Positions 1 through 64,000 of a stretch of 64,000 bases of DNA are shown in pieces. Location: NCBI GenBank assembly GCA_965215195.1, contig CBDCDC010000002.1:4544001-4608000 (forward strand). The letters are read 5' to 3'. The position numbers and the translations under genes are program-made. This DNA comes from Candidatus Latescibacterota bacterium (GTDB taxonomy: Bacteria; Latescibacterota; UBA2968; UBA8231). The notes beneath the pieces were generated by a model. That model was not told the DNA's origin. It searched no databases and worked only from the letters and a program-made list of their open reading frames with translations. Every line of letters starts with the position of its first letter. Within the stretch, counting starts at the first letter, position 1.

Positions 1-588
1 ACGCGGGCCATTCGGGCGACCACCAGTAATTCGTTGTCACTTCTGCTTGCGTTCGGTCAAGCTGCTCATCAGGGGAAGGTTCATCAAATGGGGAAGGTTT
101 ACGGCAAGCAAGCACTGTTATTTCCGACAATTCTTGGATTACTACTTGGAAAACTCGGCTACAAGAAAGGAACCTATATGAAGAGTCCACCCTACTTGAT
201 CGGGCGACTGCTAAGTCTGGCCGATCAACTGCACGTGCAGTACTGCCATGAAGTGCGCAAGGGCCAAGTCCCGCCTCAACTGGTGGGCAATGCCCTCATG
301 ACAAGCGCGATGGAAACACCCGAAAAAGCACTCGCCTTGTTCTGGCAGCGTATCAAGCCGTATTACACTTGGGCGCAAACGATACAAGGCGGCGATGAAG
401 TACGGCTCGTCAAGTACTTCCTCGGCGAGATGGGTCGCGTATGCGCGTCACTTTCCAAGACGGATCTGCCGATCCGGTGTTCGGATACCGACAAGGTCGC
501 CATGTTGCTTGGATACCTCGCCCGTGCTGAAAAGGATAAATCCAACGACGATTCGTCGAATACCTCAAGCGAAGGAGAGCAAGAATGA
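1..588 (+). CDS. cas8c: Type I-C large subunit Cas8c-like, 5'-partial
   Basis: Frame is open from base 1; C-terminal PYLIGRLL...MLLGY pattern typical of Cas8c/Cas11c; stop overlaps the cas7 start (ATGA). Confidence 0.75.
   Translation, partial: TRAIRATTSNSLSLLLAFGQAAHQGKVHQMGKVYGKQALLFPTILGLLLGKLGYKKGTYMKSPPYLIGRLLSLADQLHVQYCHEVRKGQVPPQLVGNALMTSAMETPEKALALFWQRIKPYYTWAQTIQGGDEVRLVKYFLGEMGRVCASLSKTDLPIRCSDTDKVAMLLGYLARAEKDKSNDDSSNTSSEGEQE
178..588 (+). CDS. cas11: Putative Cas11c small subunit translated from an internal start in cas8c
   Basis: AAGAAAGGA Shine-Dalgarno just upstream of an in-frame ATG at 178 (MKSPPYLIGRLL...), 136 aa. Confidence 0.65.
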   Translation: MKSPPYLIGRLLSLADQLHVQYCHEVRKGQVPPQLVGNALMTSAMETPEKALALFWQRIKPYYTWAQTIQGGDEVRLVKYFLGEMGRVCASLSKTDLPIRCSDTDKVAMLLGYLARAEKDKSNDDSSNTSSEGEQE

Positions 589-1442
589 CTGTCGTTACTA
601 CCAACGACGTGAAACGATATACGGGACTTCTAATCATTGAAGTCGTCAATTCCAATCCCAACGGCGACCCGGATCGCGAGAGCGACCCGCGACAGCGGCC
701 CGATGGCCGAGGTGAAATTTCTCCTGTTTCGTTCAAACGCAAAGTGCGCGATTTGATCGAGGTGAAGGATGGAGTTGTCTGGCAAGCGATGCAAGCGGAA
801 ATGAACCTGAGCGACGATCAATTCGTGGTTCTTGAGTCGCGTGGACGAGACCGTAAGCAGATTGAACGCGAATTGAGAGACGGATCCTTTCAGGACAAGT
901 ACTGGGATGGGCGAGTATTCGGAAACACTTTCTTGGAGGAAGGAGCTGCTGACACAATCAAGACGGGTGTCGTCCAGTTTGGCCTTGGACTGAGCGTGGC
1001 CCCGATCGAAATCAGTCGCCACACCAACACAAACAAGGCCGGAGTGGAAGGAGACAAAGACCGCGGTATGGCACCAATGGGATATCGTTTTGTGCCACAT
1101 GGGGTCTATTGTATGCCATTCTTTGTGAATCCGTCCGTGGCTCACAAATCGGGTTGCACGCAGCGAGATATCGACTTGTTGTTCAAAATCATCCCACACG
1201 CCTACGCGCATACTCGGTCTCACGCCCGGCCGCTAGTCGATCTACGTCACGCTTGGGTGGTTGAGCATAAATCGGCACTGGGATCTTGCTCCGATTTCGC
1301 GATTATGGATGCTCTGACGCCAACCCGGAATGGAGATTCCAGCGAACCCTCGAATACCTGGGCCGATTACACCGTGCCGACAAAGTTACCAGACGAATTG
1401 GCCGTTCGTGTCGCGAAAGTTCAGGATTTGGTGGTGGAATGA
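585..1442 (+). CDS. cas7: Cas7 (Csd2-like) backbone subunit
   Basis: NSNPNGDPD..PR motif, VSFKRKVRD, YWDGRVFG. Confidence 0.9.
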   Translation: MTVVTTNDVKRYTGLLIIEVVNSNPNGDPDRESDPRQRPDGRGEISPVSFKRKVRDLIEVKDGVVWQAMQAEMNLSDDQFVVLESRGRDRKQIERELRDGSFQDKYWDGRVFGNTFLEEGAADTIKTGVVQFGLGLSVAPIEISRHTNTNKAGVEGDKDRGMAPMGYRFVPHGVYCMPFFVNPSVAHKSGCTQRDIDLLFKIIPHAYAHTRSHARPLVDLRHAWVVEHKSALGSCSDFAIMDALTPTRNGDSSEPSNTWADYTVPTKLPDELAVRVAKVQDLVVE

Positions 1443-3676
1443 TGTTGCTCGCACACAGTCCGCAACCAAAGAACGAAATTCCCGCTCAACTGTATGCCGA
1501 ACACATTGAGAACGTCATCGAGTCGGCGGTTCGCCATGCTGGTGAACTGAATACCTATGCGACCGACGGTCAATTGCTCAAGCAGGTCGTTCAGTTGTCA
1601 GCCGAATTTCACGACCTCGGCAAACTTGACCCGGCGAACCAAGCTATTCTTTCGGTAGGCGGCAATGGTCGTCTACCAGTGAATCATGTCGATGCAGGTG
1701 TCGCACATCTGCTGAAAGCTCCGCCGCAACTGGCCGCACTATTGGCCGCAATTCTCGTCTTTTCGCACCACCGAGGCTTGCCGGAGTTCAGCGAACATAC
1801 AACGCGAGAAGCCGGACAACCATTCCGCGATTTGGAGTCGGACGAATCTGGACGCATAACAAAAGATCGCACTGACAAACGGCTAGCGGAATACTTGCAT
1901 CTGCACCAATCGGTCGTCGCGAGCATAGGGCAGTCAACGCACTTGACCGAGCAATGCCGTAGCGATCGGTCCGTATTCCTCCGTTTGGCACTGTCTTGTC
2001 TGGTTGATGCCGATCACTTTGATACGGCGCGAAATTATGGACAAGCTTTTTCCGTTACAAGCCCAGAACTCGAGCCGGCCGCACGGCTCGAACTTTTGGA
2101 TCGCTACGTTACTGGATTATCCGAGGACAAAGAAGACGAGCGCACACGCCTGAGACAGGACGTTTATCGCGCTTGTCGCAATGCCGATCCGTTCAGTGAA
2201 TCATTGGTGGCCTGCGATTCTCCCGTTGGTTCCGGAAAGACAACGGCAATCATGGCGCACCTATTGAACGTAGCGGTTGCGCGGAAACTACGGCGAGTAT
2301 TTGTCATTCTACCGTACACTAATATCATCGACCAGTCGGTTCGAGTTTACCGAGATTCAATGGTAAAGCCTGACGAGGGCCCCAACCGAGTCGTCGCAGC
2401 CCACCATCACCGTGCGGAATTCGACAACCTTGCGACTCGACATCTGACTTACCTGTGGAACAACCCCGTCGTCGTTACAACTGCCGTTCAGTTTTTTGAA
2501 ACGCTCGTTGCCTGTCGAACTGGGGCACTGCGAAAGCTTCATCAAGTCGCTGGATCGGCGATCTTCATCGATGAAACTCACGCCGCGCTACCGGCACACT
2601 TGTGGCCTGTTGCATGGAAGTGGCTGCAAGAATTGAAGAACAACTGGGGCTGTTACTTCGTCGTTGGGTCGGGATCGCTGAGCCGCTTCTGGGAGTTGTC
2701 GGATTTCGTTGATCCGATTTCGAACGTACCTGATCTGGTGGATGTGCGTGTGCGGGCCGAGAGCCTGGATCGAGAGGCAACGCGCGTCACCTATCAATCG
2801 CATCCGGATCCCATGACTTTAACGACGTTGAAACCGTGGTTACTCCAACTGCCGGGTCCGCGACTGCTTATTGTGAACACCGTCCAATCGGCAGCGATCA
2901 TCGCACGCTATCTCGCCGACTGGGAGAATCGAGATGACTGGCAATCAAATCATCCTCAAGTCGAACACCTCTCAACTGCACTTACTCCGACTGACCGCGA
3001 GATTACTCTGAAGCGAGTCATTGGCCGACTCGCAAACAAAGAAGATCGAGATTGGACGCTCGTGGCTACTTCCTGCGTTGAAGCTGGGGTTGATTTTTCG
3101 TTTCGGACGGGCATCCGCGAACGCGCTTCCTTGAACAGCCTGTTGCAGATCGCTGGCCGAGTGAACCGTGAAAGTAAGTATGAGTCTGCCGACGTTTGGG
3201 ACATTCAATTGGTCCATGACTCGTGGCTTCGACCCCATCCGACATTTGAGCATTCATCCACCGTATTGGGAGAGCTATTCAATGAAAGAAGAGTTGGTGT
3301 GAGTTCCTGCACTGAGGCTCTGCGGCGTGAGATTCGCCGCTCGCGGCTGAAGAAAGATGAATTGCTTAAGGCTGAAAGGACTCAGAATTTTCCAAAGGTT
3401 GCCGAATTGTTCCGCGTCATTGACTCGCCTACACTAACAGCCGTCGTTGATGAGACGCTTAAGGATGCGATTGAATCAGGTCAACGAGTTCCAAACCAAG
3501 AGCTTCAAAATGGAAGCGTACAGATCTACACGTCACGCGCCGAAGATTGGGCGTTGCGCGAGTTCGATCACATGCCCGGACTATTCGCGTGGAAACTTAT
3601 GTACGATTCCTTCTTAGGATTCATGGCGGGAGTGCTTCCACTCGTCGATGGCGGCGCAAAGGGGTATATGGTGTGA
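1439..3676 (+). CDS. cas3: Cas3 HD nuclease-helicase
   Basis: HDLGK HD motif, LVDADHFDT, Walker A PVGSGKT, DETH box, QIAGRVNR; ATG at 1439 overlaps the cas7 stop. Confidence 0.93.
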   Translation: MMLLAHSPQPKNEIPAQLYAEHIENVIESAVRHAGELNTYATDGQLLKQVVQLSAEFHDLGKLDPANQAILSVGGNGRLPVNHVDAGVAHLLKAPPQLAALLAAILVFSHHRGLPEFSEHTTREAGQPFRDLESDESGRITKDRTDKRLAEYLHLHQSVVASIGQSTHLTEQCRSDRSVFLRLALSCLVDADHFDTARNYGQAFSVTSPELEPAARLELLDRYVTGLSEDKEDERTRLRQDVYRACRNADPFSESLVACDSPVGSGKTTAIMAHLLNVAVARKLRRVFVILPYTNIIDQSVRVYRDSMVKPDEGPNRVVAAHHHRAEFDNLATRHLTYLWNNPVVVTTAVQFFETLVACRTGALRKLHQVAGSAIFIDETHAALPAHLWPVAWKWLQELKNNWGCYFVVGSGSLSRFWELSDFVDPISNVPDLVDVRVRAESLDREATRVTYQSHPDPMTLTTLKPWLLQLPGPRLLIVNTVQSAAIIARYLADWENRDDWQSNHPQVEHLSTALTPTDREITLKRVIGRLANKEDRDWTLVATSCVEAGVDFSFRTGIRERASLNSLLQIAGRVNRESKYESADVWDIQLVHDSWLRPHPTFEHSSTVLGELFNERRVGVSSCTEALRREIRRSRLKKDELLKAERTQNFPKVAELFRVIDSPTLTAVVDETLKDAIESGQRVPNQELQNGSVQIYTSRAEDWALREFDHMPGLFAWKLMYDSFLGFMAGVLPLVDGGAKGYMV

Positions 3677-3729
3677 ACCGATACCGATCCCTACTTGATG
3701 TATTTTAAGAACAGTGAAGTGTCGATATT

Positions 3730-4359
3730 ATGAAATCACCCGATCCCCCTGACCCCATCCCTCTCTCGCTCCTCAATGACTTCCTCTATTGCCAGCGCCG
3801 GGCGGCGTTGAAAGCAGTTGAGGGGTGGCGCGGGACCAACGAGCACACCGTACTCGGCGATAGTGTCCACGAGCAGGCCGACGTTTCCGGCTACGAAACT
3901 GTCAGGGGCGTGACTTTGTTGCGTGCTTTACCTGTCTGGTCGGCTCGGCTTGGACTCAACGGTAAGTGCGACATCGTTGAGCAGCATCCCGACGGTTCGC
4001 TGGTCCCGGTTGAGTTCAAAAAGGGCAAACGCCGCAAATTCGACAACGACGACGCCCAGCTTTGTGCGCAAGCGTTGTGTCTCGAAGAAATGTTTGGGCG
4101 GGACATTCCCCGAGGAGCCATCTTCCACGCCAAGAGCAAACGCCGCCGCGAGGTGGAATTTACCGAGGAGTTGCGCCGCCTCACCAAACAGGCCATTGAA
4201 GCCATACACCGGCTGATCGAAGAGGAAGCAGTTCCACAAGCCGTCCATAAGCCTCAATGTTCCGAGTGCTCGCTTTTCGACCATTGCCTTCCCGAAATCA
4301 CCAGTGTTCCGCCCACGCTGACGCGGGCCTATCGGGCAGTATTCGATACCACCGACTAG
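3730..4359 (+). CDS. cas4: Cas4 RecB-like nuclease
   Basis: YCQRR, GKCDIVE, PVEFKKG, QLCAQALCLEE, C-terminal CxxCSLxxxC. Confidence 0.93.
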   Translation: MKSPDPPDPIPLSLLNDFLYCQRRAALKAVEGWRGTNEHTVLGDSVHEQADVSGYETVRGVTLLRALPVWSARLGLNGKCDIVEQHPDGSLVPVEFKKGKRRKFDNDDAQLCAQALCLEEMFGRDIPRGAIFHAKSKRRREVEFTEELRRLTKQAIEAIHRLIEEEAVPQAVHKPQCSECSLFDHCLPEITSVPPTLTRAYRAVFDTTD

Positions 4360-4387
4360 AGCCGCCCGGCTCTCCGTGCCGAGCGAA

Positions 4388-4425
4388 GCCTCGCCTTGAT
4401 TCGGTAAGGGAGAACAGATTGCAAC
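4388..4425 (+). repeat. Degenerate solitary CRISPR repeat overlapping the cas1 RBS and start
   Basis: GCCTCGCCTTGATTCGGTAAGGGAGAACAGATTGCAAC matches the array repeat at 30/37 positions plus a 1-nt insertion. Confidence 0.8.
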
Positions 4426-5474
4426 AAAATACTCTTTACCTGACGACGCCGGGCACCGTAGTACACAGGGACCATCTGACGCTGCGGGTTGAGATCGAAA
4501 AGCAAACCCGTCTGACTGTGCCCATTCACCATTTGGAAAGCATTTGCGCGTTTGGGCAGGTCGTGGTTACGCCTCCGGCCATGGCCTTGTGCTGGGACCA
4601 TCAGGTGGCGGTGCATTACCACACCGAGAACGGCTATCTGCTGGCGCAAGTCTTGGGAAGCGGAGACACCCGCTACTTGCTGCGCCGGGCGCAGTATGCC
4701 GCGGCTGACAGCCCGCAGGAGGCATCGCGCATTGCCCGGCAATTCGTCGCTGGAAAGCTGCAAAACGCACGCTCCAATCTCTTGCGGGCCGGCCGGGAAG
4801 CTGAGGATGATGCAGATCGCACGGCCTTGGCGGACGTGGCTGACGAACTGGCTCAACTGATCCGCCAACTCGGCGATGCCCCACCTGTTGCTCCAGACTG
4901 CGGGCTTCGGGAGGCACTTGACCCGATCAGGGGCTTAGAGGGGATGGGTGCCAAGGCGTATTTCTCAGTGTTCCAATATATGCTCAAGCAACAGCGAGAG
5001 GATTTCAGGTTCGTAACCCGCTCGCGGCGTCCGCCTCGGGATCGGATAAACTGCCTACTTTCTTTTATATATGCTCTGGTCCGCCACGATTGTTTGGCTG
5101 CGCTGACGACCACTGGGTTGGACGCTTATGTCGGTTGGCTTCATGCAACGCGGGCGGGAAGGCCGGCTTGCGCCTTGGATCTAATGGAAGAGTTTCGGCC
5201 CTGTTTGGCAGAGCGGCTGGCGTTGACCCTGATCAATCGACGGCAGATCGAGTCCAAACACTTTCGCGAGCGGGAGGGCGGTGCCGTAGAATTTACCGAG
5301 CGAGGCAGGAAAGAGGTCATCCAAGCTTGGCAACGGCGCAAGCAAACAGAAGTAAAACACGCCCTGTTCAAGCAAAATATCCTTTTGGGGCAAGTTTTCA
5401 GCATTCAGGCCAAGTTGTTGGCTCGCAAGCTCCGCGGCGATGTCCCTGACTATATCCCCTTCATTCCTAAATAA
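4419..5474 (+). CDS. cas1: Cas1 (type I-C)
   Basis: QQNTLYLTTPG N-terminus, RGLEG, RRPPRDRINCLLSF, LDLMEEFR; probable TTG start after AAGGGAG. Confidence 0.92.
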   Translation: MQQNTLYLTTPGTVVHRDHLTLRVEIEKQTRLTVPIHHLESICAFGQVVVTPPAMALCWDHQVAVHYHTENGYLLAQVLGSGDTRYLLRRAQYAAADSPQEASRIARQFVAGKLQNARSNLLRAGREAEDDADRTALADVADELAQLIRQLGDAPPVAPDCGLREALDPIRGLEGMGAKAYFSVFQYMLKQQREDFRFVTRSRRPPRDRINCLLSFIYALVRHDCLAALTTTGLDAYVGWLHATRAGRPACALDLMEEFRPCLAERLALTLINRRQIESKHFREREGGAVEFTERGRKEVIQAWQRRKQTEVKHALFKQNILLGQVFSIQAKLLARKLRGDVPDYIPFIPK

Positions 5475-5764
5475 TGTTTATCCTGATCGCGTACGACGTT
5501 TCCACGACCGACCGTGCTGGGCAACGGCGGCTGCGCCAAGTGGCAAGAGCCTGTAAGGATTACGGCGTCCGAGTGCAGAAATCTCTTTTTGAATGCCAGT
5601 TGGGAAAAACTGAATGGGCGGCTCTCAGGAGTCGTCTGCTGAAAGAAATTGATCCTAAACAGGATTCGCTCAGATTTTATCATCTGGACGAAGACGCTAG
5701 GGATAAGACGGAGCATCACGGACTCGGTGAACCCGTGGACTTGAATGAACCACTGGTCTTATAG
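5474..5764 (+). CDS. cas2: Cas2
   Basis: ILIAYDV, RVQKSLFEC, DSLRFY. Confidence 0.95.
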   Translation: MFILIAYDVSTTDRAGQRRLRQVARACKDYGVRVQKSLFECQLGKTEWAALRSRLLKEIDPKQDSLRFYHLDEDARDKTEHHGLGEPVDLNEPLVL

Positions 5765-5944
5765 CGTGCGCGAAAGTGGAGTGACGGCGTTTTGCGCTTG
5801 CTTTCGCGCTGTTAGTAACTTTATGGCTAACAATAAGTTACAGCGAGGAATATGCTCTCGCTTTGGTAGTAGGATGCCTGAGAAAGGAGGTTCGCGCATC
5901 CACTTGTGTAACCTGTTGGTATTCCGCTGGTTACAGCAACCAGC
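5765..5944 (+). promoter_or_regulatory. CRISPR leader
   Basis: Non-coding, lower-GC segment between cas2 and the first repeat; the degenerate repeat is at the opposite end of the array. Confidence 0.75.
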
Positions 5945-8900
5945 GTCTCCCCTTGCTTCGGTGAGGGGAGCGGATTGAAACCACGACCTGGGCGCGCGCC
6001 AGCGGACCGGCCTGGGGTCTCCCCTTGCTTCGGTGAGGGGAGCGGATTGAAACGCATTGTCACGTGTTCGTCAGATTGTAGCACCCGGTCTCCCCTTGCT
6101 TCGGTGAGGGGAGCGGATTGAAACATTCGTCGTCCACCGGCTGGCCCCGAAAAACCTGGTCTCCCCTTGCTTCGGTGAGGGGAGCGGATTGAAACGCCGT
6201 CGGAGGAGCCGGCCTGCTCAAAAGCGACCGGTCTCCCCTTGCTTCGGTGAGGGGAGCGGATTGAAACTCGGGATCCTATTTCGATTTGTGGCACCAACAG
6301 GGGTCTCCCCTTGCTTCGGTGAGGGGAGCGGATTGAAACACGGCCGAGGACACGACGACGACCCAGACCTACACGTCTCCCCTTGCTTCGGTGAGGGGAG
6401 CGGATTGAAACAAAAATGGAAGCATCGATAGAGGCCTCGGCGGGGGTCTCCCCTTGCTTCGGTGAGGGGAGCGGATTGAAACCTCTGATTTTTCTGTTTG
6501 ACTGCTCTGCGCTTTCTGTCTCCCCTTGCTTCGGTGAGGGGAGCGGATTGAAACCTCGACAATCTCCTGCCTAGCGGCGTTGCCTTCCGTCTCCCCTTGC
6601 TTCGGTGAGGGGAGCGGATTGAAACTTTTTAGCCCAAGCGGGTTCTCAGCCGCAGCCGCGTCTCCCCTTGCTTCGGTGAGGGGAGCGGATTGAAACAAGC
6701 AGAAGTCGAAGCGAAGATTGGGAAGTGAACAAGTCTCCCCTTGCTTCGGTGAGGGGAGCGGATTGAAACGCGCACGACGACCGAGATCGCCACGGACTCG
6801 TATGGGTCTCCCCTTGCTTCGGTGAGGGGAGCGGATTGAAACAGCGGTGCCGCGGGGGGCAAGCCGTGCAGCTGGCGTCTCCCCTTGCTTCGGTGAGGGG
6901 AGCGGATTGAAACTACATCTAGAAGACAGCCGCATCGGGTGGTCGCCGTCTCCCCTTGCTTCGGTGAGGGGAGCGGATTGAAACAGCATCCCGCCGGGGA
7001 CCCAGAACCCTATCCAGCGTCTCCCCTTGCTTCGGTGAGGGGAGCGGATTGAAACAAGCGGTAGCTGGTCCCTGCAAGGCAGGGGTGAGGGTCTCCCCTT
7101 GCTTCGGTGAGGGGAGCGGATTGAAACTTTGACCCGGCGACGGCCGACCAGTCGGCGTTCCGTCTCCCCTTGCTTCGGTGAGGGGAGCGGATTGAAACAT
7201 AAAAATCGGGACCGGCGGATGTCGGAACCTCCAGTCTCCCCTTGCTTCGGTGAGGGGAGCGGATTGAAACGATGCTACCCCTACCTATAATGATCTTGGC
7301 CATGGTCTCCCCTTGCTTCGGTGAGGGGAGCGGATTGAAACTTGGCCGAGGCGTACCTCCACAACACGGCTCGATGTCTCCCCTTGCTTCGGTGAGGGGA
7401 GCGGATTGAAACACTATAACGTACGAAATTGAGGGGCTCCCCGACTGGCGTCTCCCCTTGCTTCGGTGAGGGGAGCGGATTGAAACTCATTCGCCTATCT
7501 CCCTCGCGTTTGAAAATGAAGTCTCCCCTTGCTTCGGTGAGGGGAGCGGATTGAAACATGTAGCGCGTTGCGTCCGTGCCCGTATCCGCTTCGTCTCCCC
7601 TTGCTTCGGTGAGGGGAGCGGATTGAAACGCATCGATATTGGTGCCCGAATTTGTTGCACACATGTCTCCCCTTGCTTCGGTGAGGGGAGCGGATTGAAA
7701 CTCATTCGCCTATCTCCCTCGCGTTGAAAATGAAATGTCTCCCCTTGCTTCGGTGAGGGGAGCGGATTGAAACCCGGACCCGGAGGCGGCCACCGTCCTC
7801 TCGTGGCTGTCTCCCCTTGCTTCGGTGAGGGGAGCGGATTGAAACGCGTACAGCACGGAGGGAAAGCCGGACTGGCTGAGTCTCCCCTTGCTTCGGTGAG
7901 GGGAGCGGATTGAAACCACTACTGTTTCCTTCCGAAGGGAGAGTAACGCCAAAGTCTCCCCTTGCTTCGGTGAGGGGAGCGGATTGAAACGTATAATTGT
8001 ATCTTCTAACAAGACGAGGTCGAGGGTCTCCCCTTGCTTCGGTGAGGGGAGCGGATTGAAACCTGCCGTCTGCTGCGTCTTTGTCCTAATCTGACCTGTC
8101 TCCCCTTGCTTCGGTGAGGGGAGCGGATTGAAACAGTATTTCGTGCGCTTGCCCACCGAGCTCGCGTCGTCTCCCCTTGCTTCGGTGAGGGGAGCGGATT
8201 GAAACGGGCATCCCCTTGGATACCTACCGAGCGGCCCCCGGTCTCCCCTTGCTTCGGTGAGGGGAGCGGATTGAAACAAAGGTTGCCCATTCCAGTGCTC
8301 CACCGAATACTCTGTCTCCCCTTGCTTCGGTGAGGGGAGCGGATTGAAACTGCTGCTCAAATGTATAGGAAAAATCGGCGACTATGTCTCCCCTTGCTTC
8401 GGTGAGGGGAGCGGATTGAAACTGCGAGAAAGATATACTCGCAGATCGTGCGCGTTGTCTCCCCTTGCTTCGGTGAGGGGAGCGGATTGAAACTGCGATT
8501 CATCAGGCGCGCGAGGGCCGAGTCGTAGGTCTCCCCTTGCTTCGGTGAGGGGAGCGGATTGAAACAGTTATCTACTTGGATAGCTGGCCAATTGCCGGGA
8601 TGTCTCCCCTTGCTTCGGTGAGGGGAGCGGATTGAAACATTGGCAAGGCGCAAATCTGCATTGGGATGCCGGCCGTCTCCCCTTGCTTCGGTGAGGGGAG
8701 CGGATTGAAACACGACGGACAACACGGTTCAAAAGGTCGCTCAGTCTCCCCTTGCTTCGGTGAGGGGAGCGGATTGAAACGTCGTTGGAGAGATTGCGAA
8801 AATTGCGGCTGTGCGTCTCCCCTTGCTTCGGTGAGGGGAGCGGATTGAAACGTCCAGCCGTCCGATTTTTCTTTGTCTCTCTTGGAGGTCTCCCCTTGCT

Positions 8901-8996
8901 TCGGTGAGGGGAGCGGATTGAAACCACTACTGTCAGCCTAACGAGTGAGAGCATATCTTGTCTCCCCTTGCTTCGGCGAGGGGAGTGGATTGAAAC
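5945..8996 (+). CRISPR. CRISPR array, 43 repeats of 37 bp (GTCTCCCCTTGCTTCGGTGAGGGGAGCGGATTGAAAC) and 42 spacers of about 32-37 bp
   Basis: Counted by hand; hairpin CTCCCCTTGC-TTCG-GTGAGGGGAG and ATTGAAAC 3' end; last repeat (8960-8996) carries 2 substitutions. Confidence 0.98.
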
Positions 8997-8997
8997 T

Positions 8998-10293
8998 ATG
9001 AGCACCGAACATCACACCGTCATCATCGTCGGCGGCGGGCCGGCCGGCCTGCCGTTGGCGGTGGTCTTGGGCGGCTGGCATCCTTTCTTCCGCAACAGCC
9101 GCACGTTTGCCGCGCACTACGCGCCTCTCGCCGGGTACTTGCAGCAGTTCGACCGCACGCTGTTGGGGCTGGATATGCGCCAGCTCGCGCAGAGCGGCAT
9201 CAAGCCCGTCGATCTGTTTCGCGCCTTGCACCACCCGCGTCAGCTCTTTGAGGAACTGGACCAAGTCGCCATGGACTTTCGGCGCGGCGAGCCGCTGGAC
9301 GCGCTGCTCATCAGCCGCGAGCCGGTCGGCGGGTTGTGGAACCGAGCGCCGCAAAACCTGCTGACTCTGTCGCCGGGTCAGTGGATGGAGTTTGCCTTTT
9401 ATCCGCTGGCCCAGCACGCCGCAGAAGTCGGGCGCACCTTAGACGTCAACGCCCTGATTCTCAAAACCGATCTGATCGAGTACTATCACCGCGTACCCGA
9501 GCGCTTTGGGGTGGCAGAGCGCATTCGCACCTTTGAGGAGGTCGAGCGGATTGAGCCGCACGCAAGGGGCTTCCAACTCACCAGTCGGCACGTGCAAACG
9601 GGCGTTGAGCAGCGCTACACCTGTAAGTACTTGGTCCTCGCAACCGGCCAGCGCGGTCGGTTGCGTTCCCTCGGAGTGGAGGGCGAGGACTGGTCTTTTG
9701 TCACCGCGCACTACGACAAGCCCGCAGACTTCCCCGGCGAGCGGGTGATGGTAGTAGGCGGCGGGCGCTCGGGCGATTGGGCCGCGACCGAATTGCACGA
9801 CGCCGGCAAGCAGGTGTACTACGCCATGCGCCAAGGGCCAGCAGTGCATTGGCGGCTGATTGGCGACAGCCGCCACGGGCTGCCCTATTACCAGCGCATG
9901 GCCGCAATCCTCGAAAGCCGCTCGCCCCGGCTCAAAACCTTGTATCACACCCACGTGACGCAGATCGCCGAGGACGGACGGGTCGGGCTGCAAACGCCCG
10001 AAGGGGACCAAGTGGTGGAGGTCGATCACGTGATCAAGGAAGTCGGCGGCACGGCCGACTACTCGATCTTGCAGGGCTTTGCGCCGCTGACCCGGACGCC
10101 TATGCGCGACAACTACCGATTCCAAGTCGATCAAGTACAGACCCACGCCCACAACTACGAGTCGATTGACGTCCCCAACTTGTATCTCGGCGGCTACTTA
10201 GCGGCCGGAATCGGCCTCGTCGTCATTGCCATGCACGGTACTACCTACGCGATTGCCGGGGATATTCTCCAGAAAGAGGGGCGGCTCTTGTAA
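8998..10293 (+). CDS. FAD/NAD(P)-dependent oxidoreductase, OSGIN-like
   Basis: GGGPAG and VVGGGRSG Rossmann motifs, LATG, GGLWN...LSPGQWM. Confidence 0.8.
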   Translation: MSTEHHTVIIVGGGPAGLPLAVVLGGWHPFFRNSRTFAAHYAPLAGYLQQFDRTLLGLDMRQLAQSGIKPVDLFRALHHPRQLFEELDQVAMDFRRGEPLDALLISREPVGGLWNRAPQNLLTLSPGQWMEFAFYPLAQHAAEVGRTLDVNALILKTDLIEYYHRVPERFGVAERIRTFEEVERIEPHARGFQLTSRHVQTGVEQRYTCKYLVLATGQRGRLRSLGVEGEDWSFVTAHYDKPADFPGERVMVVGGGRSGDWAATELHDAGKQVYYAMRQGPAVHWRLIGDSRHGLPYYQRMAAILESRSPRLKTLYHTHVTQIAEDGRVGLQTPEGDQVVEVDHVIKEVGGTADYSILQGFAPLTRTPMRDNYRFQVDQVQTHAHNYESIDVPNLYLGGYLAAGIGLVVIAMHGTTYAIAGDILQKEGRLL

Positions 10294-10327
10294 CTTTTCC
10301 CCGCTTGGTGCAATGCGGCGAACTGAG

Positions 10328-11330
10328 TCAGCGATCTCCTAGGTCCACCCACGCTCTACCTTCGCATCCGATGTACTCGGACTGCGGTCGAAAAATTCGC
10401 CCCACTGCGTCCTGTTCGCGGCAGTGCGCAATCCAGCCAGCCATGCGAGTTGCGGCGAAGGTGCAGCTAAACAGCTCGGACGGGATGCCGAGTTCGCTTA
10501 GCAGAACGGCCGTATAGAACTCGGCGTTGGCGAACAAGTGCCGGCCCGGCTTGTATTCCTCCAGCAGCCGCACGGCCTCTAATTCCACAAATCTGGCCAA
10601 GTCGAACAGGCCTGGGTCTCCTTTGGCCACGCACAGCTTCTCAGCGGCTCGTGCGAGGATGGCCGCTCGGGGATCCCGCACCTTGTACTCGCGGTGCCCG
10701 AAGCCCATCAGGCGTTCACCGCGGTCGAGCGCATTTCTAAGGCAGGATTCTGCGTGGTCGGGAACGCCGATTTGCCGTAGCATGGCCAAGGCCGGCTCGG
10801 GTGCGCCGCCGTGCAGCGGGCCTTTTAAGGCACCGAGTGCGCCGCTGACGGCCGACTTCCGATCAGAGCGCGTCGAAGTGATGACGCGAGCGGTGAAGGT
10901 TGATGCGTTCATGCCGTGATCGACCATCGCGTTGAAGTAGGTGTCCAGCGCACGGGCCATGGCCGCGGTTGGCCGGCGGCCTGACAGCATGTAGAGGAAG
11001 TTCTCGGCAAGGCGAAGTCCCGGCTCCGGCTGAATCGCGGATTTTTGAGCCATCAAGCGCCACGTGGCAGCGACGATGACCGGGGTGGCACCCACGAGCG
11101 CGACATCCGCCTCCGCGCCCTCGAAGCGGAGCGAATCAAGGGCCAGTCGCAGTACGTCAATTGGCTTCTGTTCAGCTCGGACAGCGGCCTCAATCAAAGA
11201 CTGGGTGCATCCGGGCAGGGACCAGCTCGACAGCCGAGCGCGGAATGTCTCGAGCTGCGCGCAGTTTGGAAGCTGGCCATGCCACAGCAGGTAGGCCGTT
11301 TCCTCGAAGTGCGCGTTGGGGGCAAGTTCC
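10328..11330 (-). pseudogene. Citrate synthase / 2-methylcitrate synthase, 5'-truncated
   Basis: DHGMNASTF, GPLHGGA, GFGHREY, AGWIAH; the usual N-terminal GLEGV segment is missing. Confidence 0.75.
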
Positions 11331-11441
11331 GGCCGCATCATCGGCTGGGTCGCCCATGCCATTGAGCAGTATCAGACCGGACGCCTAATCCGGCCGCGCG
11401 CCAAGTACACGGGACCGGATCCACGCCGTGCGTCGGGTTAA
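11331..11441 (+). pseudogene. 3' remnant of a second citrate synthase-family gene
   Basis: Reads GRIIGWVAHAIEQYQTGRLIRPRAKYTGPDPRRASG*. Confidence 0.8.
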
Positions 11442-11448
11442 TTCTGCG

Positions 11449-11697
11449 TTAGAGAATGCCCCCGCCTAGGACGAGGCGGATGATGCCAAAAAACAGGGCC
11501 ACAATGCAGCACACTAAGCCAGCGATGCCGCAGCTTTTGGAGCTGTTGCCGGCCGTGGCCAGCGCGATGCCGCTGACGATGATGCCGACGCCGGCAAAAG
11601 GTATGTTGAGCCAGTTTAGTGCGCCGAGACACGGGACGAACCCCACGACCATGCCAACAATAGCCAGAATTCCCCACAGCAAACTAAGCACCTGCAT
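11449..11697 (-). CDS. Small membrane protein
   Basis: 82 aa, hydrophobic, PCLGALNWLNIPF; AAGGAG RBS. Confidence 0.75.
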   Translation of the reverse strand: MQVLSLLWGILAIVGMVVGFVPCLGALNWLNIPFAGVGIIVSGIALATAGNSSKSCGIAGLVCCIVALFFGIIRLVLGGGIL

Positions 11698-11785
11698 GAT
11701 GGTATCTCCTTTTGTGCATTTGACGCAGCAAGAAACCTGCGACCCCTAGCTGATTGGCGAGCAAGGCACCATACAAGGCGACCGC
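11696..11785 (-). repeat. 90-bp direct copy of 12747-12836 (3' end of the DUF2752-like gene plus RBS)
   Basis: 4 mismatches in 90 bp. Confidence 0.95.
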
Positions 11786-11841
11786 AAATTCAGCAGCGTA
11801 AGCGATGAGGCACTTTGCCGTGCGGTCCCGAGCCTGCTCGA

Positions 11842-12747
11842 TTAGGCATCTGCGTCTTCAATACCGCAGGCATCGACATAGACGCTTAACAGGCGCTCCT
11901 GAAGCAAATTGCGCCCACCGGTTTCGACCGCGGCTTTGTCGAGACTAAAGAAAAACTCAAGCGCGGCATCGTCACCCACTCTGGCTGCGTAGGCCTCTGC
12001 CAGGCAACCAAAGAGCACTTCGAGGTTGAGTGGGGGTTTGAGACGGTGCTGGGCAAGAAGCTCGACGACGAGCCGGATGGGATCGTCGCCACTGGGATCT
12101 GCCGCACCCGTGGTTAGTGGCACCCCTTGAGCCAGATGCAGAAAAACGAACTCAAGGCATTCTCTGAGCAATCCGGGTTCACGGTCTTCAAGCTCAGCGA
12201 GCCATGCGGCTTCCGCCGCGCTGACCCGCCTTTTCGGGATTATGACAGCACTTCGCCGCAATAAAACCCATAGACGGGCGATCAACCAACAGGCGCCCTG
12301 AAACAGGATTACTGCCAACTGCACCAGGAAGAGGAAAAGGTGGACTATCAGTTGCAGCAAAGCAACGACCAGATGAATATAGACGGCATTCTTTCCGCGC
12401 ACCTGGATACCTCCAATCTTGGCGCTCGAATACCGCGGTTTGAGCAAGTTGAAGGTTCCAACCGACGTCCTGCTCGAGACCGAAAGGCCGCTCTTCGACA
12501 GATTGAGTTTGAGCGGCCCTTTGCCGTAGCGTCCACGCAAGACGAAACGCCCGTTTTGCAGAGCCGCTTGTGTACCTTTGGCGATCCGCGTTGATACGCG
12601 CATACCGTGACTGGAGTTGGCCGTTAAGTTGACCCCCGCTGCCTTTGTCTGAGTACGCAAAGCAACCCCTCCGGTTCGGCTTGCCCGAAGGTATTTGCCG
12701 CGGTATTCAATACGTTTTAACCGGCCGTCTGCATCTCGTTCCAACAA
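11842..12747 (-). CDS. DUF4236-like membrane protein
   Basis: LRASRTGGV, LNLSKSGLSVS motif followed by a hydrophobic helix; TTG start. Confidence 0.6.
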   Translation of the reverse strand: MLERDADGRLKRIEYRGKYLRASRTGGVALRTQTKAAGVNLTANSSHGMRVSTRIAKGTQAALQNGRFVLRGRYGKGPLKLNLSKSGLSVSSRTSVGTFNLLKPRYSSAKIGGIQVRGKNAVYIHLVVALLQLIVHLFLFLVQLAVILFQGACWLIARLWVLLRRSAVIIPKRRVSAAEAAWLAELEDREPGLLRECLEFVFLHLAQGVPLTTGAADPSGDDPIRLVVELLAQHRLKPPLNLEVLFGCLAEAYAARVGDDAALEFFFSLDKAAVETGGRNLLQERLLSVYVDACGIEDADA

Positions 12748-13076
12748 TGATGGTATCTCCTTTTGTGCATTTGACGCAGCAAGAAACCTGCGACCACTAG
12801 CTGATTGGCAAGCAAAGCTCCATACAAGGCGACCGCCCCTCGATTATAGATACGGGCTGCGGCAAAGTCGCCCCGTGCCATGGCCGCGAACGCGCGCGTC
12901 ATGCCGCACAAAGCGCACGTTTCCCCGCTGCGATGCGGCACCTTAAAAGCCTCACTCGCGGCAAAAAGCGTTTCCTCCGGCACGAGATAGGGCGCAATCA
13001 GTAAAAAAAGCAGCATAGCTGAAGCCACTACCCACGCCGCAGTAAGGGTCCTCTGCATTTGGTTGTCTCGCTTCAC
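12717..13076 (-). CDS. DUF2752-like membrane protein
   Basis: CALCGMTRAF...GDF..A..YN motif; GTG start overlaps the upstream stop. Confidence 0.7.
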   Translation of the reverse strand: MKRDNQMQRTLTAAWVVASAMLLFLLIAPYLVPEETLFAASEAFKVPHRSGETCALCGMTRAFAAMARGDFAAARIYNRGAVALYGALLANQLVVAGFLLRQMHKRRYHHCWNEMQTAG

Positions 13077-14800
13077 ATCTGCGGCCGCAAGTTCAGCAGC
13101 ACCAAGAGCCAAGTGCGGCTCCAGTACGCGCTGTTGATATAGGGGTTTTTCGCGCTGGGCCAGTTGGTCCAATAGGTCTCGTTGTGCGGGATGCGGTGCG
13201 GCCATTGGACGATGGGGATGGAGGGTAACTCGGCAAGCCAGAGGTCCATGGCCTCTCGATAGATTTCGTCCATCTCCGGGGCGTTGGTCGGAGTCTGGCC
13301 CATTTGGTCGATTAGCGCGTCGTAGGCCGGGTTTTGCCAGCGCCAAGGCATGTCGGCCGGCTCGCCCGTGGGTTGGACAAAGCGGCTGTGGTACTGGCGC
13401 AGCACAAAATAGGGGTCGCGCATGGAGCTGAAGTTGCCGATTAGGTACGCGCGGGCCGTGCCCTGGCGCAGGCGCGTGGAGAAGTCCGAAGTCATGCGGA
13501 AGGAGGCGTTGATGCCGGCCTTTTTGAGCTGGGCGATGAGCACTGGCGTCAGGTCCTGAAAGTGGGAGAAGATGTCGATGACCATGCTCAGGGGCTGCCC
13601 GTCCTTTTCCCAGAAAACCCCGTTGCGGACGTAGCCTTTGCCGGCGAGTATCTCGGCGCTCTTTTGCAAGTCAAAGACGCCCACTTGGTGCTCGGCGACC
13701 AAGTCCTCGGCGAGGGCAAAATACCGCTGCATTTGCGGGAGGTCGGGCAAGGGCAGCAGGGTCCATGCCCCGGAGTTTTGCCAGCCTATGGCCACGAGCT
13801 GCTCGCGGTCAATGGCGTAGTTGACCGCACGGCGCATCTCCGGGTCGGCCCAAGGGGCCTCCAGCCCGTTAAATCCCAGCGATATGGGCCACCAAGTGAT
13901 GTAGCTGTACGGGGGCTCGCGGCCCGTCCAAGTCGTGATGTTGCGATTGCGCTCCAATAGGGAGACCATGTTGGCCGGGCGCAGCTCCAAGCAGGTGTCG
14001 ATGTTGTTGGCGATCAGGTTTTGCACGCGCTTGTGCTCCTCCATGTAGGTCAGGTAGATCAGCCGCTCGACCTCGGGCAGTTCCTGAAAGCCGAGTTTAT
14101 CCGCCCACCAACCCTCGCGCAGATCCCAGATCCGTTGGGCCGGCTCCGAGCGCACTATGCGATAGGGGCCGGTCAGAACCGGCCAGCCTTTTTGCAGGTC
14201 GAAGTTGGAAAAGGTCTGCGGGTCTTGGCCCTCCCAGATGTGCTTGGGCACGATGGGGACGCCTTGGTCGCCGCTGTGGACGAAGTAGCTGAAGAGGAAG
14301 CGCGGGTTGGGTGCCTTGAGCACAACGCGCGCCGTCAGGCTGTCGAGGGCGACCGCCTCTTGGACCCAAGTCGCCATATCCGTCGAGTACACGAGCTGGG
14401 GAGCGTGCTCCACGAGCATGTTGATGGTAAAGGCAAAGTCGTGCGCCGACCAAGGGTGCCCGTCGCTCCACTCGACGCCCGGACGGATTTTGACCACGAG
14501 TTCGGTGTAATCCTCGTTGAACTGGTGGCTCTCGGCGATCCAGGGTATTAGCGCGGAATTTTCCCCGTACGCGTTGAAGAAGTAGAGCGGCTCGTACAGG
14601 AAGTTATATCCGATCCGCGAGATGCTGCCCGGGATGAAGGGGTTGAAGGAGTTGTAATCTTGGATCTGACCGGAGCAGGTATTGGCCTCGGCGCAGTCCA
14701 TGATCAAGGTCCGGTTGCGCGGCACCTTTTTGAACGCACCCTCGTCGCCACTACAGGCGATGAAGGGTACGGTAGCTAAGAGCAGGATATAAATAGGCAT
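13073..14800 (-). CDS. ABC transporter substrate-binding lipoprotein (family 5)
   Basis: Lipobox FIAC, LYEPL, GVEWSDG, TGPY, RRAVNYAIDRE. Confidence 0.9.
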   Translation of the reverse strand: MPIYILLLATVPFIACSGDEGAFKKVPRNRTLIMDCAEANTCSGQIQDYNSFNPFIPGSISRIGYNFLYEPLYFFNAYGENSALIPWIAESHQFNEDYTELVVKIRPGVEWSDGHPWSAHDFAFTINMLVEHAPQLVYSTDMATWVQEAVALDSLTARVVLKAPNPRFLFSYFVHSGDQGVPIVPKHIWEGQDPQTFSNFDLQKGWPVLTGPYRIVRSEPAQRIWDLREGWWADKLGFQELPEVERLIYLTYMEEHKRVQNLIANNIDTCLELRPANMVSLLERNRNITTWTGREPPYSYITWWPISLGFNGLEAPWADPEMRRAVNYAIDREQLVAIGWQNSGAWTLLPLPDLPQMQRYFALAEDLVAEHQVGVFDLQKSAEILAGKGYVRNGVFWEKDGQPLSMVIDIFSHFQDLTPVLIAQLKKAGINASFRMTSDFSTRLRQGTARAYLIGNFSSMRDPYFVLRQYHSRFVQPTGEPADMPWRWQNPAYDALIDQMGQTPTNAPEMDEIYREAMDLWLAELPSIPIVQWPHRIPHNETYWTNWPSAKNPYINSAYWSRTWLLVLLNLRPQM

Positions 14801-14803
14801 TGA

Positions 14804-15577
14804 CTACTTTCTTTTGGCCGCTTGCAGGGCGCAAGCACGGCTTTGAGATAGCGCAGCCACCGGGTCGGGAAGTTGGGGGCTGAGCTCAATGCTCGCCGGG
14901 CCGGTGTATGGGCTTTGGGCGAGGGCGGCAAAAGTCGCGGCTAGCACCTCCTCGGTCAGCACGCCCGCTAGCAGGGGCCAGTGCAGGTCGGCCTCCCCGT
15001 CGTTGTCATCTAGATGCACGTACCCGAGCCGGTCTCCGGCCGCGGCGATGACAGGGGCCGGGGCTTCCCCAGACATCTGTAGGTGACCGGTGTCGAGGAG
15101 CAAGTAGAGGTTGGGGTGGTTTAGGCGGGACAGGTACTCCAAGGTCCCGGCCGCCGTGGGCAGCGCCTTGCCCGGGAAGTGCTCCACCCCGACGCGGATC
15201 GCACGCGCAGCCGCGAAGTCCGCCACTTGCCCCAAGGCGTCGCCAAACTGGGGCAGGGCGGCTGGATCGTCCCCGGGAACGACATACGCAGTGCCGGCAC
15301 CGAGGGCGGCCGCGTGGTCGAGGGCCTCCCGGCAGTGGTCGAGGGCGGCTCGTTGGGCGGCGGCTGTTGCGCTGTCGAGGGCCGCGCCGTCTTCCATGTT
15401 AAAACACAGCGCGAGGCAGGAGACCGACAGGCCGAGGTCGTCGATGCGCGTGCGGGCCGCCGGGCCGACAAAGGTCTTGGCCTGCACGTCAATGGAGCGG
15501 AAGCCAATAGCGGCCAGCGCGGCGAGGGCGTCTTCCTCCGAGCCGGTCAAGGCCCAAGCACAACAGGATAGTTCCAC
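14804..15577 (-). CDS. Sugar phosphate isomerase/epimerase (xylose isomerase-like TIM barrel)
   Basis: LLDTGH, YVHLDDN, SIEL. Confidence 0.85.
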   Translation of the reverse strand: MELSCCAWALTGSEEDALAALAAIGFRSIDVQAKTFVGPAARTRIDDLGLSVSCLALCFNMEDGAALDSATAAAQRAALDHCREALDHAAALGAGTAYVVPGDDPAALPQFGDALGQVADFAAARAIRVGVEHFPGKALPTAAGTLEYLSRLNHPNLYLLLDTGHLQMSGEAPAPVIAAAGDRLGYVHLDDNDGEADLHWPLLAGVLTEEVLAATFAALAQSPYTGPASIELSPQLPDPVAALSQSRACALQAAKRK

Positions 15578-15594
15578 GATCGTTCCTTAATTTT

Positions 15595-16404
15595 TTAGCA
15601 AGCGGGCAGCACGCCGTAGCAGACGCGGCGGCTCTCCTCGACTTTGGCGAAACCGAGGCGGGCGAGCGCGTGGCCGGGCCGGCGGTCCTTCATCACCACT
15701 CGGCGGCGGGCGACGCGGCGGGCTTGGCGCAGGTCGGCAGGAGAAGGACCGCCCGCCTCGGCCAAGCAGCGGACCAAATCCAGTCCCGCGGAGTCGGCAA
15801 TGGTCTCGGTGAACATGGGGTCGAAGTAAACGACATCCCAAGCATTGTCGGCTTCGCAGCGCAGATAGTCGGCAAAGTCGGCGCAGCAGACCTCAACGCG
15901 GCGCATGGCTGGGACGAGGTCGGGAGGGTCGTCGAGCATACAGGAGGCCATGCCGCGCTCGACCAGCAGGGCCAACAGGGGCGAGGCTTCGAGGGCGCGG
16001 ACGCGGCCAGCCGGGCCGACCACACAAGAGGCGACAATGGCGTCGGCACCCAGCCCGCAGGTGCAGTCGAGGACGCGGTCGCCTAATTTGAGCTGTAAGG
16101 CGTCAACCAAGACGTCGTGCTTGCCTTGTTCCAAGGCGAGTATCCGCAATTTGGCCATATTGGGATGGTGGTGCAAGCTCTGTCCGGCGACCCACAAGGC
16201 AAGGTCTGTGCGCTCGACGATGATCAGGCCGTTGAGTGCCTCGGCGGCGGCGATTCCAGCGAGTGAGCGGTGGGCGCGGGGTACGTAGCGGTAGCCGGTT
16301 GTGGTCGCGATGCCGCGTGCGGTCGCACACTCTTGGGGCCGGGGGTGCGCGGCGGTGGTTACGGCAAAGGAGAGGTCGCGTCGCTCTGTGGTCGTTTTTT
16401 CCAG
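15595..16404 (-). CDS. SAM-dependent methyltransferase (RsmJ-like)
   Basis: LDCTCGLGAD, DVVYFDPMF; frame stays open upstream of 16197 to a CTG at 16404; start uncertain. Confidence 0.75.
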   Translation of the reverse strand: MEKTTTERRDLSFAVTTAAHPRPQECATARGIATTTGYRYVPRAHRSLAGIAAAEALNGLIIVERTDLALWVAGQSLHHHPNMAKLRILALEQGKHDVLVDALQLKLGDRVLDCTCGLGADAIVASCVVGPAGRVRALEASPLLALLVERGMASCMLDDPPDLVPAMRRVEVCCADFADYLRCEADNAWDVVYFDPMFTETIADSAGLDLVRCLAEAGGPSPADLRQARRVARRRVVMKDRRPGHALARLGFAKVEESRRVCYGVLPAC

Positions 16405-16498
16405 ATGAAAAATAGTAAACTCGTCCCTATAACGCCTTCGCAGGGGCAGACCGATGTGTCTGTCCTAATACTAACCAATAATCCCAATGGAGCGATAG

Positions 16499-17089
16499 AT
16501 GGACGCTGAGCGCCTTGAAGCCCAACTCGGTTTTGCCCTCGAAGCCGAAAAGCTCAAACAGGTCTTTCGCCAGACCCTGTTGCTGGGCGACCGCCGGCGG
16601 GAAAACGACGCCGAACACTCGTGGCACCTGAGCCTGATGGCCGTTCTGCTGGTCGAGTACGCAGCGGCGGAAGTCGATCTGCTGAAGGTGATCGAGATGC
16701 TGTTGATCCACGATGTGGTGGAAATCGACGCGGGCGACACCTTCGTCTATGACGTGGCGGGCAACGAGGACAAGGCACAACGCGAGCAGCAAGCAGCGGA
16801 CCGGCTGTTCGGCCTGTTGCCGGCCGATCAGGCCCAAGCCTATCGTGCGTTGTGGGACGAGTTTGAGCAGCGACAGAGCGCGGAAGCGCGCTATGCGGCG
16901 GCGCTCGACCGGCTACAGCCGCTATTGCTCAACTTTTACAGCGACGGAGCGGCGTGGCAGCGGCATGGGATCAAAAAGGCGCAGGTGATCGCGCACAACG
17001 AGCATATCGGGGAAGGGGCGCCGGTGTTGTGGGAATTGGCGCGGAAGTTAATCGACGCAGCCGTGGCAAAGGGGATTTTGGCTGAATAG
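16499..17089 (+). CDS. HD-domain hydrolase (HDDC2/YfbR-like)
   Basis: ENDAEHSWH, IHDVVEIDAGD, DRLQP. Confidence 0.88.
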   Translation: MDAERLEAQLGFALEAEKLKQVFRQTLLLGDRRRENDAEHSWHLSLMAVLLVEYAAAEVDLLKVIEMLLIHDVVEIDAGDTFVYDVAGNEDKAQREQQAADRLFGLLPADQAQAYRALWDEFEQRQSAEARYAAALDRLQPLLLNFYSDGAAWQRHGIKKAQVIAHNEHIGEGAPVLWELARKLIDAAVAKGILAE

Positions 17090-17090
17090 C

Positions 17091-18389
17091 TCAGGCCGGG
17101 ACGAAGCGCTCTAGCCGCCAGCGCTTGGCCCAAGTCTTTTCCAAGCGCACGCACAAGCAGACGTCGTTGCCCGTGTAGGTCTCTGCGAGAACCTCGCCCT
17201 GCTGGTGTAAATGGGCCAGGAGCCGGCCTTCGGCTTGGGGGACCTGAAGCTCTAAGGTGATATCCCCAGCGACGCTGTACGCACGGATTTTGTCGCGCAG
17301 CGCGTCGAGGTTGATGCCTTGGCTGGCCGAGACGGCGATGGCGTGTTCGCGGGCCGCGTACGCGGCCACGATCCGCTCTTCTTCGCCCGGGGCCACTTGG
17401 TCAATTTTGTTGTACACCATCAGGGTGGGGCTGTCTGCAAGCCCGAGGCTGCACAGGACTTGCTCGACTGTGGCGATCTGCGACTCGTAGTGCGGAAAGC
17501 TCAAGTCGATCACGTGCAGCAGCAAGTCGGCCTCTACGGCCTCTTCGAGCGTGGCGCGGAAAGAGGCAAACAGGTGGTGGGGCAGGCGGTTGATGAAGCC
17601 AACCGTGTCGGTCAGTAGGACCTTGTGGTTGCGGTCGAGGGCAACGGCGCGAGTGGTCGAATCCAAGGTGGCAAAAAGCTGGTCCTCCACTAGGACCTCC
17701 GCGCCGGAAAGCACCCTCATCAGGGTCGATTTGCCGGCGTTGGTATAACCCACGAGGGCCACCTTAAAAACATCGGCGCGATTTTTGCGGTTAGTCGCCA
17801 TCTGTACGCCAATTTTGTCGAGCTTGGCCTCTAGGGAGTTGATCTGACGGCGAATCAGGCGGCGGTCGATTTCTAACTGGGTTTCGCCCGGGCCGCGGAC
17901 AGCGGCGGCCCCCATGCCGCGGATGGCCCCGCCGCCGGCTTGGCGCGAGAGGTGGGTCCAGTAGCGAGTCAGGCGCGGCAGGAGGTAGTTGAGCTGGGCT
18001 AGCTCGACTTGGAGCTGGGCCGTGTGGGTGCGAGCGTGGCGTGCGAAGATGTCCAAGATCACGGCGCTGCGGTCGAGAACGCGGTGCTTGGTGACGCCCT
18101 CCAAGTTGCGCATCTGGGCCGACGAGAGGTCGTTGTCAAAGACGATTACGTCGGCTTGGCACTCGGCTGCGAGCTGCTTGAGGGCGGCGGCTTTGCCCTT
18201 GCCGACGTAGTGGGCCGGGTCAATGCGGTCGCGCCTTTGGAGCTGGCGTGCGGCTTCGACGAGGCCAGCGGTGGCGACTAAGCGACCGAGTTCGTCGAGG
18301 GAGTGTTCGGCCTCCCAAGCCGGCATCTGGGGCAGGGCGACGCCAACGAGGATGGCGCGTTCTTGGCTTAGTGTGCGATTTCCTTCCAT
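17091..18389 (-). CDS. hflX: GTPase HflX
   Basis: GPGETQLE, GYTNAGKS, LFATLD, DTVGF, NKID. Confidence 0.95.
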   Translation of the reverse strand: MEGNRTLSQERAILVGVALPQMPAWEAEHSLDELGRLVATAGLVEAARQLQRRDRIDPAHYVGKGKAAALKQLAAECQADVIVFDNDLSSAQMRNLEGVTKHRVLDRSAVILDIFARHARTHTAQLQVELAQLNYLLPRLTRYWTHLSRQAGGGAIRGMGAAAVRGPGETQLEIDRRLIRRQINSLEAKLDKIGVQMATNRKNRADVFKVALVGYTNAGKSTLMRVLSGAEVLVEDQLFATLDSTTRAVALDRNHKVLLTDTVGFINRLPHHLFASFRATLEEAVEADLLLHVIDLSFPHYESQIATVEQVLCSLGLADSPTLMVYNKIDQVAPGEEERIVAAYAAREHAIAVSASQGINLDALRDKIRAYSVAGDITLELQVPQAEGRLLAHLHQQGEVLAETYTGNDVCLCVRLEKTWAKRWRLERFVPA

Positions 18390-18945
18390 GCGGGCTTCTT
18401 TGGACTTCACAGTGCAGCGCATCAAACACAAACACAGCGCATTACTTTGTCAATAGCAAAGGGCGAGTCTGCGCTTTCAATGCGCTGGCGAGCTGTTGCG
18501 ACAAAAAAGTCGACGTTTGGAAGGAGCATTGACGATTTTGTCGTTATTACGGCAAATAGAGTGCCGCCGCATGTTTCTAACTCGTCATTTAACATTGACT
18601 TTTGCAAAAAATAAAACCTGTGGCACTAGCTTTGCTTACTACCGAAAGACCTTACTCTGCCTTGCACACAGCCTATTCGCGTTCCCAATAACACAACCTG
18701 CCCACTCGGCCCTGTGGACTCGCCCCTGAGTCTGCGGGGCACAATCATCTCTACGCCTTGGGGAAACAGTGCTGATCATAGCCCGAATTTTAATTGCCGA
18801 TGGCGACGCACTCTCTCGTGGTTACATCCATATACTGGACAGCTTCGTCGATGGTCTAGGCAAAAATAGGTCGGAGGTGTGTGCAGAGATCTAAGGTGCG
18901 AACTGACCGCGCAGTGCTACTGACAGAGGAGAAAAGGGACTGAGC

Positions 18946-20169
18946 ATGGGCAAACACAGCGGCGGCAATGCCCACGAGGGCCTGCTGCGCAGCTTGCGGC
19001 TCGCGGTTTGGCGGCACAGAGAACCAGAGGGCGAATTCGTGGTCCTATCGCAGATTCGCCAGACCTTGGACCACGCCGGGATCGCCTACGACGGTTGCCG
19101 ATTGTACCGGGTGCAAGTCGCCAACGGCGAGTGCAAGATGCGCGTCCATCCCCTGACGCCCGACGGGCACTGGTCCCCGCTAACGGAAGGGCAGCAGTGG
19201 GTGCTGGCGGCGTGGAAATCAGCCGCGACCTCCTATCGAGCGCCGAGCCGCCGCGGGGAATGCCACTGGCTGGCCCGGCAGATGCGTTGCCATGTCAAAG
19301 CCATACTCGAAACGACCTTTGACCAAGGCGTCCTAGCGGTTTATCGCAAAGAGGCCATCGCCTGTAGCAACGCGGACGTGGGCTTGTTCAAGGGCTTGAG
19401 CGAGGTCCTCAGCGGGCTGTACTACCGACGAGAAGACCTGTCGCAATTGCAGGCCAAAGAAGCGCAGCTACGCCAAGCGCAGAAGTTGCAAGTGATGGGG
19501 CAATTGACGGCCGAGTTTGCAGGCGAAATCAACAAACACTTAGAGGTGATCATCGGCGAGACCCGCCGGCTGCTCAAAGAGAACTTAGCGCCCGCCATCG
19601 GCGATGGCGTACAAGCCGTGTACGAGGCCGGCCTCCAAGCGCGCAGCACCAGCGAGCGGCTGTTGGCGTGTGTGCGCCGGCAGCCGGCGCAAAAGGAATG
19701 GGTCAACTTCACCCGCCTCGTGCAGGAGACGGTCCTGCTGATGCGCCGGACGCTCCTGCAAGACCAGATCGAAATCGCCGAGGACCTAGCCCCGAACCTG
19801 CCCTACATCAAGGCTCATGCCGGCCAGCTCCAACAGGTCGTCCTCAACCTCATCCAAAATAGCCGCGACGCCATAAAGCAGGCGCGAGGCGCGGGGCGGA
19901 TCGCGCTGCGGCTATCGACCCGCCAAGGCTGGATCGTGCTGGCGATCGAGGATAATGGGCCGGGCATTCCCGAGAAAATCCGCGCCGATATTTTCGCGCC
20001 GTTCTTCACGACCAAGGCGTCGAGCCAGCACAGCGGATTGGGGTTGAGCATATGCGCCGGCATTGCCCGCGACCACCACGGCCGCCTACTCGTCGAAGAC
20101 TGCGCCCAAGGGGCCTGCGTGGCCTTGGAACTGCCCATCAATCCGCAGGCCTCATTAGTAGATAACTGA
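18946..20169 (+). CDS. Orphan histidine kinase-like protein with a degenerate H-box
   Basis: N, G1 (DNGPGI), F (FFTTK) and G2 (GLGLS) boxes present; H-box reads AGEINKHL. Confidence 0.8.
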   Translation: MGKHSGGNAHEGLLRSLRLAVWRHREPEGEFVVLSQIRQTLDHAGIAYDGCRLYRVQVANGECKMRVHPLTPDGHWSPLTEGQQWVLAAWKSAATSYRAPSRRGECHWLARQMRCHVKAILETTFDQGVLAVYRKEAIACSNADVGLFKGLSEVLSGLYYRREDLSQLQAKEAQLRQAQKLQVMGQLTAEFAGEINKHLEVIIGETRRLLKENLAPAIGDGVQAVYEAGLQARSTSERLLACVRRQPAQKEWVNFTRLVQETVLLMRRTLLQDQIEIAEDLAPNLPYIKAHAGQLQQVVLNLIQNSRDAIKQARGAGRIALRLSTRQGWIVLAIEDNGPGIPEKIRADIFAPFFTTKASSQHSGLGLSICAGIARDHHGRLLVEDCAQGACVALELPINPQASLVDN

Positions 20170-20225
20170 CCTTGTTGCCACAGACGCGCTCCTATATGTT
20201 CAGGCCCGCAGCGCACAACGCGGAG

Positions 20226-20720
20226 ATGAAGCGCATGGTCATCGTACTAATGGGCGTAACGGGTAGCGGTAAGACGACGGTGGGCGAGCAACTCGCCCAC
20301 CAGCTCGGATGGGCTTATTACGACGCGGACGATTTCCACCCGCAAGCCAACGTGCGCAAAATGGCCAGCGGTACGCCGCTTACCGACGAGGACCGCTGGC
20401 CCTGGCTGGAGATCCTCTCTGCGGCCATCGGCCAGTGGCTTGGTGCCGAGCAAGGGGCGATACTCGGCTGCTCCGCGCTCAAACAGCGCTACCGCGACAT
20501 CTTGGTCCGCGGGCGGCCCAACGTGCAGATCGTCCATCTCCAAGGCCCGAAGGCCCTCATCGCCCAGCGGCTCGCGACGCGGCAGCATCGCTACATGCCG
20601 GCCAGCCTGCTCGACAGCCAGTTTGCAACCCTCGAAGAGCCGCGCGACGCCCTGAGCGTGGACATCGGCCCGCCGCCCGCCGCCATTGCCGCGACCATCC
20701 GCACGGCCTTGCAACTTTGA
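20226..20720 (+). CDS. gntK: Gluconokinase
   Basis: MGVTGSGKTT, DADDFHP, PLTDEDRWPWL, LLDSQFATLE. Confidence 0.9.
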   Translation: MKRMVIVLMGVTGSGKTTVGEQLAHQLGWAYYDADDFHPQANVRKMASGTPLTDEDRWPWLEILSAAIGQWLGAEQGAILGCSALKQRYRDILVRGRPNVQIVHLQGPKALIAQRLATRQHRYMPASLLDSQFATLEEPRDALSVDIGPPPAAIAATIRTALQL

Positions 20721-20727
20721 GACAGCG

Positions 20728-22416
20728 TCATCCCAAGTACACAAACAAGTACACCGCCAAGAAAATCGCCACCAACAGCACGCTGCTACTGATGGGCCAC
20801 GCCCGCGCAAAGACGCCGGTCGGGCCGTGGTACTGGCGCACCTGTTCCACTAGCGAGAAGACCAGTCGCTTGCCCCAAGCGATCAGTCCATCCCGCAGCG
20901 GCGCACCCACCTGTACGCACAGCCGCACTGCGCTTGGCAGCAGCTTGCGATAGGTCCAGTCCACGTCGATATTGGCCGATCGCAGCTCCGGCGGGTACAG
21001 GCCCGTCAGCTTGAGCGCGACAAAGGCCAGCGCCGAAAAGAACAAAAGCTGGAGTTGTAAGACGATGTGGGTCGCATCATACGGATCGTACTCAACTGGA
21101 TAGGGCAGGAGCTTGTACAGATAGTGCGGGAACAAGCCAATGCCTATGCACAGGGCCGCCCCAATCCCCATTGCCAAGAGCATGTTGCGCGGTGCTTCGC
21201 GGCAGCGGATCCCGGCGTCGTGGGCGAAGAAGGCAAAGAAGGGAATTTTGATGCCGGCGTGGTGGAAGACGCCGGCCGAGGCAAACAGCAGCAGCAGCCA
21301 CACCGCGAGGTGGCCCTCGTTGGTTGCGGCCTGCATGACCATGGACTTGCTGACAAAGCCGCTAAAGAGCGGGAAGGCCGAAATCGACGCGGCCCCGACC
21401 ATGCAGCAGCCGCAGGTCCAAGGCATGGATTTGTACAGGCCCCCGAGATCTGAGCCGTTGATTCGGCCGGTGCGGTAGAGCACGGCCCCCATCGACATGA
21501 ACAGGAGGGACTTGTAGAGGATATGGGCAAAGGCGTGGGCCACTGCGCCGTTGACGCCCATGCCCGGTCCCAAGCCGACGCCAACGACCATAAAGCCGAT
21601 CTGGTTGATCAGGCTGTAGCTCAACACGCGGCGCAGGTCGTTTTCAATGACTGCGTAGAAGATGGGAAACATCGCCATGGCTGCGCCGATGTAGAGCAGG
21701 CATTCGGTGCCGGCAAAGCTACGCGCCAACACATAGACGGCGGTCTTGGTGCTAAAGGAGCTCAAAAAGACCGCGCCGGTAGGCGTGGACTCTGGGTAGG
21801 CATCCACCAGCCACGAGTGCAGGAGTGGGAAGGCGCATTTAATGCCAACGCCGAGGAAAATGAGCCGCGTGGCCCAGCTATCAATGCCCAGATGACCCAG
21901 CGCCAGCGAGCCGGTCTGCTGGTAGTGCCACGCCGCGCCGACCAAGAGCAGCAAGCCGGAGCTGATGTGGATCAGCAGGTAGCGCGTGCCCGCGGCAATG
22001 GCCCTTTCGCTTTGGCTGGCCCAGATCTGGAAGACCGAGGTAATCGCCAACAGCTCCCAAAAGATGAAGAGCGCGATGAGATCGCCGGCAAAGACCGCGC
22101 CCACGGCTGCGCCCGCGTACAGGAAGCCGGTCGCCTGTTGCAGGCGGTCGCGCAGGTGCAGGGAGAACAGCGCGGCGAGGAAGGCGGCCATGTGAAAGAG
22201 ATAGCCAAAGAGCAGGCTGAGTTGGTCGACGCGCACCCAGTGCAGCTCGTATCCGGCTAGGGCGCCGACTTGGCTGTCGCCTAGCTGGTAGCCGAGGAGA
22301 TTGTAAAATCCAGCCAGCGGCAAGAGGACCAGTGCCACCCGCCGCGCGGCCAGCGGCAAGACGGGCAACAGCAGCCCGCCGAACAGCAGGAAGGCCGCTG
22401 GGTGAAGGCTAGTCAT
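20728..22416 (-). CDS. Mrp Na+/H+ antiporter subunit, MrpD-family
   Basis: PLLHSWLVDAYPE, RRVLSYS; last gene of the mrp operon. Confidence 0.85.
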   Translation of the reverse strand: MTSLHPAAFLLFGGLLLPVLPLAARRVALVLLPLAGFYNLLGYQLGDSQVGALAGYELHWVRVDQLSLLFGYLFHMAAFLAALFSLHLRDRLQQATGFLYAGAAVGAVFAGDLIALFIFWELLAITSVFQIWASQSERAIAAGTRYLLIHISSGLLLLVGAAWHYQQTGSLALGHLGIDSWATRLIFLGVGIKCAFPLLHSWLVDAYPESTPTGAVFLSSFSTKTAVYVLARSFAGTECLLYIGAAMAMFPIFYAVIENDLRRVLSYSLINQIGFMVVGVGLGPGMGVNGAVAHAFAHILYKSLLFMSMGAVLYRTGRINGSDLGGLYKSMPWTCGCCMVGAASISAFPLFSGFVSKSMVMQAATNEGHLAVWLLLLFASAGVFHHAGIKIPFFAFFAHDAGIRCREAPRNMLLAMGIGAALCIGIGLFPHYLYKLLPYPVEYDPYDATHIVLQLQLLFFSALAFVALKLTGLYPPELRSANIDVDWTYRKLLPSAVRLCVQVGAPLRDGLIAWGKRLVFSLVEQVRQYHGPTGVFARAWPISSSVLLVAIFLAVYLFVYLG

Positions 22417-22669
22417 AGTAATCCTCGCGGCGCATCAGCACCTTGCGCAGTTGGGTGGCCGTCAAGACCAAGAGGACGCAGGCGACAAACCCGTATATCG
22501 CGTAAAAGCCGAACCAGCCCTCGACCGGGAAGACGCCCTCGGCAAAGCTCAAGTGCCGGTGGACGAGCCGGTCCAAGCCCAAGAGCACGGCGCAGAGAGC
22601 AAAGAAGATCCATAGCAGGCGGTGGACGTTCCGCGGCTGATCGAATAGATGCTTTTTCTTTGCGGCCAT
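22409..22669 (-). CDS. Small membrane protein within the mrp operon
   Basis: GFYAIYGFVACV..LMRREDYY; overlaps the next gene. Confidence 0.75.
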   Translation of the reverse strand: MAAKKKHLFDQPRNVHRLLWIFFALCAVLLGLDRLVHRHLSFAEGVFPVEGWFGFYAIYGFVACVLLVLTATQLRKVLMRREDYYD

Positions 22670-22673
22670 GGCT

Positions 22674-24128
22674 TTACCTTCCGATCTGGCGGCAGAGGTC
22701 GAGGAGAGGGTCCGGGTAGAGGAAGAGCACCAGTCCGCCCAGGGCCGTGCAAATCAGCGGCAGGACGCAGGCCAGCGGGGCTTCTTGTACGCGGCTTTCT
22801 TCGGCGGGTGCTGGGTAGAAGAAGGCGTTGACCGCCACTGGCAACAGGTAGGCGATGTTGAGCAGCGGGCTTATCAAGAGGACGCCAACGGCCGCGTACT
22901 GCTCGGCGTCCAGCCCGGCGAGGATGAGATACCACTTGCTCCAAGCCCCTCCCAGCGGCGGCAAGCCGATGATGCTGAGCGAGCCGACGAGAAAGGCCCC
23001 CATCGTCCACGGCATTTGCCGGCCAATGCCCTTCATCTCGCTGATCTCGGTCTTGTGCAAGGCGACCGCAATGGCCCCGGCGCAGAAGAAGAGAGTGATT
23101 TTGCCAAAGGCGTGCATGGCGATGTGCAGGCTGCCGCCGAGGACGCCCCAGCTATTGGCGAGGGCCGCGCCGAGCACGATGTAGGAGAGCTGACTGACCG
23201 TGGAATACGCCAAGCGGGCCTTGAGGTTGTCCTTGGTCATGGCCACCAGCGAGCCAATGAGAATTGTGGCGCAGGCCGCGTAGGCCAGATACGTGCCCAA
23301 GCCCGTGTCGGCGAGCAGGTCTATGCCGAAGATATAGACGACGACCTTTAATACGGTGAAGACGCCGGCCTTGACCACGGCCACCGCGTGCAGCAGAGCG
23401 CTAACTGGAGCCGGGGCCACCATGGCCGCGGGGAGCCAGCGGTGAAAGGGCATGAGCGCGGCCTTGCCCGTGCCAAAGGCGTAGAGAAAGAGCAGGACGC
23501 CGAGGATCCAAGTCGGGGCCTTGCCGGCGAGGATGCCGCCGGAGACGAAGTCAAGAGTCCCGGCGATGTAGTAGGTAGCGACCACGCCTGTGAGCAGGAA
23601 GCCGATCGAGGTCGCCAGCAGGATGCCCAGATAGACGCGCCCCCCGGCTTTGGCCTCCGCGCTGCGGTGGTGAGTGACCAGCGGATAGGTCGACAGCGTC
23701 AGGGCCTCATAGCAAAAAAACAGCGTCAGCATGTTGCCGGCCAAGGCCGCGCCCAAGGCCGCAGCGATCGCCAAGGCAAAGAAGGCGAAAAAGCGGGTCT
23801 GGTTTTCCTCGTGGTGGCCCCGCATGTAGCCGATGGAGTACACAGAGGTCGCCATCCACAGCCCAGCCGCGATCAGCGCAAAGAGCATGCCGAGCGGCTC
23901 AACCTCAAAGGCGAGGGACAGACCCGGGAAGACCTCTATTAGATGAACGGCCGGTCGTTCTCCTGCGGCGACTTTGGGCACTAGGGTGCAGACTGCGGCA
24001 AAGGTGCCCAGCCCGGCGAGCAGGGTCGCGGCCTCGCGCAGGTTGGGTCGGCGGCCCAAAAGGGCGATTAGTGGCGCGGCCCCCAAGGGCAGGAGCACGG
24101 CCGCGGCCATGGCAGCGGGGGCACTCAT
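22674..24128 (-). CDS. Mrp antiporter subunit, MrpD-family
   Basis: MPFHRWLPAAM, LAYSTVSQ. Confidence 0.85.
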   Translation of the reverse strand: MSAPAAMAAAVLLPLGAAPLIALLGRRPNLREAATLLAGLGTFAAVCTLVPKVAAGERPAVHLIEVFPGLSLAFEVEPLGMLFALIAAGLWMATSVYSIGYMRGHHEENQTRFFAFFALAIAAALGAALAGNMLTLFFCYEALTLSTYPLVTHHRSAEAKAGGRVYLGILLATSIGFLLTGVVATYYIAGTLDFVSGGILAGKAPTWILGVLLFLYAFGTGKAALMPFHRWLPAAMVAPAPVSALLHAVAVVKAGVFTVLKVVVYIFGIDLLADTGLGTYLAYAACATILIGSLVAMTKDNLKARLAYSTVSQLSYIVLGAALANSWGVLGGSLHIAMHAFGKITLFFCAGAIAVALHKTEISEMKGIGRQMPWTMGAFLVGSLSIIGLPPLGGAWSKWYLILAGLDAEQYAAVGVLLISPLLNIAYLLPVAVNAFFYPAPAEESRVQEAPLACVLPLICTALGGLVLFLYPDPLLDLCRQIGR

Positions 24129-25606
24129 GGCGCACCACCTAAGAGCCAGTGCGCGGCCTTGCGGGCGATCCCAGCCGTCAGGGAGGTCTGCACCCCGAAG
24201 CCGATGGTAAGGGCGATGAGCAGCCAAACGGGGATCTGCATGGAGAGGGGGGCTTCGGCCACGGGCGCGGCTTCTTCGGGCACCGGGCGGAAATAGGCGA
24301 CCTCGACAAAGCGCCAGATATAGACCAGCGCCAGCAGCGAGCTGACCACCACTAGCGCGGCCACCGGCCACCAGCCGCGCTCCAGCGCACCCAAGATCAA
24401 GTACCACTTGCTGATAAAACCCACGGTAAACGGCATGCCGACTAGCCCCAAGCCGGCGAGGACAAAGGCACACGAAGTCAGGGGCAGGCGCTTGCCCAGC
24501 CCGCTGAGATCGGCCAATTGCACGGAATGGACGCGGAGGAAGATGCAGCCGGCCGCGAGGAAGAGGGCCGCCTTCATCAGCGCGTGATTGAAGAGGTGAA
24601 CGATGCCGGCCGTTAGCCCAGTGGCCGAGCCTAAGCTAATGCCGAGCATCACATAGCCGATCTGCGCTGCGCTCGAATAGGCCAAAAGCCGCTTGAGATC
24701 GGCTTGGTACATGGCCACGGCCGAGGCGATGAAAATGCCCAGCAGCACCAGCGGCAAGAGCAAGACATCGAGGTGCATGGTGCCAAAGGCGAAGTCCGCG
24801 CCAAAGATCGTAAAGACAAAGCGCAGGAAGGCGTACACTGCGATCTTAGTCCCGGTCGCTGCGATAAAGGCCGTAACGGCCGAAGGGGCATAGGTGTAGG
24901 CGTTGGGCAACCAGATATGCAGCGGGAAAAGCGCCATCTTGAGGGTGAAGCCAACGCTTATAAAGGCAAAGGCCGCGTGGATGGTGCGGGTGTGGGAAAC
25001 GGCTGCGACCCGCACGGCGAGATCGGCCATGTTGAGCGTACCGGTCATCACGTACATCAGGCCGATGCCGATCAGGATAAAGGTCGCCCCGATCGTGCCC
25101 AAGACTAGGTAGTTATAGGTCGCCATAAGGGCGCGGCGATCTCGGCCGAGACTAATCAGCCCATACGCCGAAAGCGACGAGATCTCCATAAACACAAAGA
25201 CGTTAAACGCGTCGCCAGTAATGGCAATGCCCAGCAGGCCAGCGAGACAAAGCAGAAAGATCGCGCAGAAATACGGGCGGCGCTCGGCTTCGACTTCGTG
25301 CGCGGCACTCGCCGGCGCGTAGGTCAGGACCACGGCGCCGATCAGCGCCACTAGTAGAATCAAATACGCATTGAGGACATCTACCCGGTACTCGATGCCC
25401 CAAGGCGCGTTCCAGCCGCCCAAGGCATAGGAGATGGGGCCGTAGGAGAGCACTTGCTGCAACAGCAGCACGGCCAGTGCGAGGGTGCCCCAGCCGACAG
25501 CCACGACAAACGGCCACAGCAAGGGCCGCGGGCGCAGCAACGCGCAGAGTGGTGCTGCGACCAGCGGCAAGACGATCTGCAAGGCGGGTAGATGGGCGGC
25601 GATCAC
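24125..25606 (-). CDS. mrpD: Mrp antiporter subunit D
   Basis: GDAFNVFVFME, PLHIWLPNAY; GTG start overlaps the mrpC stop. Confidence 0.85.
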   Translation of the reverse strand: MIAAHLPALQIVLPLVAAPLCALLRPRPLLWPFVVAVGWGTLALAVLLLQQVLSYGPISYALGGWNAPWGIEYRVDVLNAYLILLVALIGAVVLTYAPASAAHEVEAERRPYFCAIFLLCLAGLLGIAITGDAFNVFVFMEISSLSAYGLISLGRDRRALMATYNYLVLGTIGATFILIGIGLMYVMTGTLNMADLAVRVAAVSHTRTIHAAFAFISVGFTLKMALFPLHIWLPNAYTYAPSAVTAFIAATGTKIAVYAFLRFVFTIFGADFAFGTMHLDVLLLPLVLLGIFIASAVAMYQADLKRLLAYSSAAQIGYVMLGISLGSATGLTAGIVHLFNHALMKAALFLAAGCIFLRVHSVQLADLSGLGKRLPLTSCAFVLAGLGLVGMPFTVGFISKWYLILGALERGWWPVAALVVVSSLLALVYIWRFVEVAYFRPVPEEAAPVAEAPLSMQIPVWLLIALTIGFGVQTSLTAGIARKAAHWLLGGAP

Positions 25607-25959
25607 GGCCCCTCTTCCCGGCGTTGGATCTCGTCTTCTTCGATGGTCCCGTAGGCCGAGCGGATGCGCACCACTAGTGCTAATCCCACAGCGGTGGTGG
25701 CGATGCCTACTACAATGGCGGTGAGGATGAGGACGTGGGGCAGAGGGTTGGAGTACGTCGTCACCCCTTCGGCGACGATGGGCGCGGTCCCCCCCTCGAC
25801 TTTGCCCATGCTGATGTAGAGCAAAAAGACCGAGGTCTGGAAGATATTGAGGCCGACCAGCTTCCTGATCAGGTTGCCGCGGGCGATGACGTTGTAGAAG
25901 CCGGCCATCATCAGGAAAATGACGATCCAGTAGTTGTACAGACCGAGGAACGAACTCAT
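25603..25959 (-). CDS. mrpC: Mrp antiporter subunit C
   Basis: NPLPHVLILTAIVVG. Confidence 0.92.
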   Translation of the reverse strand: MSSFLGLYNYWIVIFLMMAGFYNVIARGNLIRKLVGLNIFQTSVFLLYISMGKVEGGTAPIVAEGVTTYSNPLPHVLILTAIVVGIATTAVGLALVVRIRSAYGTIEEDEIQRREEGP

Positions 25960-26927
25960 GGTCGCCCTCGGCTGGCGAAGTAGTAGAAAATGTTAATGAC
26001 GACTGCGGCAACGGTGATGCCGACCCCGAGTTCAATCAGCAAAATGCCGTAGTGCTCGCCGCGAGTAGGCTCGCTGGCCAGCACCTTGTATTCGAGGAAA
26101 TTGCCTCCGGCCAAGACGCAGGCCAAGCCCGTGCCGATGTACAGCAGGAGCCCCAAGGCGAAAAAGACTTGAACGCGGCCTGGTGGGGCCACTCGGCGCG
26201 CTTCCGCGACCCCGTAGATCAAGGCGTAGAGAATAAAGGCCGCGGCAAAGAGTACGCCCGCCTGGAACCCGCCACCCGGGCCAAAGTCGCCGTGGAACTG
26301 CACGTAGAGCCCAAAGAGCAGGATCAGGGGGATGAAGAACTTGGAGACGACGCGGAGGATCATGGCGTGCCGCATCGCTTGGTCGGCAGCCGCGTCCAGC
26401 CTAGTGCCGCTGCCGCGCAAAAGCAGGAGCACTGCTAGCCCGGCCGTAAAAATCACCGTCACCTCGCCCAAGGTGTCGTAGCCGCGGTAGCTGGCCAGCA
26501 CCGAGGTGACCATGTTGGGAATGCCGATTTCCGCGGGGGACTCGGCAATATAGCGAGGGGCCACGTGCTGGTGGATCGGAGCGTTGGGGTCGCCCAAGTG
26601 CGGCATGTCCAGCGTACCGTAGATGAGCGCACCGCCGGTCAGGAGGCAGACCGAGAGGCCGCTCCAAGAGTGTTGGGGTTGGGTCTTTTCTCTAGGCCCG
26701 GTTGAGGAGAGCGCGGCGAGGAAGAGGACCGTCGCTAAGCCAGCGCCCACGGCCGCTTCGGTGAAGGCCACATCGACCGCGTCGAGCGTGGTGAAGATAC
26801 AAGCCGAGAGCAGGCTGAAGATGCCGGTGAGCACTACCGCGGCAAAAAGGTCCCGCACTTGGATAATGGCCACGGCGACAATGGCGAGGAACGTCATCAG
26901 CGCGATGTCAACCAGCGCGATCGTCAC
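25956..26927 (-). CDS. mrpB: Mrp antiporter subunit B (DUF4040 + MnhB)
   Basis: DVAFTEAAVG, YRGYDTLGE, PGGGFQAG. Confidence 0.88.
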   Translation of the reverse strand: MTIALVDIALMTFLAIVAVAIIQVRDLFAAVVLTGIFSLLSACIFTTLDAVDVAFTEAAVGAGLATVLFLAALSSTGPREKTQPQHSWSGLSVCLLTGGALIYGTLDMPHLGDPNAPIHQHVAPRYIAESPAEIGIPNMVTSVLASYRGYDTLGEVTVIFTAGLAVLLLLRGSGTRLDAAADQAMRHAMILRVVSKFFIPLILLFGLYVQFHGDFGPGGGFQAGVLFAAAFILYALIYGVAEARRVAPPGRVQVFFALGLLLYIGTGLACVLAGGNFLEYKVLASEPTRGEHYGILLIELGVGITVAAVVINIFYYFASRGRP

Positions 26928-27238
26928 TGCTCTTCCCCAGTGCCTTGGGGCGCGAGTCCACTGTGCCGCGCCGCGCGGGCGATGGCGTGGGTGGCGACGG
27001 AACTGGCCAGCAGCAAGAACAGCGCGATCATCACCAGCTTGACGGTTGCCAGCGACAGGCCGCTCTGGAACACAAGCCCCAAGAGGACCAGACCCGCGCC
27101 CAGCGTATCGGTGACACCGCCGCCGTGCATGCGGCTGTAGAAGTCGGGCAGCCGCAGGAGGCCCAAGCCGCCGACAAAGCAAAAGCCGGCCCCCAACAAC
27201 AAACAGGCCCAGCTAGCGTAGTAGAGCAGTGCTTCCAT
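26924..27238 (-). CDS. mrpG: Mrp antiporter subunit G
   Basis: GLLRLPDFYSRMH. Confidence 0.9.
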   Translation of the reverse strand: MEALLYYASWACLLLGAGFCFVGGLGLLRLPDFYSRMHGGGVTDTLGAGLVLLGLVFQSGLSLATVKLVMIALFLLLASSVATHAIARAARHSGLAPQGTGEEQ

Positions 27239-27504
27239 CAGGCGTGGGCCTCCTCCTCGCCAGCGGTCGAGACGTATTTGAGGATGGCGATGGTGCCGAT
27301 GAAATTGATTAGCGCATAAACCAGCCCCAAGTCGAGAAAGTCGGGCCGGCCGGTCAAAAAGCCGATGACCGACAAAAGCAGCACGGTCTTGGTGCCGAAC
27401 ATATTGACGGCGAGTACGCGGTCGTACACGGTGGGGCCCTTCAGGGCGCGGACCAAGGCCAGCAGCATGGTGGCCAGCACCCCGATCATGGCGGCGGCAA
27501 ACAC
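27238..27504 (-). CDS. mrpF: Mrp antiporter subunit F
   Basis: GPTVYDRVLA. Confidence 0.9.
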   Translation of the reverse strand: MFAAAMIGVLATMLLALVRALKGPTVYDRVLAVNMFGTKTVLLLSVIGFLTGRPDFLDLGLVYALINFIGTIAILKYVSTAGEEEAHA

Positions 27505-27992
27505 TAGCGTTCCCCCTCCAAGTCGGTTACGCGGCCGTCCATGACTCCAGAGCGCACGTCCTCGGCGGCTTCGCGGGTCAGGGCGTGGACATCAATGGTG
27601 CCTTCGTCGGTCTCAACGGCGACCGTGCCCGGGGTCAGGGTGATGGAGTTGGCGTAAATGACTTGCCCCAAGTGGGTTTTTTGGCTTGCCGCGACTTGGA
27701 TCACGCGGGGCGACAGCGGCAGCCGAGGATGCGCGATTCGCCGCACGACATCGATATTGGCTTTGACTATTGCCCAGAAGATCCAAGGCATATAGCGCAG
27801 CAGGCCGGGGATCAGGTGGATGGGGTGCCCTTCGGGATCGACGATCTGCATGCGGCGGCAGACAGCGACGACCAGCAGGCACGAGAGTGCGCCCAAGCCC
27901 AAGAGCAGGCCCGTGTAAATGCCCGACAAAAGCAGCCAAGTCAAAAACAGCAGGACGAAAAGGCTGAGCGTTCTGTGTGGCGCGTTTGGCAA
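27504..27992 (-). CDS. mrpE: Mrp antiporter subunit E
   Basis: ANSITLTPGT. Confidence 0.92.
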   Translation of the reverse strand: MPNAPHRTLSLFVLLFLTWLLLSGIYTGLLLGLGALSCLLVVAVCRRMQIVDPEGHPIHLIPGLLRYMPWIFWAIVKANIDVVRRIAHPRLPLSPRVIQVAASQKTHLGQVIYANSITLTPGTVAVETDEGTIDVHALTREAAEDVRSGVMDGRVTDLEGER

Positions 27993-28385
27993 AGTAGGAC
28001 CTCAATTCTCCTTGCAATGAGCGGTCATAATTTCTGCAATTGCGGGTTGGGATGCAACCAAGCGGCTAGATCTTGGCGGCCAGCAGCGAGCCAGAGCTCG
28101 CTGATCCGCACTTACGGTCACCCTCGCCGGGACGTATATTGTTGCGTTGCGCCCGGGGTATCCGCCGCGCAACGCAGACGCGTCGTTTAGCGGTTGATCG
28201 CCTTATCCCATCGGCGCCCTCTGCGGATCGGGTTATTCCCCGGGCGACCGGAAAGTGCGTAACGTCAATTACATCACAGAATAGGCGCTTGCAGGGCGCA
28301 GGCTTTTAGGCAATCGCCGCGCCTTTAGCGCGAAACCTCACGAGGCTTGCGCCTTCAGGCAGGACAATAGTCAGGAGAAAGGACC

Positions 28386-29261
28386 ATGCTAACTCGAGAA
28401 CAGATCGCCAGCTACCACGAAAAGGGCTACCTCGGCGTTGAGGGGGTCTTGGCCCCCGCAGAAGTACGGGCGCTGCGGCAGGTCACCGACGAGTTCGTGG
28501 AGCAGTCGCGGGCCGCGGCCGAAAGCAATACCGTATTCGACTTGGAGCCGGGGCACGCACCCCACAGCCCCAAGCTGCGGCGGCTCAAAAGCCCGGTCGC
28601 CCAGCACGAGCTCTATCGCAGCACCCTGCACCACGAGCGGATTCTGGATATTGTCGCCCAGTTAATCGGCCGGCGAATCCGCACCAACGGCGACAAGCTC
28701 AACATGAAATCCGGCGGCTTTGGCAGCCCGGTGGAGTGGCATCAGGACTGGGCTTTTTATCCGCACACCAACGACGACCTCCTCGCCGTGGGGGTGTGCA
28801 TCGACGATATGAACGAGACCAACGGCTGCTTGCTGGTCATCCCGCGGTCGCACAAGGGGCCGATTTACAACCACCACCTCGACGGCCATTTCGCCGGTGC
28901 GGTGACCGCGACGGATTTTGACGACTCTGCGGCCGAAAAGGTCGAGCTAAAAGCCGGCGGCATTTCCATCCACCACGTCCGCGCCCTGCACGGCTCCCTG
29001 CCCAACTCCTCGCCCCATCCGCGCCGGCTCCTGCTCTTGCAGTACTGCGCCGGCGATTCCTGGCCCCTCGTGCCGGCGACCGACTGGGAGGGCTATTGCC
29101 GCAGCTTTGTGCGCGGCGAGCCGAGCCGGCACATCCGCGTCGCCGATGTGCCCGTGAGTATGCCGATGCCCGGGGCCAAGGTCGGCGGCTCCATCTACGC
29201 TACCCAGACCGTATTGCGCCACTCGACCTTTGGCGCGGTGGCAGCCGCAAAATCCGCCTAA
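28386..29261 (+). CDS. Phytanoyl-CoA dioxygenase family protein
   Basis: WHQD, NGCLLVIPRSH, LHGS.PN. Confidence 0.9.
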   Translation: MLTREQIASYHEKGYLGVEGVLAPAEVRALRQVTDEFVEQSRAAAESNTVFDLEPGHAPHSPKLRRLKSPVAQHELYRSTLHHERILDIVAQLIGRRIRTNGDKLNMKSGGFGSPVEWHQDWAFYPHTNDDLLAVGVCIDDMNETNGCLLVIPRSHKGPIYNHHLDGHFAGAVTATDFDDSAAEKVELKAGGISIHHVRALHGSLPNSSPHPRRLLLLQYCAGDSWPLVPATDWEGYCRSFVRGEPSRHIRVADVPVSMPMPGAKVGGSIYATQTVLRHSTFGAVAAAKSA

Positions 29262-29285
29262 CTCTTCGCCCTGTGCGCTGCGCTC

Positions 29286-39744: not shown

Positions 39745-42309
39745 TTACCCCTTCGCCCAGTGGACCAACCCCATTTCCAAGGGATTTTGCAGGTCGGGGT
39801 GCGCGGGCACCACGCGCAGGGTGTAGCCGTGCGAGCCGGCCGCCGCGCACGTGAAGGTGCCGACGAAGTGGTAGGTGCCGTCGCCGTTGGGACCGGCCAA
39901 TTTTAGCGGGTACACCTCGGTCTGGGCGAACTCGCGCTGGGCATTGAGGCGGCCAGCGTAGATCTCGACGCGCACGTCCTCTGGCGCTAGCTCGCCCAAG
40001 GCCACCGCAGCGCGCAACGGCACCTGCATGCCCACCTTGAGCCGCCGCGGAAATTCGGCCTCCACCGCGCCGATCTGGACCTGCGCCCACTTGGAGCGCA
40101 CATGCGACTTCCAGTGCGTCAGCCGCTGGACCCGCTCGCGGTCGGCCGCCAATTCCTCAAAGCGGGCTTGTCCGGGCAAATAGAATCCCTCGACGTACTC
40201 GCGCACCATGCGGTGCGTGTTGTACTGCGGCGCGAGTTGGGCAATGGTCTCCTTCATGCGGGCGATCCAACCGCCGGGCAGTCCGTCCGCATCGCGCTGG
40301 TAGAAGAGCGGAATCACCTCGGTCTCTAGCAGGTCGTAGAGCGAATTGGACTCGACCGCGTCTTGGTAGTGCTCGTCGTCGTAGTCCTCGCCGCGGCCAA
40401 TGGTCCAACCAGCGTGCTCGTCGCAGGCCTCGTCCCACCAGCCGTCGAATACGCTGACGTTGAGCACGCCGTTGACCGCAGCCTTCATGCCAGACGTGCC
40501 CGACGCCTCCAAGGGGCGGCGGGGGTTATTGAGCCACACATCGCACCCTTGCACCAAGTAGCGGGCGAGGTTCATGTCGTAGTCTTGCAAAAAGAAAATC
40601 CGCCCATTAAAGGGTGCTTGCCGGGCGAGGTGGACGATTTGGCGGATCAGCTCTTTGCCGGCGTCGTCGCGGGGGTGGGCCTTGCCGGCGAAGAGAATCT
40701 GCACGGGCCGCTGCGAGTCCGCGAACAGGGCCTTGAGCCGCTCGATATTGCGGAAAATCAGGTTGCCGCGCTTGTACGTGGCAAAGCGGCGGGCAAAGCC
40801 AATGGTCAGCACCTCCGGGTCGAGCCGCGCTAGGGCCTGTTCAATTTTGGCGGCCGGCGCACCTTGGCCCTGCATCTGCTGGCGCAGGTAGTGGCGAGTT
40901 ACATCAATCAGCCGCTTGCGCCGGTGCTGGTGCGTGTCCCACAACGCGCGGTCGGGGATGCGATAGACCGGGGCCCAATCGCGCTCGTGGGCCGATACAA
41001 AGCGCCAAGTATCGCCGAGATGGCGGTCCAACAGCTCGGCCATTTCCAGCGAGATCCACGTGTGGAGATGGACGCCGTTGGTGACGTGGCCGATGGGGAT
41101 TTCGTGCTCTGAGAAGTCGGGCCACAGGCCCTGCCACATGCGGCGGCTAACCGCGCCGTGCAGGCGACTGACGCCATTGGCCCGGCCCGAGAGCCTGAGC
41201 GCCAAGACCGTCATGCAGAAGTCGGCGTGGAAATCGTGGGGATCGACCCGGCCCAAGCCGATAAATTCCTCGTGCGACAGGCCGAGCCACTCGCGGAAAT
41301 GGCCCAAGTGCGCCTCGACCAAGTCCGCTGGGAACCAGTCGTTGCCCGCCGCGACCGGGGTGTGGGTGGTGAACACATTGCCCACGATGCTGGCCTCGCG
41401 GGCCGTGGCAAACGAAAAGCCGTGCTCGGCCATGAGCCGGCGAATCCGCTCTAGGGCCAAAAAGGCCGAGTGCCCCTCGTTCATGTGGCAGACAGTGGGT
41501 TCGACGCCCACGGCTTGCAGGGCGCGCAGGCCGCCGATGCCGAGGAGGATCTCCTGCCGGATGCGCATGGCCGCGTCGCCGCCGTAGAGGCGGGCGGTAA
41601 TATCGCGGTCCGCCGGGGCGTTTTCGTCGAGGTTGGTATCGAGCAAATAGAGCCGCACCCGGCCCACCTGCACCTGCCAGATCCGCGCCTGCACCAAGCC
41701 ATGGGCAAAGGGAACCTCAATGGCGAGGGGCTCCCCGTCGCGGCCGTGGACCGGCTGCACCGGCATCTGGTAGAAGTCGTTTTCCGGGTTGCGCTCTATC
41801 TGCCAGCCATCGGCGTTGAGGGCTTGGTGGAAATAGCCCTCGCGGTAGAGCAAGCCGACCCCGACGAGGGGGATGCCTAAGTCGCTGGCGGCCTTGAGGT
41901 GGTCGCCGGCGAGCACGCCCAAGCCCCCGGAATAGATGCGCAGGCTCTCGGTCAGGCCGAATTCCGCCGAAAAGTACGCAACCTGTAACTGGCTCTCGCC
42001 GTGCGTCTGGCCAAACCACGTCGGATGCGACAAATAGCCGGCGAATTGCTCGCCGACGCGCTCGATGCGGCCCCGCAGTTGCTCGTCGGCGATTAGGGCG
42101 TCGAGCTGGTCTGGCCGCAGGGAAGCCCAAAAGCGCAGGGGATTGCGCTGGCTCTCGATCCACGTTTGCGGGTCGATCTGGTAGAGGGTGCGGATGGTTT
42201 CCTTGCTCCAAGTCCACCAGAGGTTGTGCCCCAGCTCCCACAGCGGCGTCAGTTGCTCGGGCAGGGACGGAATGATATTGAGGCGATATAGAGGCTTCAT
42301 GGCTTTCAT
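39745..42309 (-). CDS. glgP: Alpha-glucan phosphorylase
   Basis: YSGGLGVLAGD, HMNEGH, FARRFATYKR, EASGTSGMKA. Confidence 0.96.
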   Translation of the reverse strand: MKAMKPLYRLNIIPSLPEQLTPLWELGHNLWWTWSKETIRTLYQIDPQTWIESQRNPLRFWASLRPDQLDALIADEQLRGRIERVGEQFAGYLSHPTWFGQTHGESQLQVAYFSAEFGLTESLRIYSGGLGVLAGDHLKAASDLGIPLVGVGLLYREGYFHQALNADGWQIERNPENDFYQMPVQPVHGRDGEPLAIEVPFAHGLVQARIWQVQVGRVRLYLLDTNLDENAPADRDITARLYGGDAAMRIRQEILLGIGGLRALQAVGVEPTVCHMNEGHSAFLALERIRRLMAEHGFSFATAREASIVGNVFTTHTPVAAGNDWFPADLVEAHLGHFREWLGLSHEEFIGLGRVDPHDFHADFCMTVLALRLSGRANGVSRLHGAVSRRMWQGLWPDFSEHEIPIGHVTNGVHLHTWISLEMAELLDRHLGDTWRFVSAHERDWAPVYRIPDRALWDTHQHRRKRLIDVTRHYLRQQMQGQGAPAAKIEQALARLDPEVLTIGFARRFATYKRGNLIFRNIERLKALFADSQRPVQILFAGKAHPRDDAGKELIRQIVHLARQAPFNGRIFFLQDYDMNLARYLVQGCDVWLNNPRRPLEASGTSGMKAAVNGVLNVSVFDGWWDEACDEHAGWTIGRGEDYDDEHYQDAVESNSLYDLLETEVIPLFYQRDADGLPGGWIARMKETIAQLAPQYNTHRMVREYVEGFYLPGQARFEELAADRERVQRLTHWKSHVRSKWAQVQIGAVEAEFPRRLKVGMQVPLRAAVALGELAPEDVRVEIYAGRLNAQREFAQTEVYPLKLAGPNGDGTYHFVGTFTCAAAGSHGYTLRVVPAHPDLQNPLEMGLVHWAKG

Positions 42310-42403
42310 TTGTGGTTGAAGGACGCCCTAAGACAGCGGCGAGGGCGCGTTTTGTCAAGGTTTGTCCAAGCCCTATACTTAAAGAAAAGCTCAGGAGAGT
42401 GTT

Positions 42404-43414
42404 ATGCGCGCAACACCCAAGGTGATCATCAGCGGCTTTGCCGACGAGGGGCCGGCCGACAAAAAGGCCGAAGCCCAGCTAACCATGCTGGCGGCGCTGG
42501 GCATGTCGCACTACAGCTTGCGCTTTGTCGATGCGGGACAGGGCGTCAAAAACGCAATGCAGCTAACCCGGCCCGAGATCGCGCGGCTGCGCCAATTGCA
42601 CGGCGAATTCGGGATTGCAGTGGCCTCGATCGGCTCGCCGATTGGCAAGGTCAAGCTGTGCGATGTAGAAGACGGCTCGGCCAATGCCTATATCCCATTC
42701 GACCAGTACTTGCAACAGGACGTGCAGCGGGCCGTGGATCTGGCCGGCGAGTTTGAGACGCGGCTGATTCGCGGGTTCTCGTTTTACCATCCCCAAGGCG
42801 AAGAGCCAGCCGATTACGTGGAGCCGGCGGCCGAGCGGCTGGCGCAAATCGCCGAGGTCTGTAGCCGAGGCGGGGCCATTTTCGGCCTAGAAGTTGAGGC
42901 CAACCTCGTCGGCCAAAACGGGCGGCTCCTGCAAGAGCTCTACGAGATGGTGGCCCACCCCAACCTGTGCCTGATTTTCGACGGCGGCAATCTGTCGAGC
43001 CAAAACTTCACCCCGGTCGAGACGCTAGCCGAGTATCGTGCAATGCGCGCGGGGATTGGCTGGATGCACATCAAGGACTACACAATTGACCCGGCCCTCC
43101 AGTGGCAGGGCGTCGTGGATGAGGAGCGGCTCAAAAACTTTGTGCCCGCCGACCGCGGCGACTCCGCGCACGAGGCCATATTGCGCGACTTCCGCACGCG
43201 CATCCCGGCCTTGGAGCGCGAACTGAAGCAGAAGGGAGTTCCGGGCGTGTTCCTCGACTTGGAGCCGCACCTAAAGGGCGGCGGGCAGTTTGGCGGTTTC
43301 AGCGGCGTCGATGGGTTTGGGGTCGCGCTGCGGGCGCTGCTCAACCTGCTCGACTACGTGGGCATCGGCTACGCCCTGACCGACTACGAGGCCATCGCCC
43401 GGCAGCGGGACTAA
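42404..43414 (+). CDS. Sugar phosphate isomerase/epimerase (TIM barrel)
   Basis: SGFADE, IGSPIGK, MHIKD, LEPHL. Confidence 0.82.
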   Translation: MRATPKVIISGFADEGPADKKAEAQLTMLAALGMSHYSLRFVDAGQGVKNAMQLTRPEIARLRQLHGEFGIAVASIGSPIGKVKLCDVEDGSANAYIPFDQYLQQDVQRAVDLAGEFETRLIRGFSFYHPQGEEPADYVEPAAERLAQIAEVCSRGGAIFGLEVEANLVGQNGRLLQELYEMVAHPNLCLIFDGGNLSSQNFTPVETLAEYRAMRAGIGWMHIKDYTIDPALQWQGVVDEERLKNFVPADRGDSAHEAILRDFRTRIPALERELKQKGVPGVFLDLEPHLKGGGQFGGFSGVDGFGVALRALLNLLDYVGIGYALTDYEAIARQRD

Positions 43415-44640
43415 CGCCCTTGCGCCACCAGCTCCTCGTGTCGCTTTTGGAAGGCCGCGCTGTTGTCGTCCTCAATCACCTGCAAATCGACGCCTTGCTC
43501 AAACCCGGGAATGTTGCCGGCGTAGAAGGCCCGCTGATAGCGGTCTTCAGCGGTAAATTCCCACTCCCGCGCTTTGCTGCCGCCCGGCCAGTACACGCGG
43601 AGAATGCGCTTTTGGGCCAAGTAGCGGTGTTTGGGCGTAGGCTCTGCGGGGTCCACTCGGTACGTTGCAATCGCCTCTTCATCCACCGAGACGCCCAAGC
43701 CGGGCGCGTCTGGAACCGGCATATAGCCATCGCGCACCTCGATAGGCTCTTGCAGCAGGTCGTCCTCCCACAGCTCGTGGCAGGTGATATAGGGCAGTTG
43801 GGCGTGCGAGAGCACCGCGCCGAGGTGCGCCGCATACGCAGTGGTTAAGCCAGCGCCGACGAGCTGGAGCCAAAAGGGCTTGTTGTGGGCGGCCGCGAGG
43901 GTTGCCGACCGCCGGGTCTCGGTCGCGCCGCTGCCGATGACAAAACCATCGCAGCAGTTGTTGCGCAGATATTGGTCTTGGTAGTGCTCGACAATGGGTT
44001 TGCGCACCCGCTCGCGCAAAATCCGCGCCCCATCCACGTCCGAGTGCAGGTAAAACGGGCTTTCGTACATGCCGACATTGGGGTTTTCGTCGAGTTTTTG
44101 CAGGACGATTTCGGCCTTGGCTTGGTTGAGCAAGAAGCCGTTGAAGTCCACGTCGAATTTGTAGTCGGCCGGGACGACCTCGGCGACCGCATTGGTTTGG
44201 GCGATAATGTCGCGCCAAGGACGGGCCTTCATCTTAAAGGTGGTGTACCCGCGCTTTAGCGATTCCTCGGCCTCGGCGACCCAGTCTTGGGGCGGCATAT
44301 CTATATCCCACCAGGATATGGGGCAGCGGTCGCGGACCTTGACGCCGAGCAGTTCGTGTACGGGTACGCCGTTGTCTTGGCCCACTAGGTCGAGGCAGGC
44401 GACTTGCGGGCCAAAGCCGATCTCGTCGCGGTTTATCAAGCTGGCTGGATTTTGCCCGACGAGGCCATCGACCGAGGGCTGGCCGTGGCTGTCGGCCCAG
44501 CCCACGAGGCCGTTGTCCGTCTCCAAGCGCACCATCCACACGCGCTCGTCGTGGGTCGAGGCGCGCTGCATGGCGCGAGTGACGTGCTCGGCGTAGAAGG
44601 GGATATTGAGGGCAATGGATTCAGCGTGGGTGATCTTCAT
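43411..44640 (-). CDS. Mandelate racemase / muconate lactonizing enzyme family protein
   Basis: FKMK, VDFN, PDAPGLGV. Confidence 0.85.
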   Translation of the reverse strand: MKITHAESIALNIPFYAEHVTRAMQRASTHDERVWMVRLETDNGLVGWADSHGQPSVDGLVGQNPASLINRDEIGFGPQVACLDLVGQDNGVPVHELLGVKVRDRCPISWWDIDMPPQDWVAEAEESLKRGYTTFKMKARPWRDIIAQTNAVAEVVPADYKFDVDFNGFLLNQAKAEIVLQKLDENPNVGMYESPFYLHSDVDGARILRERVRKPIVEHYQDQYLRNNCCDGFVIGSGATETRRSATLAAAHNKPFWLQLVGAGLTTAYAAHLGAVLSHAQLPYITCHELWEDDLLQEPIEVRDGYMPVPDAPGLGVSVDEEAIATYRVDPAEPTPKHRYLAQKRILRVYWPGGSKAREWEFTAEDRYQRAFYAGNIPGFEQGVDLQVIEDDNSAAFQKRHEELVAQGR

Positions 44641-44798
44641 GGGGTCCTCCGCGGATGATGGGGTCACAGGCTAGTGGACAGAAGACACGCAAAAATTCGC
44701 CGGCGAGCAACCGTTAATTTAAGGTCAGTGGCCAGCGATCAATCCCAACCCCCCTTGGCGGGGAATTGACCACTGACCATTAACAAAGAGGTAATGCT

Positions 44799-46301
44799 AT
44801 GAGCAAACTATATGAAACCTTTGTAGAACGGCTCCACGAGCTAGCCGACATCGGCCACGCTCAGGGGCTGATGAGCTGGGACCAAGAGACCTATATGCCG
44901 CCGCGAGGCGCGGCCATGCGGGCTAGGGCGATGGGCACCTTGGCCGGTCTGTACCACGAGCGGCTCACCGCACCGGAATTGGTCGCGCTCGTCGCGGACC
45001 TCAAGGACGCCGACCTAACAGGCGACGCGGCCGTCAACGTCCGCGAGATCGATCGCCAGCAGAGCCGGTCGCTCAAACTGCCCAAGGAACTGGTCGTCGA
45101 GCTGAGCCAGACCGAGTCCTTGGGGCACGAGGCTTGGGTTGAGGCGCGGAAAAAATCGGACTTCGCGCTCTTCCGGCCTTGGCTGGAGAAAATAGTCGCG
45201 CTCAAAAAGGAGGTGGCCGAGCGAGTCGGGTACGAAGGCGCGATGTACAACGCCCTGCTCGACGAGTACGAGCCTTATGCGCGGGCCGAGGAGATCGCCC
45301 CGGTCTTTGCCCAACTCAAAGCCCAGCTCGTGCCGCTAGTCGAGCAGATCGCCGCCACCGGGCAGTACCCGGCGCGGGGCGTACTCGACCGCGAATACCC
45401 CATAGCGCAACAGGAGCTTTTGGGGCGGCAGGTGCTGGCGGACATGGGCTTCGACATGCAGGCCGGGCGGCTCGACTTGGCGGTGCATCCGTTTTGCTCG
45501 GGCACGTCCCGCGACGACGTGCGGCTGACCACGCGCTACAATGCCGATTGGCTGCCCGGTGCGCTCTTTGGCACCATCCACGAGGCCGGACACGGGCTGT
45601 ACGAACAGGGCCTGCCGGCCGACGCCAGCGGCACCCCGGCTGGCGCGAGCGTCTCGCTGGGGATCCACGAGTCGCAATCGCGGCTGTGGGAAAACATGGT
45701 CGGCCGCAGCAAAGCCTTTTGGACGCACTACCTGCCCAAGCTGCGAGCGATTTTTCCCCAGCAGCTCAGCGCGGTTGAGCTAGACGCCTTTTACGCGGCC
45801 GTCAATCAAGTCGAGCCTTCGCTGATCCGGGTTGAGGCCGACGAGGTGACGTACAACCTCCACATCCTGCTGCGTTTTGAACTGGAGTGCGACCTGATCG
45901 ACGGGCGGGTTGCCGTGGCTGAGTTGCCGGCCGCGTGGAACGAGCGGATGGAGCAGTACTTGGGCATCCGCCCGCCCGACGACGCCCGCGGCGTACTGCA
46001 AGACACGCACTGGTCTTGCGGCTTGCTGGGCTATTTCCCGACCTACGCGCTGGGCAACCTGTACGCGGCCCAGTTTTTCCACCAAGCCCACCGCGACTTA
46101 CCCGACCTCGAAGCACAGATCGCGCAGGGCGCGCTCGGGCCGCTCAAAACTTGGCTCAACGAAAAAATCCACGCCCGCGGCGCGCGGGCAACGGCCAGCG
46201 AATTGGTCGCGGAGGTGACGGGCGCAACGCTGAGTGCGGATTACTTCATCGACTATTTGCAGGAGAAGTTCGGTGCGCTCTACGGGTTTTCCGCTGCTTG
46301 A
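44799..46301 (+). CDS. Carboxypeptidase, M32 family
   Basis: HPF, HEAGH, HESQS, IRVEADE, GYFPTY. Confidence 0.94.
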   Translation: MSKLYETFVERLHELADIGHAQGLMSWDQETYMPPRGAAMRARAMGTLAGLYHERLTAPELVALVADLKDADLTGDAAVNVREIDRQQSRSLKLPKELVVELSQTESLGHEAWVEARKKSDFALFRPWLEKIVALKKEVAERVGYEGAMYNALLDEYEPYARAEEIAPVFAQLKAQLVPLVEQIAATGQYPARGVLDREYPIAQQELLGRQVLADMGFDMQAGRLDLAVHPFCSGTSRDDVRLTTRYNADWLPGALFGTIHEAGHGLYEQGLPADASGTPAGASVSLGIHESQSRLWENMVGRSKAFWTHYLPKLRAIFPQQLSAVELDAFYAAVNQVEPSLIRVEADEVTYNLHILLRFELECDLIDGRVAVAELPAAWNERMEQYLGIRPPDDARGVLQDTHWSCGLLGYFPTYALGNLYAAQFFHQAHRDLPDLEAQIAQGALGPLKTWLNEKIHARGARATASELVAEVTGATLSADYFIDYLQEKFGALYGFSAA

Positions 46302-46306
46302 CCACC

Positions 46307-46331
46307 GTAGGGGCGATTCGCGAATCGCCCT
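46307..46331 (+). repeat. GTAG-type REP-like palindrome
   Basis: GTAG followed by the perfect 20-bp palindrome GGGCGATTCGCGAATCGCCC, between convergent genes. Confidence 0.65.
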
Positions 46332-46367
46332 AGGCGTTGGGTGGCTAGATGGGCGCAGTCGTCGCCT

Positions 46368-47390
46368 TCAGCCGATGACCTGTTGCAGGAGCCTAAGCTG
46401 GTTCGCGCCGAGGATTTTGCGGATATCGGCCTCGGCATAGCCGCGGGCGGCCAAACCCACTGCAATGTCCGGGAGGCAGGTCGCGTCTGCCAAGAGCAAG
46501 CCGCCGCCGTCAAAATCCGACCCCAAGCCGACGTGGTCGATGCCAGCGACCGCGACCGCGTGTTCAATGTGGTTGAGCAGGCCGCCGAAGGTGGGGTTGT
46601 GCGCGTCGATAAAGTCTGGGACAAAGGTGATGCCCACGACCCCGCCCTTTTCGGCGAGGGCGCGTAGCTGCTCGTCGCCGAGGTTGCGCGGGTGGTCGCA
46701 GAGGGCGCGGCAGCAGCTATGGGTGGCCATAAAGGGGGCTTGGGCCGCTCGGGCCACGTCCCAAAAGCCCGGTTCGTTGAGATGCGATACATCGACGACC
46801 ATGCCTAGCTCGTTCATCTGCGCTAGTAGCTGGCGGCCAAAGCCGGTCAAGCCGCCGCCGCCCGCGACCTCGCAGCCGTCTCCGGCCCAGGAGCGCGTAC
46901 TGTGGGTGAGGGTCATGGCGCGGACGCCTAGCTGGTAGAGCAGCGGCAGGACGTGGAGGCTTCTCTCCAGCGCATCGCTGTTTTCCACCGCCAGCACGGC
47001 CGCCAAGCGGCCCTCGGCGCGGGCGCACTCAATGTCAGCCGCGCTGTGCGCCACGGCAATGCCCCCGCTGTGCTCTTCCACTTCCTGCAAAAAATAGCCC
47101 AAGGCGTCCATGCAGTAGAGCAGGTGGTTGCCCCGAGGGCGGGTACAGTCAACGGCGAAAAACGCCGCGTCTAGCCCGCCCTCGCGCGCCTTGGGCAAGT
47201 CGAGCTGAACGCCGGCGCCCGGCGGCTGGTACTGGCGCAAATAGGCGACGGCCCCTTCGCGCTGGTGGAAGTCAGCGCGCTGTGCGCCATCTAAAGACAT
47301 GCCCCGGCGGATCAGGGCGACGATGCTGTCGTTGTGCGCGTCGATGACCAAAGAGTCTTGGTGCAGGCGGCGGGCGGTTTGTTCGTTCAT
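46368..47390 (-). CDS. Membrane dipeptidase (M19)
   Basis: DAHND, VDVSH, THS, HPRN, GLGSDFDG. Confidence 0.92.
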   Translation of the reverse strand: MNEQTARRLHQDSLVIDAHNDSIVALIRRGMSLDGAQRADFHQREGAVAYLRQYQPPGAGVQLDLPKAREGGLDAAFFAVDCTRPRGNHLLYCMDALGYFLQEVEEHSGGIAVAHSAADIECARAEGRLAAVLAVENSDALERSLHVLPLLYQLGVRAMTLTHSTRSWAGDGCEVAGGGGLTGFGRQLLAQMNELGMVVDVSHLNEPGFWDVARAAQAPFMATHSCCRALCDHPRNLGDEQLRALAEKGGVVGITFVPDFIDAHNPTFGGLLNHIEHAVAVAGIDHVGLGSDFDGGGLLLADATCLPDIAVGLAARGYAEADIRKILGANQLRLLQQVIG

Positions 47391-47404
47391 TGGCATTATT
47401 GACT

Positions 47405-48085
47405 TCACCTCCTATTCAGGGTCTCCAGCCGACAAAGCCATTCGCCGAAATGGTTACACTCCAATCGCAACGTAGGCAATCCGATTTTCTCCGCAACAAT
47501 AGGAGCCGCGGATACTTTCATTCTCTCGTATTCTGGTATTGCGCCGATAATTCGCTTTGATGGGGCGGTGTTGTTCCCGTCATTGATGAGCTCCGGCGAA
47601 TCAAAACTGACGACCATATCGACAAGTCGCCGTATTCCAGCACTGCTATCAAATTGCGAATCGAGTTTCTGAGGATCGGACAACAATAATGCCTCGAACT
47701 CGTGAAGCTGAAAATACGGGATAAATCGCCGATCAGAAATGTCTTTTCCCAGAGCGTCCTCCAATACCTTGACCCGTCCGTAGGCATCGGATCTCTGCTT
47801 TGCGTCTTTGTAGCCGGGAAAATTCGTCGGCAGACCGTACACGTCAAACATGGTTGTGAAACGCACATCCGAATTCCGATCTTCCTTTATCCAAGCATTG
47901 ATATCATTCTTGGCCTTCTCATAACTCTCAATACCCCCACGATGCTTAATGTTGCGTCTCCGACTCGTCAGGACACAGCGAGCCTGCGCCCAGATCTCAA
48001 ACCCGGCTAGATACGGACTTAAGATTTGTTTCACGAACGCTTCTTCAGTCTGCCCCTCAACGATGAAATTCAGTCTGATGGCCAC
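47405..48085 (-). CDS. DUF4276 family (TOPRIM-like) protein
   Basis: IVEGQTE, HEFEALL, PELIND..APSKRI; start overlaps the ATPase stop. Confidence 0.85.
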   Translation of the reverse strand: MAIRLNFIVEGQTEEAFVKQILSPYLAGFEIWAQARCVLTSRRRNIKHRGGIESYEKAKNDINAWIKEDRNSDVRFTTMFDVYGLPTNFPGYKDAKQRSDAYGRVKVLEDALGKDISDRRFIPYFQLHEFEALLLSDPQKLDSQFDSSAGIRRLVDMVVSFDSPELINDGNNTAPSKRIIGAIPEYERMKVSAAPIVAEKIGLPTLRLECNHFGEWLCRLETLNRR

Positions 48086-49191
48086 TAGGGTCGCCCTCCG
48101 AGCACGTTCTTTTCCCACAACTCGGAAAGCGAATAATCTTCGAGCCATTCTTCGAGGGCCTCGGCGTTTAGCTGTCTGAAAGTAGAACTGCGGCCTTCGC
48201 GCTCGACGACGACAATATCTGCTGGCTCAAAGCAATCAACCAGTGCCGTGGATTGCGTAGCGACGATGACCTGGACCTTGGTCGATGCGGCACGTATCAA
48301 ACCGCCGACGATGTTAATGGCGTAGGGGTGCAATCCAAGTTCTGGTTCGTCGAGGATCAAAACGTCCGGCAAATCCCGTTCTGGCTGAAGGAGAAGAGTA
48401 ACAAGCGATACGACTCGCAACATGCCATCCGACGCCTGTGACACACTAAATACCCGATCACTGTTTCGTTCGCGCCAGTTCAGGAGAAGACGATTATACT
48501 GTGGCTCCAACACGAAATCAGAAAAGAAGGGCAGGATTAACCGAATGGTATCTACGATCCGCTGATAGCACCTGTTGTCGTCTTTCTTCAAGCGAAGTAG
48601 AAAGGGCGCGATATTGGCAGCATCTTCCTTCAACCATCGGTTATCATCCATATACCACTTTTCGCGTATGCGAGCAGTGTCCGACGTGTTGTGGAACTGA
48701 TATACGACTATTTTTTGCAGAAGATTTAGAACTACGCGAGCTGTTTCATCTTGGCTAGCCTTATCGAGAAGTTGCGGCGCGAAATGTCCGACACCTGTTT
48801 GCTGCCACCTCGCAAGAGTAGGGTAGTCCCGGCGAGAGAATCGGTATCGCTCGTCCGCGAAAATCAACATATCTCCTGCCGCGTAAACCAACCGAAACGC
48901 GTACTGATTTTCGCCAGCATCGGTCTTAATGGTCAGTTCTGCCTCAATCTCTCGCGTCTTGGCTGGACCGTCGTGCAACAAGGTGCTGGCACCGCCTTGC
49001 TGACTCACGTAAAGCGGAAGGTGGTCCGGGTCTGATAATGCCCAACTTATCATGCGAAAAAAAGAGATGAAATTGGATTTTCCAGCGCCGTTGGGTCCAA
49101 TCAGCACGGTCAAGGGACGAGGCTTGAAGTCCTTCAGCTCTCGAATGGTCTTGAACCCTTTGAGAGTTATCGCATCAAGCCTGTTTCTCAT
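48085..49191 (-). CDS. AAA_21/ABC-type ATPase
   Basis: GPNGAGKSN, SDGMLR, LDEPELGLHP, ATQS, LSELWEKNVLGGRP. Confidence 0.9.
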   Translation of the reverse strand: MRNRLDAITLKGFKTIRELKDFKPRPLTVLIGPNGAGKSNFISFFRMISWALSDPDHLPLYVSQQGGASTLLHDGPAKTREIEAELTIKTDAGENQYAFRLVYAAGDMLIFADERYRFSRRDYPTLARWQQTGVGHFAPQLLDKASQDETARVVLNLLQKIVVYQFHNTSDTARIREKWYMDDNRWLKEDAANIAPFLLRLKKDDNRCYQRIVDTIRLILPFFSDFVLEPQYNRLLLNWRERNSDRVFSVSQASDGMLRVVSLVTLLLQPERDLPDVLILDEPELGLHPYAINIVGGLIRAASTKVQVIVATQSTALVDCFEPADIVVVEREGRSSTFRQLNAEALEEWLEDYSLSELWEKNVLGGRP

Positions 49192-49434
49192 GTTCTCCCT
49201 CGAAATTTGTCGAGCGCATCCTCGTAGGCTTGGACTCGGACCGCACCCACTTGAAAGCGAGTTCGTACGGACGCGGAATCGCGCTAGGGCCAAGACGCTT
49301 AAAAGCAGAGGATCTTCCAGCGCGAGCGCGTACTGCCTAAGCGAATTGCAGGCCGCGTCGCGGTCGTCGCTGTAGGACCATCCTTTACCGTCGTACGCCC
49401 ACCTGGCAATGAACGTGCCCGCACGTCTCTCCCT

Positions 49435-50427
49435 CTATTCGGCAGCCATGTATTCGTCGAAGTCGATTACAACGCCTTGCTCTGACGAGGTTCCCAAGGC
49501 GTTGATAAGGCCCACCGTGGCTAGGTTGCGCGGGCCGGAGAAGGGCGGCTCCACATCGTTGAGCACGTAGTCGCGGAAGCCGTCTAAGAGGATTTCCTCG
49601 GGATGGGGGGTTTCGTCCATGGGCACGATCTCGTCTGCATCGGCTCCGGGCCGCCGGATCGCCAAGCCGCCGGCGACCTCTTCGACCGTGCCCTTCTCGC
49701 AGTCCAGCCGCCAGCTAGAGCCGCCTTTGTGCGTGGCGAAGGTGCATTGGAAGTTGAACGTGGTGCCGTTGTGGAATTCGATCCAGCCGTCGATAGCCGC
49801 GCCGCCGCTATACGGGCTCCAGGGCGGATTAAAGCTGTGGCAGAACAGCCGTCGCGGCTCGGCGCTGAGCAGGTGGCGCAACTGGTCGAAGTCGTGGATG
49901 CCGCGCTCCCACAAATAGGCGTGTTGGTCCGCGCCCGAATGGTGCACCCGCGGGCGCCAGCCGTATTTGGTCATCAGGCCAAAGGAAGGCTGGCCCAAAT
50001 CGCCGCTTTGCAGCAGGCGGCGGATGGTTAAGACCGGCGGATAGTAGCGGGCGTTTTGGGTGACGGCGACCTTGAGACCGCGTTCAGTTGCCGCGGCGAC
50101 GATTTGCCGCGCTTGGCCGAGGTCTTTGGTGAAGGGCTTTTCGACGAGTACGTGCTTGCCAGCGCGGACCGCCTCCAAGCACTGGCCGGCGTGCAGGTCG
50201 GGCGGCGTAATGACCACTACGGCGTCGGCCTCAACGGCTTGCAGGGCAGCGGCGAGCGCAGAAAAACACGCCTCTTCGCCCAAGCCGGTAGTCTCCCGCG
50301 CTGCGGCGAGGTTTTCTGCGCTGACATCGACTAAGGCGACGGCCTCGAAGTCGGTGCGGTTGCGGAAGCGGTTTAGGGGCCAGCGGCCGCGGCCACCGGC
50401 GCCCACATGGATCGTGCGAATAGTCAT
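49435..50427 (-). CDS. Gfo/Idh/MocA oxidoreductase
   Basis: GAGGRG, GKHVLVEKP, IHDFD. Confidence 0.9.
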   Translation of the reverse strand: MTIRTIHVGAGGRGRWPLNRFRNRTDFEAVALVDVSAENLAAARETTGLGEEACFSALAAALQAVEADAVVVITPPDLHAGQCLEAVRAGKHVLVEKPFTKDLGQARQIVAAATERGLKVAVTQNARYYPPVLTIRRLLQSGDLGQPSFGLMTKYGWRPRVHHSGADQHAYLWERGIHDFDQLRHLLSAEPRRLFCHSFNPPWSPYSGGAAIDGWIEFHNGTTFNFQCTFATHKGGSSWRLDCEKGTVEEVAGGLAIRRPGADADEIVPMDETPHPEEILLDGFRDYVLNDVEPPFSGPRNLATVGLINALGTSSEQGVVIDFDEYMAAE

Positions 50428-51911
50428 GCTGGGCTCCAATCGAGGGCGAGTTGGGTCAACAGGCGCACGCCGATGCCGACGCCGCCTCGCGGCACGTAGG
50501 GTTTGGCCTTTGCGCACCAAGCAGTGCCGGCGATGTCGAGGTGCGCCCAAGAGTAGGAGGCAAACTCAGCCAAAAGCGCCGCGGCCGTACTGGCACCGGC
50601 CGGCCGGCCGCCTGAGTTTTTCACGTCGGCGATGTCGCTGTCGATCTGGTCGCGGTACTCGGGCCACAGCGGCAAGCGCCAGAGCCGCTCGCCAGTTTGC
50701 TCTCCGGCGGCGAGCAGCCGATCCGCCAAGTCGTCGTCGTTGGCAAACAGGCCCGAAGCGTGGTGCCCCAGCGCGGTTACGCAAGCGCCAGTGAGGGTCG
50801 CCAGATCGACGACCGCGGCCGGCTCGTAGCGGGTGGCGTAGGCGAGGGCGTCGGCCAAGACGAGGCGGCCTTCGGCGTCCGTACTGACGATCTCGATGGT
50901 CTTGCCGGCGAGGGTGTGCAGCACGTCATCGGGGCGGAAGGCCGTGCTGGAGGGCATGTTCTCGGCCGCGGCGATCAGGCCGACGACCCGCCGTTTGAGA
51001 CCGAGCGCGGCCACCGCCTGCATAGCGCCCAAGACGGCCGCGGCACCGGACATGTCGGTCTTCATCGTGCGGATGCCCTCAACGCTCTTGAGCGAGAGGC
51101 CGCCGCTGTCAAAGGTGATGCCCTTGCCGACAAACACCAGCGGGGCACCCTCAGCGGGGCCGTGTTCAAGGACGATGAAACGCGGCTTATTGGCACTGCC
51201 CTGACCAACGGCCAGCAGGGCGTCCATGCCTAGCTCGGCCAAGCCCTGTGCGCCGAAAATCCGGCAGCGCAGATCGTGGGTTTTAGCCAAGCGACGGGCC
51301 GTGCGGGCCAAGTAGGCCGGCGTGACTTCGCCGCCAGGGTGGTTGACCAAGTCGCGGGCAAGGCAGGTGGCCTCGGCGAGGGCACGGCCCCGGCGGACAC
51401 CGCGCCGCGCCTCTTTGAGCTTGGCTTGGTCGAATTCGACGATGTGGATCGTTGTGAGCGGATAGGGCTGGCCACACGAGCGGTACTCGTCAAAGCGATA
51501 GGCTGCCAACAGCGAGGCTTCGGCCACAGCTTGGGCGGCCGGTTCGACGGGCAGGTTGCCTGCGCCCGTGCCGTGCAGAATGGTGGCCGCGCTCTTGGCA
51601 CCCAAGCCGCCGAGGGTGCCGATGGCCGTGCCGGCCGCGCGGCGCGCCCGTTCGAGGTCAAAGCTCTCCTGCTCGCCCAAGCCGACGACGAGGACGCGCG
51701 GCGCTGGAATCTGGCCATGCGCGTACAGCAGCAAGGTCTGGCCGGCCTTGCCCTCGAAGTCGCCCAAGTCAATCGCCGCCGAGATTTGCCCGCCTAGGGC
51801 TTGGTCAACCGCACCCGTAGCCCCACCGGGGCGCGCCCCAGCAAAGAGGTTGACCACCACAACGTCCGCGTCCTGTTTTTGGATGGCTCCTTGAATTACT
51901 TTAATATCCAT
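50424..51911 (-). CDS. pepA: Leucyl aminopeptidase (M17)
   Basis: VGKGITFDSGG, MKTDMSG, TDAEGRLVLAD. Confidence 0.95.
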   Translation of the reverse strand: MDIKVIQGAIQKQDADVVVVNLFAGARPGGATGAVDQALGGQISAAIDLGDFEGKAGQTLLLYAHGQIPAPRVLVVGLGEQESFDLERARRAAGTAIGTLGGLGAKSAATILHGTGAGNLPVEPAAQAVAEASLLAAYRFDEYRSCGQPYPLTTIHIVEFDQAKLKEARRGVRRGRALAEATCLARDLVNHPGGEVTPAYLARTARRLAKTHDLRCRIFGAQGLAELGMDALLAVGQGSANKPRFIVLEHGPAEGAPLVFVGKGITFDSGGLSLKSVEGIRTMKTDMSGAAAVLGAMQAVAALGLKRRVVGLIAAAENMPSSTAFRPDDVLHTLAGKTIEIVSTDAEGRLVLADALAYATRYEPAAVVDLATLTGACVTALGHHASGLFANDDDLADRLLAAGEQTGERLWRLPLWPEYRDQIDSDIADVKNSGGRPAGASTAAALLAEFASYSWAHLDIAGTAWCAKAKPYVPRGGVGIGVRLLTQLALDWSPA

Positions 51912-51941
51912 AACATTAGTGATGGGAAATAAGTGGTCATT

Positions 51942-51969
51942 TAACCACTAACCACTAACCACTAACCAT
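51942..51969 (+). repeat. Heptamer tandem repeat (TAACCAC)x3 + TAACCAT
   Basis: Seen directly in the divergent intergenic region. Confidence 0.9.
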
Positions 51970-51987
51970 ATTGCTGTCAAGAATGCC

Positions 51988-52758
51988 ATGGACCTATTTC
52001 TGATCCGCCACGGCGAGTCCACCAACAACGCGCTAACCGATGTCAGCCAGCGCGTGGCCGATCCCGAATTGACCGCTAAAGGCCGGGCACAGGCCGAGCG
52101 GGTGGCTGCGTATGTAGCAGAAGGGTTGCACCTCGCCCCGGCCGAGCGCGCAGAGGAGCGGCCCTTTTTTGATCGGCTTTATTGCAGTCCGATGATCCGC
52201 ACCCTGCACACCGCGCAAGCGATCGGACAGGCACTGGGATCGGTGTCCGAGATATGGGCGGCGATTCACGAGCTGGGCGGCATCTACCTCGACCACGGCG
52301 GCGAGCGGGGAACCGTTGGCTATCCCGGCCTGACGCGCACGGAGATTGCCGCGCGTTTTCCCGCCAGCGTCGCATCGGCGGAAGTCGGCGAAGACGGGTG
52401 GTGGGACCAAGGCATGGAAACGAGTCAACAGGCCCAGCGCCGCGCTACCAACGTAGCCGCAGACTTGCTAGCGCGAGCCGGGGAAAAGACGCGCATCGGC
52501 TTGGTGACGCACGGCGGCTTTATGAGCCTGCTGCTAGGGGCCCTAGGCAACGGGCCGCGGAGCGAGGCCAACAGTTGGTCTGGGCTCGCCGCTGTACAAG
52601 AGGGCTTTTACTACGAACACGACAACACGGCCATCACCCGCGTTTCCCTGCACCGAGACCCCGCCTCGGCAGTCGTCAAATACCTCAACCGCACCGAGCA
52701 CCTGTCCGACGAGTTGCAGCTACTGCGTCCAAAACTGCGATGGATCACGCCGCCCTGA
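51988..52758 (+). CDS. Histidine phosphatase (phosphoglycerate mutase family)
   Basis: LIRHGES, SPMIR, VTHGG. Confidence 0.9.
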   Translation: MDLFLIRHGESTNNALTDVSQRVADPELTAKGRAQAERVAAYVAEGLHLAPAERAEERPFFDRLYCSPMIRTLHTAQAIGQALGSVSEIWAAIHELGGIYLDHGGERGTVGYPGLTRTEIAARFPASVASAEVGEDGWWDQGMETSQQAQRRATNVAADLLARAGEKTRIGLVTHGGFMSLLLGALGNGPRSEANSWSGLAAVQEGFYYEHDNTAITRVSLHRDPASAVVKYLNRTEHLSDELQLLRPKLRWITPP

Positions 52759-54119
52759 TAGGCGATCTCGGCACCTTCCTGCGCGAGGATCAGCTTTTGA
52801 CCTCGGCCGAGGATCGCAGCGTCTATGCCTTCGACGGGACCGCCCTGCTGCGCCAGCGACCCGCCTGCGTGGCGTTGCCGGAGAGCCGGGAGGAAGTAGC
52901 GCAGGTTCTGGCGCGGTGCAATGAGCGGGGAGTGCCCGTGGTGGCGCGGGGTTCGGGAACGGGCTTGGCGGGGGGGGCGGTGCCGGCACCCGGCGCGGTG
53001 GTGCTTTGTTTGGTCCGGCTCAACCAAATCCTAGCCCTAGACGCGGCCAACCTAGTCATGATCGTCCAGCCGGGGGTTCTCACTCAGCAGGTCGCCGACG
53101 CGGCCCAAGCCGCCGGCCTATTTTATCCCCCAGATCCCGGCTCGATTAAAATTTCAACTATCGGCGGCAATGTGGCCAACAATTCCGGGGGGCTGCGCGG
53201 CTTAAAATACGGCGTGACGCGCGACTACGTGATGGGGCTGGAGGTGGTCCTAGCCGATGGGCAGGTCTTGGAGACCGGCAACAAATGCGTCAAGGACGTG
53301 GCGGGGTTCGCGCTCAAAGATCTCTTCGTCGGCTCCGAGGGAATGCTGGGCGTCATTACCAAAATCGCGCTGAAGCTGGTCCCGGCACCTGCGAGCAAAA
53401 AGACCCTGCTCGGCCTCTACGACGAGATGACGCAAGCCGCGGCCACGGTCTCGGCGATTATCGCGCACAAAATTATCCCCTGCACCCTCGAATTTCTCGA
53501 CCGCACTACCATCGAATGCGTGGAAGCCCACGCCGGCATTGGCCTGCCAACGGATTGCGCGGCCGTGCTGCTGATGGAAGTAGATGGACATCCCGCGCAG
53601 GTGGCCGAGCAGGCCGCCCAGATCGAGGCCATTGCCCGCGAGGGCGGTGCCCGCTCGGTGCGGCTAGCCGCCTCAGAAGCAGAGGCCCAACAGCTTGCTG
53701 CGGCCCGGCGCACGGCCTTTAGTGCGCTGGCGCGGCGGGCCCCGACGGTCGTGCTGGAGGACGTCACCGTGCCGCGCAGCGAGCTAGCGGCCATGGTCGC
53801 CTACGTGCAGGAGGTCGGCCAGCGGCACCAAGTGCAGGTGGGGACCTTTGGCCACTTCGGCGACGGCAACCTGCACCCCACCTTCCTGTGCGACGAGCGC
53901 AACGCCGAGGAAATGGCCCGCGTCGAAAAGGCCATGGCCGAGGTTTTTGCCCGCGCCGTGGAATTGGGCGGCACCATCACGGGCGAGCACGGGGTCGGCT
54001 TGGCCAAAAAGCCCTACTTGCCCGGGCAAATAGGGCCGGTGGGACTGGAAATTCTCAAGCGGGTCAAGGCCGCCTTCGACCCCAAGGGCATCTTAAACCG
54101 AGGGAACATGTTCGATTGA
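52740..54119 (+). CDS. glcD: Glycolate oxidase FAD-binding subunit-like
   Basis: YPPDPGS, KYGVTRDYV, GSEGMLG, HFGDGNLH, GEHGVG. Confidence 0.88.
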   Translation: MDHAALIGDLGTFLREDQLLTSAEDRSVYAFDGTALLRQRPACVALPESREEVAQVLARCNERGVPVVARGSGTGLAGGAVPAPGAVVLCLVRLNQILALDAANLVMIVQPGVLTQQVADAAQAAGLFYPPDPGSIKISTIGGNVANNSGGLRGLKYGVTRDYVMGLEVVLADGQVLETGNKCVKDVAGFALKDLFVGSEGMLGVITKIALKLVPAPASKKTLLGLYDEMTQAAATVSAIIAHKIIPCTLEFLDRTTIECVEAHAGIGLPTDCAAVLLMEVDGHPAQVAEQAAQIEAIAREGGARSVRLAASEAEAQQLAAARRTAFSALARRAPTVVLEDVTVPRSELAAMVAYVQEVGQRHQVQVGTFGHFGDGNLHPTFLCDERNAEEMARVEKAMAEVFARAVELGGTITGEHGVGLAKKPYLPGQIGPVGLEILKRVKAAFDPKGILNRGNMFD

Positions 54120-55456
54120 GCGACGACGGCCTGAACCTACTTAGCGGTCTGGATTACTCCGCGCTCCAGCAGTGCATGCACTGCGGCCTCTGCCTGCCGA
54201 CCTGCCCGACGTACGACGCGACCTTGCGCGAGCGCTCTTCGCCGCGGGGGCGGCTCGCGATGATGCGGGCCCTAGCCGATGGCGAGCTGGAGGCGAGTGC
54301 GACCTTTGCCGAAGAGATGTACTTCTGCCTCGGCTGCCTCGCCTGTCAAACCGCGTGTCCGGCCGGCGTGGACTATGCCGCGCTATTTGAAAACGCCCGC
54401 GCCGAAGTGGAGCGGCAGGGCTTACTCAATGGCGCAGTGCGGAACTTTGTGCGCCGTTGGGTGTTAGGCTGGCTCTTTGCCAAACAGACGCGCCTGCGGG
54501 CAGTGGCGCGCTTGTTGCGCGCATTCCAGCGCAGCGGCCTGCAAACCCTAACGCGCCGCAGCGGCCTCTTCAGGCTGCTGCCCTTTGGCTTGGGGGACCT
54601 CGAACCGCTGGCACCGCAGATTTCCCCGCGCTTTACCGACCAGCTGTATCGCCGCGACTTGCAGCAGGCGAATCCGCCCGCACCGCGCTACCGAGTCGCG
54701 CTGTTGGCCGGCTGCGTCCAAGACGTATCCTTTGCCGAGGTAAACGCCGATACAATATGCGTCTTGCAGCACAACGGCTGCCAAGTGCTGCTGCCGAGCG
54801 GACAGGCGTGTTGCGGCTCCCTGCACGCGCACAACGGCGCGGTCGAACAGGCGCGGCAGCAGGCGCGGCTCAACCTCGACGCCTTTGACGCCAAAAACCT
54901 CGACGCAATCGTCGTCAACGCCGGTGGCTGCGGCTTGCACTGCAAGCACTACGACCGCTTGCTAGCCGGCGACTCCACCTACGCGGAGCGGGCCGCTGTG
55001 TGGAGCGAAAAAGTAAAGGACGTCCACGAGTGGCTCGCCGACATCGGCTTGCGCCGGCCTCGCGCCGCAATGCCCCTGCAACAGGTCGCCTACCACGAGT
55101 CGTGCCACCTCAAGCACGGGCAGCGGGTCTCCGCAGCCCCGCGCGAGGTGCTTCAAGCCGTGCCCAATTTGGAGCTCGTGCCCCTGTCAGAGGCCGACTG
55201 GTGCTGCGGCAGCGCCGGCATCTACAACATCACCCAACCCGAGCTGTCCATGCAGCTACTCGACCGCAAGATGGCGCACGTGTGCGCAACCGGCGCGACT
55301 GCCGTGGCCACGGGCAACACGGGCTGCGCCATTCAGCTCCAGTACGGCGTCCGCCGCGCAAAAGCGGCCGTGGACGTCGTCCACCCGGTGTCGCTTTTGG
55401 CCGCCGCCTATCGCGCTGAAAACCAAGGAGGAACGCAATGCAGCACTTTGGCCTAA
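54116..55456 (+). CDS. glcF: Glycolate oxidase Fe-S subunit-like
   Basis: Two CxxCxxCxxxCP motifs and two CCG domains. Confidence 0.88.
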   Translation: MSDDGLNLLSGLDYSALQQCMHCGLCLPTCPTYDATLRERSSPRGRLAMMRALADGELEASATFAEEMYFCLGCLACQTACPAGVDYAALFENARAEVERQGLLNGAVRNFVRRWVLGWLFAKQTRLRAVARLLRAFQRSGLQTLTRRSGLFRLLPFGLGDLEPLAPQISPRFTDQLYRRDLQQANPPAPRYRVALLAGCVQDVSFAEVNADTICVLQHNGCQVLLPSGQACCGSLHAHNGAVEQARQQARLNLDAFDAKNLDAIVVNAGGCGLHCKHYDRLLAGDSTYAERAAVWSEKVKDVHEWLADIGLRRPRAAMPLQQVAYHESCHLKHGQRVSAAPREVLQAVPNLELVPLSEADWCCGSAGIYNITQPELSMQLLDRKMAHVCATGATAVATGNTGCAIQLQYGVRRAKAAVDVVHPVSLLAAAYRAENQGGTQCSTLA

Positions 55457-55782
55457 CCATTGAGTTGAAGGACAACCCCGAACTGATCGCCCAGTACAAG
55501 GCATACCACGCCAATCCTTGGCCCGAGCCGCTTCAGGGCTTAGGCGAGGTCGGCATCACCGACATGAAAATTTTTCTTTTGGGCCAGCGGATGTTCATGT
55601 ACATGACCGCCACCGACGAGTTCGATCCAGCCCGCGACTTCCCGCGCTACGTCGAGCAAAACCCCAAGGCGAAGGAATGGGATGAGCTGATGCGGACCTT
55701 TCAGCAGCAGGTGCCCGAGGCCAAAGAGGGGGAGTGGTGGGCCAATATGGAACTCGTGTTTGACTTGCAATTGCACGTGTGA
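55438..55782 (+). CDS. L-rhamnose mutarotase family protein
   Basis: YKAYH..WPE, GITDMKIF, ELVFDL. Confidence 0.85.
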   Translation: MQHFGLTIELKDNPELIAQYKAYHANPWPEPLQGLGEVGITDMKIFLLGQRMFMYMTATDEFDPARDFPRYVEQNPKAKEWDELMRTFQQQVPEAKEGEWWANMELVFDLQLHV

Positions 55783-55845
55783 GAGGCCATGAGGATAGAC
55801 TCGTCAAGCAATGACCAATAGACTATTCGACAGGAGAATTTAGCA

Positions 55846-56541
55846 ATGAGAATTGAACCCGAAATCGCCAGGGTTTCGCTCGTCATGCTTGGCCATTTCA
55901 ATCCTGCTATTTTTACACCTGCGTGGTTCGGGTGGAATGAGCTTCTTCCCGAAAAAACGGTCGATATTGCAGGTACGAAAATCGTCCATCCTCAAATCGC
56001 AACATTCGAGGCGGATTGGCTCAACTTGCATGTCCAACCAGAATTCTTCCAAATCAACACGACTCAGCCCCCCTATGTTCGCCTGCGGGACTTGGCTGTC
56101 CGAATTTTCCGCGAACACCTTCCTCATATCCCTCTTAACGCAATGGGGATCAACCGAGAAGTACACTTTTCCGTGAGGAGCTTTGACGAGCGAGATCGGC
56201 TCGGCAGATTGCTCGCGCCTACCGACCCATGGGGAGACTGGGGACAGAAACTAGAACCGGACGGAAAGCATGGCGGCATGGCCTCCCTCACTATGAGACA
56301 AGTTAACCCAGAAGGCAGACCGCCGGGCGGGCAAATAAACGTGACGGTGGAACCATCTAACCGGATCGGGCAAGGCCGTCTCGGCGTTTACGTTCGGGTC
56401 AATGACCACTATACTACTGAGAACGTAGAGAGCCAAATGGGAACTCGTAAAATCGTCGTGTTACTAGAGGAGAATTTTGACGAATCTTTGCGGTGTGCAG
56501 ATAAAATCATCGATCACATTATGTCCTTAACGGAGAAATAA
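55846..56541 (+). CDS. Uncharacterised protein (TIGR04255-like)
   Basis: GHFNPAIFTPAWF, AMGINR, VNDHY; CAGGAG RBS; family assignment from memory. Confidence 0.55.
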   Translation: MRIEPEIARVSLVMLGHFNPAIFTPAWFGWNELLPEKTVDIAGTKIVHPQIATFEADWLNLHVQPEFFQINTTQPPYVRLRDLAVRIFREHLPHIPLNAMGINREVHFSVRSFDERDRLGRLLAPTDPWGDWGQKLEPDGKHGGMASLTMRQVNPEGRPPGGQINVTVEPSNRIGQGRLGVYVRVNDHYTTENVESQMGTRKIVVLLEENFDESLRCADKIIDHIMSLTEK

Positions 56542-56543
56542 GA

Positions 56544-57134
56544 ATGTCGGAAGCTGCATTCGCCCCTGCGGGTAACAAACTTCAGGACTCATCAGGGTTC
56601 AACGAAAATCCGAATGCACCTAATACCCTTGAGCAATCGCTTCTTCGGGAAGGATATGCGGAGCGGATCGCGGCTACACTAAAACAGTGCCGAGATTCGG
56701 AGCTGTATGATGTTGACGTTTCTGAGAGGACCTCGGAGCTGTATGATGTTGACGTAATCATTAATTTCCCTGACCTAGCTCAAGTTTCGCGGCCTGTGCC
56801 CCAAGTCAGTTTTCATCTGCTTCAGGAGTGGGAAGGGCATGTCATAGAAATAGGAGAGGACGACTTCACAGTGCGGCTATTAGACCTGACCGCCGGTTCC
56901 TCGCATGAAGAGGAAGAAGCCGTCATTCCTCTCTCCGAGATTTCAGAAGACGATCTCAAGCGTCTGCGCCTCGGCAGCATCTTTCGCTGGGTCATGGGCT
57001 ACGAGCGTTCCGCGAGTGGAACTAAGCAGCGTGTCTCCCGGATCGTCTTCCGCGAACTTCCTGTTGCGACCAAACAGGATATAGCCGAAGCCGAGAAACG
57101 GGCTAGGAAGACCGCTCAGTTATGGGCGGACTAA
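56544..57134 (+). CDS. Uncharacterised protein with a beta-rich C-terminal domain
   Basis: LQEWEGHV..F.VRL.DL, GSIFRWVMGY; tightly linked to both neighbours. Confidence 0.65.
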   Translation: MSEAAFAPAGNKLQDSSGFNENPNAPNTLEQSLLREGYAERIAATLKQCRDSELYDVDVSERTSELYDVDVIINFPDLAQVSRPVPQVSFHLLQEWEGHVIEIGEDDFTVRLLDLTAGSSHEEEEAVIPLSEISEDDLKRLRLGSIFRWVMGYERSASGTKQRVSRIVFRELPVATKQDIAEAEKRARKTAQLWAD

Positions 57135-58207
57135 CTACCCGCGGAGTTCCACCTAAATACAATGTGATGGAAGTGACCCTTGTCGGCCCTGGTTACGGAG
57201 AATGCATACTTCTTCATATAGGGAACGGAAGTTGGGTAATTGTCGATTCCTGTATCGGAGCAGACTCTCGTCCAGCAGCGTTGGCTTATCTCCATGACAT
57301 GGGATTAGATCCTCCTGAGGTGGTTCACCTCATAGTTACCACTCATTGGCATGACGACCATATACGTGGCATGGGAGAGTTGGTCGAGGTCTGCGAAGAT
57401 GCGATTTTCTGTTGTGCAAGTGCCCTTCGTAAACAGGAATTCCTCGCGATGATGGACTCTATAGCGAGTCGTCCTATGTCCCAAGTGGGCTCTGGCATGC
57501 AGGAACTCTACAAAGTCCGGTCACTCCTTGAGGAGAGGTCTGCCAAGCCTGTATTTGCCATAGCCAATCGTAGAATCTTCAGTCGGGATGGTTGCGAAAT
57601 CTGGTCTCTCTCGCCTTTCGACAAGGAAGTTGACAGCTTCTTGCAGGAAATGGACCATCTCCGGCCACAGGAACGTGAAACAAAAAGACGAACTCCTACC
57701 CTGACCCCTAACAAAATTGCGGTTGTTCTATTAATCAAGGTCGGCGATACGGCGATTCTCCTCGGTTCCGATCTTGAAGGGCGTGGCTGGTTGGATATCC
57801 TCGCTGCCCACGAACGACCGGATTGCAAAGCTTCCATTTTCAAAGTTCCACATCATGGTTCCCAAAACGCCCATGAGGATAGAGTATGGAGTGAGATGCT
57901 GCATGGTGAACCAATAGCGGCGCTCACTCCGTGGAGAAAAGGTGGACGGAGTTTACCGACGAAGAGCGACGTAAAACGTATTCTCTCGTTTACCCGAAAG
58001 GCTTATGCGACTGCGCCGTTCGGTATTCCTAGTCCCAAATCCGCACGGAGAAGGAATAGAACGGTAGAAAAGACTATCCGGGAAGCTAGTAAAAGAATCA
58101 GTCACATCGCCCCGTCTCCCGGAATGATCCGCCTGCGCCGGAGGTTCGGGTCACAACTGGATTGGGATATTGAGACGTTTGCGCCGGCATGTCAGTTGAT
58201 GGACTAG
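57122..58207 (+). CDS. MBL-fold metallo-hydrolase (ComEC/Rec2-like)
   Basis: GPGYGE, IVDS, THWHDDH, LLGSDLE, KVPHHGS. Confidence 0.85.
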   Translation: MGGLTTRGVPPKYNVMEVTLVGPGYGECILLHIGNGSWVIVDSCIGADSRPAALAYLHDMGLDPPEVVHLIVTTHWHDDHIRGMGELVEVCEDAIFCCASALRKQEFLAMMDSIASRPMSQVGSGMQELYKVRSLLEERSAKPVFAIANRRIFSRDGCEIWSLSPFDKEVDSFLQEMDHLRPQERETKRRTPTLTPNKIAVVLLIKVGDTAILLGSDLEGRGWLDILAAHERPDCKASIFKVPHHGSQNAHEDRVWSEMLHGEPIAALTPWRKGGRSLPTKSDVKRILSFTRKAYATAPFGIPSPKSARRRNRTVEKTIREASKRISHIAPSPGMIRLRRRFGSQLDWDIETFAPACQLMD

Positions 58208-58222
58208 CGAACGATCCACGTT

Positions 58223-58447
58223 CAAATCGCCGCCTTTTGTCGGCGCAATCACATCCGGCGCATGGCCTTGTTCGGCTCGGTCCTGCGCGACGACTTCACG
58301 CCCGAGATCGACGTGGATGTACTCGTGGAGTTCGAGCCGGATGCACGTATCGGCTACATTGATCTAGCTGGATTGGAGCTTGGGCTGACGCCGAGCGTTT
58401 TGTTAGGGACTCTAAGTTCAATAGAGGCGGTATATGAGCGGACGTGA
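58223..58447 (+). pseudogene. Minimal nucleotidyltransferase (MNT antitoxin) remnant
   Basis: [25 protein letters not shown]...DVDVLVEF; no proper start, shortened C-terminus, no HEPN partner. Confidence 0.75.
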
Positions 58448-58489
58448 TTTACAGACAGCCTATCCAACTTCCAATACAGGAGACCAGCT

Positions 58490-59254
58490 ATGAACAATAA
58501 AGGCCGAGTCGCCGGTAAGGCGGCCATTGTAACAGGTGCGGCTTCCGGGATTGGGGAAGCCACCGCCCAAGTGCTGGCGCGCGAAGGTGCGTCCGTCTGC
58601 GTGGCAGATGTCAATGCCGACGGTGGCCAGCGGGTCGTCGATAAAATCAAGGCCGACGGTGGCGAGGCCATTTTCGTCCGCACCGACGTGGGCGAATCCG
58701 CCGAGGTCATCGAGATGTTCGTGCGCACCGAAGCCGCTTTTGGCCGCGTGGACATCGTCCACAACAACGCGATATGGTTCCGCCACGGCCCGGCGACCGA
58801 ACTCGACGAAAAGGATTGGGACGGCACCTTAAACATTGGCTTAAAGGCGATTTTTCTCGCCGCCAAATACGGCATCCCGGTCATGCGCAAAACCGGGGGC
58901 GGCGCGATTATCAACACCGGCTCGGTGCATTCGCTGGTCAGCTTTGCCACGGCCACGGCCTACGACGCGGCCAAGGCCGGAGTCTTGGGCCTAACCCGAA
59001 CCCTCGCCATTGACTACGGGCCGGACATCCGCGTCTGCGCCGTGCTGCCCGGGGCGATTCTGACGCCCTTGTGGGACGATCTACAAGTGCCGCAGGAGGA
59101 GCGCGTACGCTACGCCAAGATGGTGCCGGCCCAGCGCTTGGGCACGTGCGAGGACATCGCCAATGCGGTGCTGTTCCTCGCCTCGGACGAGGCGTCCTTT
59201 ATCACCGGAACCGCCCTGACCGTAGATGGCGGGATGCTGGCGCGGACCGAGTAG
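58490..59254 (+). CDS. SDR oxidoreductase
   Basis: TGAASGIG, NNA, YDAAK. Confidence 0.93.
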   Translation: MNNKGRVAGKAAIVTGAASGIGEATAQVLAREGASVCVADVNADGGQRVVDKIKADGGEAIFVRTDVGESAEVIEMFVRTEAAFGRVDIVHNNAIWFRHGPATELDEKDWDGTLNIGLKAIFLAAKYGIPVMRKTGGGAIINTGSVHSLVSFATATAYDAAKAGVLGLTRTLAIDYGPDIRVCAVLPGAILTPLWDDLQVPQEERVRYAKMVPAQRLGTCEDIANAVLFLASDEASFITGTALTVDGGMLARTE

Positions 59255-60400
59255 ATGACCAAGCCAGCAGTCAAACCGCAAAATCCCTGCTTTTCCTCCG
59301 GCCCCTGTGCCAAGCGGCCGGGGTGGAATCTCGCGGCCCTAAAAGACGCGGCCGTGGGGTGCTCGCATCGGTCGGCGCGGGGGCGGGCCAAGCTGCAAGA
59401 GGTCATTGAGCGGTCGCGTGCGCTGCTGGGCGTACCGGCTGATTACCGCATCGGGGTGGTGCCGGGTTCGGATACAGGGGCTGTGGAGATGTGCCTGTGG
59501 TCGCTGTTGGGTGCCCGAGGCGTCGATGTCCTGTCTTGGGAGAGCTTCAGCAGGGGGTGGGCGACGGACATTACCCAACACTTGCAGCTAGCAGACGTGC
59601 GCGTCTTCGATGCAGACTTCGGGGAGCTACCCGACTTGTCCTTGGTCGACTGCGACCGCGACGTGGTCTTTGCGTGGAACGGCACCACCTCCGGGGTGAA
59701 GGTGCCCGATGGCGAGTGGATCGCCGCCGACCGGCAGGGGCTGGTGATTTGCGATGCGACGTCGGCGGTTTTTGCCATGGACCTGCCTTGGGAAAAGCTC
59801 GACGTAATAACCTACTCTTGGCAAAAGGTCATGGGCGGCGAGGCCGCGCACGGGATGCTCATCCTGAGTCCGCGGGCGGTCGAGCGGCTCCTCAGCTTCA
59901 CCCCGCCTTGGCCCATACCCAAGCTCTTCCGCATGACCCAAGGCGGCCAGCTCAACGAGGCACTATTCAAGGGCGATACGATCAACACGCCCTCCCTGCT
60001 GTGCGTGGAAGACGCGCTCGACGGGTTGCGTTGGGCCGGGGCGATCGGCGGCTTGCCCGAACTCGTGCGACGGACGCAGGCCAACCTCGCGGTGCTGGAG
60101 CGTTGGGTGGAGGCCAGCACTTGGATCGCGTTTTTGCCCGACCGCCTGGCGATCCGCTCGCCGACGTCGATCTGTTTGCGGATTGACGATGAGTGGTATT
60201 CAGGTCTGGGCGAGGACGATCAGCGAGCGAAGGTCAAACAAATGGTCGCCGCGCTGGAGGATGAAGGCGTGGCCTACGACATCAACGGCTACCGCGCCGC
60301 GCCCCCCGGGCTGCGGATTTGGGGTGGGGCGACCGTGGAAACCAGCGACATCAAAGCCCTAGTCCCGTGGCTGGATTGGGCGTGGGCCGAGGGGACGTGA
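59255..60400 (+). CDS. serC: Phosphoserine aminotransferase (Methanosarcina/alphaproteobacterial type)
   Basis: [37 protein letters not shown]. Confidence 0.92.
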
Positions 60401-60402
60401 AG

Positions 60403-60963
60403 TCAACCCAACACGTCGGCGGCAGCTAATGCGAGATGGGCAATAGTCGGCGAGGTGAGGGTGGCGTCGGCTGAGACTTCGACGCGCTGTTGGTACGCCT
60501 CGCCTTGGGGGTGGGCGTAGACCTCGATGCGGTTTGCGGACAGGTCGATCAGCCACACTTCGGGAATACCGGCCTGCGCGTACAGGGGCACTTTGACCGC
60601 ACGGTCGTACCCCGCCGACGTATCGGCAACTTCGACCGCCAGCAGCACATCGGTCGCCGACGGATGGGACGCCGCGTAGAAATCGGCGCGGGGACGGAGC
60701 AGCACTAGGTCGGGCTCCGGTTCGGAGTACGCGTCGAGCGCGATGGGGTCTTGGACGCCGATCAACATGGAATCCCCGATCACTTTTCCCAGCAACAGAT
60801 TGAGGCGTTTTACGCAAGCGGCGTGGCGGCTGCCAATGGGACTCATGGCGACGATCTGCCCGGCGATAAGCTCAACCCGGTCCTCCTCGGTAAGGATGTT
60901 CGCCTCGGCCATGCGATAGTACTCGCCGACCGTGAAGGCGCGGCCTTGCCGCTGAGTGGTCAT
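60403..60963 (-). CDS. Uma2 (DUF820) family endonuclease
   Basis: RVELIAG, EPEPD, VEVADTS, YAQAGIPEVW. Confidence 0.9.
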   Translation of the reverse strand: MTTQRQGRAFTVGEYYRMAEANILTEEDRVELIAGQIVAMSPIGSRHAACVKRLNLLLGKVIGDSMLIGVQDPIALDAYSEPEPDLVLLRPRADFYAASHPSATDVLLAVEVADTSAGYDRAVKVPLYAQAGIPEVWLIDLSANRIEVYAHPQGEAYQQRVEVSADATLTSPTIAHLALAAADVLG

Positions 60964-60965
60964 AG

Positions 60966-61529
60966 CTACCCCCCCAACAGGTCGGCGGCAGCCAGTTTTA
61001 GGCTGGCCAGTGTCGGCGCGGCAAGGGTGGCGTCGGCTGCGACTTCGACGCGCTGTTGGTACGCCTCGCCTTGGGGCCGGGCATACACCTCGATGCGGTT
61101 TGCGAACAGGTCGATCAGCCACACTTCGGGAATACCGGCCTGCGCGTACAGGGGCACTTTGACCGCGCGGTCGTACCCCGCCGACGTATCGGCAACTTCG
61201 ACCGCCAGCAGCACATCGGCCGCCGACGGATGAGCTGTCGCGTAGAAATCGGCGCGGAGACGGAGCAGCACTAGGTCGGGCTCCGGTTCGGAGTACGCGT
61301 CAAGCGCGATGGGGCTTTGCACTCGCACGATAAAGGCTGGTCCCGGCTGGCGATGCAATAAGCCGTTGAGCCGATCGACGCAAGCGGCGTGGCGGCTGCC
61401 AATGGGACGCATGGCGACGACCTGCCCGGCGATGAGCTCAACGCGATCCTCCTCGGTAAGGATGTTCGCCTCGGCCATGCGATAGTACTCGCCGACCGTG
61501 AAGGCGCGGCCTTGCCGCTGGGTGGTCAT
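60966..61529 (-). CDS. Uma2 (DUF820) family endonuclease, tandem paralog
   Basis: Same motifs; near-identical DNA to the adjacent copy. Confidence 0.9.
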   Translation of the reverse strand: MTTQRQGRAFTVGEYYRMAEANILTEEDRVELIAGQVVAMRPIGSRHAACVDRLNGLLHRQPGPAFIVRVQSPIALDAYSEPEPDLVLLRLRADFYATAHPSAADVLLAVEVADTSAGYDRAVKVPLYAQAGIPEVWLIDLFANRIEVYARPQGEAYQQRVEVAADATLAAPTLASLKLAAADLLGG

Positions 61530-61549
61530 GGGGTACTCCCTTCTAAAAA

Positions 61550-61587
61550 TTGCGCCCAGTCCTCGGCAATATAGGACCGGGCGCAAC
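61550..61587. other. Intergenic hairpin (possible terminator or stability element)
   Basis: TTGCGCCCAGTCCT ... AGGACCGGGCGCAA, 13/14 complementary; no U tract. Confidence 0.4.
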
Positions 61588-61612
61588 CTGCACAAGGACG
61601 CATGGGGTACCG

Positions 61613-63013
61613 CTACGGCCCCTTTTTGTTCCCCGCCTGTAGTTTGTCTGCCGCTCCCACCGAGCCGATGTGCAGGGTGTCGTAGGCCTGTTGTGCAGTC
61701 TCGAACGGCCCCTCGTGCGCCTTGGAGCCATGCCATTGCAAATTGGTGTACATCGGGTTGGTCGCGTCCGTCTCGCGCTCGCGTTTGGCGATCCAAGCCT
61801 CCATCCGCTCCTTCAGATCAGCAACAATCCCCGGCTCTTCCTTGGCCAAGTTTTTCAGCTCCAGCGGATCGGCGACCAAGTTGTACAGCTCAACTTCGGG
61901 CTTGAAGTGAAAGTCCGGCTCTAGCGCGACGATCAGCTTCCACTCTGGGGTGCGCCAGCCGTGCTTGCGCATCCAAGTGCATTCCGTGATGTAAAAGTCC
62001 GAGTAGTTGGAGGCCCTTTGGCCGGCGATCAGCGGCAGCAGCGACTGGCCGTCGAATGCGATGTCCGTGCGGATGTTGAGGAGCTCGAGCACGGTGGGCA
62101 CCAAGTCTTGGTGCAGGGCGGTGCCCGCGACGCGCTTGCCGGCCGGCAACTCGCCCGGCAGGCGGATGATGAGGGGCACGTGCAGGGTGTTTTCGTACAT
62201 GCCGTGGTGATCGTACCAGCACTCGTGCTCGTACAGGGTCTCGCCGTGGTCGCCGTTGATCGCGATTAAGGTATGGTCGCCCAAGCCCAGCTCTTCGACG
62301 CGGGTGAGGATGCGCTGAATGTAGGCGTCCATATAGGCGATGGCGCCGTCGTACTGGGCGTCCACGTAGTGGCGGTCGCGCACCCCGGGCGGCATCCAAT
62401 CGGCGAAGAAGTCGCAGAAGGGCTTGAAGCTGAACACCGGCTCCATGCTTTTGTTTTTGGGGTCGAATTCATTGCCGCTGTAAAACATTCGCTCAAAGGG
62501 AGCCGGCGGCAGATAGGGGGCGTGCGGATCCATGTGGCGCAAGAAGAGAAAGAAGGGCTTCTTGGAGCGCGCGAGCCGTTCCAATTCGGGGATGGCGACT
62601 TGGTTGAGGTTCTCGGCCTTGGGACTGCGGCCTTCGGCAAAGGAGCCCCAACCCGGGTAGTCCAAATAGCGGCTGAAGCCACGCGAACTGGAGTTGCCCG
62701 TGAATCCAACGCACGAGGTGTTGTAGCCGCTTTGGCCGAGGATCTCGGGCAGGGTGTGGACCTTTTGGGGCAGGCCGCCGCGATGGCGCAGGGCCACGAC
62801 GCTGGTGCCGAAGCAGTCGAGGCCGGTGAGCATGGAGGCGTAGGCCGAGGTCGTGGGAATGTGGGCCGAGTAATTCCTTTCAAAGAGCACGGCGTCTGCG
62901 GCAAAGCGGTCGATATGGGGCGTGGTCTGGCGGTGATAGCCATAGCAGCTCATGTGATCGGCGCGCAGGCTGTCGATGCCTAAGACAATGACGTTGGTCT
63001 TTTTAGCTGGCAT
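61613..63013 (-). CDS. Sulfatase-like (alkaline phosphatase superfamily) hydrolase
   Basis: IDSLRADH, DPHAPY, GDHGE, HVPLII. Confidence 0.88.
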   Translation of the reverse strand: MPAKKTNVIVLGIDSLRADHMSCYGYHRQTTPHIDRFAADAVLFERNYSAHIPTTSAYASMLTGLDCFGTSVVALRHRGGLPQKVHTLPEILGQSGYNTSCVGFTGNSSSRGFSRYLDYPGWGSFAEGRSPKAENLNQVAIPELERLARSKKPFFLFLRHMDPHAPYLPPAPFERMFYSGNEFDPKNKSMEPVFSFKPFCDFFADWMPPGVRDRHYVDAQYDGAIAYMDAYIQRILTRVEELGLGDHTLIAINGDHGETLYEHECWYDHHGMYENTLHVPLIIRLPGELPAGKRVAGTALHQDLVPTVLELLNIRTDIAFDGQSLLPLIAGQRASNYSDFYITECTWMRKHGWRTPEWKLIVALEPDFHFKPEVELYNLVADPLELKNLAKEEPGIVADLKERMEAWIAKRERETDATNPMYTNLQWHGSKAHEGPFETAQQAYDTLHIGSVGAADKLQAGNKKGP

Positions 63014-63055
63014 TAGATCCTCTCGATTAGGGGTAAAGGCCGGGATGTAGGCGGG

Positions 63056-63469
63056 CTATTTGAGGACCGCACCAGGCCACTGATCGTCGCTGGCTGTCAC
63101 ATCTACAGTAATGCCGTCCGGGTCTTCGACCTTGAAGGCCCCTTCGCGGATGTCGTGGACATCGACCGGCTCTTTGCCTCCCAAGCCATCGGAAAAAATT
63201 TCATAGCCCATGGCCAAAAGGCGGCGACCGGCCTCTGCGAGGTCGGGCACCCGCACGCCGATGTGGAGGTAGTCGAGCATTCCGCTGACGTGGGCCGGGC
63301 GGGGCGGGCCGTTGTGCTGGAAGACTCGGAAGTTGTGGTGGCCGTCGCTGAGGTCGTAGCAGCTCCCGTGGGTCGAGACCACGGGCAGGCCGAGGCCGTC
63401 GCGCCAAAAGCGGATGGTCTTTTCGAGGTCCGTGGCCCGGACGCCAATGTGGACGAGTACCGTACTCAT
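63056..63469 (-). CDS. VOC/glyoxalase family protein
   Basis: HIGVRATDLEKTIRFW, HIGVRV, DPDG. Confidence 0.88.
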   Translation of the reverse strand: MSTVLVHIGVRATDLEKTIRFWRDGLGLPVVSTHGSCYDLSDGHHNFRVFQHNGPPRPAHVSGMLDYLHIGVRVPDLAEAGRRLLAMGYEIFSDGLGGKEPVDVHDIREGAFKVEDPDGITVDVTASDDQWPGAVLK

Positions 63470-63701
63470 GGCTTTTCTCCTTTCTCGTAGGCTCGCAGCC
63501 GTTGTGCCATTAGTGCCCATAATGTAACAAACCAAGCGCCGCGGGGCACTACCGCGTTTGGCGGGCGGGACAATCCTCGTTTTACCGCATTTTAATGGAA
63601 ATTTATTAAGCTGAAAAAGTTTTTTTATATCAATAAGTTATTGTTTTTTGGTCAGATGGAAAAACCCCCGTAAAACCGGGCGAAAAAAGGGGGCAAATTT
63701 C

Positions 63702-63730
63702 TTGACTTCTACACAAATGTTTACTATCTT
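63702..63730 (+). promoter_or_regulatory. Putative sigma70 promoter
   Basis: TTGACT-N17-TATCTT in an AT-rich intergenic region. Confidence 0.4.
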
Positions 63731-63927
63731 TTTGTGCAGGTAATCGAAGTAAAAAGGGCCTTTTTTGCGTTGGAAAAGCGAGCACCAAGCACCTCATCGC
63801 AAGGAGCAAAACCACATGCGACGCGAGATCATCAGCCAGGGCCTGATGTACGCCCTCGTCAGCCTCTTCGTATTCGCGGCGATGCCGCTTTTCAACTAAT
63901 AGCCGCTGGCCAAAGGAGAGCAGAGCC

Positions 63928-64000
63928 ATGAACCCGATTTTTGCGTTTCACGCATTGCGCGAGTTGAGCAAAAACAAGTGCGCCCAGCGCCAAGTGGGCC
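63928..64000 (+). CDS. Start of an unidentified CDS running off the window
   Basis: AAGGAG upstream of an ATG (MNPIFAFHALR...). Confidence 0.45.
   Translation, partial: MNPIFAFHALRELSKNKCAQRQVG

Follow-up and report, generated by a model that had tools for sequence, protein, structure and literature searches.

Where solitary copies of CRISPR repeats occur within cas loci, the role mainly known for them is that of guides for promoter repression. A close precedent is a 2023 survey, which presents repeat-derived sequences that lie outside the array but inside the cas locus, are partly degraded and are conserved in related loci, and which infers that such ectopic copies arise and vanish dynamically (10.1101/2023.03.03.530964). 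In its available text, this survey focuses on long intergenic stretches close to cas3, cas8 and cas6, as well as on mini-arrays with promoter-matching spacers (10.1101/2023.03.03.530964). The element described here, found in a 64,000-nt stretch of DNA (the window), is likewise a partly degraded repeat in a cas locus. Unlike the surveyed cases, it consists of one unit, sits in a gap of 59 nt and appears to supply the Shine-Dalgarno sequence (SD) and start codon of cas1. The main text of the survey makes no mention of I-C, cas4, translation or Shine, and its supplementary tables may list such sites (10.1101/2023.03.03.530964). Our full-text literature searches, whose scope ended short of those tables, found no description of a repeat recycled as the ribosome-binding site or start of cas1.

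Two further kinds of RNA element invite comparison. The degenerated mini-CRISPRs CreR and CreA also carry a degenerate repeat in a cas locus, and a link between Cas levels and cas expression has been proposed for them; CreR, as outlined there, is a guide that acts on promoter DNA and requires a psi-spacer with a PAM-flanked target (10.1101/2023.03.10.532045). In contrast, we found no target, second psi-repeat or promoter of its own for the window element. The phage RNA anti-CRISPRs termed Racrs resemble it in that each is one spacerless repeat unit with the potential to engage Cas proteins, but they are described as phage-encoded non-coding RNAs (PMC10651486). The window element is chromosomal and sits in the cas operon, where it overlaps a start codon. 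A degenerate terminal array repeat is a mutated copy that has dropped out of homogenisation with the array. The last repeat in the window has two mismatches, and the element resembles terminal repeats in this respect; it differs from them in lying 1.5 kb from the array, on the upstream side of the leader, with cas1 and cas2 in between.

The genes of the system are ordered cas5-cas8-cas7-cas3-cas4-cas1-cas2, with cas3 placed after cas7; cas5 and cas8 are upstream of cas7, and cas8 extends into the window as far as position 588 (Table 1). The initial annotation treated the locus as type I-C. Cas1 supports this label, scoring 419 bits against a cut-off of 385 for the Cas1c model, whereas Cas5 (43 bits), Cas8 (33 bits) and Cas7 (127 bits) all fall below the cut-offs of the I-C models and the gene order is atypical. 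The system is probably a divergent I-C variant. All array repeats but the last are identical (42 of 43), and they end in the handle ATTGAAAC.

Table 1. Features of the adaptation module and its surroundings, in window coordinates.
Feature	Position	Strand	Remarks
cas7 and cas3	585-3676	+	cas7 585-1442; cas3 1286-3676
cas4	3730-4359	+	TIGR00372 Cas4, 130.9 bits
Spacer between cas4 stop and element, 28 nt	4360-4387	+	core CCGGCTCTCCGTGCCGAGCGAAG, identical in the nearest relative (L032)
Degenerate solitary CRISPR repeat (psi-repeat)	4388-4425	+	30/37 identity to array repeat, with a 2-nt insertion besides
5' stem arm CTCGCCTTGA	4390-4399	+	C>G gives a bulge; C>A at the loop-proximal pair
TTCG loop	4400-4403	+	unaltered
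3' stem arm GTAAGGGAG	4404-4412	+	contains Shine-Dalgarno AAGGGAG, 4406-4412
AA insertion, 2 nt	4413-4414	+	between stem base and handle, where Cas5c would cut (cmsearch alignment; rule as described in the available text of PMC8524198)
Handle-like 11 nt CAGATTGCAAC	4415-4425	+	CGGATTGAAAC in array repeat
cas1	4419-5474	+	351 aa; TTG start within handle; TIGR03640 Cas1c, 419.4 bits, alignment from residue 2
cas2	5474-5764	+	TIGR01573, 60.7 bits
Leader	5765-5944	+	conserved in L032 and L033
CRISPR array	5945-8996	+	43 repeats of 37 nt

The element reads GCCTCGCCTTGATTCGGTAAGGGAGAACAGATTGCAAC, with the 3' end ATTGCAAC, and has the same sense orientation as the array, which begins 1520 nt away. 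In the cmsearch alignment, it matches the array repeat at 30 of 37 positions; six bases are substituted, one G is missing and 2 nt are inserted. The minimum edit distance between the two is 8. The substitution G19>A converts the T10-G19 pair to T10-A19. These results agree with the initial annotation, which had noted a 30/37 match 1.5 kb from the array, an intact TTCG loop, a G>A change turning a U-G pair into U-A, the SD AAGGGAG in the 3' arm and a TTG in the handle.

To assess the significance of the match, the whole 6,134,125-bp genome was searched on both strands by a Sellers scan that scored edit distance to the array repeat. Outside the array, only three sites genome-wide lay within a distance of 9, namely the element and two others on contig C1, and no second repeat-like unit was found near the element at a distance of 10 or less. 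A covariance model of 24 array-repeat variants also placed the element as its top match in window 1-5940, with 10 bits and an E-value of 0.1. As this model was too tightly trained, we chose edit distance and an empirical null as the detector. Rfam, searched at its E-value threshold over 3600-6200, gave no match at the element, and the array repeats themselves gave only a sub-threshold CRISPR-DR9. A blastn-short search of the repeat against the genome was uninformative, returning many 9-14 nt seeds.

The TTG at 4419-4421, which lies inside the ATTGAAAC-like handle, is the only plausible start of cas1. The Cas1c model TIGR03640 aligns from residue 2 of the open reading frame beginning there, and there is no in-frame ATG, GTG or TTG between the cas4 stop codon (4357-4359) and 4419. 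The cas4 stop is 59 nt upstream of cas1, and therefore the two genes do not overlap. Both nearest relatives also start cas1 with a TTG, within GATTGAAAC. At the cas4|cas1 junction, we found nothing resembling a promoter or a terminator.

The distance between the SD and the start codon was altered relative to the native repeat. AAGGGAG is separated from TTG by 6 nt in the window and by 4 nt in the native repeat, and among the elements with a TTG start, the SD lies 5-6 nt upstream in 9 of 10. These are the window element, that of L033 and the cas2 elements of L034, L039, L040, L044, L045, L047 and L048. The better spacing in the cas2 elements arises because a G>A change creates AGGAG, which breaks one stem pair. 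We read these changes as probable adaptation towards a better initiation region. The proposal of the initial annotation that the degenerate repeat forms the translation initiation region of cas1 is thus upheld by the SD, the TTG, the Cas1c alignment and the relatives, and we infer that ribosomes use AAGGGAG and the TTG at 4419.

Similar elements recur at the junctions of adaptation genes in related loci. At an edit distance of 10 or less, they were found between cas4 and cas1 in 10 of 34 loci (two more at a distance of 12), before cas4 at the cas7|cas4 junction in 5 of 34, and before cas2 at the cas1|cas2 junction in 8 of 32, compared with 0 of 790 null windows. L042 and L056 carry elements before all three adaptation genes, and L058 has two together with a remnant before cas2. 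The handles either adjoin an ATG or GTG or hold a TTG start, the exception being the cas2 copy of L095, which lies 12 nt before the ATG. Antisense matches outside the arrays of the relatives, at a distance of 11 or less, were absent apart from one that is the palindromic shadow of a sense element. Repeat-like elements before cas4 and before cas2 are also present in a second, canonical I-C lineage.

Several copies are nearly intact and match the array of their own locus, namely those at the cas4|cas1 junctions of L033 and L056 (distance 4) and at the cas1|cas2 junction of L095 (distance 3). The L033 junction consists of ~30 nt of leader-like sequence followed by a full repeat and a half repeat. 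An initiation-region role does not cover every copy, as the L095 repeat provides no obvious SD for cas2. At cas7|cas4 junctions, the inserts come with a duplicated stretch of the gene overlap, 8-13 nt in length. Integration by Cas1-Cas2 is expected to give repeat-length duplications, and ectopic integration was set aside as the source of these inserts because theirs are only 8-13 nt long.

We then compared 27 elements with respect to the hairpin, which the initial annotation had supposed to be kept as a regulatory target. The comparisons did not bear this out, as they showed no excess of pairing, compensatory change or stability. Stem pairs were kept in 174 of 270 cases versus 183.4 expected; the window copy, which has one bulge, keeps 7 of its 10 pairs versus 7.1 expected. 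Double changes in the stems restored a pair three times and broke one 16 times. The predicted hairpin energy was −7.7 kcal/mol for the element versus −17.6 kcal/mol for the array repeat. When folding energies were ranked against randomly mutated repeats, none of the 27 elements fell below the 10th percentile (median percentile 0.78), and 21 folded worse than the median mutated repeat. The 94-nt junction RNA folded no better than its shuffles (z −0.09), and its minimum-energy fold differs from the repeat hairpin (ensemble frequency 0.008).

Conservation was uneven along the element. At the cas4|cas1 junction, pairwise identity was 0.57 in the 5' arm, 0.64 in the loop, 0.59 in the 3' arm and 0.75 in the handle, with 0.58 at four-fold sites of cas1; the corresponding values at the cas1|cas2 junction were 0.45, 0.43, 0.58 and 0.73, with 0.50 at four-fold sites. 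Across the 27 elements, the handle was the best-conserved part, with 0.10-0.13 changes per site versus 0.24-0.29 in the arms; as the elements were picked by their similarity to repeats, such estimates of conservation are biased upwards. G26, the base immediately before the cut site, was altered in 14 of the 27. By these sequence comparisons, the stem shows no excess conservation across relatives. An initiation region would explain only loosely why the handle is conserved above four-fold sites, and binding of Cas5 or Cascade would fit this as well. Covariation of the elements with the repeat of their own locus, which the initial annotation had proposed as a check, held only in part. The own repeat was closer than random repeats overall (p 0.007, among relatives that are not independent) and was the best match for 6 of 19 elements, but for 9 of the 19 it came 12th or lower among the 24 variants.

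These observations are probably best explained if 4388-4425 is an old, decaying solitary repeat in sense orientation that has been taken over as the cas1 translation initiation region. What was once the purine-rich 3' arm of the hairpin (AAGGGAG) would serve as the SD and the TTG in the former ATTGAAAC handle as the start codon, with the 2-nt insertion setting the gap between them at 6 nt. The TTG start may have been derived by a short deletion from a state in which an ATG directly followed the handle. The weak residual hairpin might damp cas1 translation slightly, although nothing indicates selection for such damping. The same process is likely to have operated before cas4 and cas2 in related loci, and copies may occasionally have been refreshed from the array, probably by gene conversion.

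A more active role was proposed by the initial annotation, in which the element is a working Cas5/Cascade site on the cas4-cas1 mRNA and represses adaptation post-transcriptionally, either by a cut at the stem base that splits the SD from the TTG or by Cascade covering the start. We consider this unlikely. The geometry fits, since cleavage after 4412 would separate an upstream SD from a downstream TTG, and the handle exceeds four-fold sites in identity (0.73-0.75 vs 0.50-0.58); the presence in L042 and L056 of elements before each of the three adaptation genes, and of near-intact copies matching their own array in some loci, also points this way. However, a site under selection for cleavage is hard to reconcile with stems that drift at about the rate of four-fold sites without excess pairing, compensatory change or stability, with the frequent loss of G26, and with own repeats that rank 12th or worse for nearly half of the elements compared. 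Cas5c substrates are reported to have a handle of 11 nt that follows the stem base without a gap and a conserved trinucleotide after the cut (PMC8524198, in its available text). The window element departs from this rule in both respects, with AA at 4413-4414 and CGG>CAG. The window copy also has a bulge, and its 2-nt insertion at the cut site and CGG>CAG change fall in the region on which recognition by BhaCas5c reportedly focuses; SmuCas5c is reported to tolerate changes around the cut site (both PMC8524198, in its available text). The element is presumably no longer a good Cas5 substrate. The Cas5 of the window is itself divergent: in phmmer alignments, Cys and Ala stand opposite the His and Lys of solved Cas5c/Cas5d chains, in segments that appear to be those of the catalytic residues. 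We give this last point little weight, because these positions vary even among related loci with canonical gene order. Overall, the comparative tests weaken the regulatory idea but do not refute it. A broader and quite doubtful extension is that repeat copies before the starts of cas4, cas1 and cas2 make each adaptation gene act as a 'spacer' in an extended array. Fresh copies would be cut or occupied at the handle by Cas5 or Cascade, which would tie the synthesis of adaptation proteins to free effector subunits; copies would escape by mutation and be renewed from the array by gene conversion, and the window copy would represent a late, largely escaped stage.

The residual hairpin could be an attenuator independent of Cas proteins, in which the former 5' arm pairs with the SD and Cas1 synthesis stays low. 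The isolated element does fold into the −7.7 kcal/mol hairpin with AAGGGAG fully paired, but other pairings form the minimum-energy fold in the 94-nt context (frequency 0.008, z −0.09), the stems are not conserved across relatives and changes tend to weaken the hairpin (21 of 27 elements), which leaves this idea rather improbable. It is very unlikely that the element chiefly marks or serves exchange with array repeats, by recombination or gene conversion that swaps cas1-cas2-array modules, with its translational role incidental: where the window was compared with L032, L033 and L038, the breakpoints fell within cas4 or at the cas4 start, not at the cas4|cas1 junction. Such exchange would be in line with an adaptation module that is 85-97% identical in DNA (four pairwise comparisons) between loci with very different effector modules (Cas7 ~28% identical), with the composite junction of L033 and with the copies that appear refreshed from the array. 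The near-neutral evolution of the stem would also suit a remnant without any role, with translation of cas1 beginning at a different start or coupled to that of cas4. We regard this as highly improbable, given the lack of an alternative in-frame start after the cas4 stop, the Cas1 alignment from residue 2, the 59 nt without gene overlap and an SD whose presence and spacing are kept or improved in relatives. Finally, the initial annotation had raised the possibility that the element and the preceding 36 nt yield a crRNA-like guide of the CreR/CreA type, which would take Cascade to a cas promoter beside a TTC PAM. The available text of two studies reports such mini-arrays in several type I subtypes and mentions I-C (10.1101/2023.03.10.532045; 10.1101/2023.03.03.530964). 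This possibility deserves almost no credence here. The element is a single repeat-like unit with no second one nearby at a distance of 10 or less, and no promoter-like site was found. The best non-self match of the putative spacer (4352-4387) in the 11.4-kb cas locus was 21/36 with no adjacent TTC, which equals the mean best match of shuffled spacers (21.0, maximum 25).

If the co-option of a decaying repeat as the cas1 initiation region is the right reading, this locus offers a concrete case in which non-coding DNA of an immune system was exapted for gene expression. It also carries a warning for annotation, in that the start codons of cas1 and cas2 may be TTGs within repeat-like sequence. 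The near-intact copies in L033, L056 and L095 are the best places to ask whether Cas5 ever processes cas mRNAs. The adaptation module was found in genomes labelled as many different phyla.

The degenerate copy of the CRISPR repeat in front of cas1 reads GCCTCGCCTTGATTCGGTAAGGGAGAACAGATTGCAAC. It is identical to the array repeat at 30 of 37 positions, lacks one G and carries a 2-nt insertion (minimum edit distance 8). Its details had been read correctly in the initial annotation: the loop (TTCG), a stem pair converted from T-G to T-A by a G>A change, the 3' end ATTGCAAC, the AAGGGAG in the 3' arm of the stem (4406-4412) and the TTG at 4419. When the entire genome (6.13 Mb) was searched on both strands, only three sites outside the array lay within an edit distance of 9 of the repeat, namely this element and two sites on contig C1, which excludes a chance likeness. 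No in-frame ATG, GTG or TTG occurs between the cas4 stop and 4419, the Cas1c model alignment begins at residue 2 of the open reading frame starting with this TTG, and the same TTG is the cas1 start in the nearest relatives. TTG 4419 is the only credible start of cas1.

Coordinates of the cas locus, of repeat-like elements in related loci and of further sites in the genome (plain numbers, window positions; L, stretches of this or related genomes; C1 and C2, contigs of the window's genome)
Feature	Position	Remark
cas operon		cas5, cas8, cas7, cas3, cas4, cas1, cas2, with upstream genome added; the window begins inside it
Cas5 of the window system	L001:2786-3454	window -2214..-1546
cas4	3730-4359	
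Element before cas1	4388-4425	
cas1	4419-5474	
cas2	5474-5764	
Leader		180 nt, directly after cas2
CRISPR array	5945-8996	43 repeats of 37 nt
cas7-cas4 inserts	L033:5203-5238, L036:5215-5250, L042:5190-5225, L056:5266-5302, L058:5248-5283	repeat-like
cas4-cas1 junction of L033	L033:5896-6000	
cas1-cas2 elements of L034, L039, L040, L044, L045, L047, L048	about 7055-7117 (L048: 7253-7286)	AGGAG 6 nt before TTG
Repeat-like units of L088, L093	about 745-850	a pair around the cas4 start, 73 nt apart, with the second in the cas4 N-terminal coding region
Repeat behind cas1 of L095	L095:2526-2557	near-intact (distance 3), right behind the cas1 stop, 12 nt ahead of the cas2 ATG
Further cas1 homologues	C2, about 196474-200000 and 947481-948458	34-37% identical
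Repeat copy in RecA gene	C1:107465-107510 (L114:1465-1510)	edit distance 3
RecA gene	L114:393-1544	Pfam RecA, 440 bits
Solitary repeat copy	C1:552180-552216 (L115:680-716)	intergenic, edit distance 5, handle intact

The window Cas1 scored above the cut-off of its I-C model (TIGR03640, 419 bits vs 385); Cas5, Cas8 and Cas7 scored under the I-C cut-offs. Together with the placement of cas3 downstream of cas7, this indicates a divergent I-C variant, not a textbook system. Cas5 carries Cys and Ala at the His and Lys positions of the solved Cas5c/Cas5d chains (AIHWKP and GKH segments in phmmer alignments), and in related loci with canonical gene order Cas5 has K-Y in place of K-H. A second array adjoins the first cas1 homologue on C2; the matches listed there include a periodic series, at intervals of about 71-77 nt, to the 10 nt that end the repeat (a GATTGAAAC-type end).

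We then compared related loci. A Cas1 search of genome contigs yielded 53 loci, of which 33 (L032-L064) had a Cas1 76-96% identical to that of the window and an intact cas4-cas1 stretch; L082 was dropped as broken. The genomes of these 33 relatives are labelled as many phyla. In L032, L033, L036 and L038, the adaptation module (cas4 3' part, cas1, cas2 and leader; window 3730-5944) is 85-97% identical to that of the window at the DNA level. It is attached to either of two effector modules that differ strongly, one with the cas7-cas3-cas4 order of the window and one with the canonical cas3...cas7-cas4 order, whose Cas7 is only about 28% identical to that of the window. Each junction was scored by its smallest edit distance to any of the 24 distinct array-repeat variants from these loci; in a null set of 790 windows of 120 nt, drawn at random from these loci, the minimum was 11, reached once, and none scored 10 or less. 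A repeat-like element at distance 10 or less was detected between cas4 and cas1 in 10 of 34 loci (window, L032, L033, L038, L041, L042, L046, L056, L058, L063), with L036 and L039 at distance 12, before cas4 in 5 of 34, and between cas1 and cas2 in 8 of 32; at least one was present in 18 of 34 loci. The degenerate repeat at the cas1 start is thus confirmed, and it belongs to a wider occurrence than first noticed, before cas4 and cas2 as well.

All elements are in sense orientation. Their handle end, the part of the repeat 3' of the stem base, directly adjoins the next gene's ATG or GTG or stops a few nucleotides short of it (as many as 10 in L056 and L058); otherwise the TTG within ATTGAAAC serves as the start codon, for cas1 in the window, L032 and L033, and for cas2 (TTG AAA CTG/TTG ATC...) in seven loci. 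In loci lacking a cas1-cas2 element, the two genes overlap (TAATG) or are 4-5 nt apart (22 nt in L062). On the cas1 tree, the cas4-cas1 elements are concentrated in two clades, with L046 in addition, and weaker remnants were seen by eye in several other loci, indicating that the element is old in this module. In a second lineage (canonical I-C loci from the same phylum, whose Cas1 is about 41-48% identical to that of the window), none of the 13 loci with arrays had a cas4-cas1 element; four carry one or two repeat-like units before cas4. The relatives of L095 have decayed remnants at the same cas1-cas2 place.

The proposal that each element tracks the repeat of its own array held only in part. 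Of the elements at distance 10 or less, 19 belong to loci whose array is known. The locus's own repeat came first, or shared first place, among the 24 variants for six of them (window, L033, L038 and L056 at cas4-cas1, L056 before cas4, L042 before cas2), but ranked 12th or worse for nine; the permutation p was 0.007 among loci that are relatives and not independent. The near-intact copies of L033, L056 and L095 look refreshed from their arrays. The L033 junction, in effect a spacer-less mini-locus, consists of about 30 nt resembling the leader 3' end, a full repeat (distance 4) and a 17-nt half repeat with the cas1-start TTG; the leader-like sequence and the extra half repeat point to recombination with the array. 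In L032, L033, L058 and a copy on C1, the repeat is directly followed by part of a further handle (GATTGAAAC, or up to 17 nt). The cas7-cas4 inserts are flanked by a duplicated gene overlap of 8-13 nt (ATGAGTGA, ATGAGTAAAGCAA). Since cas7 and cas4 overlap by those 8 nt in insert-free loci, the compact state is ancestral and the repeat was inserted, in what looks like insertion with target duplication.

The initial annotation had proposed that Cas5 or Cascade cuts or binds the element on the cas1 mRNA and so represses adaptation post-transcriptionally. Whether the hairpin is conserved separates this model from a relic, and we examined 27 elements at distance 12 or less, excluding one distance-12 hit within the L045 cas4. 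Of 270 stem pairs, 174 remained standard, vs 183.4 expected for randomly placed changes (window copy, 7 of 10 vs 7.1), and pairs changed on both sides were restored in 3 cases and broken in 16. Compared with 400 random mutants of the repeat carrying the same edits, no element folded better than the 10th percentile, and 21 folded worse than the median. A 94-nt junction RNA folded no better than shuffles (z -0.09), and its best fold lacked the repeat hairpin. Pairwise identity at cas4-cas1 was 0.57, 0.64 and 0.59 for 5' arm, loop and 3' arm, and four-fold degenerate sites in the cas1 genes of these loci gave 0.58; the corresponding values at cas1-cas2 were 0.45, 0.43, 0.58 and 0.50. Only the handle was better conserved (0.75 and 0.73 at the two junctions); its last 8 nt showed 0.10 changes per site, vs 0.24-0.29 in the arms. 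This could reflect either an initiation region or Cas5 binding. G26, the base ahead of the cut site, was the most often changed (14 of 27 elements), and the window copy has its 2-nt insertion and a CGG>CAG change exactly at and after the cut site. PMC8524198 places recognition by BhaCas5c there and reports SmuCas5c as more tolerant. The comparative tests thus lend no support to repression by Cas5 or Cascade, and we consider such feedback improbable.

The spacing of the initiation signals bears marks of selection for translation. In the native repeat, the SD-like GGGGAG lies 4 nt from the TTG, vs 5-6 nt in nine of ten TTG-start elements, as read from the junction sequences. The gap is widened by the AA insertion in the window and is 5 nt in L033; in the seven cas2 elements, a G>A change makes AGGAG, sets the wider gap and breaks a stem pair. 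The exception is L032, with AAGGA 9 nt before its TTG. These changes suggest that the initiation region was improved at the expense of the hairpin. On balance, we favor the view that the element is a solitary repeat in decay which was co-opted to initiate cas1 translation; we infer that ribosomes would use the SD and TTG 4419 and that Cas5 would not cut there.

A CreR-type guide, which would target a promoter through the 36 nt before the element, is not supported: its best match in the 11.4-kb cas locus was 21/36, vs a mean best of 21.0 for shuffled spacers. This match had no adjoining TTC, the genome scan found no second psi-repeat, and there was no promoter-like site. We also considered a module-exchange site at cas4-cas1, but the breakpoints that separate the window from L032, L033 and L038 fall within cas4 or where cas4 begins rather than at the junction. 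Standalone repeat-like sequences are established as a general class by a 2023 survey (10.1101/2023.03.03.530964), whose main text, supplements aside, does not mention I-C, cas4 or translation; the CreR preprint (10.1101/2023.03.10.532045) notes promoter-targeting creA-like elements in I-C loci. Our full-text literature search returned no account of repeats as initiation regions of cas genes.

Of the two copies on C1, the solitary one precedes a signal peptidase I gene (Peptidase_S26, 159 bits) by 58 nt, and the 36 nt on its 3' side matched nothing elsewhere in the genome better than 25/36. The other, near-intact and followed by a second GATTGAAAC, is in frame within the final 26 codons of a RecA gene, where it lies just past the end of the RecA_C domain (residue 354) and forms the C-terminal tail.
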